A stretch of 63,812 bases of DNA, the filler included, from Dugesia japonica (Eukaryota), in the NCBI GenBank assembly GCA_001938525.1. It is 6 parts of 6 records of this genome, joined end to end, with 100 filler letters (N's around TTAATTAATTAA, not from the genome) between each part and the next. Parts side by side here need not be neighbours in the genome. Positions count along the whole stretch, not along the records: positions 9,532 to 19,735 come from MQRL01602536.1; 5 more parts are not named here. One strand, given 5' to 3'. The notes beneath the pieces were generated by a model. It ran no database searches. It worked only from the letters and a program-made list of their open reading frames with translations, and was not told where the DNA came from. The position numbers were made by a program, and so were the translations under genes. Shown here piece after piece: positions 1-63,812 of this stretch (its first letter is position 1; each line of letters opens with the position of its first letter).

Positions 1-2383
1 CTTCAATTGATAATTTATTTTCCAAATCATATCTAATATTTTTAGACATCATTTATATCACTACTACAACCATAACTGATTAGATAACTAAAAGTGATTA
101 AAATTAATTAAATATTAATATTCAATTTAATCGCTTTCGATTGGCTGAAATTATTGATTAATAATTATTNNNNNNNNNNNNNNNNNNNNNNNNNNNNNNN
201 NNNNNNNNNNNNNNNNNNNNNNNNNNNNNNNNNNNNNNNNNNNNNNNNNNNNNNNNNNNNNNNNNNNNNNNNNNNNNNNNNNNNNNNNNNNNNNNNNNNN
301 NNNNNNNNNNNNNNNNNNATTTTCAGTGAAAAATTATTTACTTTCGCTAATAATTATTTTTTTTCTAATTTTATCAGGATTTAAATAAGAAAATATTTTT
401 AATTAAAAAAATCTATTTTAAATAGCTTTATTTTTGTTAAGTTGAATATTTAATAGAGTATTGATTAAATTCTACAATTGGATTTTGCTGTAATGTTTGT
501 AATATTGATTTTTTTTATTTCTAATTCAATCATCGGATTTCAAGTTAATAATCTAGTTAATTATTTTTCATTAAATTAAAAACCATCGATCAAAATATTG
601 TTTTTCTATTTTTTTATATTTTTAGTTCTTGATAGTATTTCGAATTAACTTTCCTGACAAAGACAAATATCATCAAGAACGAAAAATAATAATACAAAAA
701 AACAACAATATTTTAATCGAAGGTTTTAATGAAATCTCAATTACGATCAATGGTTAAATTCAATATTTATTCTCACAATTATTGTAAAGTTAATTATTAG
801 TTAATTCAATATTATCAACGAAAGTTTCTGATTATAAATTTTATTCCAAAAATTTATTTCAAGTTTCTGCTTTGAAATTGTTTATCGAAATTAAATCCAT
901 CTTTTGATGGATATTTAAACAAATAAACTATTTTAATAAATAGATTTATCATAATGTTTTTCAGCAATTAACCGAGAAAATGTTCATTTAATTTTATATT
1001 ACAATTAAAATCCAATGAAAATTTATTTTACTCAGATTTTTTAAAAATCTATCTTTATGTCAAAAATTGTAATAATAATTTACTGAACAATTGTTCATGA
1101 ATAAAGCTATGCCGAATTATTGAAAATTAAAGAACAACTTTGATATTTGATTGTTAAATAATTTTTTTGAATAAAAATTNNNNNNNNNNNNNNNNNNNNN
1201 NNNNNNNNNNNNNNNNNNNNNNNNNNNNNNNNNNNNNNNNNNNNNNNNNNNNNNNNNNNNNNNNNNNNNNNNNNNNNNNNNNNNNNNNNNNNNNNNNNNN
1301 NNNNNNNNNNNNNNNNNNNNNNNNNNNNNNNNNNNNAATTCTATAAAACGATCAATGGTTAAGTCCAACAATTATTCTCGCAATAATTGCAATTGTAAAA
1401 TAATTTATTTGTTTTTAATTAAACTAAATTTAAAAAAATCACTTGAATTAGTTTTTTGAAAAATCATTTAAATTTAAATTATCTTACGTAACTTAATTTA
1501 AAATTCAACTTAAATTGCCTGAATACACAACGTTTTATTAGTANNNNNNNNNNNNNNNNNNNNNNNNNNNNNNNNNNNNNNNNNNNNNNNNNNACGTAAC
1601 TTAATTTAAAATTCAACTTAAATTGCCTGAATACACAACGTTTTATTAGTATCACATGGAACATCAACAATATTACAAGGCCTGCTAGGATTACTTCATT
1701 TCTTTTAAAATCAAGTACATTTTCTCCAGAATCACTATTGGCAAACCCTACCATACTAAAGAATACCATTTTTAAACAGTAATAGAATTATAAAGGATGT
1801 AAAGCTGAAATCTTAAAAATGCCATTAAATGAGAAAAGAACGGGAAAGGCTGTAATTAAATATGCAATCCAACTTTAAGAAAAAGTGAGAATCATGTTGA
1901 AATTATTGCTTGATACTTGTGAACGATTTTCTTTAATATTAAACAAATGGACATTCAAAATTAATCGAGTTAATATACTTGATATTTATTTCCTCAAAAT
2001 CTGTCAAATATTCCAGAAAAAATATCATTTAAAATTCTTAGAAGTTAAAAAATATATTTTTAGTGTAATTTTTCTAAAACAAGAAAACAATAATTGAATT
2101 AATATTTTTTTACTTTTTAATATAATATTAAAATATATTGAATATAATTATATTTTTATTTATAAGTTTTTGTATAAGAGTTTTTTATTGTATAGATAAA
2201 TTACTTATTTCAATTTAATATAAATATATTTTAACAAAAAAAAAAACAAACTAACAATAGACGTTTTGAATATTTTTAGATTTCTTGAAAAAATAAAATG
2301 AAACAAGATAAATTTTTCAATACTGAAATATCATAAATCTCAAGAAAAAATAATGATAAATAAAATTTATAGATACATTATAT

Positions 2384-2692
2384 TAGGGTGCACAATCTTT
2401 TTTCTAGGCGGACCGCATCATCAATTTAAATAAATGTCACGGACCATCAAGCAAACTTTCGGGAAGATATTAAAGGACCTATAGGTACTATACCGTACTA
2501 TACAACTTCACAAATGTAATTTAGTACTAATAAAGTGTCATTTTACAGTTAGTATTTTGGAGGAGATCGTTGTGAATCCGTGAAATATTCTTTGTATAGA
2601 ATTAAATTTCTTTAATAAAGTACATTTTGGATTTTTCATTGATTTGTGTCGCGTGCCGCACCGGACCATTAACAGTATTTTGTGCACCCGTG
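2384..2692. mobile_element. hAT-type MITE (non-autonomous)
   Basis: Imperfect TIRs TAGGGTGCACAA...TTGTGCACCCGTG, flanked by a perfect 8-bp TSD CATTATAT (2376-2383 and 2693-2700). Confidence 0.75.
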
Positions 2693-2978
2693 CATTATAT
2701 TTATTTATTTCGATAAATTTTATTTTATTTAATCATTTATCATATTTTAAAATTGATTATATTAATATTAATTTAATATTATTTAAAAATGTATAATAAC
2801 AAAAATTGATCGATTAATCTGACATGTCATATTTGGTATGATATACTTTTCAACAGAATACAAATATTTGGCTGAATAAAAGATAAATCAAATTTTACTA
2901 ACTGTTCAATGTAGCAAACAAACAAATTAAAAAAAATAAATTATTTAAATTATTATTTTATTAATTCTAACAATTTAC

Positions 2979-3195
2979 CTTTTCGATTTGATCAATACAG
3001 GACGAGTGTACACAAAGATGACAGGCAGAACATCTTATTTTACATTCTGATTTCTATTTAGTCATTTACGAGAAGTATTTAATTGACATTTCCTCAAAAT
3101 TTTACCTTAATGCAACAATCCATTTCCGATACATAACATTGTTCACTTGATGTTCCAATTTTACACCAGAGATGCTCTCCTCGAATTGCGTTTTC
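2979..3195 (-). CDS. DGKZ: Diacylglycerol kinase zeta/iota (type IV DGK, rdgA-like), two exons encoding the first C1 domain (3106-3195, 2979-3053)
   Basis: GT-AG exons translate to ENAIRGEHLWCKIGTSSEQCYVSEMDCCIK|KSECKIRCSACHLCVHSSCIDQIEK. This matches the type IV DGK pattern ENAxxGEHLW...CY...C...CxxCxxxVHxxCIxQLEK. 52-nt intron, phase 0. Confidence 0.85.
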
Positions 3196-3292
3196 CTAAT
3201 AAAAAATTTTCATTGAATATAAATTGAATTGTTTGTGAAATTTGTTGAATTTAAATATTTTAGCATTGTTCTTAAAAATTAAAATAATCAAC

Positions 3293-3715
3293 TAGCACAT
3301 CATGCAATAAGTCACCGGTCTGACATATTTATGATAATACTGTTGACAAACCCATATGATTTCTAGATAGTACCATCCTTCAAGCGATACGCGTCAAAAT
3401 TTCATGACATTTTGACAATCAGTTTACAGGTTACAAAGGTTTTAGTGACACAAGGATTTTAATTTTCAAAACAATTGATAAAAAAGAATTTTGTGTGTTG
3501 ATTAAATAATGTATTTTGATTGCAAAACATACTGTTTAAGCCANAAAGTGGCTTCATAAGCGTTACGGAGACTCTGCGTCTGAGAAATCAACTACTATTG
3601 ACTGGTATGCTGAATTTAAAAGCAATCGTACAAACACCAATGATGCTGAACGCTCCGGTCTCTTTAAATGGGGAATTGTTTCGGAATAATACAATTATAC
3701 TTTCAAAGTAAATGA
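3293..3715 (+). mobile_element. mariner (irritans/Himar1-like) 5' fragment
   Basis: TIR-like AATAAGTCACCGGTCTGAC; decayed N-terminus DKKEFCVLIK*C...KWL...IDWYAEFKSNRTNTNDAERSG. Confidence 0.75.
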
Positions 3716-4095
3716 ATTGACGATTATATCATTGAAAACACTTCTTAATTGTAGATGATTTCATTCCCAACCTTAAAGGTCTTTGATATGGAATTTGCGA
3801 TTATGAATAATTAGGTAATAAATAAGATCAACTTTTGTATTTACTAGTTTTTGAGAATTGAAATATGATTCCCTTTGTAAATATAATGAAGATAATATGT
3901 TTATTTTGAATAATTAATTAAATTAAATTCAAATTAATTTATTTTATTAATTTACAGAGTTTTACTATTAATTTTATTTCATAATTTATATTTGTTTGTT
4001 TAAAAAAAGTCAGAAGATTTACACATCAAAAACCGTAATATTAAATAAATGAAAACCAGTAAAACAAAACAAGTAAATAAAGATAATATTATTAC

Positions 4096-4372
4096 GTAAT
4101 ATGATTATATGACACATGATCTCCTGATATTTGATCAATGTCAATGGATTCCTCGGGTATTTGATCCTCTGCGATAGACAGTGTATAAACAAATGTATAA
4201 ATTTATATGTACATCATATATTTTAACAAATGCCTTCATTTAATCTACTACATCTTTNNNNNNNNCTGGGGTTTTTTTACATTGAATCATATTCATAATA
4301 GTTTTAGTTTTACCTTCCCTACAAATCGAATCTTCTACGTTTGTCAGTAGTAATATTTTGTTTAAATTTTTT
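4096..4372 (-). CDS. Possible upstream DGK exons (4314-4372, 4096-4168)
   Basis: Canonical AG/GT boundaries and an open frame (KNLNKILLLTNVEDSICRE-EDQIPEESIDIDQISGDHVSYNHI). The phase does not join directly to exon 3106-3195 and there is no recognisable motif. Confidence 0.3.
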
Positions 4373-5599
4373 CTATAAAATCAAGAAATACCTATTTTTA
4401 AATTCGTTTTCCAAAAGATTAATCAACTTTATTTGACAGTTTTGATGTTGATTTTATTTAATTTTATTATAAAATTATAGAATAATCAATATGTTAAAAA
4501 ATGATGAACATGTTAATTTAAAATTAATTCACAATAATCATTAATATTTTATTAACATAATTTGTGATAAATTATGACAGACAACAACAGCATNNNNNNN
4601 NNNNNNNNNNNNNNNNNNNNNNNNNNNNNNNNNNNNNNNNNNNAGAACTGTAAATGCTAGAGTAATGGACACTTAATTTATGAGAATTTATAATTAAATA
4701 AGATAATTTTCAGCAATAGAAAAGAGATAAAAAAAATTTATAAAACAGAACTAACAAAATAATTTTTCTAGTAAATATATGTAATTTTCTTTATTTTATG
4801 ATTTATTAAATCTTTTATTTTTTAAATATACATNNNNNNNNNNNNNNNNNNNNNNNNNNNNNNNNNNNNNNNNNNNNNNNNNNNNNNNNNNNNNNNNNNN
4901 NNNNNNNNNNNNNNNNNNNNNNNNNNNNNNNNNNNNNNNNNNNNNNNNNNNNNNNNNNNNNNNNNNNNNNNNNNNNNNNNNNNNNNNNNNNNNNNNNNNN
5001 NNNNNNNNNNNNNNNNNNNNNNNNNNNNNNNNNNNNNNNNNNNNNNNNNNNNNNNNNNNNNNNNNNNNATTATTTCATGACAATAAAAGCTTCGATCGAA
5101 TTTTGTTTGTATTTTGTTGTGTTGTCTTCGTAGAATATTAAATATTAAATTGCTGCAAGCTAAATTTGTGGTAAAATTTATATTGATTTAAATCTTACGA
5201 AGACAAAGTCGAAAATTCTAAATGTAATCAAGAAAAAAATATATATAGATATATTATCATTGTTATCATTATTTTCAATTTTATACTTTTACCACAAATA
5301 TAGCTTGCAGCCATTTAATATTTAAATTAATTAAATAATACCTAGAAATCTAATTGTATATTGTAGATACGTGATTTCCATGTAATTAATTACAGTAAAT
5401 TAATGTTTAAAATTATTAAATAATTTTTAAACGTTCGTGTTTATATTTTAGATATATTATTTCATAATTAAAATTCCAAAATTATTTATTAAATTAAATA
5501 GTAATTTTAAAAATTAATTTAATAATATTTTTATTCCAAAAGCCTACTAGGATATTTTCACACAAATGAATAAACTAATTATTTTATTAGCTATATTTA

Positions 5600-6660
5600 T
5601 ACAGATTCTGGGTGTTTTGAAAAAAACCAAGTTTTCACACTGACTTCTGTTCTGATCCAGGCACTGCTGACAACATGAAGCAATGGAATCGCATGCACTG
5701 AGAAACATTTTATTTGGTAGTTGGCTAGATTTTTGTTTAATAACTGTTTCAATTTGGCAACTGTGGCAGGTTTCACAGTGTAAACTTTGTCTTCAAAAAA
5801 GCCTCATGAAAACAGTCCAATAGTGTTAGGAGAGTATTTTAAAAACTTCTTTCTTCCAATTCACATTGTTTGACAAGATCTCACCAAAATAAGATTCTCT
5901 AACGTATTGGTAGTGTGAAGGTGCTCCATTTGAAAAAAAATAAAATTCCCTATTCTCCAAAGCTTGTCTAATGCTTAGCATGACAGACTGTCGCAGCCAG
6001 TTTAAGTAAATTAAACCAGTCACAGTAGCGAAAATAATGACCCAATTAATCTTTTTGTTATTAGGCCAGACCACACTATTATTCCTGGTAGATTTACATT
6101 ACTTTATCTTGTTACATATGGGTTATTAGGTTCCCAGTATGTGCAATTATGGCGGTTAATTAAACCATTTAGTTTGAACGTTGCCTCATCACTCCATATA
6201 ATCTTTGTTAGAAAATTTGCTTCTTCTATACACCGTGCCAAGTACACGTATCACTCGTAATATTGTCAGCATCATTTTCACTAATGGTATGTATCAATCT
6301 TTGAATAAAACATTACCATAGACAGGCTTCAAAATACGGCGGACTGACATATTTGAGATATCAAGTTCAAGATTTGCATGCTGCACAGATTTCCATAGAC
6401 GTAGGTGATACTATTCTAGTAGTTGTTTTTACTTTGCGAGAATTGTCAATGTCTGCAGTCTTTCAGAACGTTTTTCCTAAACATCCTAAACAGTTCCAGG
6501 AGTTTCAAACTTATTTCTAAATAATAATATAGTAGGTCTCGTTGGCGGATCTTTTCAAAACTCCCTCCAAAATTGTCTTTTCACTTCAGCTACATTTACA
6601 AACTTCCAATATAATTTTAAAATACATTTTCTTTCCCAAAAGCTTAATATATTCCATTAT
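5600..6660 (-). mobile_element. Tc1/mariner superfamily (DD41D/rosa-like) decayed transposase
   Basis: Frameshifted motifs including FFSNGAPSHY (FQQDGAPPH equivalent) and an N-terminal HTH remnant. Confidence 0.6.
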
Positions 6661-6779
6661 TGCTTAGAATTTTTTTGACCATTTCGTGAATGGATAATTG
6701 TGATACGCGCAGGTGAATGTTACCGTATATATGTGTTGGTTCTTTTCTGAAGACTATTGTCAGGAGCATACACTAAAAG

Positions 6780-7250
6780 TTTTGATGCATTTCCTCAATT
6801 GACAAAACTATCTTGCCCGAAATACGGTAAAAAAACGTGTTGTCTCTGTTAGCCAGAAGCAGCGCCGACGACACTTCATAACAGCAATTAGTTTGCTTTT
6901 CATTTAATTTGTACATTTATCGAGTTTTTCTTTCGAAGTACTTTAAGATGGTTTAGAACATTTGGATATCTTAAACCTAATTCTTCAACAAGCTTTCTGA
7001 TTGTTGTGTAGAGATTTGCTTCAACTAATGCTTTTAACTTGTTGTTGTTAACTTCTGATTGTCAGCTACCATACCATTCATCTTCAAGGTTATTGTCTTC
7101 TATTCTAAACCGTATGAACCACCGTTGTACGTTCGTTAGTAGTTTTCGTGACAAATGCTTAATTTACATTGTGACATGTCACTGATGCTTCCCGACCTCT
7201 TTTATACTCATACATGAAATTGTGCAGAGGTCGATACTTTTCATCATTGG
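6780..7250 (-). mobile_element. mariner N-terminal fragment
   Basis: Remnants ...MYEYKRGR...QRWFIRFRIEDNNLEDE... resembling the mariner HTH region. Confidence 0.55.
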
Positions 7251-8744
7251 TTAATTATAAAAATATACACATAAATATAAAATTATTGAGCGGAAATAAA
7301 AAAAATGATATCCAAAATAATATTAAAAATTAAAACATTTAATCAAATATGAAAATTAACAAATACCAACGATTTTTCATCAGTGATAAATCACTCTTTA
7401 CAGAAATTATTAAAGATTTATTTACTCAAGAAAANNNNNNNNNNNNNNNNNNNNNNNNNNNNNNNNNNNNNNNNNNNNNNNNNNNNNNNNNNNNNNNNNN
7501 NNNNNNNNNNNNNNNNNNNNNNNNNNNNNNNNNNNNNNNNNNNNNNNNNNNNNNNNNNNNNNNNNNNNNNNNNNNNNNNNNNNNNNNNNNNNNNNNNNNN
7601 NNNAAATATTTACAAAGAAATTCAATAAAACTAATTAAATTTAATAATTAAATTTTATTAATTAAAATAATTAATTTTTCTTACAAATAAATATTTATTA
7701 TTTTAAATTTTATTTACCAAGACAATAGTAAAACATATAACTTTTTTTATAAAAGATTTCTTATTTAAATTAATTTTTCAATTAAATTGTATTATATTTT
7801 GTTTATTTGAAATGAATTAAGCGATAATTTAATTTAAAAAAAAAATTACTTAAATTTAATATTAGATTTTATGAAGAACTGCATGAGAATATCTCTGAAT
7901 TTCATTTAAGAATACTTTAATTCATTCACAATATGTTTCTTTCCACAGGAATTATTTGAAAATTTCTGACATGCATTCTAAAAGTGATAGTTTTACTTTT
8001 CTTTAAGTCATTTAGAATTTATAGAAATGAACTATGTAAACCGANAANAAATTAAATTGCAATAAACATCAATTTAATAAATATTTTGAAATTATAATTT
8101 TAATATGGAATTTATATAAAATAATTTTTTTACAAATGTGAAATTTAATTTCTGAAATATGATATATTAATTTATTTAATTAAAATTAAGTAATGAGAAT
8201 TATAATAATAATTTGATTGCTTGTCTGAATGAAGTGGTATGTATGTATGTATGGTAGGTATGTATGACGATATAATTGCCAAGAGAGTCAATCGGATAAT
8301 TCCTATATCTGATCGTCATATATACAAAAAGGATTGTTATCTAATGTACTTTTAACAACTGTTTTTTACATTTTTTGTTTTTATTAAATTTGATTGTTAG
8401 GCCATTAAAGTCTATCATACTTATTTGAAGACGGCTGAAGAGGTTAAAATTAACAAAGTGTATTTCATCTGTGTAATGGATTCCAAACTTTTAATCTACT
8501 TTATACTATTAAATTTCCTTTACGTTATTTTCTATCTTTCAATGAGTATTTTACTTTCAACAAATTTTACTTATAATTAAATTAATATTAATAATAATTT
8601 TAGATAAATTATTTTATTTAAAAGTCATTGAAACTCCCGATTTTAAGTAAATTTGGATAAGAAATTTTAATCATCAATAATAATTAATAATAATAAAAAT
8701 ATATTAATTAATTAATTAAATAATGAACACACAGCAAATCGATC

Positions 8745-9133
8745 AGAATAAGGTACAAGGCATGGGAAAGTGATCTTGCTGCATGACAACAATCCGAGTT
8801 CATGTAGCAAAACCTAATCAAAACAAGTTTAAAAAGCTGAAATGGGAAGTCTCATCCCATATACCGTACTCACTAGACATGTCTCCGTCGGATTACTACT
8901 TGTTCCGGCCGATGGCTTAACTAGTTATAAAAATGTCAAGAAATGTCTAGATGATTTGAATGCCTCCAAACAAGATCAATTATTCGATGATGAAATTCAT
9001 AAATTGCCCCAAATTTAGGAAAATGTTGTTGTTAAAGATGGAAATTATTTGTAATAAAAATTTATTTTGACCTTTTTCATTGTAATCGATTTTTTAAGTA
9101 GCAAAAGTTGGTGAACTCATAATTGTACACCTA
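8745..9133 (+). mobile_element. mariner (mauritiana/Mos1-like) 3' fragment
   Basis: RHGKVILLHDN...LKWEVSSHIPYSLDMSPSDYYLFR; 3' TIR ...TTGTACACCTA. Confidence 0.75.
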
Positions 9134-9431
9134 TTATTATTGCAGTAACATTCATCTTTGCATTTAAAAATTGAACACTTTTCATTCTAAGATTTATTTA
9201 AGACAACAACAAAAACACAACATATCAATTTGGTCTTTTAAACAAATTTTTAAAACAAGCTCACATTTTTATTTAATTTTGACAGAAATTATTTAAAAAT
9301 ATTCTGAATTAAAGTTTTGAAAATAATTAATTTTACAAATTTTTATAATCAAAAAACATTTTCAATTAAATTTTCTAACTTTATTACATGAAGTTAATTT
9401 AATTATTTATTAAACTATTTTCGTTAACAAC

Positions 9432-9531
9432 NNNNNNNNNNNNNNNNNNNNNNNNNNNNNNNNNNNNNNNNNNNNTTAATTAATTAANNNNNNNNNNNNN
9501 NNNNNNNNNNNNNNNNNNNNNNNNNNNNNNN
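9432..9531. other. Artificial scaffolding linker N44-TTAATTAATTAA-N44 (also ~19736-19835, ~32903-33002, ~43684-43783, ~54959-55058)
   Basis: Identical 100-nt structure five times; the 12-mer has stops in all six frames. Confidence 0.95.
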
Positions 9532-10178
9532 ATTGTCACTTGTGATGAAAAATGGGTTATTCATCACAATTGTAGACGTTCTGCACAATGATTAGATGCC
9601 GATCAGCTTCCTTTACACTGTCCTAAATCGGATTTACAACCGAAAAAGACAATGCTGACAATTTGGTGGTCTAAAGCTGGAGTCATAGATTTTTTTTTGT
9701 TAGAAGAAGGTTAAACTATTATTTCTGAAAATGAATTAATGCACAAAACATTATGCATTAAATAGCCTTCATTGGTCAATAGGAAAGACATCATCCTCTT
9801 GCATGATAATGCCCGACCAGATGTGGCAAAGAAGACGTAGCAAAAGTTGACAGACTTAAAAACTATAACTTTGCCACATCTACTATATTTGCCCGACTTA
9901 TCTCCAACAGATTCTCATTTTTTGTTTAACATTTTGATAATTCTTTGGTTAATAAAATCATTGTTGATCGGAAGGATGTCAAAATGGCCATTTTTAAATT
10001 CATAGACTCCAGAGAAAAATATTTTTTCACTAATGGTATTTTGAAACTAGTTTCTAGATGCAAAAAGGTGTAGAATTTGATGGTGACTATTTTACTTAAA
10101 TAAAATTTGATTTTATTGAACTTTTATTGATTTTGTTGTCTATTACGTAATCGGAAATTTCATATGTGACAACCTAAT
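9532..10178 (+). mobile_element. mariner (cecropia-like) 3' half, same family as 18229-19519
   Basis: IVTCDEKW...LLHDNARP...DLSPTDSH; TIR CATATGTGACAACCTAA followed by TA; 5' part lost in the linker gap. Confidence 0.85.
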
Positions 10179-13094
10179 ACATGCGAAAGTAAATGCAAAC
10201 TGCAGACAATATCGGATTACATTACTAAACTTTATAAAGAAAGTAAACTAGAAGATTACGAATTCGAAATCAATATGTATGGCATAATAATCCTGAATTC
10301 ATACCGAAACGATTAAATTTATCACCAAAAAGATTAAGAATACGGGACTTAAAGGAAGCCATTAAGGAAATAAAATGTTACAATGTAGATGGTATCAAAG
10401 GTCTAACTGTAAATCCATTTCTCGATTTGCCATTATTTAACGATGAACATCAATGAAACGAAAATTGGAACCAGCATAGACTGCAAATAGGTGATATTTG
10501 AATCAACATCCTGTCAGACAATAAAAACCTAATTTGTTACGGGGCACGTCCCCATGAAACAAAATTAATCAAATTGATAAATTGGGGTTTTGTATTCAGA
10601 CCGCAAATAATAATCCAGGAAATAGACACTGTTGAATTATATCATAACCTAGAAGAAACATTCCTAAGGAAAATAATTCCCACAAAGTCTCAAGGCTACT
10701 AGAAAAAACGACTCAAGGAAGTGAAGTTGATGGACCATCCAGACTTAGAACAAGAGGAAGCGTCACGATTATCGTTTTGATATCGATTTGATATTGGTAG
10801 CCACCCAGAAACTGCACTATAAAATCAAGAAGGAAGTATATCTAAAGCTAACTAATCAATTGGTAGAGTTATTGGAAGTTATAAAGTTGGTTACCAGTTT
10901 CGAAAGTGAGTGGACAGAGTGTTTGCCAGTACACTACGAATAGGTAATTTCAAACATCGGACTATCAGATTACCAAGTATGGTTGTACAAGCTTGAAGAA
11001 AATATGAAATTAACGCTCGGCGGGTTAATGGTAGAAGACCTAGAAATGGCACTCAATCAAGCGGGAAATACATGCCTAACAGATACGTTTGTATGCACCC
11101 CGAGTGCTCTAGTGGACTTAAATGCCAGAAAAAGCCACTTATATGTTTACAGAGTAAAATCAGAGGAGGAAATTGAAATTGTTATACTAGATAAACATCC
11201 AGGAATAGATTTTGACGAATCAGTAACGAAAACTGGACTATCAGTACTCGAAATCATGAGAGAAATGGGATACCTATATACAGAAGAAGTAGAACCTATT
11301 AAAATAAAGATACTCTCCAAGTATTAGGAAAGAAGGACAAGTTAACAAAGGAAGAAAGGAAACAATTATTGATGACACGTAATGATTTCTTCAAGCAACG
11401 ATTGGAGAGAAGGGAGGGACGATGCAATATGATAAGGATGCGGCAAATGCCGTCCAGAGAAGTAGTAGCGATGAAAAAAGTGGAGGAAATGATTAGCAAA
11501 GTACAAACAGAGAAGAAAAAGTTACCCCGAGAAATTTATTGGATGATAATGAATAGGATTTATGATGGAATAGAAATACCAGAGAAAATTGAAAATCAAT
11601 GGTGTATGATTAGACAGAAATATGCCGAGGAAATACTGGCGACTACTAAAATACTATATTTGAATGTAGGTAAAAATGAGCAGCATATGAATAAGTAAAG
11701 TCGGTTAAAGCCACAAGGGATAACTATGATGGACATAGTGGATGCCATCACGGATAAATGACAAGAGTATGGATTAAACATGGAACCATTGTATATAAAC
11801 GGTAAATTGGTTGAAACCGGCGATGAAGATAAACACATATTTCAATGTCATGCGAATTCAGGAGAATTATGCGAATTAGACGTAAAAGGAAGTCCCAAAC
11901 AGATCAGCCGCCGGATCTAGAGGGACGAATGGGAGAGATAATTGAAGTATACGTAACCGAAGTACTAACAGGTATTAAGGAGCAAGTAAAGGAGAACCAA
12001 AAGATATAGAATAATGACAACCTACCCATAGTCACAACAAAATCGGTTGAATTTTAGGAAGGGACACCAACAATACGGATGAACTATACGAAACCAATAA
12101 CTGAAGAATCTGCCACGTTTCACGCCATCAATGACCTACTGAGAGTAACACTGGAAACTTGACCGGTAGTAGACTTGAAGGTATATTGGAAAATGATGAA
12201 CAATTTAAGAGATTTAGCTATCTATGGGCAACTCAGCTTATGGGCCGGCGCAGAATGGTGGAAAGAGAAAAACGTATATGAAGACGAAGTACAAAATAAC
12301 TCAGCCATATCAGATTATTCAATCAGAGTAAGTCTCATCAGCAAAAAAGGAATCATTAAGAAAGTAGAGATGATACCACTCGAAGAATTAACGATCCGAA
12401 ACGTCGTGAAACCAATCAAGAAATGGTTGTGGCCAAAATCACTCAAGTCATATAAAATGCAAGCTAGGGCAACAATGATAATATTAGCTAAGAAAGGAGA
12501 CTAAATTTTTTTACACGATATTAAACCCGTAGAGATAACGAAAATCAAATTAACGCCGCAGAAAATGAAGGTGGATTTTCCACTACAAAAAATGCTGGAT
12601 ACAGACCAACTAATATTCAATATGATGAGTTTATATCTACAAAAGATATTGCCAGTGGAAAACAAACGCCTCACAAACATATATAGAGAAAACAAGGCCC
12701 ACGTAAACATGGTTAGGAGTAATGACCCAGAAGCCACAGCTCGGAACATGCCACGTTATTAGAAATCAAGTTTAGGGTAATCGACCCTGAGGGAGATAAA
12801 ACCTCGGTTAAAATACCTATTTATAATACACTGAAACACCTCCGGGATAGATTACACTTTAAACCACCATATAAACTCTTGGACGAAGATGGAGTAGTAG
12901 AAGAGATCACACCAATCGGATTAATAAAGATAGACTTAATCAAGCCCAATACGTTATGAGTTTTTCGGGAATCATCTATTACCAAACCTCAAAATAGATG
13001 TAGACCAAGAACGAAACCTCTAGGAAACCCAGAGAAGGAAGAAGCATTTAAACAAAAAAGACTAGTCACATCAGTAAATCACCAAACTAAGAGG

Positions 13095-13540
13095 TTGGCA
13101 GCCGTGTCACAGGAAAGATACTGTGGAAATTCGGCAGAAGATGACATACCAACCGAGGTACTAATACGGCAACTGTTATTAATGTTGTACCCAGAGTTAA
13201 AAATATTGATCGGGAAATTTCAATTATCAGATGGTCTCAGACCACTGGCAAAGGAATTGGAGGCAGCCTTTAGGAAATTTCCGGCTAGTAAAGGTAAAAG
13301 TCATGGTACGAGAGATAACTTGGATGGAGTATTGGATGAGCTTATACAAGAACAACCAACAAAAGGACGGATAGTGGTATATATCGCCCACCTAATTAAT
13401 CAGAAACACCTATCGATAGCCAGAAGTAAGCCGTAAAAAAACTTCATTCTTAGTAAACTACCGATAATGGACCTGATGCGGAATAAAATTGTACCATTGA
13501 TAAAGCAATATTGGGGATGGAAAAATTTATTGAAACAATA
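13095..13540 (+). pseudogene. Bcl-2-like domain (BH3/BH1/BH2-like) within the decayed polyprotein
   Basis: GLRPLAKELEAAFRKF (BH3-like); LDGVLDELIQEQPTKGRIVVYIAHL (BH1-like); after one in-frame TAA at 13434, IVPLIKQYWGW then EKFIE after a 1-nt shift (BH2-like). Confidence 0.6.
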
Positions 13541-13639
13541 TGCCCTAAGCCACAGCCATCACATGAAAACGTAACCAGAGTAATCAGAATCGTAAGAGAT
13601 CAATTAGACGAAATTGAAAATAGATGGGCGCGTGGACCT

Positions 13640-14100
13640 CGCCGAAATTCATGGCAAGCACTAACAACTACCATACTTCTATTATTTTTAATGATGGGTA
13701 GAAGTGAAACCATATTAACTTATGACTGCAATGGGATGCAAGTTGGGAAGGAGGTTTTTTCATTAATAGATACCAAAGAATTTCTAGAGACGAATCCAAA
13801 GAAAATTTCACTCCGAAATAATTCCGTTTACCACCTATATCAGGAATCAGATTATTATAAGACTCAAATTCCCGAATATATAGTGACGGTAAAAAAATTT
13901 ATATTTCATTGTGGGTATCATAGTTACACCTCTATAATCGATCCGGGAAAAAACATCCTGTGCATCTAACGGGACCACATAAATCACAGGATTACCAGTG
14001 GCAAGCAACGCCCACTGTACTAATGTCCTCAGAACAGGACGAGACAATACGATTGATCAAAGGAAATTCCATGTCGAAATGTGGAAAAATTATGTAACAT
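13640..14100 (+). pseudogene. Chuvirus-like envelope glycoprotein N-terminal fragment
   Basis: Signal-like WQALTTTILLLFLMMGRS then ILTYDC...FSLID...LYQESDY...V...FHCGYHSYTSII...HCTNVLRTG. This resembles the chuviral G N-terminal pattern YDC..SL.D..Q..CGxHSxxS; truncated at a microsatellite. Confidence 0.7.
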
Positions 14101-15689
14101 TTATAACAGTTATAACTGTTATAACAATTATAACAGTTTATCAACTTTTCGAACAGTTTTTATTTTCCATATTTGCGTAGCTTCATTATTGAATGTCTTC
14201 ATTTCTTGTATTTCAATTGTTATCATCCATTTATCTTCATTTACATATCCTTCATCATATGTGTTTTTCAAGACGTCCTTAGAATTAATATAAGCATAGT
14301 CTTTTATTGACATTGATTTGCTTAATAATGAATTTATTAGCTATTTATCCGACGAACTAATCTTCTGTATAACCATACCAAATGGATTTCTTTTTAAATG
14401 AACAGGCTCCAAAATAAAAAAGTATTAATAGTAAATAATAAATAATATTTCTTTAAATGTATACAGTATATGTGTCTTCAGGAATTTCATTTTACGCTGA
14501 TAAAAATCCACAGTTTTTCCACATTCAATATTAATATTCAATACATTATCAATTATAAATAATTGTTTTTATCCCATTTAAAAATAATGATATATTTTTA
14601 AAAGTTCTCGATTATATACATACTTGTACTGATTAAAATAATTTCATTGGTTAATTTTGAAGAGTGTGTATATGTAAATTACATAGCAGTTGGTTAGTTT
14701 TTCTAATACCCATGTATCTATACGATTTTTATTTGCTGTAATTTTTATAAATTGGAGAAATTTATAAATTAAATAATTTTTTAAATGAACGATATTGAAA
14801 AAATTATAGAAAAAATGGCTGAATTAAAAATATCCGAAACAAATCAATCCGCTGATATTATTTTTGATAAAATTTAATTATTTTATTTCTGATTTATTTA
14901 ATTAATTTATATATTTAGAATCAATAATCAGCGTTACTGGTGAAATTGCAGAAAAACTAGCTCAGTAGAAAATCTTCTATTCAAAAAATAAAATTGAAAC
15001 AGATAATATGTCTGAGAGAAATAAACTTTTATTGGAAAGATGTAACATTATATATAATTCATTTTAATAATGTATATATACATTTTAGAGCCAATAATTG
15101 ATCTATTAGATTTATTTTTCCGAAAGTGTAAAAACGAATCAATTTATTGGTATAAAATGAAGAATTATACCATCATCGATATTGATGAAACTATGTGAAT
15201 TTACAATAAATATCAAAAAGAAAAATACAAAATGGTCAAAATGGATTGAAAAGAAAGTTTTTTAATTCGTTTATTCCTGCTATCAATAAATGTTGTTAAA
15301 TGTACTAAATGTATTAATTTAATGTAATAAATGTTTCTTTATCAAAGTTTTATTAATTATTGCATTATTTTTTACATTATTATTTTCTATGATGTGAAAA
15401 TTTATATAATTTGTTAAAATACAATTGAAATGCGATTGTTAAGCAGTTTAAATAAAGAAACATAGATAAGAATACTGGAGAATATGTTGAGTGTCATTGT
15501 TAAAAAGTAAAAAAAAATTTACAAAAATTTTCAAAAATAAATAAATAAATAAGACATTCCAAAAAAACCTTTTTAAAATACTTGTAAAACGTTCTCAAAA
15601 AAATAAGTGTTCTAATAAACAAAAAATTAAAAAAAATTCAAAATTAAATTTTAAAAGTTATGTGTTTCCGTGAGGGTGATACTATTTTT

Positions 15690-16812
15690 TAGTTATGCGT
15701 TATAAGTAGGAAAGAATATGAAAAATCATAATCAATGTGGGAAATATTTTGTTGTAAAAATTTGTTGGATTATATGATGTTGTATTTGAACCTGGATGTG
15801 TATTTTTTAACCGATTTTTTCCAGCAATTCCGTACAAAGTCTTTAGCGCACAACAATTTGGAACCGTTGAATTCTTCCGGTATACCAGGAATGTCATGGC
15901 ATCTATGTTAATGTCATTAGAAAACCCATTGAATTGCTGCAAGATAGCGATATGTCTACCTTTTTCGAAGGAAGTATAAAAGGAGAGTTAATATTTGTAA
16001 ATAAGTATCATGCTGCAACTACAGAAAATGTTGGCTTGTTGTATATAAATAATAATAATTTATATGGTTGAGCAATGAGTCAAAAGTTAAGTGGGTCTAT
16101 GATGTATTAGATAAAATTTGGAAGAGTCTAAGAATGCAGATCTAGACTCATACTATAGATGGTCATGATGATTCCGGCAGAAATATAGGATTATTTGAAT
16201 GATTTGATGCTTACAGCAGTACATACTAGTACTCCAGGTTCCAAAGTGAAGAAAATAATATTAATGCGTAGTGCACCGGAGAATGCTGCAAATGTATATA
16301 AGTTTAGGGGATAAAATAACAGAGGTTCATAGAGGTGTTAAATTCAACCACGCCCCAATTTTTCAGAAATATATCAATACCAACACAATTTTAAGATCAA
16401 AATGCGATATAAAATTGGATGAGAGATCAGGTACTTCATACTTCAAATTTTGATAAAAATTCCGCCAATTATAGTAATAGAATGAATTTAATTATATGGA
16501 AATTTAAAGGTAAGAATAAAGGAAAGTTATTTCAAGAATGACTATTTTTAGGCCAAAATGATATAGCCTGCTTGGAGATAAGAACAGCTTAAAAGCCAAA
16601 TGAATATCATGGAAAAACACATCTCATCAGTCTTACCGTGACTGTTATAATGTGAATAAATTGGTATCGTTGAAACAATTTAGAATTAACACATAAAATC
16701 AATAATTTTATATTATAAAATCAATTAAATTAGCACTTACAAACACAGACGATAAGCGTGGATGGGTTAGTAAAAATAAAAGTGTGTCATATGAACATTA
16801 TACCATTAAATA
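15690..16812 (+). mobile_element. Polinton/Maverick-type protein-primed DNA polymerase B relic
   Basis: Collinear motifs LLYINNNNLYG*AMSQKL, HRRMLQMYISLGDKITEVHRGVKF..IFQKYINTNTILR, GKFK..., KLALTNTDDKR; many stops, frameshifts and internal deletions. Confidence 0.85.
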
Positions 16813-17589
16813 GTTTTACACATCAATTCGATTCAGACTGACATAGAACGAGGCCTCATAAATAAATAATCTTTCTTTTTTATAATTAAGATTATCATAG
16901 GAAAAAGAAAAAAGATAAAAGCCAAACAAATTGTGAAAGTAAATTAAGTCTACTTTTTGGTCAAAAAATGCTACAAATTTTGATTAAATAACGTTAACTA
17001 AAATCCATGTTGTTATTTATCCTGTTTTTTTTTCATTTATCATGTGATTGTTATGAACATGCATTATACATGTAGTGAACATGACGTAAGAATGCATTAT
17101 ACTTGACATTAAACTGTTTTCATGCAAATAACACAATGCAACTATGTAAATAATACCAACCCTCTTCACACAAAAACTATTTATACTCATAAACCATATA
17201 CATTCATGAAACACTATTTACTTAAAAATAATTTATAGGCTTATAAGATAGTTATAAAGTAATTTTAAGTTATATATATATGGAGAAGTTCCACACTTTT
17301 ATGATTTTTCTTAAAGAAAAGTTCCACTTTGAATATTTTATCATGTTAATATCCTTGGAATCTCTTCTTTAATTCTTTTTACAATAGATACATTTTATAA
17401 TAGAAATATCTCAATGTCTTCCTCTTTGAATATTTTATGATGTTAATTCAAAATTTTAACCTGCCCGGAACATAAACAAAAATATCAAGACTGTCCAATC
17501 TCTTGCAAAAATATCAGGACTGCCCAAAAAAAACATTCACGAAACATCATTTTTATTAAAAAACATAAATTTTTAAAAAATCATTACGC

Positions 17590-18010
17590 CATGCCTACCT
17601 ATAACGAAGTCACGTGATTAGGGGGTCTTACATTTGTGACGATGCGTGGCGAGGGAGGAGGGGGATCTAAGATATGTGACTTAACATCAAAATAAATAAA
17701 ATTATTGAATTTTACCTATTTTAATATATTCCTGTAACTGAGTAACATAGTGCACTGTTGATCATCAGGGAAGAATATTTGAAGCTAGACACAGCTCTGG
17801 GCTGAACATTGCTATCTCTTTTAAAAAGGATGACAAATATTAATTTGGAACCCGTAAATTTTCATTTTTAGAAATAAATGTTTGGGGGAGGAGGTATAGA
17901 TTTTGTGACGTAATATTTAAAGGTTCTGACTTTTTGTGACTAAGTGTGACAATGGAAGGGGAGGGTGTAAAGAATCATCCAAAATTGTGTGACGTCATTT
18001 ATGGATGACA
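17590..18010. mobile_element. Non-autonomous DNA transposon/MITE
   Basis: Terminal GTGACGTCATTTATGGATGAC plus repeated subterminal GGGG-rich/TGTGAC motifs; left end degenerate. Confidence 0.45.
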
Positions 18011-18228
18011 ATTTACAGAAAAAAATCATTTAAATCTTGGAATTTGTATTAATTAATTTCCTTTCCAACAAAATATTTTTCCTCCCAAGAAGAAATTTCT
18101 TTAAAACCATTATATCACTTACAAAAATTAAACAATCAAATTATCTTACATAACGTAACTATCACCAATTCATGGGCACATTACCTCAAGAAATAGATTA
18201 ATGCACTCATATCATATCTACTCTTTGA

Positions 18229-19519
18229 TAAGGTTGTCACATATGAAAGGTCCAATTACGTAATAGACAATAAAATCAATAAAAGTCCAATAAAATCAAA
18301 TTTTATTTAAGAAATACAGTCACCATCGGATTCTACACCTTTTTGCAATCTAGAAACTACTTTAAAAATACCATTAGCAAAAGAATTTCTTTCTCCGGAG
18401 TCTAGGAATTCGGATATGGCCATTTTGACATCCTCCCGATCAGCAATGATTTTTTTAACCAAATAATTATCAAAATGCTTAAAAAAATGATAATCTGTTG
18501 GAGATAAATCGGAAAAATATGGTAGATGTGGCACAGTTTCAATTTTTAAGTCTGTCAACTTTGGCGACGTCTTCTTTGCCACATGTGGTGTGGCATTATC
18601 ATGCAAGAGGATGATTACTTTCCCATTGACCAATGAAATCTTTTTAATTCATAGTTTTTTGTGCATTAATTTAATTTTAGAACAGTATTTGTCTGAGTTA
18701 ATAGTTTAACCTTCTTTTAACAAAGACAAATATATTACTCCAGCTATAGACCACCAAATTGTCAGCATTATCATTTTTGGGTGTAAATCCGATGTAGGAC
18801 AGTGTAAAGGAGGCTGATCGGCATCTTATCATTGTGCAGAACGTCTACAATTGTGATGAGTAAACCACTTTTCATCACAAGTGACAATGCGATGTAAAAA
18901 AGATTCTGATTTATTTCGATCCAGCAGCATTTGGCAAATTTTCATTCTTTGCGATTTTTTGGAATTATTTAATAAATGATGAACCCATTAGTTCATCTTT
19001 TGTTTCTTTCCTATGCCTTTCAAATGACGGGAAATTGTTTGACGACTAACGTCTAACGTTTTACTAAGTTTTCGTACTGATTTACTAGTGCTTAGTTCCA
19101 CTTCACGTTTTACATCGTCGTTGCTAATGACAACCCCGGGGTGCCCCCTCTCCACATTGACCCGGGTTAAATCACCCTTTTGAAATTTGTCGAACCATCT
19201 TCAAAGAGTTCTTTCATTAGCTGAACCCTCTCCAAATGCAAAATTAATGCAAAATTAATGCAGCTTCTGTTGGGTTATGCTTTAATTTTCATTCATATAA
19301 AAATAATGTTTGCATTTACGTATTTCTTAGCTTGTGTTCCATGCTGTCTAAAAGTAATTTAAATGAATATATTTTTAAAACAAATAATATATAATGATAA
19401 TCAAAAATTCCACCTTCAAAATGATATATAAATAAGTTCTAATTGTTAAATATTACATAAAAATATATTAGTTTAAAAAACGAGTTCCTAAATCGGATAT
19501 TTCATTTGTGACAACCTAA
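18229..19519 (-). mobile_element. Near full-length mariner (cecropia-like), transposase pseudogene
   Basis: TIRs AGGTTGTCACATATGAAA / TTTCATTTGTGACAACCTAA followed by TA; ~1.29 kb; IVTCDEKW, LHDNATPH, YFSDLSPTDYHFF. Confidence 0.9.
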
Positions 19520-19835
19520 TATCTTCCATATTTTGTGTTCTGGTCTACATTTGTGGAGAGTTGTACAAAAGAGTTGCATCATATTTGCAAACAACCAATT
19601 GAAATGTATTGTGCCATTCATAATAATGATTCATCATTTCTAATTTATTATCACATATTTATATAAAATTAATATTTAATAATCTCTATCAAAATTTATT
19701 ATTTATTTTTATTCCAATTGAAAAATCACAACCAANNNNNNNNNNNNNNNNNNNNNNNNNNNNNNNNNNNNNNNNNNNNTTAATTAATTAANNNNNNNNN
19801 NNNNNNNNNNNNNNNNNNNNNNNNNNNNNNNNNNN

Positions 19836-20230
19836 AAAAGAAACCTGGTTAAATATTAACTACCCAATTATATATGAAACGATTTCACAGTGGACATATA
19901 TTACCTTGGCGTAGTAATACTACCATCAGGCAGAAAATTGGTATAATTAAAGGTGAAAGAATTTAAGCTGAGAGACTATCTTCAAATGAAGAAATGAAAT
20001 TGATTTCTCTCAAGTTGATAAAAAATAAATTCTTAAATAACGGCTATCCAAATAAAATTTTATCGAAATATTTATCTTTTAATACAATATATAATAAGAT
20101 CGAACCAAAAACAAACACAGTTATTAAATGACCTTTTATTGATGAGAAATATAGTCAAATAATACAAAATATAATAAAAATTCTAAACTCAAACACAATC
20201 CAAGATATATATTCAAAACGCAATATTTAA
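19836..20230 (+). mobile_element. Penelope-like element fragment (RT thumb), same family as the copy ending at 60556
   Basis: HSGHILPWRSNTTIRQKIGIIKGE...FLNNGYP; close DNA similarity to 60480-60556. Confidence 0.65.
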
Positions 20231-20299
20231 CTAACAGGAGATGTATACATGCTGGTATCCGTTGGTTTGCTAATTTTATTGGGAATTATTGGAAAAAAT

Positions 20300-21780
20300 A
20301 TGTTTGTGCATAATTTGTTAAGTGTTACTGGCTCTAGAGAACCTTTGAGTTTTGCTACGCCTAATGTACATTTTTGGATTAATGATGAATGGTACAAACA
20401 AATTGATGGAGTTGCTATGGGTTCACCTCTTTTTTTTACTTTAGCTTCTTTGTTTCTCTTGAATATTGTAGAAAATATCGATTTGTTCAGTGGAAATAAA
20501 TCATTAGTGTATAAACGCTATGTGGATGATAGATTTCTGGTAGAAATAGCATACACCCATTCCTAAACTATATGAATTCGTTGTATAGCAACATTCGATT
20601 CACTGCAGAAATGGAATGTGAAACTAAACTTTTTTCTTTGATTGATTCATTCTTTCTTAAAAGTGCTTATATATTAAATATTCTTATTATGTAATCAATT
20701 ATGCAATCGCTCCAATAAATAAAATTAATTAAAAATATTCAATAAAGATTCTAACAGTATAAAAAGAATGTAAATCTAAACTTTCTTTCTTTGACTTATT
20801 TATAGAAAGAAAATCCATACATTATAAATTAAAGTTTTATCACAAACCAACAAATACAGGCTTGTATACATTTCCTGTTAATTTTTTTGAATCTGGTTAC
20901 CAGTCTAACATGATTAAAGGACTGTTGTAAAGATCGTGAACTCTTTCATCTTTGAAGTCTTGTGCTAATATTCAAAGTTTAACGTGTTTACTCAATAAAA
21001 ATGGTTATTCTAAATAAATTATGGAGAAATTAATTCCTGAAATAATTGATAAGATCATTTATAAAAATAACAATGAAATTAAATATGTCAGTAATAATGG
21101 TAATACTAATTTAAATTGTGAAAGTGTTATCAAAAACCCAGATAATATAGATTAGCTTAGTTACATATTAACTATTCCGTATTTAGAAGTATTTAAACAA
21201 TGCAAGAGTGGGTTTTTTAAATATAGAAATAATTCTTTGAATTTTAAAGTTATTTCAGTCTTATAAAATCATAAATATGTTTCGTAATAAATCTAAAACA
21301 CAAATTAAATTTTGTTCTCATATTAATGTAATGCGTGTAATGCCACATACATTGGAGAGACTTCCCGTCATCTATGTACATGAATTCAGGAGCATCGTCG
21401 AGTTGGTAGTGGATGTAATATTGCTAAACATAATATTAATTGTAAATCAGTTATCAGTATAAATAATTTTAAAATTTTGTGCAGAAACTTTAAAGATTAC
21501 TGGAAGAGAGTTATGTGTGAAGCATTGATGAATTGATCCAAAATTTAATGTTCGAACAGGTCTTTCCAAATCTTTATTGAAATTTTTTAATTAATTTTAT
21601 TTATTGGAAAGATTGCATAATTGATTACATAAACAGAACTTTTTATATAAAGCATTTTTTAAAAAAAGGGATAAATATTGTTTTAAGAAATGATTTTTAA
21701 AAAAATAACTAAATTATTTTATCTACAAATGACATATATATATTCTGTCGAAACATGTAGCATGAAAATATACCTTGAAA
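20300..21780 (+). mobile_element. Penelope-like retroelement (RT + GIY-YIG endonuclease), decayed
   Basis: WYKQIDGVAMGSPL, YKRYVDD, YHKPTNTG, NGY, then CNACNATYIGETSRHLCT*IQEH. Confidence 0.85.
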
Positions 21781-22466
21781 TGCCGTTTCAGAGTTTTAAA
21801 ATTAATTGGGTAATTATTTCGCAAATAATAAATGAGAATAAAAATAGTAAGAAAATATGACGTTGATATATTATATTATTTGATTTACATTTGGATTAAA
21901 TAAAATAAATATCAAAATAATTATAATACAAAACATTTAACTTTTACGAAAATGGGTGAATTTGCAATTAAAAAACTTTGTTTAATCTATGATTTTCTAA
22001 TTAATTAGTTAATAAATTAATTATCTTTACTTTAAAAGAAAACCCATTGTAAAGAAACTTCTAATAAATAGATTTTCACAATCAGTAATTATAAATTATT
22101 ATTATTATTTACATTAAATTTGATTGGTTATGATAAAATATTGAGAAGAAATTCATGCATAATTTGTTATTTTTCAGTGATTTTAAAGCACCAAAATTAA
22201 AATATAAAAATATCTGAATATGTTTTGTTTTACTTTCATTATTTCATTAATTAAGCTTGCAATTTCCTTTGATTTCCATTTTTTATAATTGTCAATAACA
22301 AATATTATCAATTCTTTCATGATTGTTTATTATCGTTCGGATTTCTGAATATTTCAACTCTTGATTGTCAAGCATTTCACTATCAATAATTTAAAAAACG
22401 TAAAAGAAACCGATATTCCAGTTAGTTTCTTTTCTTTAAAAAGAGGGATTGCTTTACAATGTAATA

Positions 22467-23724
22467 TTAGGTAACCAAGAAAGTTCGTTTGGTTTTTAAA
22501 TCAAAATAATAAAGTCGACTAAGAATGCTAACAAATGAGGACAAATAAAGGTTTATTCATTAAAACAATCTCCTTAGTTTCTACAACACTACTCCAACAG
22601 TTTATAAATTCCCTTTGTTTATAAAATTTGAAATCTTTTGAAGCGAAAACCTACAAACATCCTATTCAACGTTTTGTAGATTTAAGAAGACATTTTGATT
22701 AATATGATTATTTAGGGCNNAAAAAAAGATGGACTTTATCTAGAAAAATATCTGGAAAATATGGCGGATGTAGCAAAATTTACCATTTTAATATTCAAAT
22801 AATTTCTTCGGTAAGTTTTTCAATGGGAGGCTTTGCATTATCATGGAGCAACAAATTTCTTTTTATTGATGAGACCCGGTTGATTTTACAGCAGCCTATC
22901 TTTAACACATTCCAGTTGCTTTATCTAAAAGTCAGCAGTTACTATCTGACCCTTTTCTAGAAATTCATAGTGTATACCACTTACATTTCAGCATACACAA
23001 AGCATGATCTACGAAGAATGAATTTGTATCTTTTGTGTATGATAGACGAAATCCTTTTCTGAAAACCGATGATGAATTATTTTGCTATTGTTTAAGTAAA
23101 TCCATTTTTCATCGGAGGCTAATAAGCATTTCAAAATGGTGATATTTGTTAACGTGATAGATGGGAATAACACTGCATTAATCTTTGCATCTTGGTTTTC
23201 TTTGTTAATGAATGTGGTACCCACTTGCTTAGCTTCCATTGTTTTCTTAATTCATGCAAATGAGTATAACATGTTTCTTTGCTTACATCAAGCGTTCCAA
23301 CTAACTCTTCACATATTAAATTTGAATTCTTTTCAACAATTTTTATTAAATCATCATCATTTATCTTTGATGGTCACCCGGAACATGGTGCATCGTCAAG
23401 TAACTCATTAACCTTAATGAAGTTTGCAAACCACTTTTAGGAAATTATCTTCAAAGGCTAGTCATATCCTACGACATGTCTCTACAACCTTGGACCCGAG
23501 CTTAAACTCGTATGGCAAACATAAAAGAAATAGCGGACATTTTGAATTTTACAAAAGTGGTTAATTTTTTATGGAAAATGATAAATTTAAATCAATTTTT
23601 TAAAATTGAAATATAAATTTTCAATATATCACCATATTAACAATTAAATATAGTCATACAATAACTTATGATTCGTTGTTCTATGTATATACAAAAAACC
23701 GAACGAACTTTCTTGGTTGCCTAA
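22467..23724 (-). mobile_element. Full-length decayed mariner
   Basis: TIRs TTAGGTAACCAAGAAAGTTCGTT / AACGAACTTTCTTGGTTGCCTAA, TA-flanked; LLASDEKWIY, LLHDNAKP. Confidence 0.9.
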
Positions 23725-23851
23725 TATAATGATTTAAATTATTATTTTTAACTGCAATTTTTGTTTTAGAGACAAATCGACACATATTTTTTATAATTTT
23801 TTTAATATTTTTTATTATTTTTAATAACTTTTACTAGTAATTATAATTAGC

Positions 23852-24196
23852 CATTTGGTATAATTTTTAATAATGAATTTTCTTGGTATAATTTTTTATA
23901 ATAAATTTTTTTGGTATAATTTTTAATACTGAATTTTTTTGGTATAATTTTTAATAAATTGTTTTGGTATAATTTTTAATACTGAATTTTTGAGGTATAA
24001 TTTTTAATAATGAATTTTTTGGTATCATTTTTAATAATGAAATTTTTTGGTATAATTTTTAATACTGAATGTTTTTGGTATAATTTTAATAATATTTTTT
24101 TGGTATAATTTTTTATACTGAATTTTTTTAGTATAATTTTTAATAATGAATTTTTTTGGTAAAATTTTTAATAATGAATTTTTTTGGTATAATTTT
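23852..24196. repeat. Tandem ~29-30 bp repeat (TTTGGTATAATTTTTAATAATGAATTT) within the MULE TIR
   Basis: Roughly a dozen degenerate copies; complementary copies at 27085-27185. Confidence 0.85.
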
Positions 24197-25107
24197 GAAG
24201 ACATATTTTCCCCTTGGAAATGATTTCCTCCAGTTAAAAAAAAGAAATAAAAATAATAATAATATTAATTAATAAATTATAATAAAATAATTACTAAGCA
24301 TAGAAATAAATTAATTTAGTGCTGATAATAATTTAGTGCTGCATTGTTATTTTGAAATTTTGTATTTTTTGAATTTTTTTTTGTATTTGAAATTTAGTGA
24401 TATTGATTAATTGGAGAAATTATTGAATTTTTTGCAGTAAGAATTAGTTGTATTTGAATTTAAAAAACATACCCTCTCATACCTAATTCACCAATATGCT
24501 GCTGGAGTAGGCTACCCTCATACCTCAAATTAACCATTACTATTATTACTATTACAATTCAACATGTAAAAATCATTGTCACGCTCAATTGAAAATATAC
24601 TTAAAAATCAACATTTGAAATAAAAAATGTAAATAATTTGAAGATTTGACACTACAAGAAAAATGTTTGTAACTATCTCTTGCAGATATTGATATTTCTG
24701 TCTTTTTACGACCTGTTTTTGCATTGGCTAGAGTAAACCTGTAGCAAGCATGTCTTTTTAAAGACTATCAAACAAATACCAGTAGAATACTGCAATGGAA
24801 TAAATAATTGAGCACATTATGGAAGCCTTCGCAACTGTTTGTCTTATGTGACCTTTCTGCTGCTGTCTCGTGATGATTACAAACTCTGATTGGAAACTAA
24901 GGATCTCTGCCTGCTGCAAATTCAATGTATGTTGAGAAAAAGTAGGTCAGTGCATTATTATAATAGTTTTCATCAGGAAATATAGTTACCAGCTGATCAA
25001 AAATGTTCCTAACATCATCGATTGGAACAAACGCTAAAGCTGCTAAGGACTTCAGCATCAATCTAATGTCGATGTTAGTTTCAAAATCACTTCTGAGACC
25101 AACACTT

Positions 25108-27045
25108 ACGGGTACCAGGTATCCGGTTTTGAACCGGACAGTCCGTTAATTAAACTGCTTGCCCAGTGGGAAAAAATAGAAGAACCGGACGTACATTTGT
25201 CTGTTATTCCTTCCGACGGTTAAAACATTTTTAAATTAAAATATTTTTACCTCAGTAGGCTATGGAAACGTCTAATTTATAAAAATTATAGTTTAATATG
25301 TAAAATATTAAAGTATTATTTAAAGTTTTCTACTGGTATGGTAAAGTGTTAAATTAAAAAATAAATTTTTAAGTATTTACAGTTTGAATTAATAAGTGAA
25401 AAATTAAATATTAAATTTGCAGTATTAAATATAACGTACAAAAACAAGAAAAATTCACCCAAAACACACATATTTCCTACCACACAGATAAGAAATCAAC
25501 CAATATGTCCTCATCAGCTATTTCCCCTTCATTAATTTTCTTATTGCTCTCTAAGTGATATTACAATACATATTGGCAAAGAAAATATAATTGGGTCAGC
25601 AAAGGTTATGTTGGAAATGAAAAATCAAATAGCAAAGCAAGAAGCAAACTTTGTAATATAACGTTTACTGTCATGTATGATGACATTAAAGGACTTGTTA
25701 GTTTTATTTGTTTTCTTCTACATTTAAATCAACTAAAATATGACTTTTGATTCAATACTTAATTTAAAATACAAATAATTCTTCTTTGAAATTCTTCTTG
25801 CTTTTTGAATGCTTCTTTCAACACTGGCCTTTCCAAATTTATGTTTTCAAAATAATAATAAATTTAAACAAATTATTTTAAAACATTTTATTAAATTATA
25901 TAAAATACAAATTTATTTAAAAATAAAACAATTCAAATTTATTACTAATTTTCTAAATTTTCAATTAAATTTAATATCTATATTATAGAAACTTCCAATT
26001 ATAAATTTGAATAAAACGTTTTACATTACGTATTTATATCTAAAATTCATTTAATAAATTTTAAAAATTTAGACTACTAATGTCTAAATTAATATTTAAA
26101 ATTTCATAATTTGCAATTTAACATTTAAAAACAATTAAAAAATTTACACTTTTTAAAAATACCTAACAGCCCTAACTCAACACGCAAACTCAAAAAACAC
26201 ATTGAAGCTGAAACTGCTGCAGCTTCATCTCAAGGATTAAAATATTTCTTTTCACCAAAAGATAGTTCCCAAAACGGTGTAGTTGCTATTGCTGAATTAT
26301 TGCATATATATCATGGTGTAAAGCACCATCTATCATACTTGGCTCAGGAATATGGAATCAAAATTATAAAACAGGCATTTTTTGATTCTGAAATCACTAA
26401 AATATTTTTAACTGGACGTACTTAATCTTTGGAAGCTGTACAAAATGTTTTGTACCCATTTTCAATTGAACTTGTGATAGAAGATTTGAAAAATAACGTA
26501 CCATTTTCTATTTCTACCAACGCTCGAATAAATTTAATCGTAAGTTATTTCCTGTAGCCATTCATTTTATTCTCTGCAGAATGGTTTGAGTTTTAAAATA
26601 TTAGATTTCTATGAAGAAGCTTTCGGAGATTCAAGATCGATTAAAAATTAAATGATTATCGATTAATTTGGAACAATATAACTGCATATGGAGTTGATAA
26701 TGCTAGTATGAATTACGAAGTAAACAATTCAGTTGTTCAAAGATTAGTGAATGAAGAAAATAAAACTATTATTGCAGCTCATTGCATTAATTATTTTATT
26801 CATAATTATGCTAAAAATGCTTTGAAATTATTATCCTTCGACATTGAAAACGTTATACTGAAAGTGTTTGCTAAGTTTTCTAATTCAGCCAAAAGATCAG
26901 AAAATTTGTAAGAATGTTATGATTTTTACGAATCAGAATTTCGTGAAGTAGTTCGACATTGTCTTACTAGATGGCTATCTTTATTTAAAGCAGTTGATCG
27001 CTTGTTACTAAGCTGGCAGCCACTCAAATATTTTTTTAGTGTTAT
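25108..27045 (+). mobile_element. hAT transposon fragment nested inside the MULE
   Basis: 5' end GGGTACCAGGTATCCGGTTTTGAACCGGACAGTCCG; YHGVKHHLSY, FSIST, GVDNASMN, AHCINYFIHN, RHCLTRWLSLFKAVDRLL. Confidence 0.8.
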
Positions 27046-27678
27046 TAACACTATTTATCTTCATAATCAAGCTCTGCTACAAATGAAAATTATACCAAAA
27101 AAATTTATTATTAAAAATTATACCAAAAAAATTTATTATTAAAAATTATATCAAGAAAATTCATTTTTAAAAATTATACCAAATGACTTATTATAATTAC
27201 TAGTAAAGGTTATTAAAAATAATAAAAAATATTAAAAAATTATAAAAAATATGTGTCGATTTGTCTGTGTCGATTTGTCATGTGTCGAATTGTCTGGTCA
27301 CCAAATTTTTGATATTGTACATTATATTTTAAAATTTTACGGTTAATTTTAAATAACGTTTTAAAATTATTTAATGAATAACTTTTAATTACCTAAATTA
27401 ACCGCGTATAGTTTTCACTCGGTCATATCTTCAAAAATTTTAATTACGTTGATTTTTCATAAAAATTAAAATTTGTATGAAATTAACGGTCATTTAAATA
27501 TTAAATTCATTTCTCTATAACTTGTATGCACTCTAATTATGTTACATATACTTTTTGTACAATATTTTAAATTTCAATGAAAATGCTAAAGATTATTTCT
27601 TTTTAAAAATGATATACTACTTGTATTTATTTGCTAGTATTTATTTAAATATTAGACTTCTACCGACAAATGCATATA

Positions 27679-30600
27679 CGAGGACTGTCTGAAAAGTTTT
27701 TAACCCGACCCATTTCCAAACAAATTTTTGAATTTTTGTCAACAGTTTATTAAAATTCATTCTTAATTTAGTATTAATAAACCGATTATTATATTTTTAT
27801 CATTTAATTAATAGTATTATTTTTTGTTTTAGTAAATAACATCGGATGAATTAAAAAATTTTGAAAAAGTTGAATATTGAGCTGTCATAAAATATCTTTT
27901 TTTTAAAGGACCTAAGCCCAAAAGAAATTTATGAAGACATTAGCAGAACATTAAAGAAAATATGCTCGTTATATGCAACAGTTAAAAATTAGGTATCATC
28001 ATTTGAGAGAGGCAAAAAAAGCATTCAAGATGAGCCAAGGTCCGGACGACCATTTTCTACATCAACTCGGTAGAACATTGAAAAAGTGCACGAAATAATT
28101 CTTGAAAATCTTCGAATTTCAATAAGAATTATTGCTGAGACCCTAAAGCTATGCAAAGAACGTGTTGGTAAAATCATTCACGAAGATTTAGATATGAATA
28201 AGCTTTCTGCAAAATGGATCCCTAAATGACAGAATTCTGATCAGAAGCAAACACAAGTGTAGAGTTCAAAGGTGTTTTTTTCACATTTTGCAAGCGATAA
28301 AAGTAAATTTATTAATCAAATTCTGACCGTCGATAAAGCATGGTTGCATTTCTTTGATCCTGAAATCAAACAACAATCCATGGAGTAGAGGAATTATGGA
28401 TCGCCCTGACCCCAAAAATTCCGAAAACAAAAGTCTGCAGGAAAAGTCTTAGCCACTGTTTTTTGGGATTGAAAAGGCATTGTGGGGATAGACTTTTTAT
28501 AAAAAGCTCAACGATAAATTCGGAATATTCGAAATAGTCAAAGTTAAAGAAAAATTAAAACAAAAACGACCTGGAAAGTTAAGAAATGGTATTCAATTTT
28601 TGCTGAACAATGCACCTACACACCCCGCCTTACAGACATTGAATACAATTCAAGATATTGTTTTCCAAGTTTTAGAACATCCAGCCTATTCTTCTGATTT
28701 GGCTCCGTCCGATTATTTTTTTTTTTTATATTTGAAACAAATGTTGAAAGGAAAGCATTTCAAAACAAACAGTGATGTTATCGAAACTACGAAGGCATGG
28801 TTTAAAGCCCAATCTGCGGACTTTTACTATGAAGGCATAGCTTCATTATAAAAAAAGATGTAATAAGTGTGTTATGATGTTTTAATATTATACATAAAAA
28901 TTTTATTTAATAATAATTGAAGAAATTTCAATTAAAAAAAAAGAAAATAATTAAAGCAATTAATTGTTTTAATATTGCTATTTTGGTAGAATAAATTTTT
29001 CACTAGACTTAATTGTAACTTATTAATACATATTTAAAAATGGAAACTGCAGAAAGTTTAACAGCGGCTAAGATGGCCTTCCACGCAAGTGCGACAAAGG
29101 ACCTNCTCGTACAAGCTTTGAGGCCAAAAACATATCATCAAGGAGATGACGTTGAGAAGTTTATATATATATATCCAATGCCAAACATAGAGAAACTGCT
29201 AGATACATTAAATGGAACCCGTTTTTTCAGCACAATTGACCTAGGCAATGCGTATTATTAAGTTAAATTGGAAGAATAGTCACAGGAAAAAACATCGTTC
29301 TCAACCAAAAAAGGTCAATACTGTTTCACAAGGATGCCGTTCGGAATTGCAGCAGCGNCAGATACATTTCAGGAATTGATGACAAACGTACTGGGGAGCA
29401 CACCTGGAGCTATGGTGTATATGGATGATATTTTAATTTATTCCGATAATGCCACTGACCATTTCAAGACACTGGACACTGTATCAACCCCAAGAAATGC
29501 AGTCTACTGCGGAAAGAGGTAAATTTTCTAGGATATATTTTGGACGAAAATAGCATTGGAACAGATCCTGCAAAAATACAAAGTATACAGAACTTCGAGA
29601 GGCCAAAATGTACAAAACAAGTCAGAAGTTTTCTAGGTATGTGTAACTACTACCTGAAATTCATCAAGGGATATTCTGCTAAAGCCTAAGTATTAGAAGA
29701 ATTATGTGACAGAAACGAAGACAAGCTAATATGGACACCGATATGCAACTAGGCATTTCAAGAATTGAAACAGGCTTTAATAAAAACACCGTGCTGGCTT
29801 TTCCAGATAGAAATAAAGATTTCATATTAGACACTGATGCAAGTTTTAACAGCATCGGGGCTGTGCTATCACAACTGGATGAGAACGGTAGAGAAAGAGT
29901 GATCGCGTACAGAAAAGGAGAAGCACATTCCAATGCAGATATGTTATCCAGAATGCAGTGCAAAACTTGTGTACAATGTGAAATGCAGCATAAAGAAGCA
30001 AATACAGGTAAGATTAAAACACGAAATCTATGTACGATGATAACGGATACGGAGTTCAAATGGCAGAAGGATAATGTTGAAATAAAGAATATAATAAGGA
30101 ACATCAACGAAGGTGGAAATTCAGAATATTTAATAAAAAAAAGGGATAGTCAGAACAAAAAGCAACAAAATATGGATTCCAAAAGAGAAACGATCAGAAT
30201 GGATAAAAGAAATTTACACCATACTAATACAAGCGGGTCAAGAAAAGATGTTACATTATATTACAAGAGGATATGATATGCTGAATATGCACGAAATAGT
30301 AACAGAGACAACACGGACATACGAAGATTACCAAACGAATAAAATGTACACATCAATAACAAAAGAGGAGAAAATAACACTGCAAGCTTATCCTGTATTT
30401 GAAAAGATCTATATCGATGTATGTGGACCGTTCAAAGAGACACATTGAAGAAAGAAATACATTCTAGCCTTAATAGATAACTATTGTAAATATATCATTG
30501 TTGGCCATAGGAAGACAGGATGAGGAAACCATATGCAGGATAATCATGGAAAAATGAATATTACGGTTTGTAGCACTAAAAGAGATACATACGGATTGCG

Positions 30601-31412
30601 GAAAGACTTTCAAATCAAAGGCGTTCAAGGATATGGCATACAGAATGGACATAGAGCTATGTTACTCGAGCCCATACCACCACGGGACAAATGGCTTGGT
30701 TGAGAGACAGTCCAGAACCATCAGGGACTGCATAAATGCATCTGGAAAAGCTAATTGGGACGAAAAGATTCCAGAATTAGAGTTCATGATGAATGTCACA
30801 TATCAAAGACGATTAAAACTAGATTCGAAGAGAAAAATGGACTGATCATGAAGACGTAGAAGAAAAATTGATCAGTGGAGAATTATACCTAACCCACAGA
30901 GCTTTAAAAATTAATCAGAAAGTATTGGTGAAAAACGAAGTACGGTCAAAGGACAAGGTGAGATACGATGGCCTATACGAGATAAAGGAAACGATTCATG
31001 AAAGAAGGTACAAGCTAGAAGACAAGCAAGGAAGAGTAATATACATAAATGTGGAAAAGTTGAAATTTCTTAAAGAAAGGGGATGTTAGGATGTTTTAAT
31101 ATTATACATAAAAATTTTATGAAAAGTTTCATAAAATTTTATTTAATAATAATTGAAGAAATTTNNNNNNNNNNNNNNNNNNNNNNNNNNNNNNNNNNNN
31201 NNNNNNNNNNNNNNNNNNNTTAGAATAAATTTTTCACTAGACTTAATTGTAACTTATTAATAAATATTTATAGATGGAAACTGCAGAAAGTATGGCAGCG
31301 GCTAACAAAGTGTATTAATTGTTTGGGAGAATATATTGAATAAAAATACTGGTTTTCTATTTTTTGAAATATTTTGTATGGGTTACGCTAAAAACCTTTC
31401 AGACCATTCTAA
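27679..31412 (+). mobile_element. mariner (irritans-like), split by the gypsy insertion at 28870-31307
   Basis: TIRs CGAGGACTGTCTGAAAAGTTTT / AAAACCTTTCAGACCATTCT; AVIKYLF, ILTVDKAW, HPAYSSDLAPSDYFFF; the C-terminus resumes after 31312 (GEYIE*). Confidence 0.85.
28870..31307 (+). mobile_element. Ty3/gypsy LTR retrotransposon, internally deleted; LTRs 28870-29073 and 31084-31307
   Basis: TG...CA ends, 5-bp TSD AAGTG, PPT AAAGAAAGGGGA. RT (FSTIDLGNAYY, MPFG, VYMDDILI), RNase H (ILDTDASFNSIGAVLSQ) and integrase (SPYHHGTNGLVER) in gypsy order. Confidence 0.95.
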
Positions 31413-31586
31413 TACATACCGACGTAGGAAACTATTATGAATTTTTAAATTTAAATTATTACGTACTATAAAGTGTTTCAGTCAAATTCACAGACTTGGG
31501 AAATTATATATTAAATTAGGGTATCATCCGTTAAAAACGACAGTTTGTAAGTGACATTTTAGTAGTTCAAAAATTCCATATATATA

Positions 31587-32800
31587 CAGGGTGTCCCAAT
31601 TATCTATCAACAACTTTGGTAGGTCTTGGAAATCATAATATTTGCTAAAATACCACCAAATCTTTGCAGTAGCAAGAAGAAACAAGTAAGTCTTAATTGT
31701 TTATTTTCCATATCAACAACATAAATATTCCAAATATTCCATAATACTTTTCTCTAAAGTTTATGTAGTAATCTCACTGAAAGCCTCGATTATTCGATCC
31801 TTCAGATTTTGTATATTTGCTGATGTAAGCCTTGGATTTAATATATCCCCAAACAAAGAAATCGCATAATGTTAAATCCGGGAATCGCGGTGGCCAATGC
31901 ATGTTTGGAGAATCTCTGCCAATCGAACGATTTGGGAATTTTTTATTTAGCCATTCACGCACTTTTTCCCTCCAATGATGAGGTGCTCTATCTTGCATGA
32001 AAATGATTGTCATTTATGCCACGAGCTTCCAAATTCGGATAAATTTGGTTTTAAGCATTTATAAATAACGAACACTGTCAATCGTTTTTTCGAAGAAAAA
32101 TGGCCCATTGACGCCAAATTGTGCAATCGCACATCAAACAGTAATTTTCGGGGAGTGTAAACCTTGTTTTACATATCAATAAGGATTTTGCGGTGACTAA
32201 TAACGAAGATTATAGCGATTCACGCAACTATCCAAGTAAAAGTGTGCTTCATCGGAAAATAACAAATTTTCAATATGATGTGGATTATCTTCCATTCTTT
32301 GGAGTTCGTCCAGGGCATATTGCTGGCGTTTCACTTTATTTTGTTTCATTGACAATTTTGAATTTTGTAAGGATGTCATTTCAAACCTTCTAGTATTTTG
32401 GAAATTGTGGTACAACTAAGCATCAGATTGTTTGATGCACCACAGATTGATGAATGTGAAATTCCTGTGAAATGTTCAACCTGGATAACGTTTTCTTCAG
32501 TTCGTACTATTCAACGACGCTTCGTCTGAATATTCTTCACACTACCACTTTCAATTAAAGCGGTGCGCCTTTTATAAATGCTGTCTCTTGTTGGTGCCTT
32601 TCATCCAAATTCATGAAATTTTCGTTGCAACATTGTGACACTTTTTGTCCATTCATACCAAGCTGAAACCTTTGCGCATTCTTGAATACAGTACTCCATA
32701 TTTGTAAGCTGGTATTAGACACCATTAATAATAAATAATTTAAGCTAAAATTACTTACTACTTTCAATTCATTTCATACACGTGATGAAAATTTAAAATT
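31587..32800 (-). mobile_element. Tc1/mariner DD41D (rosa-like) element, decayed
   Basis: TA-CAGGGTGTCCCA TIR; LFSDEAHF, FMQDRAPHH, WPPRFPDLTLCDFFVWGYIK. Confidence 0.85.
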
Positions 32801-33002
32801 GCAGTGTAATAATTAAACAAATAATGTTAATTATAAATTAATAAAGATTTCGATTGCATGTAAATCAATGCTCTGTTTAACTGTAAACTTGGGGGGGGGG
32901 TANNNNNNNNNNNNNNNNNNNNNNNNNNNNNNNNNNNNNNNNNNNNTTAATTAATTAANNNNNNNNNNNNNNNNNNNNNNNNNNNNNNNNNNNNNNNNNN
33001 NN

Positions 33003-34470
33003 CAAACTAATGTCTCAATGTACAATAGATGGTGACAATTTACACATAATTGGTAACAATTTGCTTATATGTGACTCCAATTTATTCATAGTGGTTATAA
33101 TTTACTCCTAACTTTCAATAATGTTTACATAGTTTGCTAAATTGTACACATAGGTGGTGATAATTGGCTCATAGATGTCAGTAAATCACACATCGATGAT
33201 CGTAATTCATACATAAGTGATTGTGATTTGTAGATAGGTGATGAGAATTTGCTTGTATGTGACTATAATCTATTCATGGTTTAATAAAATTAGTGTATAG
33301 TTGATTAGATTTGATGCATATTCAATTGATAAGTTAGTAATAAGTCAAACAACTTACTTGAACATTTTTTTATGATCAGGTAATATGTATGGTGGTCATT
33401 GACTTTACTATATTGCAATGATTTTATTGTAACAAATCGGCTTTACTATGACCATTGGTTTCTCTGTTACACATTAGTTTACTGTATTACTTGGGATTTA
33501 CTTTATCACATTCGCTTACTGTACTAATATCCTTACTCTATTCATTGGTTTTACTGTATTTCATTGGTTTCACTCTTTAATATTAGGTTACTATACTTAT
33601 TTGCTTACTCTATCCATTAGCATTGTATATACAGACGCATATAGACTTTGCTGTGCTCATTGATTAATGAATTAATTTACGGTATTTACTTTGAAGAGAG
33701 TTTTATATAACTATGTAATTTGATTACCTGTATCATTAGTTGTAAGATGAAATGGATTATGACTATAGAATAATGTTAACCATCAGTAAACATTACGAGC
33801 AATTACAAACAAATTTGGAGAAATAAAATTTTAATAATAAAATCAGAAATAATACATTAATATCAAAAACAAAGAAATCAAATAATTAGTTAATACCGAA
33901 ATATAGAAAACATTATCTAAAGGCCATAGCTGTGGATAGAGATGTCCAAATAAGATGAAATAAGAAAAAATTAACAAAATTATACCGAAATTAGTGCAGA
34001 GGAATGAAAGAAATTAGGTTGAACTTATTGCAGATTGCACAAAAGAAATTAGGCTGAAAGTATCACAGTTTTGATGGAATAAATCAAACCGAAATTACCA
34101 CAGATTTATAAAAGGAAACAATGTGGAAATTATCACGGATTGAATGAAGGAGATCAGGCAAAAATTAGAACAGACTAAAAGAAAAATATTAGGCCAAAAT
34201 TAGAACAAATTAATGAAAGAAAGAGAAAGTATGCTGAAACTATCAAATTACAGTTAAATGAAATGAATTTTGTTGAATTCAACACAGTAGGGTGTGAGTA
34301 AATCAAGCGGAATTTTATCAAAGTCGAATACGCAAGAAAATACATTAGGTTTACCACGGTCTATTGAAGAGGAATGGCTTTGATGTCATTTCTAATTCAA
34401 AAAGAAATCGTGCGGACTTCGTAAATGACGAGTGAAATTATCATCACTAACAAGAAAGAAAAAAATTATA
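33003..34470. repeat. Series of degenerate minisatellite arrays (~21, ~19 and ~35 bp units)
   Basis: Recurring CATAGxTGGTGAxAATTT, CATTGGTTTACTxTA and GAAAGAAATTAGGCxGAAATTAxCACAGAT motifs. Confidence 0.55.
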
Positions 34471-35849
34471 ATGCCCTATTAAATGAAAACGTAATTTTTA
34501 CCGACGGCTTGAAAAGGAAACGCTCATTTGTATGATCACGGGAGTTTGATCAAGTTAATTATTGTGTACCTTAAATAGAATATGAAAGAAATTTGGTTTC
34601 CCTTTATTTCCACCTTTTATTTTTTATTATTATTATATTTTTAGGGCGGTTTGTGGTTTATGGCAATTTATTGAGAATTAGAATATATAATTGCATTGAC
34701 TTAACTTCAATTTTCCAATTTTCTTTTATTTATTTTTCTTGTTTTTAATAATAATAAAAAAAGTACCCAGTAGAAGCTCATGAACTTAGGTTAATTATGG
34801 AGAATTTAGAAATAATAATCACAATAATTAGCGATAAGAGATTTGATAATAACCAAAAAACCTTTGATTGAAATTTGACTTTCGTTAAGTTCGAAATAAA
34901 AGTACTAAATTGTAGAGTAAAGTTGATGGAGAATTCTGGCAAAAGCTTCGCAGTAGTGCAGACTAAGAAAGATACTGGTATTAATGGTCATCTTCCCTGA
35001 TCTGAGCTTCAGGAGTGGTGAAGAAGCTATACTAGGCCGTAGGTAAAAAAATCATTCTTTCATTTTTTTTCGCATGATAAAACGTTGATCTTGTTTAACA
35101 TTAATGCATATTAACTATTGCTTGATGAATAATTCTAATCGAAATAATGAGAAACTTCCATTCTAAATGTGGTTATATATTGATGAACAAGGTCGATTTT
35201 ATATCGAGTGGAGCGAAGTCCAGAAAATGATTGTCAATTCTAAGTCACAAGCTGAAGAAGAAATACATGACTTAAGGGCCGATTTAAAGATAACAAAGCT
35301 GCAGTTGGTCATAAAAGAAAGCATTTGCAGGTACTGGAAATGCAAAGAGAAATTCACGCGGGTACAGCTAAAGAACTCTCTATGAAATAACACGTTACAA
35401 GCATCAAAATTTCAAACATCCGAACACTGTAGGACGAGCTTGCAGAACAGGAGGAATACGAAGAGGAAATAAAGGTTCTAAGAGATTTGATGGATTTGAG
35501 CAGTGTCATCAAAGGAACCAGCTTTTATTAATAGTTAATAAAGGAATACTGGCATTGTCTTAATTGTTTCAATTAGATTGACAGTGATATATACATCACA
35601 ATGATATATTTATTTTTGTAGTTTGTTTTCTTTTTATCCATTTCACAATGATAATCTCCAGTGGCAGCAATAAAAAATTAAGGAAGTTTTCTAAATTGAT
35701 AATAATTTCTCGATGATGATGAGATCGGTCGTAATAAAATTATAATTAACATAATAATTCAACAATAATTGTTTTCTAATTAATGTGACTTAATAATATC
35801 AATCATTAAATACTTACTTTAATTAATTTAGTCTCAAATCAAAAAGAAA

Positions 35850-37370
35850 CCTCAGTTATACATAAATATGTGTTGATGAGGATGAAGAAATGTAATGATG
35901 AAAATCGGAAATTTAGGGCCCGAGATTTTGCAGCTTAAGTGCATGATTACGAAATCCGAACCTCGAAGGACTAGACATAAAGAAAGAGAATTGGCACTGC
36001 AACAGGCGAACTGTTTGATGGTTGAGTTGATCCTAGGGTACGCGAAGAGAGAAACTGCCAATTTCGCTACTCTCCGTACCTTATGGAAAGCTTATCAGCC
36101 TGAAAACGAAGACACGTCGGATAACAAGCAAGTGGTAGACTTAGATGAATAAAAGAAGGAAGGTTGAGAGAAATTATATGGGTAGAGTGACCTGTCGTAT
36201 ATTGAATACATGTGGAGTCTGTATCTGTTGAAGTCGGTTTTACTACGATTATGTGTGGTCAGAAATCAATTGAAAATTGATTACTGAGCAAAATTGATTG
36301 CCAATCACGGAGCATAATCGTGAGCGAGAGTGTAAGACGCTATACCCCAAAATCACGCTGGATCCAGGAAGAGAGTGGCATGACACAGATATGTCACAAA
36401 TACTTGTTGATTCTAGGTATATTCCTAGACTAGTGAAATAACTGCAAATTTGAAAGAAATATGATTGGAATAGTAAGATTAAATAAAACATACAGAATTC
36501 CGACATACATATTAAGTATATATGTATTGGTCAGATAGTAGTAATGCTAAAATTATGAGCATTCAGGAAGAATTAAGCGAACAGAAAAAGTAAGATGGGA
36601 ATATAACAGCGTATTATGTTTTAATGAAAAAGAACGAGAACTACTGGTTTTCATTGAATTTATTTCATCAATGGAGTTTGAGTGAAGAAATGCGACACTA
36701 ATCAAAATGATAATGAAAGAAGAGAGATGTTTGAGAAGGAAGATTGTTAATAGTAGAATAGAGTGAATATTAATGAAGTTGTCTAGAATTGTTGTGGGAT
36801 TCAAAACGGTATTTGATAAAATTGGAAACCTTTATTATCACTATGTAATATCAAATTAAAAGAAGAGTTTACAAATAGTTAAGAAAAACTGTTAGGTACT
36901 GTGAGACTGAATGCTCACTCAGATAAAGAGAGAAGGGATTTTCCTTTAAATAATTTCAGAGATAACAGCAATAAAAGTTTATTTCACCTGATTCAGAAAT
37001 TCGGTGGTATATTTATGGCATTGAATTTCGATATGAGGCACACAAGAAAATAGCGCATGAAATAAGAATCGTTGGTGACCCAAATTGTTGAACACATTTG
37101 GCGATAACCAATTCATTTAGGCAGGAAAATTGAAGACTTGATAAATAATCTAGTTAACATTTGAATGATTAGCAAGTGTTAAACGTAGGGTTGAATAAGG
37201 ATGTTTGTAGATTAGAGACAATTAAACATGAGTACAGAAAAAGTATCTTTTCCAATGCAGGACATCCAGTTTTTGTTGAATTGCCTATCGGAAACATTAT
37301 GGGATACCAATGAATTTAGTACAAAATAAGGTCTCTTCGGTTTCAAAAGGTTGTCGTATAAATAAGTTGA
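35850..37370 (+). mobile_element. Highly decayed gypsy gag-pol remnant
   Basis: HEIRIVGDP and MFVD*RQLNMSTEKVSFPMQDIQFLLNCLS (RT N-terminal CVDYRxLN..FP pattern). Confidence 0.5.
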
Positions 37371-39059
37371 TTATGTCATGGTTTCAGAAATTAAATTTTA
37401 AAAATCTAGACTTTTTAATAACAACTATTATAAATATAACTATTTTAGATAATAAGTCAACTTATTTTTAATTATTTCATAGATAAAATGCAAAAGTAAT
37501 AAGTCCATATTTATCATTATCAACCATTATTAATATTTTAATAGTGTATTTTAAACCTGTATGCTTTAAATATCTAGGTCTAGATAAAATGGGTTAACCA
37601 TGTAAACGATTATTAATATCTTCTACTCTAAGAAACTTCTTATACAGAATCCTATAAATGCTTCTTTTGCTTCAAGTAAATTACTATTATTTATATATGT
37701 TTAGGAGCATCATAATAATCACATATAAAATTATTCTTATGTGATTTTTCTGTAAGATTAAATTCCGTATTATATTTAAGAATTTGTTTTTAATTTAATT
37801 GTCATTATACGCTGGCTCATATAACCAATATCTACAAATGTTGAGTCTTAAATAATTAAATTAATTTTATTTATTCTATTTTAAATTCTAAACATGCTTT
37901 ATTATTTACTATGGCTAAATTATATGGTGAAATTATATATTTACATACTGTACTTTTATATCTATTATAATGATATAATTCTATTATAGATGTGATATTA
38001 TTATAATCATTAATTTTCTCTACTAGTGATTGAAATAAATAAATCTTAATAAATTAATAGGTAAAATATAATTGTAGTGAGTTAAAGTATTATTTAAAGA
38101 TTAAATTTTATATTTTAGATAAAATTTAAGTTGGATTTATTATGTAATTATTCATTATCTTTTTTAAAAATTGTAATGAAAAATACGGGCTTTAAAACAT
38201 AATTTTGAAAAAATTTAAAGATTTTTAAAAATATCATACTAGCGGTAACAAATTATTAATTACATAAAAAGAATAATATTTCTATAAAATTGTAATAGTT
38301 TTACCATGACTACATAAATACAAAATGACTACACGAGACTAATCCCGGTGTGGCCCATATTTTTTGTTTAAATAATATTTATTATTTTTTAAATTTTTTA
38401 AAAATTAAATTTTAAATTACATGTAAAACCTCAAATACTATTAAAAATCACCTAAATAAAAGTGGTCATATTCTATGAAATTTCCGTAAAAGTGACATTT
38501 TTGAGGACCTGATATTTGAAAAATAATTGGTGGTACAAACGCGCTTAACTTGTTTAATATATAATGTACGTAATAAACAAAAAGATGTTTAATGAAGAAA
38601 TGTTTTATGGATCACCAAGATTTTAGGCTGATAAATTACCATTATCAAAACTTGAACTTCAAATTTCAAAACATCTTAGATCTGAATTCATATGATATCC
38701 ATTTTACTGAATTATTAAGGACATTACTAAACAAATGATGAACCCAATTTAAAAAATCCCGTTAAGAAAAAACTATAAATTTTTGGACACATATTTTTTA
38801 TTTTACAAATAATTTTTAATTGTAATATTGAAGTTTTTTTTGTATTTAATAAATTTATTAATAGTAAAGAATTTAAAAATTAATGTGTTTAGTTATTAAT
38901 TAATTATAGCAATAAAAATAAATTTCAATTGAAGTTTATGTTGAAAATTTTGTGGCTCTACAGTATTTGAAGATTTTCAAAAATGGCTTCCCATACATGA
39001 CCCTTTGAGCACCCCTGAAAAATCTTTTCGTTACTGCATTCAATTGTTAGAAATAGAAT

Positions 39060-40560
39060 TGTTTTTTGATGTTTATATTTTCTTTTGTCAAACAAATATT
39101 AGTTGAATATTCCAAGGAGAGTCGAATTTTCAAATAATATTATAGTCATAAAGGTTTTGGATAGTTTCTTTAATTTCAGCTTCCGAGTTCATAGGTTAAC
39201 ATTACTATTTTATGTGGATTGGTTCCCCACTTGTGATTATTTTGTGTTTTGTTAGATGGGCGTATCTTACATTCTATTTATCTTTCATGAAAACTTATTC
39301 CTCGATTATCTTCATTACCTTTTGTTCTTCTTTAATTTTAAAAGTATTTTTGGGTTTTAATAGTCGTTCACCCATTTTTGATTTGATTCCTATATTTTAC
39401 TTAAAAATCTCGAATGTAGTTTTAAACTTTTTTCTCAGTCTTGGTTACTGCAATTTTTTTTATCAGTTTTATCCAAATATTCTCTACAAATCGATTCCAT
39501 CTATCAGTTTTATTATACTCTCTACTACTATGAAAATAACTTTTTTCCAAACTTCCCCAATTGTCACTATTGGTTTTACTTTAAAAGCAATTTCCAGTGT
39601 GCTATCATTGACACATCGCAGTTTTTCATCGATCATTTCTCGGTGAACTTAATGTAATGTATTAAAAAAACTCAAACTCATAATATCTATCGTAACACTT
39701 GATCTATCTTGCAATTTGGATTATGAATTATTCATTTCTGCTCCACTTCAATCATTCCAACCCACTTTGTTCTACTTCTATCAATCCGGTTTTATTTTTT
39801 CAAAATGTTTATACTTACTCCCAACCTTCAGCTTTTTGAATATAAATAATCTATTAATTTGTCGATTGATGGCTACGACCAACTATTCAATCTATTGACG
39901 GAGCCCTGTGGTTTGGATACTACCTTTTAAAATCTTTACTATGTACTTCTATATATACATCGCTTGTATTTGCTTCTTCATATTCAAAGACATCTATTCG
40001 ATTATATCGGTTTCTTGAACCTCCAACAATAACAAATTTCTTAGTGAGTTTTTTTATTTTTCAAATTAATGCAACAATTTTCTGTTTATTTCTACCATTT
40101 CATATCCTTTACACCCGATGTTTTGGCATAATCTTCCTACGTGGGTAACTTTTCCACAAATGACATGTTTTATTGGTTTCTTTTCTGGGCAAACTCGACT
40201 TATGTGGATTTTTTATAAAGGCCAAAATTCAACATTAACTCTGAGGAAATACATGTGGAAACTAATAGCGAAGGCTATCAAAATATTGTGATGGGTTGAT
40301 TCCAACATGGATTAAATTTTTACGCGAGGTTTAAGAGAATAAATCAATATTCAATCCTCGAAATACTAACAAATATCACAATTCTTAAATTGGAGACAAA
40401 ATGAGAAAGACCGTTCATATTTTATTACCAAATTGTTTCCATTTCTTTTCTTTATGAAACAAATATCTCATTCATTCTCGAAATCAATACTAATCCGCAT
40501 TTCTAGATGAAAAGATTTTCATCAAAAGCAATTCAATCTAAAATAACTATTTGAATTGTC
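39060..40560 (-). mobile_element. Decayed gypsy gag-pro-RT-start remnant
   Basis: Knuckle-like VICGKVTHVGRLC near 40120-40170; DSPWN RT-start motif near 39110. Confidence 0.5.
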
Positions 40561-41109
40561 AATAACAGCCACATTGTTATTTTCTGACTTCAGTTTCGGC
40601 AAATTAATCACTTAATTCATCAATTAGTCACTATTATAAAAATTCTTTAGTTAAATTACCAATACATTACATCTTTACATTTTCGAACAGTAAGTCTTGT
40701 GATAAGATCCTTGACAAATCCCTGAGAAAATAATTTCTTCACTGAGAAGTTTATTTGCTTGAAATTTTCTCGTTCCCATAGCATTTTAAAATCTGATAAA
40801 TCATTCTTTTTCCATTTTCATTAATGATAAGAATTTTGCTTAACTTAAAATATGCAAAATTTCTAACTCTTAAGATCGAAAATTATACTTTCATTAATAA
40901 TTTGATAATTAACACTATACAATATTATAATATTAATACAATGCAATGTAATACTATACAATACAATAAGTTTTTTAATCGCAATTATTGCGAGAATAAT
41001 TGTTTTGGACGTAACCACTAAAAAAGTCAATTCCTGACGAAGACAAAGTCGAAATAAAGAATTTTTACCAAAACCCAAAAAAAATGTTGACCGAAGCTTT
41101 TATTTTAAA

Positions 41110-41790
41110 TGAATCCAATAATACACAATACTATGCAACACAATAATATACAATACAATAAGATGCAATACTATACAATACAATAATGCACAATACTATG
41201 CAATTTAATAATATATAATACGATGATACACAATACTGTGCAATATAATAAAATACAATACAATAATATGCAATACTATACAATACAATGATACACAATA
41301 CTATGCAATTTAATACTATACAATACAATGATACACAATACTATGNNNNNNNNNNNNNNNNNNNNNNNNNNNNNNNNNNNNNNNNNNNNNNNNNNNNNNN
41401 NNNNNNNNNNNNNNNNNNNNNNNNNNNNNNNNNNNNNNNNNNNNNNNNNNNNNNNNNNNNNNNNNNNNNNNNNNNNNNNNNNNNNNNNNNNNNNNNNNNN
41501 NNNNGCAATTTAATACTATACAATACAATGATACACAATACTATGTAATTTAATACTATACAATACAATGATACACAATACTATGCAATACCATACTATA
41601 CAATACAATGATACACAACACTATGCAATACAATAATATACAATGCAATAATATGCAATACTATACAATACAATGATACACAATACTATGTAATACTATA
41701 CAATACAATGATACACAATACTATGCAATACAATACGATACACAAATCTATGCAATACAATGATACACAATACTATATATATATATATGA
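41110..41790. repeat. (CAATA/ATACA)-derived satellite with ~45-bp higher-order unit
   Basis: Repeated ATACTATACAATACAATGATACACAATACTATGCAAT; spans a gap. Confidence 0.9.
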
Positions 41791-42386
41791 TATTTGGTAA
41801 CATGTGACCACAGTGTAACAGTTGAATCAGATAAAAACAAGGTATAACAGTTAAATATATATTGACATAGTAAAAATGATGAACATTTTGTAGAGCGTCA
41901 ACTTGAAGGGTTAATTTCCAGTTGTACCACTACTACAATGAAGATATACAAATATATAAAACCACTTTGCGTCATTTGTAACAACTCCAAGGCGACAATA
42001 GTAGTTGAATTGGTTGGATCAAGACTAGTCACATAATAATAATTATAATCATCATCATCATCATATATGTATATCTGTGAATAATATGCACCCCGCCGTC
42101 ACCACACGACCCAGCTGATCTGTACAGATGCGAAATGAGCACAAACACACACACATACACACAGTAAATCAATCACAAACTGAATCAAGTCGCAAAATAA
42201 TCAAACTTCATCTATATATTAGTAATAGTCACAATTAAAACCCCTAAACCCTACAATCAACAATATATAATACTCGTGAGAACTGTAATAACCATAGCAA
42301 CGATAGATATTTATAATACAATACAATAAGAACGCTCAGACAAAATAAAAATAATCGAATAAGCACTAATTGATCAGATTTGTTAA

Positions 42387-42793
42387 TTAGGAGCCTGTTT
42401 GTGACTGGGAAAGATGTGAGGTAGGAGATGAAGAATCTGGTTTGAGTTGTTTAGCAGGAGAATCTGGAGAATGACGAGATAAATCAGGACTAGGATTATC
42501 AGAACCCTGATGAGTCACTGAGAAAGAATTTTCTTGACTGGGAGGTTGATTTGCTTGAAGGTTTTCTCGTCCCCGCTTAACAAGATCATGAAGTTCTCTG
42601 GTTAATATTTGCCTTGATTGATCCGCACTGGCGGGTATTTGAAGAAGTATGATTAAATCATTAGCATCAAAATGTTGATCCAATAATAAAAGTGCACCAT
42701 GAACCCCAGAATCAGTGAGGTTACCAGCATATTCTCGTAGATCGATATGCTCAATCCATGACATAACTCTTTCACAAGACCAAACAAGAACAT
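42387..42793 (-). CDS. PPFIA: Liprin-alpha terminal exon (third SAM domain plus Ser/Pro-rich tail)
   Basis: Acceptor TTTCAG then (D)VLVWSCERVMSWIEHIDLREYAGNLTDSGVHGALLLLDQHFDANDLIILLQIP...RQILTRELHDL, matching liprin-alpha SAM3; TAA at 42387. Confidence 0.88.
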
Positions 42794-43783
42794 CTGAAAC
42801 GAAATAAATATCATAATAAGACTACATATCATAATGACCACAGTAATCATTACAAAGATTTCATTGATTTATACGAAACTAATTCGTAACAGTGTTAGTG
42901 AATTGTTACAATTTCTAAAAGTGATTCGCGACACACACTAGCATCATCAGTCAGTAATTTGATTACATGAAACTATCACGAGCCTAATTGATTGACTCAA
43001 CAAATCATAAAAAATGAAGAAAGGTAGTGTGTGTTTATTATCACATTATAATTCACTATATGTTATTAACATCAAGTTAAACTTTTTTAATTTCAAATTA
43101 ACTTTTATATTAAATTAATGTTTAATATTAAGTTTCAAATATATTTCATTTGCTGAGAATTAAGTTCAACACCTGTTTAAATGTTAGCAATTATAGTAAT
43201 CGTAGTAAAACAAATTATATTTTAATTTAAAATCTTTAAATACTCTTTATAAAAATTACTATCAATACATCGTTCGACGAATTAAATATTGAAATTAATA
43301 ACAATTATTACAATGCAAGTCACAAAAAAATCAGGTGATGGTAATTTAAAAAATGCAGATAACTTACCTGAAACAGTGGGGGGGGGAAATTATTCTAAAA
43401 ATGAGTTATGACAAAAGAGATTTTGATAAAATGCTATGAAGACGGTTAAGCAATAATAGAATCAGCAGAACATTCAGGACTTAATAAAAGCATCGTTACA
43501 TCTATAATTAGACATCATAAAGATGGATGTGAGATTGCAAGACAAAATCGCGGTAGAACGAGGATCGTTAAATTATCTGGTAAGATATTAAATTATGTGG
43601 AGCAAATGATTGAAGAAAATCCATCAATTACTTCAAAAATATGAAGTTGAAGATTTTTGAAAATAAAAACGTCAACATGACTTNNNNNNNNNNNNNNNNN
43701 NNNNNNNNNNNNNNNNNNNNNNNNNNNTTAATTAATTAANNNNNNNNNNNNNNNNNNNNNNNNNNNNNNNNNNNNNNNNNNNN

Positions 43784-44800
43784 ATTATTGCGGCTGCAAA
43801 TTCCTGGAAGGTTTCATTTTCCCTTTGTTTCATTCCTGCCAGTTGTTCATATAGTCCTCAAATACATTTATTTTCTCGTTCCTTTACTGTTCCTTCCTCC
43901 ATTACTTTTTTAGCAATTTTTCCTACTTCCTTTTTTTACTTGATTAATGGGTGTCTTATCTGCTTCTGTATGTAGCATATAAAGTCTTTCCGGTTCATTG
44001 TTCTTGGTTAGTTTTTTAAAAACTTGCCATTTTCCATTCACACACCTCACTTCTTCGTCTTCATGCATATTATTTCTACTACCTTGACATCCTTTCTTAG
44101 GGCAATTAATTTTCGATGACCGGTTTTTTGACAATAACGACAGAGGAGTGGTTCATTCGTGCAGTCCTTACTCTTATGCCCTTTTCGTCCGAATCTTCCA
44201 CGTTTTTTCTTTATATAACGGGAATAATTTTTCTGATGACCATTGCGTCGACATTTACTGCATCGTCCTGGTCGTGAGACTGGCTCTGATGTCACTGGTT
44301 CATATTCCTGATGCATTTTGATAGCTTCTTCTAATGTTTGAGGTTTTCGATTTTTGATAAATGGTTGTAATTTTTTATCCAAGATTCCTTCAATATAGGG
44401 GTTGATGCATGCACTATCCTTTTCTGGGGACCAACTTTCCGTCTAAAGGAGTTGTCTAAACCTGAGAGCATATAATATTGGACTCTCTCCTTCTTGCTGT
44501 TTGCAGTATACTACTTCTCGCAATGCTTGTTTGAATTCTCTTGTGATTTCAAAGTTTTTTCGTTATAATTGTTCTATATCATTCCATGATTTGAACAGTT
44601 CACCTGTAGCCCTTATCTGTTGTCTGTTGCATTTTGCAGTTCCTTCCAGGTGAAGTGGTATCATATTGATTTTGTCTTTTTCTTCCCACTCAAAAGCTTT
44701 GGCATGCTCTTCATAGCTTAGGAAGAACTCGTTTATTTCTTCGGGATTACCTTTGAAGGATACACCGCGATATCGTTCTAATGATTTTCGTTGCATATTT
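43784..44800 (-). mobile_element. Gypsy-type gag pseudogene with CCHC knuckles
   Basis: FKGNPEEINEFFLSYEEHAKAFEWEEKDKINMIPLHLEGTAK; PQTLEEAI; CSKCRRNGH; CRYCQKTGH. Confidence 0.75.
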
Positions 44801-45379
44801 CTAAAAGAAGATATAATTACACACTAATTTACTTGGATAGTGCCAATTGGTACAACAATTTCCGACTCGATTGTGCTTGCTCCAATGAATGTTTGGCACC
44901 TGTAACACTTTAAAATATTTTTTTAATAACCCATCGCTACTATTTACCCTTTAATCTAAGTCATTCACTTGTTAACGTCATTTTTATCTCTTCACCCACC
45001 CTCGGTTTGTTTAAATTCGACGTCCTCGTCGAACTCTTTATTAAGGCTGCTGATTGATATCTACTCGTTTTCTGCTGATATACCATCACTGGGAGTTAAT
45101 TTTGAAGTCTCATTTCAATCCTATAATGTCCTTCGTATTTATTTTGCAGTAATTGACTGATTTTGTATTTGTTATCAAATTTGATTCAATAGCTAATTGT
45201 ATAGCTTGATTTAATATCGAATATTATATCTGATTTAATAATTGCTTTATTACTTATTAGTAGGTTATTTATGAGATAAAATCACTCCTTTGTACTTTAT
45301 AAATGTAATATGCTTATGAGAAATAATGAATTTTGTAATCCTCCCTTTTAGATACAATTCTGTTTTACTTATGAAATGT

Positions 45380-46360
45380 AATAATCTTTGTAATTTTGCT
45401 CATGAACTGTAATGATCTTTAAATAACTTTGCTGTCCCCAACGTAATATCCTTTTGGAATTTACTCGTGAAATACAATACTTTACGTAATTTGCTGCTGA
45501 ACTGTAATGTTCTTTGTAAACTTTGCTGTCTAAAACATAATATCTTTTCGTGATTTTCTCTTGAAATACAATACTTATTCACAATTTGCTGCTAAACTAT
45601 ATCCTTTATAATTTACTCTTGAAATACAATACTTTTTCGCAATTTGCTGCTGAACTATATCCTTTATAATTTACTCTTGAAATACAATACTTATTCNCAA
45701 TTTGCTGCTGAACCATATCCTTTGTAATTTACTCTTGAAATACAATACTTATTCACAATTTGCTGCTGAACTATATCCTTTACAATTTATTCTTGAAATA
45801 CAATACTTATTCGCAAATTGCTGCTGACTGTAACACATAATATTCTTTTAAATTTTCTCTTGGAATACAATACTTATTCGCAATTTGCTGCTGACTGTAA
45901 CACATAATATTCTATTATAATTTACTCTTGGAATACAATAGTTATTCGCAATTTGCTGCTGAACTGTAACACATAATATCCTTTTATAATTTACTCTTGA
46001 AATACAATACTTTTTCGCAATTTGCTGCTGAACTATATCCTTTATAATTTACTCTTNNNNNNNNNNNNNNNNNNNNNNNNNNNNNNNNNNNNNNNNNNNN
46101 NNNNNNTGCTGCTGAACTATATCCTTTATAATTTACTCTTGAAATACAATACTTATTCGCAATTTGCTGCTGAACTATATATTTTTTTATAATTTACTCT
46201 TGAAATACAATACTTATTCGCAATTTGCTGCTGAACTATATCCTTTATAATTTACTCTTGAAATACAATACTTNNNNNCAATTTGCTGCTGAACCATATC
46301 CTTTGTAATTTACTCTTGAAATACAATACTTATTCACAATTTGCTGCTGAACTATGATAA
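45380..46360. repeat. 58-bp tandem array upstream of gag
   Basis: Unit TATCCTTTATAATTTACTCTTGAAATACAATACTTATTCGCAATTTGCTGCTGAACTA, about 15 copies, some with a GTAACACATAA insert. Confidence 0.9.
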
Positions 46361-48863
46361 TCTTTATATAACTTTTACTCTTATAACTTATTTGCAAATT
46401 GCTTATGTCAGGAATAAACAGTAAAATTTCGTCACTTGGACCAGAAGGAGGCGCTAGTATTCGTTGCCTTCATGATTTGCATTTTGCTTGTACAGGCGCA
46501 ATAAATAATTCTGGTGACGAGTTAGTTGGTTAAATCCAGTAGCTGTGGCTACTATGAGACTTATATAAGCCTAGATCTGTATTGATCGTGTCCTCTGAAA
46601 AGTATTTAGTACATCCTGAAAGTAAGTTTACTACCGTTACTCACATCTAAGATTCGTTACCTTGTATAAGACGTGGACGGATTATCGCTTTCCGCCGAGA
46701 CTGGTTTTCCCTTCCGATCCCGTTGCTTTCCTCATTTTATAACAGTCATAACTACTCGAGCAGCTTGTGCGGCGGACAACTGAGCCGATCGTATCTCAGA
46801 TGTCTGGTTGATCAGACCAATTTCACAACTCCTAATCTCGGCTAGTATAATAGTTGACCCCTTATTGCACGAAGTCTTCCTGTGGGTTATGTTAATTTAA
46901 TTTTGTCACCTTCCTTGCTCCTAGGCGCGTTGGGAGTACCATTTAAGTAGCAGGCAAACTCTTCTCTCCGCCAAATTAATCTTTGTCAATTCTTGTTTCT
47001 AGCCAAGCTTGTGAGGTAGGAGAACTTCACCGTAAACCCTTAATTTATTTCATTTTTATTTCCAACATTATTAAGTTGCTCATACATATCACTCTAAGAT
47101 CCAGAGTTCACATTAATTTCACTATTCTTACTTTACTCATCTTGAATTTGCTTAATCTTTAACCTTAATATACTTATTTACTCAATCAAAGTATAATTAA
47201 CTTACTTTAATAATCACAATCCTGATGTGTTTTATATTCGTTTCCATACTTGTAGTTTGCTTTCTACTTCTTTCAAGATTCTTAATTTNNNNNNNNNNNN
47301 NNNNNNNNNNNNNNNNNNNNNNNNNNNNNNNNNNNNNNNNNNNNNNNNNNNNNNNNNNNNNNNNNNNNNNNNNNNNNNNNNNNNNNNNNNNNNNNNNNNN
47401 NNNNNNTCCTTTAATTCCCATAATCTTAATCTAATTTCTTAACTATTTTAATTTCTTACTTTACTAACTTAATTGCTTTAATTTCTTGATTTCTTACTTT
47501 ACTAACTTATTTGCTTTAATTTCTTGATTTCTTACTTTAATTTTTTAACTTTTATTTATTAATTATTCTAATTTCTTGATTCCTTACTTTAACTTTGAAT
47601 TTAATATTCTTAATCTACTTTGTTCATTTTAATTCCATCATTCTAGGTCTATTATACTTCCTTTGATCTTAATTTACTTTAATTTCATTTTACCGATATT
47701 TATTTTAATTTTAATATCATCTTCCAAATTCTCTTTTTTATTTAAAAATTTTTTTTTCACTTTGTCTTAATCTTATTAACTTTTAATTTATTCTAAGTTT
47801 CTTGGTCTATTTTATTATTATTGGTTTATATGCTTGACGCAATTTAAAGATTTTCTTTTTTNTTCATTCTTTTACTATTTCAATTTTATTAATACTAACC
47901 ATTTCATAGTGGACATATTTTGATATTCAGTAAAATATCCAATTTCATCAACAGTGAAATTTTATTAGTATTTTAAGTAAATAATTTTGAATTTAGTTAT
48001 GCAAGATTCAGAATATAATTTAGTCAAGAATTTCACGCGGGTATGTCGCGAAAAGCAGCCTGGAAAATAGGACAGAATCATTATTAATTTGTTAACAGAA
48101 CAAAAAATTAAATCGTATTAAATTGCATGTTTTAGATCAGGTCTGCTTATCAAATACAATCCTGGAGTAGGCGTCACTTTGAGAATGAATAACGGTCCTT
48201 TTTAGGACCAAAATTTATGGTTGCCCTTTATTTTATAATTATCGAAGAGGTTAAGGTCTTATCTTTTTATTATTTATAAATTATTTTTAGTCCTTAATTA
48301 TTATACTTTTATGTTAATTATACTTATTCATATCGATCATTTGCCATTAATTTGGTTTGGAGTTTATTAATATCCGTTTATCATTTTATAAATAAGTGTT
48401 ATATAATTTATCGTGCTACCTAATTTGGTATTACCATATAAATACTGCGAATGATTGTAGCGAAATTTAATTCGCTTAATTTTAACTCTTTTTTACTTTA
48501 CCGCTTAGATACACATAGATGCTAATAAGTTTTAATACATAAACAGTTAGATTCATTTTTAACAGTTTGTCAGAAGAGAGTTTGAAATATATTTGAAGAA
48601 AAAATATAATTTTATGTTTATTAATAATTTGTATTTCTTTTTTAGTATTAAAAGAATATTCAATATCTGGGCCAATAAACATGTTGAAATTTTGATCGCA
48701 CTAAAAAAATGTTAAATAGTTGAGTGTCAATAGAGTTTTCATTGTTGGGATTCTAAAGAACTTGCTCACCGTATTTACAATTATTGTCATATTCATTGTT
48801 TTTATGACAATAACATTTTGACCATTTAATTGATTATTATGACATTCATTTTATCATCGATTT

Positions 48864-51800
48864 TGATAGGTAGATCTTCAATTGTTAATTCATTTTATAA
48901 ATCAGAATTCATATTGTTAGAAATTTTATTTTTTACTACAACAAACTATAATTTATAAGATAAATAATTATGAAATAAAAGTATTTAAATATTAATATTT
49001 AGATATTTCAATTCCTATTGGGTGAGATTATTAATTAATAATTATTTCCTNNNNNNNNNNNNNNNNNNNNNNNNNNNNNNNNNNNNNNNNNNNNNNNNNN
49101 TTTAAATATTAATATTTAGATATTTCAATTCCTATTGGGTGAGATTATTAATTAATAATTATTTCCTCATATCCAAGAATGTATTTTTTTCGTCCACTTG
49201 TTTCCCGCATTGGCCTACATATATGTGTGAATATCACTTCAAACAAATTGGTAGCTTCTAATCTCTTTATCTTCTCTTTAGTTGGTGTTGTCACTACTTT
49301 GGTCATCTGACAAATTTCACAACTACAAACTATCTTCTATATTTGGCTCCACAAAATCTTTGCAATATATTTGTTTCTCATATATTCGTACACCTTTTCA
49401 ACTCCTGAATGATATAATAATTTATGTATTTTTTCTATTGTTTCATGTAATTTGTCATCCTGAATTTTAATTTTCTTGATCAAATCTGTTTCCTCAGAAA
49501 TGTTTAAATGATCTTCTTTTTCCTTTTCGATTATGTTCAGTATTCTCGTTTTAATCTTCTCTTTCTTGGCATCTTCATGTGGCATTTGACATTGTACACA
49601 TACCTCACATCATGGTCTAGATAACATATCTGCATTACTAGGTTGAATTTCTTTTCTATATTCCAAAACCATGTCTAAACTGCTCAGATAATTAATACAT
49701 GTCTGGAATTGGGATGTAATTGGTTTCTTTGTCATCATCATGAAAGTTAGAACTTTGTGATCTGTTCTTAGAGAAAATCTTCTACCGTACAAGTAATGTT
49801 TGAAATGCATACAGAAATAATAAACAGCCAATAACTCCTTTCGTGTAATGCAGTATCCATTTTTATGACTTGTTATTGAGTGTGATCCGTAAGCAACAAC
49901 TCTTTCTCTTCCTTCTTTATATCTCTGTGACAATACTGCTCCAATTGTATCGAAATTGGCATCTGTGTCCAATATAAATTCTCTGTTTATGTCTGAAAAA
50001 CACAATATTGGTGCAGTCATTAGAGATTTATTTAGAACCTCAAAATTATCTTTTATTTCATCTGTCCATTCTAATTTCTTGTTGCTTGGTCCGCTACACA
50101 ACTGCTCTAATATTTTTGATTTTCTTGCGTAGTTTTCTTTAAATTTCCGGTAATAATTACAAATTCACAAGAAACTTTGTAACTTCTTCACACAGTTATG
50201 TTTGCCAAATGTTCTTATAGCTTCTATTTTAGACGCATCAGTTCTAACACCATCCTTGCTAATTATGTTTCCAAGAAATTTGATTGCACTTTGAAAAACC
50301 TCACACTTCTCTGGATTAATTTTAAGACCAGCTTTCATTATTTCCATCAATACTTTTTCAATGACTTCATAGTGTTGATCTTTATTGTTCGTAAATATCA
50401 GAATGTCATCAAGATAAACCATGGCTCCAGTGATTCCGCCAACCACTTTTGTCATCATCTCCAGAAATATCCCTGGTGCCGCTGCGATGCTAAATAGCAT
50501 TCTATAAAACAATATTAACCGTGTTTCGTTGAAAACGCCGTTTTTTCTTGAGATTCTTCTTCGAACTCTACCTGATAGTATGCATTTCCAAAATCTATTA
50601 AACTGAATTATTTGGCTACATCTAACTTGTCCAGCATTTCATCGACATTAGACATCAGAAAGGCTTGTCCAAAATCCAAGCATATTCTTATGTCCTTCTT
50701 TTCCTTTTTCCAAATACAGATCAATGGAGAGTTGCATTTCCGAATAATATTATTATCGAAAAGGTTTTGGACAGCTTCATCAATTTTAGCTTCTAAATTC
50801 ATTGGTTGTCTGTACGGTTTTAGATTGATTGGTTCGCCGCTTTTGATTATTTTGTGTCTTGTCAGATGTGTGCATTCTACATCCCATTTATCTGTCATAA
50901 ACGCATCTTCTTTACTTCCAATTATTTTAAATAACTTTTGATCTTATTTAATCTTCAAAATATTTAATGCTCTTCTCAATCGATCTCCTTTTTTAATTTG
51001 TCTTCCGAATTTCGCTTCAGTATTACACATGTAATTTTTGACTTTTCATCCGTTTGCCTATCAATCTTTTGCATAAGCTGGTATCCCAAATTTCTCTGCA
51101 TACCTATTCCTCTTATCAGATCTGGTGTCACTCTTTCAGCCATAAAGAAAGTAATTTCTTTGCAAACTTCATCAATTATCACTCCAATTCTAACTTTACC
51201 AACAATTTTAAGTGTACTATTATTTTCACAACGCAAGCTTTCATCACTCATTTGTAAATTTACTTCTCATAATTTATTAAAACAACTCAAACTCATCACG
51301 TTAATTGAAGCCTCTGTATCTAATAGACATTCGACTTTATTTCCTTGAATTGAGACTGTCACACTTGGTCTTCCTTGCAATTTATGGTACGAAATTTTTG
51401 TTTTCTTTTCTGCTTCAACTGTTCCAACCCATTCTAATTTTCTTTCATCCGCAAAATTTTCCCTCTTTAAGAACTTGTATACTTTTTCTGTGACTTTTCC
51501 TATATCATCCCACTTTTTGACTCCTTGAGGATAATTACTCACTTCATTTAACAATGGATGACTCTAACCAACTCCTCTACTGGTGGAGCCCTGCCTTTTG
51601 GATACTGCCTTTCGGAATCACTTTCATATAATTCCTAATATCCATCGTTTGTACTGACATCTTCATTTTCAATCGCATGTACTCGATTATAACGGTTTCT
51701 TGATCTTTCTGCAGTCATAAATTTCTCATTGGTTCTTTTTATTTTCAAATTTGTGTAGCACTCTTCTGCTCTATGTCCACTATTGCCACATCGTTTACAC

Positions 51801-52745
51801 CTGACTTCTTGACATAACCTTCTAATATGGCCAACCTTTCCATAACCAAAACATACTTTTGGTTTTTGCTTGGACAATCTCAACTTATATGTCTTGTTTT
51901 ATGACAACTCCAGCACTCCACCACTTTTTTTCGGACAATTTTCTTTAGTATGACCGATCTTATGACATGACCAACATTCGATATTTTATTTTTCCTTTCT
52001 TTGATCCACATGTCTATTCACTGTATGATTTACAGGTTTCTGATAATTTCGACTTGTAACTCTCGCGTAACTTATAACTGCTTCAACGCGATCTCGTTTT
52101 TCCTCTACTCAATCTACTAACGTCATTGCTTTTTCAATTTCTTCTATATTCTCTGGTTTTCGCAACGTCACTTCTTCTTCAACATTTTGTTATCTGAACA
52201 ATATACTAGCATCTTTGCAACCATTTTTTCCTTAGTAAAATCTTTATTTGTAAATAANNNNNNNNNNNNNNNNNNNNNNNNNNNNNNNNNNNNNNNNNNN
52301 NNNNNNNNNNNNNNNNNNNNNNNNNNNNNNNNNNNNNNNNNNNNNNNNNNNNNNNNNNNATCTTTCTCTTTCTCAAATGCCATACGTAAACGAGACTGAA
52401 AACTATCAACTTTTTTAAACGTCTTTACATATTTTCCCAACAAATCTTCATCTATCAAACAAAAGACTAATCTCTCCTATTGTTTCATCAGAGTGATGTT
52501 TTTAGCTTTAAAATACAATTCACACCTTTTGATATATTTCTCAATATCATCTCTCTGCAGAACATCTTTGGTGATAACCTCTCAGTAAAAGAATCGGTAT
52601 TTACCACTGCCACCATGTTAGGTAGATCTTCAATTGTTAATTCATTTTGTAAATCACAATTCATATTGTTAAACATTTTAAATATTAATATTTAGATATC
52701 TCAATTCCTATTAGGTGAGATTATAAATGAATAATTATTTCCACA
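48864..52745 (-). mobile_element. Ty3/gypsy LTR retrotransposon (gag-PR-RT-RH-partial INT); LTRs 52616-52745 and 48864-49169
   Basis: Shared LTR sequence; PBS TGGTGGCAGTGGT (tRNA-Leu-like); CCHC knuckles; CLLDTEAS; VYLDDILI; ILDTDANF; TRKELLAV; TDHK; integrase N-terminus only. No clear TSD. Confidence 0.9.
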
Positions 52746-52794
52746 TAGATTTAATGGTTTTTGTATTTTATTATCATCATGTTACAATCAATTA

Positions 52795-52797
52795 TAA

Positions 52798-52863
<66 letters not shown>

Positions 52864-52942
52864 NNNNNNNNNNNNNNNNNNNNNNNNNNNNNNNNNNNNN
52901 NNNNNNNNNNNNNNNNNNNNNNNNNNNNNNNNNNNNNNNNNN

Positions 52943-53006
<64 letters not shown>
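52795..53006. repeat. (TTA)n microsatellite
   Basis: Direct observation. Confidence 0.95.
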
Positions 53007-54027
53007 TTGAATTATTGATTGGAAAAAATTATGTATATATTGTACGAAGTTAAATTACTTTTTCAGAACTGAATTTTAAGGTGATTAGCTTAAAATAAAA
53101 TTTTCGTTTGAAGTATTTTTTCAATATTATTAAATAATTTATTTTTTATTATCAATAAATTAAAATAGTAGGAAATCATTATTATCGGGATCCGATTCCT
53201 TTAATGAAGGGTGTCATCTTTCGGTAAACAATTTTTGTCGCGAAAGCTTATAGGTTTGACGTAAAATAAAGGGAATATAAGATTTCAACAAATATCCTTG
53301 GGTGTGATCGTTTTAAGTGTATCAAAAATCATTATAGGACTCACAGGAGAAATTACTATTGCTTTCTTACATATATTATAAGTAATAAATAATAGATATA
53401 TTAATATATATGGTGTTCAAAAAAAAATTTTATTTTTTTAAAATTTCTAACTTATAAAAAACGAAATTTCTTTTGGAATACCCTATACATTTACCACCAC
53501 AACATCATAATCACTCCTTATAAAAATATCGTAAAATATTTTATAATATAAAAATTTAATTACGATAGAATATAATTTAGAAAATTTTCATAAAATATTT
53601 GTTTAACTTTTTTCTGAATTTTTTTGCTGTTTGAATTAAATTAACTTAATTGATAAAGGCTTACATGTTTTCATTTATATTTAAAATCATTATGTTTAAA
53701 AAACAATTCTATATATATTTTTCAGAAAATTGAGTTGGCAACCCCCTGAAATAGTTTCTGTGTGTGTCCATGGATATAATATTTTAAAGTATAACATCCC
53801 AGATTTATTTTTTAAAAAATTCAATGTAATTTTAAAGTTCGTTTTCTAAAATACTAGTAAAATTTATGATTTTTTAACATGTAATTTTGAACAAATATTT
53901 GAGTTGGCACCATATTGATGAAAATATTTAGAAGAAAATTTTTATTTGCTTAAATGAGCATGTTGATATTTTTATTTTGTATTTAGTACTATTTAAACAA
54001 ATTTCATACATTGGAAATATAGTACAA

Positions 54028-54614
54028 ATGAAATTTTTCTTAGAGTTATTCTTGGTTTTTTTATTATGGTCACTTAATAAGGGTTAATTTATTTTATTTA
54101 TTTGAATTCATAATTAAATGCCTTTGATATTTTCAGCTGAAGAAGAAGATGAAGATTATCACATAGCTAAAACCAAAATGAATTATGATGATGCTGTCAA
54201 ATATTGCAAAGGTCTTTATATGAAGTTGGTTGGAATTGACGACGCTGAGACTAATGTGAGAAATTTCAAAATAATTTTCATATTATTTTATTAAATAGAT
54301 GGAAGTTTACAATTTAGCAGTTAAAATGAATCTCGGTTATTATTGGATTGATGGAAATGATTTAGCACAAGAAGGACACTGGGTTGATTCAGAAAATAAC
54401 AATATCAATTATAAGTATTTTACAAATAAAATTAAGATTTAATTTTATTGATTTTGGAAGATACTTTCAACCAGGGGAACCTAATGGAGGCCGAGGTGAA
54501 AATTGCCTACATGGATTAAGATATCCAAACGGTTTTTGGAATGATATTTCTTGCGGTGCACAAATCTCAGTCATTTGTGATTCTTTCTGGATTTCAGACG
54601 ATATAAAGAAATAA
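54028..54614 (+). CDS. Secreted single-domain C-type lectin (EPN/WND, mannose-type), 147 aa; exons 54028-54082, 54137-54255, 54299-54414, 54461-54614
   Basis: Signal peptide MKFFLELFLVFLLWSL; three GT-AG introns in consistent phase; AVKYC, YWIDG, QPGEPN, ENC, WNDISC, VIC; AATAAA at the stop. Confidence 0.92.
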
Positions 54615-54893
54615 TAAAATCAAATAAATATTTATTTGTTTAAATGAGTTTAATCTAATTTTATTAGTTGGATTTTAAAATTTACCAGGAATATATAAAT
54701 TTTTATTAAAAATGAAAAACCAATAGAATTTTTTATATTTACCATTGTTTTTAAGTAATGTTTTAATTTAATCATTGACATAATTATTCAATAAAAGTTA
54801 AAATCATTAATCAAATTATTTTCGAGATTTTATTATTTAGGTTTTAACTATTTTCAGCTTTCTGAGATAATTTAATTAAATTACTAAAATTTT

Positions 54894-54894
<1 letters not shown>

Positions 54895-54958
<64 letters not shown>
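54895..54958. repeat. (TAA)n microsatellite
   Basis: Direct observation. Confidence 0.95.
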
Positions 54959-56799
54959 NNNNNNNNNNNNNNNNNNNNNNNNNNNNNNNNNNNNNNNNNN
55001 NNTTAATTAATTAANNNNNNNNNNNNNNNNNNNNNNNNNNNNNNNNNNNNNNNNNNNNTACGTTGCGGTATTTTATTTTTGTATAAATACTAATTTGAAA
55101 TCATTTTTCACCCACTTCTTGATTTATAGAATTTGAATCTAGAGATCTATACAACTTGTATAATTTTTGTACATATTAAATTTATAAAAGAAAAATTTTT
55201 TTACTTCATTAATATATCAACATACATTTTTGGAATCACAACGATAATTTTAATTCGATAACGCTGAAAACATTTTTAAAAAAATATATCATATAATAAA
55301 TTACACTTACAAATAAATCATTTATAATAAAAAGTTAAATATTATTTCAATATAATATTACTTAAAATATTTCTACTAATATTTATTAAAAGTTTACAAA
55401 TAATGTACATAAAAAAAATTTATCTTTAATTATTAATTAATATATTTTACAATTCAACCAAATGTTACTTTGAAAACTACACATACTTTTTTTACACAAA
55501 CTCTGTTAGATAAGTTGTTAAAAAATCAAAATAAAAATTAAACATTTTACATTTTACATTTCTTTCAGTTTATTTCAAAATACTATATTTTATTTTTGCC
55601 TGACCCTTCCTCCTTCCCCTTCCATGACAGGTAAACTTTTCTGGTTTGGAATTTTATTGGCTGGAACTTTATGTTGTAAAAAATTTTGGTACTGAATTAT
55701 ATTTGTCAGAAATTTGTGCGTGTATAAATTTTCGCGGGCAAATATTGTATTTATTTTAGATATTTGAAAATTTTTTGGTGCGTAATACGAATGAACAAAT
55801 TTTTGTTTTATTACATGTGTTGGAGTTCCATCTGGATTGGATATTTTAATTTATGACCGGGGAGTCTATCGCCTAGTAGAACCCCGCTGGGAATTTAGTC
55901 TAGTGTCCCTAAGCTAACTATTCAGGATAGGGTCAGTGACTCGTATCTCGAAGGCTGAGTGCAAAACTGTCTCCCTTTGGTTTGGGTTCAAAATCTTCTC
56001 CCTAATTTATGCTTAAAATGACGATAACTCGACAAGACTAATATTTACTTGCACTTCTGAGTATATCAAGAGTTGAGTTCTATAATATCGAAGGCAGCTG
56101 CATCATTGTCATCATTCCACAGGCTAATGGCTTATGTACTGTGCCTTGCAGCTAAGATCGTTATGTATTGGGTTAAGAAAGCNNNNNNNNNNNNNAGACG
56201 ATTAGTAGTTGCGTTGGCTATAGCTATTTGTCGCTTGCAAACGGTGTCTAGTTGTTTAATGAATTGATTATTCTTTGGAATGTGCCGCAAGAACATCTTT
56301 CCCGGGGTTTATAATAGTAACGTTCTATTCGCAAGTCTCGCAATAGTCGGTGACACTTATGGATGGATCTTGTAAGCTGACAATTATACACTAGAAATTA
56401 ACAAGATCAATCGGTTGGCTATTATAAACACAATTTAGAAATAGAATGAATTCAACAATTATGTACACTAGAATCTTCGTTAACTATCAATTCGTTAGAT
56501 CAGTAATTCCAAAACTATTTTGGTTTGCACCATACCGCAATTTATAAAAATTTTTTGGCATCCCAAATCAAAATATTGGTCTAAAATTATGCAAGTTTTT
56601 AATTTATAGGTTAATTATATCTTTCCAAGTTTTCATTCTTCGTTTACAGTTTAGTGTAACACCAGGTTACAAACATAAGTCAATGGATCTTTATTCATAC
56701 TTTGTATTGGTTAATTTTATAGATGGTGGCTATTATTGGAAAATGCATGTGCCGCTTTTGGGTGCCATCACGCACAGTTTGAGAACCACTGTTTTAGAG

Positions 56800-57350
56800 A
56801 CTTGATTATTATTGCAAACTCTNAAAGTATTCTTGAATATTAAATATCATAAATAATTCACAAGGAAACATATAAACTATAACGGGATTTTTGTTAATTC
56901 CAATATGATTCGACATTCTGGGTATGAGCTCCTGTTTGAGGGTTAATAAAGTTCATTTTATGATTAACTGNNNNNNNNNNNNNNNNNNNNNNNNNNNNNN
57001 NNNNNNNNNNNNNNNNNNNNAATAATAAGCTCTCCACTCATCACTATGGATAATGCAGCCTGGACGCACTAACTGAGTAATTATTGGCAATAAAGTATCA
57101 GCTTTTCTATCAGGCTCCACCCACATAAATCTTTTAGCGGGAACATAACTGCAGTTTACAATTCTAAATACCCATATTTAGGAATCTGATAATCTGCCTC
57201 GATGATACTTTTGCTTATGATAAAATGTTTTTGTCAATTTGACATACAACATATTCACCTCCGAATTTAATTGGATGCCTCAGAAAATAGTTGGAGACAT
57301 AGGTTCTCAACAGTTTGAAGATTTTAATTATTGTTGATGGCTCAATCGAT
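56800..57350 (-). mobile_element. Merlin (IS1595/ISXO2-like) transposase relic
   Basis: IKFGGEYVVCQID, EPDRKADTLLPII, IIHSDEWRAY, FINPQTGAHTQNVESYWN. Confidence 0.8.
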
Positions 57351-59439
57351 ATCGACTTTTTAATCTGATATAGATTAAATAAATTCGATATCGATATAAA
57401 TTAAATAAAATTAAATTTCAAATAAACAAAATATTAATAAAATATCAAAATGAAATGTTGAAAAAGTAATCGATTAAAATAGCTTTATAAAATTTTTTAA
57501 AAATGTTAATCAGCGATAAAATTCCTTATTTAATCAATGCAAAATTCGCCAAAATAATCTCTACATAATGAAATTAAATTTACTGTCAAACTATTGGCAT
57601 GGTACTAATTTAGTTTTAAAAATCATGATTAAATTACGTGGTAAAAAATGCAGAATCACAGGCAAACACTTACTAACGTGTCTTTTTATTCATAATTACT
57701 AGTGAAAATTAATTCATTTGCAAACTACTTTTCGAAATTATCAATTCCAATTCAAAACGACAATTAATTGATTTATTTTGTAATGACAAAGTTATCAAAT
57801 TTTAAGATTCTAATCAATTCGCAAGTCAATTATTATTAACTATCACTATAAAATCGACATGCTTTGATTGAAATATTTACAGTTTTATCAATTTAATCTC
57901 CACCAGATCGCTTGTATTCATTGATTGCTAATCGTAAACCTAATAGCATCGTTATGTATATGGAACACTATAAAAGTTCTCTACTCAGTTCTAAGAAATA
58001 TTTATAACAAGTCAATATGAAATTACACGGAAAATTCAATCAATTAAAATCATTTCAAGAGATTCAAAGAAGATTTATCAAATTATGGTTACATTAAAAC
58101 TTAGTTAATGTTTTGCATATAAAATGTGATTTCTTTAATGTACAGATAAATAAATTTATAAAAAANNNNNNNNNNNNNNNNNNNNNNNNNNNNNNNNNNN
58201 NNNGTAATAACATATTCAAAGTTCAATAGATTGATTAAACTTTCTCTTCCAGCAAGCATTCTAAAAAATAAAACGTTCAATGTTTATAAAATAAGGATAA
58301 ATCGTATAGATACATGAGTTGCGAATATCTATCATCATTAAAATCTTATACTCGACAGAATGATCCGGAAACAATTGTTTCTGGATCAATTCTTTTAATC
58401 AGATTTTCATTGTCAGAATTGAAGCAAAAAATACCCGTGACAAATCATAACCACAAATGCCAGAAAGCTCGAAATGATAACATAAGTCATGAGGCTATTA
58501 GGAATATTGAAAGCTGTAATAAATCGCAATTACAGTTTTACCTTTAATAACTGTATAGCTAAACACTATACTACTTATTTAAAAAAAATCAAAGAAGTTT
58601 GACAATCGTTGATAAGGAAAGAAAAGGGGATAAAAAGTGTCTGAAATTATTGACATTATTAATGGACAGTCCCAAATATAAAATTCATACATGTAATTTC
58701 GAAGCCAACAATGCAGTAGCATCAATAAAATGAAGCCCAACGTATGGAAAGACTGATGTTGACACGAATATGTTAAATTGTAATGTCGTAAAATGTTATA
58801 GCATGTTTTACAAGACTAAATTAATTATCTAGAATTTTTTTATAATTGATTGGGAAGCAAAGATGCTGTCAATGATTAAACTCATACCTTTATAAGAATT
58901 TACTAATTTAAGATGATTTAAACATTTAATACTTCTCTAAATATTTATAATCCATCATCTGTTTGATTTGATCCGTTCATCACAATAATTTCAAAACTTT
59001 ATTAAACTTAGGCCTTGAAAACTTAAAGAGGTATTTAATATAACGTTATATATTATTTTAAATACTTTATTATTCGTAAAATAGACCATATAGATATATT
59101 TGATCAAAATTTGTATTGTACTAAGTACATAATTATACTTTAGTATCATGCATCTGAATGCTTACATTTCGATGAAAGATTTGCCTAATTATCCGATATT
59201 TCATTTGTTGTATTTTATAATCTGTATAATTTACATGTGGGACTGTAAATGGGAGCCTTGATCATTGAAATGTTGGACAAGTCAGAGACTCCTGAATTGC
59301 AGGAATATATTTGTCTATCCATAATAAGTTAGATTTTGGAAAAGAAGAACAGTTTTACTGCTTTTTATCATCTGAATATGAATTTATTTTTGTTATTATT
59401 TTATCTTCAGTTTTCTTTGAAATTAGTGCTCTCAACCTT

Positions 59440-60556
59440 TTTTCTTTGTTTAGATTTGAAACGTACAATTATCCAGTTACGGAAATTGATAATAACATAG
59501 AGGAACTTAGAATTAAACTATTAGAAGCAGATAAGCATAACAAGAATAACATATCACAAAGTAATGAAAACAAAATTATTAAAGAAATAAAAAATTTTAA
59601 ATCAGTTATCATTACACCAACAAACAAACAAATAAATTGGAAGCTTTGCTTGAACAGACACACATCGAATTTTTTTCTGAACACTGAAATAATTATCATC
59701 TCCCACAAAAGACTAAAACAAATTTAATGAACAATTAATTACAATTGCAGAGAAATATAAGGACCCAATTAAATGTTTATTTTTAATACTAAATTGTCAT
59801 GAACTATTTCCATCCTCGATGTACTATCTTCCCAAATATAACAAAATAATAATGAAATTGTCAACGCTTTTGATACTCAGTCAGCTGCATTATGCAAACT
59901 CACGATAGATAGTTTAAGATCACTATTAAATTTTATTCAGGCCCATTTGAAGAATAGTTATTAGTTTGTTGAAGGAGTTAAGAATTATGACTGAAAGAGT
60001 GATGACGAATTTGGTTTTTTGGATGTTACAAATATATATGGATCAATTCTCATTGAAGGACCTGAAAATATCATCGATATTGTAAGTGACTTTTTGAAAG
60101 ATACAAAAGCAAACAGATATCCCAGAGATCCCCAAAAATGATTTTAAATGTCTTATCAATTTGTGTCTTTTCTCTAATAACATCTTTATCGGTGATTTGC
60201 TTTTTAAACAAAAAGGTGGTCTGGCAATGGATAACAATTTGTCTTCTATTCTGGTGATAAGTTTTATGAACATCATTGAAAACAAAATCATTTTTAAAGC
60301 AAGGAAGAAAATACGTCTATGGTTTAAATACATGGATGATATCTTCTTATTAATTCACCGTTAGAAAATATTTTGGAATTAGCCAATAGTATTGATGATA
60401 ACATCAAATTCACTTTTTTATGGACATTATAATCCAAAAGAAATCTGATGGAGTATTAACTACCCAATTATACATGAAACCATTTTACAGTTGACATATA
60501 TTACCCTGGAGTAGTATTACTACCATCATACAGAAGATTGGAATAATCAAAGGTGA
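59440..60556 (+). mobile_element. Penelope-like element RT fragment
   Basis: LDVTNIYGS, LFKQKGGLAMDNNLSSIL, WFKYMDDIF, NIKFT, HILPWSS. Confidence 0.8.
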
Positions 60557-61879
60557 GTAGGGAAATAGGTACACAAGAGAACAGTTGATAAATTTTTTTA
60601 GTTAGAAGTATCACAAAATTTATAGAAAATAAGTCTAGGAGATGACCTCAAAGCCATAGGATTTTGAGAACATTCTTGTGTTTTCCCTTTTCCTGAATTC
60701 ATCTTGTCCTTGTGAAAACCCATCTTTGTATTTATTTAATTTTGAAATGGAATTTTTGAAATATAAATTTGTAAATAGAAAAGTTTAAAAAATGTTATAA
60801 AACATTTAGTTTGTTATTTGAAATTGTTACTAAGATGGTTTGAAATTTAAAAGATTTATTTAAAAAAATTAACACAAATATTTGAATTTTTATGAAATAA
60901 ATATTAAATGTATCATTAAATATAAATTATATATAATTTAAATTTAGTTATTAAATTTATTTTTACAATTACAATTATTGTGACAATAATTGTTGGACTT
61001 AACCATTGATCGTATTTGAGATTTCATTAAAGTAAAAGCTTCGATCAAAATAGTTTTGTTTTGGATAGTATTTCTAATTTTTGGCTTTGTCTTCGTCAGG
61101 AATTGACTTTAAAACAGTTTTAAAAAATAAATGTAAAAAAATTTTAATTATTAAATATTTTGATATTTAAATGTATTTTGTTTATTATATTTTAAAATTT
61201 TACGATTATTTTAGATTAATTTCTCAATTTCTTAATTTAGATTAATTAATTAATTTAGATTAAATTAATGATTTATTTTCAACAAGAAATAAAAATGATA
61301 AAGATTTGTTTGAAATACGAAAGTTCGAAATTTGTTTAAGAATAAAATTTATATTGTTATATATTTTTATTAAATTGTTGTTTTAATAAAATTTTGATAG
61401 TTTTTAAATTCTTCGATGAATGTTTCAAAGTCATCTAACAACAATAAATTTATTTTTAAATAAATAGTTATTTATATTTAAAACCATAAATTTTAAGAAA
61501 TATAAAACATAATTAATATCAGATAGAAATATTTTAATTAATTAATTAATTAATGAATAATAATTATAATAATAATAAACAATTCAAGTTATCTTACCAG
61601 GATGAAAAACTTTTGAAACATTATAAAAATGAATAACTATTATTAATTACTTCTCATTTCATATGAAATAAATATAAATTTTGCCAGCAATTTATCAAAT
61701 TTAATTATAAAANNNNNNNNNNNNNNNNNNNNNNNNNNNNNNNNNNNNNNNNNNNNNNNNNNNNNNNNNNNNNNNNNNNNNNNNNNNNNNNNNNNNNNNN
61801 NNNNNNNNNNNNNNNNNNNNNNNNNNNNNNNNNNNNNNNNNNNNNNNNNNNNNNNNNNNNNNNNNNNNNNNNNNNNNNN

Positions 61880-62592
61880 TGTAACAAAACTAAGGTTGGA
61901 TAATGAATAGTATAGAATTTGATCATTATAGGTTGAGGTCCATACCCCATTGTTTTATTTTGCTCTTTTTCCAACCTAAGGTTTCAAGAATGTTCCTGAA
62001 GAGAAAGTTTTGTCCTAAATAATACTGATTTCATGGGTTTAATTATTGCATTTTACACAGTTCTCCGCATTCAGTGTAGAACAATTCAATTTTTTTAAAA
62101 TTAAATATCCAAATCTCTCTTCACATTAATTTTCTTAATAATTTATGGTGTCCTATTTCATTTTTATTTGTTATATTTAACTTTAGTTAATGAATTTTGT
62201 CTTTACTTAGGTGTCTCAGATTGTCATTAAAACAAACCAGGGCATAAATAAATAAAAACATAAAATTTTAATATACAAAACTAAACTATTAAAGAGGATC
62301 AATAATTTTAATTGATTAATTTGTTACATTTNNNNNNNNNNNNNNNNNNNNNNNNNNNNNNNNNNNNNNNNNNNNNNNNNNTCTTCACATTAATTTTCTT
62401 AATAATTTATGGTGTCCTATTTCATTTTTATTTGTTATATTTAACTTTAGTTAATAAATTTTGTCTTTACTTAGGTGTCTCAGATTGTCATTAAAACAAA
62501 CCAGGGCATAAATAAATAAAAACATAAATTTTTAATATACAAAACTAAACTATTAAAGAGGATCAATAATTTTAATTGATTAATTTGTTACA
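61880..62592 (+). mobile_element. Probable LTR (TGTAAC...GTTACA) followed by PBS-like/leader sequence
   Basis: Inverted terminal TGTAACAAA/TTTGTTACA and an internal AATAAA; 62119-62331 is duplicated across the gap. Confidence 0.5.
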
Positions 62593-63812
62593 TTTGTTGG
62601 GGTGAAACACCTGGTACGGAAAATAAAAATGGCGAAATCTCGGATATTNNNNNNNNTAAATACTGTTCTATTTGGGTTTAAAACAACGATTTCCGAATCG
62701 AAAACTATGGAAAATTACGGAGGACTTCTGGAGTTATTAATCACAAGCGAGAAGACGTCCGTCCAAGTGCTGTGCTCGTCCCGGATCTGGATTCAGACTG
62801 TTAGTTTTATTACTTATAGTAATTGTTAGATTAATGTACCACAAGTGAAATTTAACATTTGTAATATATTTTTCACTTGTTAATTTTTTTTTCTGTTTTT
62901 ATGATAATTAATTTAACCATTAACTAGTAAAAATTATAATTAATTAAGATTAAACTAGGTAATACACTAAAGACTAATAAAGTTGAAATTAATAAAATAA
63001 AGACTAATAAGAAAATAAATAATAGGAATCAAGTATGTCTTGGAAGTTAAGCGAGTATAGTGAAGGAGGAACCCCAACCAAAGGAATACGAGTCTGCACT
63101 CGAATTCCGAGTCAAAGGCTCCATTCCGAAAATGAAAAGTTAAGATGAATTAAATATTATCAGTTTTAAATTCATAAATTTACAATTAATGCTAGATTTA
63201 AAATATGACTAACAATTAATTATTTATTAAATTATAATTTGTTTTACCATATTAAATAAAATATGTTTGCATATAAAATAATGTGTACATCGATTCAATA
63301 TAAGCGAGATGCACATATTATATCATCATTATTTATCATATTCAATACACATGTAAGATTTTATTTAATTAATTATGTTTAATTTTATTCTAGATTATTT
63401 ATTTAATCAAATGGTTTTTATCGAATGGATTTAATGGAAATTATTATATATTATTGAAAATATGAAAACTTGTATGAATAATGCTATTGGAATTATGAAT
63501 ATTTATGAGCAATGCAAATAAGTAAGAATTTATTTTCATTTAATGCTAATGTTTAATTAAATGGTAATAATTTTTGTAATGATTTTATTTGAATCTAGCA
63601 ATTTTTAAAGTTAATTTAATATCAACTAATAATTTTATTTTCAGATTATAATTGTATAATTTAATTATATGAATTCTTATTATGAATTATGATTAAATTT
63701 ATTGAAATATAAAAACTTATAAAAAATTTTATGAACTATGAAACTATCAAAAACATAAAGGATTTTGATCGAAGCTTTTATTTTAATGAACTATTATTTA
63801 TATTTATTTATT

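Follow-up and report, generated by a model that had tools for sequence, protein, structure and literature searches.

A decayed env-region fragment in the planarian Dugesia japonica, most probably from a giant Ty3/gypsy retroelement of the Burro type

Glycoproteins of chuvirus type occur in animal genomes both as insertions of RNA-virus genes and as the env of retroelements. Which of the two lies at positions 13640-14100 of the DNA studied here? The window, as we call the whole stretch analysed, is 63,812 nucleotides long and joins six parts of assembly GCA_001938525.1; positions 9,532 to 19,735 come from MQRL01602536.1. The sequence-only reading had named the locus an endogenised chuvirus-like glycoprotein, derived either from past infection by a chu-like RNA virus or from env capture by an LTR retrotransposon. 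Our analysis indicates that the stretch is very probably what is left of the env region in a giant GAG-ENV-POL Ty3/gypsy LTR retroelement of the Burro type. The class of the window copy rests on its relatives, because no gag, pol or LTR was linked to the copy itself.

The glycoprotein piece and the tract that carries it

A Pfam scan of 29 window ORFs gave a match to PF24664 (Monjiviricetes_fusion) in one of them, ORF 13487-13969 (+). Residues 59-154 of this ORF matched profile positions 5-98 of 653 at E 5.5e-11, and the score of 41.6 bits lay above the curated cut-off of 27. The proposed similarity to a viral-type glycoprotein is therefore real, and 13661-13948 (+) encodes the N-terminal piece of a Monjiviricetes-type (gB-like, class III) Env. 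A full HMMER search found 31 proteins related to this piece at E <= 0.001. The most hydrophobic 15-mer of the ORF, with a mean Kyte-Doolittle value of 1.73, lies at 13655-13699 (+); the relatives are hydrophobic at the same position, and hydropathy predicts a likely internal signal peptide of Env. A word-based protein search with the G piece found nothing among 43 candidates and one with the G alignment found 2 proteins only, and the G alignment had 0 matches to PDB sequences.

The motif spacing of chuviral G had been given as YDC, SLxD, Q, CGYHS and CxxxLxTG. In the alignment, YDC, SLxD, YQ and CGYHS of the window ORF lined up with the relatives. The CxxxLxTG motif was mis-assigned, because it had been pieced together across a deletion joint. 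Two of the four Cys columns conserved in the relatives over the N-terminal part of Env carry other residues in the window, in agreement with the two mutated Cys positions noted earlier, and at a fifth conserved Cys column the window sequence has a gap. The alignment to the relative P0006 breaks off at P0006 residue 236 (window 13939) and restarts in another frame at residue 393 (window 14002). Therefore about 150 Env residues, including the fifth conserved Cys and the true CxxxLxTG-type motif, have been deleted.

Behind this internal deletion, a second Env piece lies at 14002-14094 (+) and forms the end of the element. It was identified by tblastn and by shuffle tests against P0006, P0015, P0030 and P0024. 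Against P0006 it reached a z of 10.6, with 0 of 200 shuffles scoring as high, and 10 of the 14 relatives tested likewise gave 0 of 200. The similarity to Env stops at 14094, adjoining a 9-bp tandem repeat at the right breakpoint (14095-14138; TRF period 9, 4.9 copies, score 67), and therefore the C-terminal part of Env, over half of the protein, is absent. Neither the three plus-strand frames of 14101-15602 nor the six frames of 15650-16551 gave a Pfam match, and no continuation of Env or pol was seen there. About 125 of some 650 Env residues remain in the window, in two pieces. A functional fusogen, understood as one with a full-length ectodomain, the conserved Cys residues and the C-terminal part, is not encoded by the window Env.

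A decayed coding tract of 3.9 kb, 10179-14094 (+), has the Env sequence at its 3' end. Composition, a stop-poor path and the coverage by contigs from host DNA runs mark this tract as a decayed internal fragment of a polyprotein ORF, probably of a giant Burro-like Ty3/gypsy element, that belongs to a multicopy family. Over most of its length the GC content is 0.33-0.41 and the strand is purine-rich, against a GC content of about 0.2-0.26 in the DNA to the right. The stop-poor path on the plus strand runs through 8 frame segments and 13 stops. The first part, 10182-12720 (+), was traced by stop-poor frames as about 830 codons of broken coding sequence, which we describe as an accessory region. 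Pfam matches there stayed at noise level, comparison with what precedes Env in 14 relatives gave nothing beyond a z of 2.0, and inspection by eye showed no Gag knuckle. Within 12163-12504, one part had a faint likeness to MATH as judged by eye. No MATH, BIR, ankyrin or Gag domain was found in the window copy, and Pfam scans of the window ORFs found no pol or N/L domain in the tract. Among the repeats listed (20 of 38 families), no LTR-like direct repeat flanked it. The window copy is cut at both ends and is without PR-RT-RH-IN downstream of Env.

A mariner-type transposase remnant at 9533-10178 (+; PF01359, E 8.1e-13) lies outside the element and abuts the left end of the tract. An inverted second mariner-type copy is found at 18228-18888; the two copies are 84-91% complementary, and between them lie the tract and a further 4 kb. 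At about 8700-9060 a third mariner-like remnant was seen by eye, where Pfam gave no match.

We compared the locus with two host DNA runs, from which 4797 and 3779 contigs aligned on 9540-16600, mostly at less than 95% likeness. In both runs the tract was covered along its whole length by diverged contigs, and exact contigs spanned the G piece. Summed over contigs, the depth on the tract came to about 400 to 30,000, compared with about 10 for single exact contigs; this is not a copy number. Some contigs left out stretches elsewhere in the tract, 13232-13682 for example. This coverage, together with the divergence and the skipped parts, shows that the tract is host DNA and one of a diverged family of repeats that includes deletion derivatives. 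In two poly(A) RNA runs, about a quarter of each being read, the depth over the tract was at most 1.5, which is weak evidence. At 15676-16147 the summed contig depth rose to 96,000; this is another abundant repeat, with no Pfam match in six frames. Rfam had 0 matches on the window.

Taken together, the window copy is dead, being broken by stops, frame breaks and an internal deletion and truncated at both ends. The decay proposed in the sequence-only reading is borne out by these lesions, and its suggestion that the element might be infectious fails for this copy.

A Bcl-2-like domain and a SUMO-like candidate upstream of Env

Planarian Burro/GYPSM1 polyproteins have been described as containing Gag, MATH, Ubi2/SUMO-like and BCL2 domains, an in-frame env and PR-RT-RH-IN (PMC6431247). 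In this study, eight window segments were compared with the upstream parts of 14 relatives, using z-scores from shuffled sequences. The segment 13152-13571 (+) gave a z of 17.5 to P0025, 6.7 to P0006 and 5.9 to P0008; the values for P0032 (0.6) and P0007 (0.2) were not significant. Apart from this segment and 12726-12956, the remaining six window segments had z values of 2.4 or less. The segment contains one stop, and a frame break separates it from env. By eye it shows what we take to be BH1/BH2/BH3-like motifs, as a lead only.

A Bcl-2-like alignment was built from the window segment and five relatives, picked partly for their Bcl-2-like look. Its profile matched Bcl-xL at E 5e-5. With Pfam Bcl-2 at a loose cut-off, five of the six rows matched (best E 2.5e-5), the window row being the exception; alone, the window segment had no match in Pfam and only unrelated weak rows among PDB sequences. 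A profile built without the window placed 13152-13571 first of 1278 six-frame chunks at E 0.001, which weakened to E 0.03 when P0025 was also left out. Among the 17 relatives with at least 100 residues upstream of G, six carry a Bcl-2-like domain there, five of them by construction of the alignment and P0037 independently (E 1.6e-8; z 6.5 to the window segment).

A single-sequence fold of the Bcl-2-like piece had a pLDDT of 42, too poor for use, and a model built on the Bcl-2-like rows had a pLDDT of 58. Foldseek with this model placed Bcl-2/Bcl-xL rows at the top, none at E <= 0.001. In VIA-align, the top 32 rows were Bcl-2-fold chains (best Z 7.9, rmsd 3.0, 110 aligned), and the first unrelated row had a Z of 4.9. 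A Z below 8 is modest for a helical protein; the VIA-align rows agreed among themselves, and viral Bcl-2 proteins were present among the fold matches. Atlas was uninformative for this piece. These results suggest that 13152-13571 has a Bcl-2 fold with BH1/BH2-like segments, as predicted by a model of modest confidence.

Upstream of it, a candidate ubiquitin/SUMO-like domain was placed at 12747-12956 (+) by alignment to P0003 and by Atlas. The segment 12726-12956 reached a z of 8.3 against the upstream part of P0003, with 0 of 200 shuffles as high. The Atlas leads, PF11976 (0.83) and PF00240 (0.81), both fell below the 0.9 level that the tool uses. Pfam and PDB profile searches with the alignment of 12747-12956 gave no ubiquitin-like match (one unrelated row from the PDB), and a word-based protein search with the SUMO-Bcl-2 piece found nothing among 615 candidates. 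We regard the SUMO-like identity as a lead.

Relatives of the glycoprotein and its possible origins

The sequence-only reading had called for pol and LTR to be weighed against viral N and L genes around other copies; this was examined in the relatives of the Env piece. Of the 31 relatives, 24 were scanned, and PF24664 was present in all 24, above the cut-off in 23. An in-frame aspartic protease followed Env in six of the 24, and three of these six also had RT, RNase H and integrase. A CCHC knuckle (zf-CCHC) was found upstream in two, P0007 and P0016, and a Pfam Bcl-2 match just upstream of Env in one. None of the 24 had an RNA-virus L or N domain. We take the gag-asp_protease, RT_RNaseH and Integrase_H2C2 domains of the relatives to be Ty3/gypsy. 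In P0006 the same Bcl-2-Env block runs on into the retroelement protease, and a 4,844-aa cluster member contains Env, several protease-like domains, ankyrin, RT, RH and IN.

A tree was calculated from 103 columns and 35 rows, with P0014 (too short) and P0035 (no G) left out and with labelled exogenous chuvirus G outside its scope. The window fell in a 31-row group with all the gypsy polyproteins, apart from four rows that include the wasp protein P0013 (support 100/99). The rows nearest to it by path were P0037, which has the Bcl-2-Env block, and P0003; local support was weak. Among 30 relatives looked up, one is the wasp protein P0013 and one, P0012, has a record under a bacterial MAG. Locus scans of viral contigs, metagenome contigs and prokaryote genomes found no relative.

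Several relatives have features of their own. P0012 is a 2,627-aa Env-PR-RT-IN polyprotein filed under a Flavobacteriaceae MAG and is probably eukaryotic contamination. The UniParc-derived P0005 and P0022, in which the glycoprotein is fused to MRP-L47 and to FAD-oxidase C, are probably gene-model artefacts. The Env-pol polyproteins P0015, P0016 and P0034 each have several aspartic-protease-like domains, up to seven matched stretches in P0034, which additionally has ankyrin and C2H2 fingers.

Because the Bcl-2-like domain upstream of Env is shared, it ties the window to gypsy-type polyproteins, and we examined whether these need be of the Burro type. The element could instead come from a different lineage, or a different host, of env-carrying GAG-ENV-POL Ty3/gypsy elements and share the Bcl-2-Env block with Burro by descent or convergence. 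GAG-ENV-POL elements are reported not to be monophyletic and to occur also in nematodes and bryozoans (PMC13524379), and the window yielded no MATH, BIR or Gag. However, a Bcl-2 domain directly before Env was found in print for Burro only, in a search that left subscription journals largely outside, and the AT-rich genome fits planarians (PMC11410931). We therefore consider this origin unlikely. The AT-rich sequence and the type of element are compatible with the likely flatworm host of the sequence-only reading.

Less probable still is the direct endogenisation of a G gene from a chu-like (Jingchuvirales/Monjiviricetes) RNA virus that was later multiplied in the genome. The Monjiviricetes fusion protein was the sole Pfam family matched, no pol or LTR lay beside the window copy (for repeats, among those listed), and chuvirus glycoproteins that stand alone are known from mosquitoes (PMC7642597). 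Against this, N/L similarity was absent from the window ORFs and from the 24 relatives, the common upstream Bcl-2-like domain points to gypsy-type polyproteins, and the tract upstream of G is multicopy over its length. We find no support at this locus for a past infection by a chu-like RNA virus. Of the endogenised chuvirus-like glycoprotein, the glycoprotein stands and the stand-alone chuvirus insertion does not, as the piece is the 3' end of a 3.9-kb multicopy tract with a Bcl-2-like domain. The proposed env capture by an LTR retrotransposon is upheld as to the retrotransposon, through the Ty3/gypsy relatives and the common Bcl-2-like domain; a recent or local capture is not, since such env genes are argued to be ancient (PMC13524379).

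The most improbable origin is a piece of some large DNA virus, or of another composite mobile element, that carried a viral Bcl-2 together with a gB-like fusogen, or else an env domesticated by the host: viral Bcl-2 proteins among the fold matches, the two inverted mariner copies enclosing 10179-18227 and an upstream region that matches no family would suit an origin of this kind, but relatives with the same block run into a retroelement protease (P0006), and a broken, truncated gene rules out domestication of the window copy.

Intact members and known systems

The reading that we prefer, a remnant of a Burro-type GAG-ENV-POL element, allows a scheme for intact members, with processing steps drawn from the relatives and from general knowledge of polyprotein processing. 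On one strand of the window, the Bcl-2-like domain, the hydrophobic segment and the start of the gB-type glycoprotein follow each other. This order recurs in frame in the relatives, where protease, RT, RNase H and integrase come next. Intact members would make one polyprotein, in which an internal signal peptide equivalent to 13655-13699 would direct Env into the ER. After cleavage there, the Bcl-2-like part would remain on the cytosolic side, perhaps fixed to the membrane by the signal peptide in the manner of a tail anchor. This cytosolic or membrane-tethered part may delay apoptosis of the producing cell, and Env, as a class III fusogen, would let particles move between host cells. The window copy would be a fossil of retrotransposition and later deletion that does none of these steps.

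A previous report noted that Burro env matches mononegavirus fusion glycoproteins and that decaying Burro fragments, with stops and frameshifts, occur in a third dugesiid (PMC6431247). Compared by description, the window copy resembles Burro/GYPSM1 in its order of SUMO-like (as a lead), Bcl-2-like and Env parts inside a single long ORF, in being multicopy and in its decay (PMC6431247). Env is preceded by the Bcl-2-like domain in both, in frame in the relatives and with a frame break in the window copy. The window copy differs in being without Gag, PR, RT, IN and LTRs, in that MATH, BIR and ankyrin were undetected, and in its roughly 830 upstream codons that match nothing. A complete element of the Burro type would be expected to exceed 25 kb and to have long LTRs and an N-terminal Gag with CCHC knuckles. 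BURRO1 has been reported to be under piRNA control (PMC8532177).

GAG-ENV-POL Ty3/gypsy 'errantiviruses' with HSV/gB-type, Chuviridae-like ENV have been reported in Platyhelminthes, Nematoda and Bryozoa, and gB-type env is argued to have accompanied Ty3/gypsy elements since early metazoans (PMC13524379). The main text of that report has 0 occurrences of Bcl or Burro, and its LTR search left out spans above 14 kb (PMC13524379). Its elements share with the relatives P0012, P0015, P0016, P0020 and P0034 the gB-like glycoprotein ahead of pol. The window copy is not intact. Anakin, a BEL/Pao element of mosquitoes with a chuvirus-derived glycoprotein (PMC7642597), is similar in that the same Pfam glycoprotein type serves as a retroelement env and was multiplied by retrotransposition; it differs in being BEL/Pao, while we take the relatives here to be Ty3/gypsy, with Env before pol and a Bcl-2-like domain. 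Jingchuvirales glycoprotein EVEs of arthropods, often near gypsy fragments, are likewise homologous glycoprotein fossils in animal genomes (PMC10084718). In contrast, the sole labelled insect protein of our tree, the wasp P0013, belongs to the separate four-row group. For a Bcl-2-Env retroelement, the literature search, with subscription journals mostly outside it, found no paper other than PMC6431247.

The window element is therefore a decayed member of a kind already described, and adds little beyond PMC6431247 and PMC13524379. In a genome of this sort, a 'chuvirus glycoprotein' match should not be taken to record that a chuvirus once infected the host; since the window glycoprotein is a retroelement env, EVE surveys that use G alone would miscount. 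As several divergent relatives have the Bcl-2-Env block, its host range and what a Bcl-2 does in a retroelement become open to testing. A bolder reading, which we hold to be rather doubtful, assigns the fragment to a separate lineage of giant Ty3/gypsy viruses with envelopes, with a Bcl-2 homolog coupled to the Env signal peptide and some 800 accessory residues of no known family. Bcl-2-Env relatives lie in ENA and JGI contigs, so the range of such a lineage may exceed dugesiid planarians, with intact members mobile from cell to cell.

Two other gypsy remnants were observed in the window. Both are about 28-41% identical to the RT region of the relatives, and no link to the tract at 10179-14094 was made. 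The one at 28987-31305 (+) is short, and its pieces of RT, RNase H and integrase are enclosed by a pair of 85-nt direct repeats, 93% alike, that are possibly LTR parts. The other, at 44047-51400 (-), has a Ty3 capsid and a CCHC knuckle at 44050-44442 and RT and RNase H at 49163-50958; tandem arrays, 58-bp ones among them, separate the capsid part from the RT part. A host exon with a SAM domain (E 1e-9), presumably liprin/kazrin-like, lies at 42390-42821 (-).
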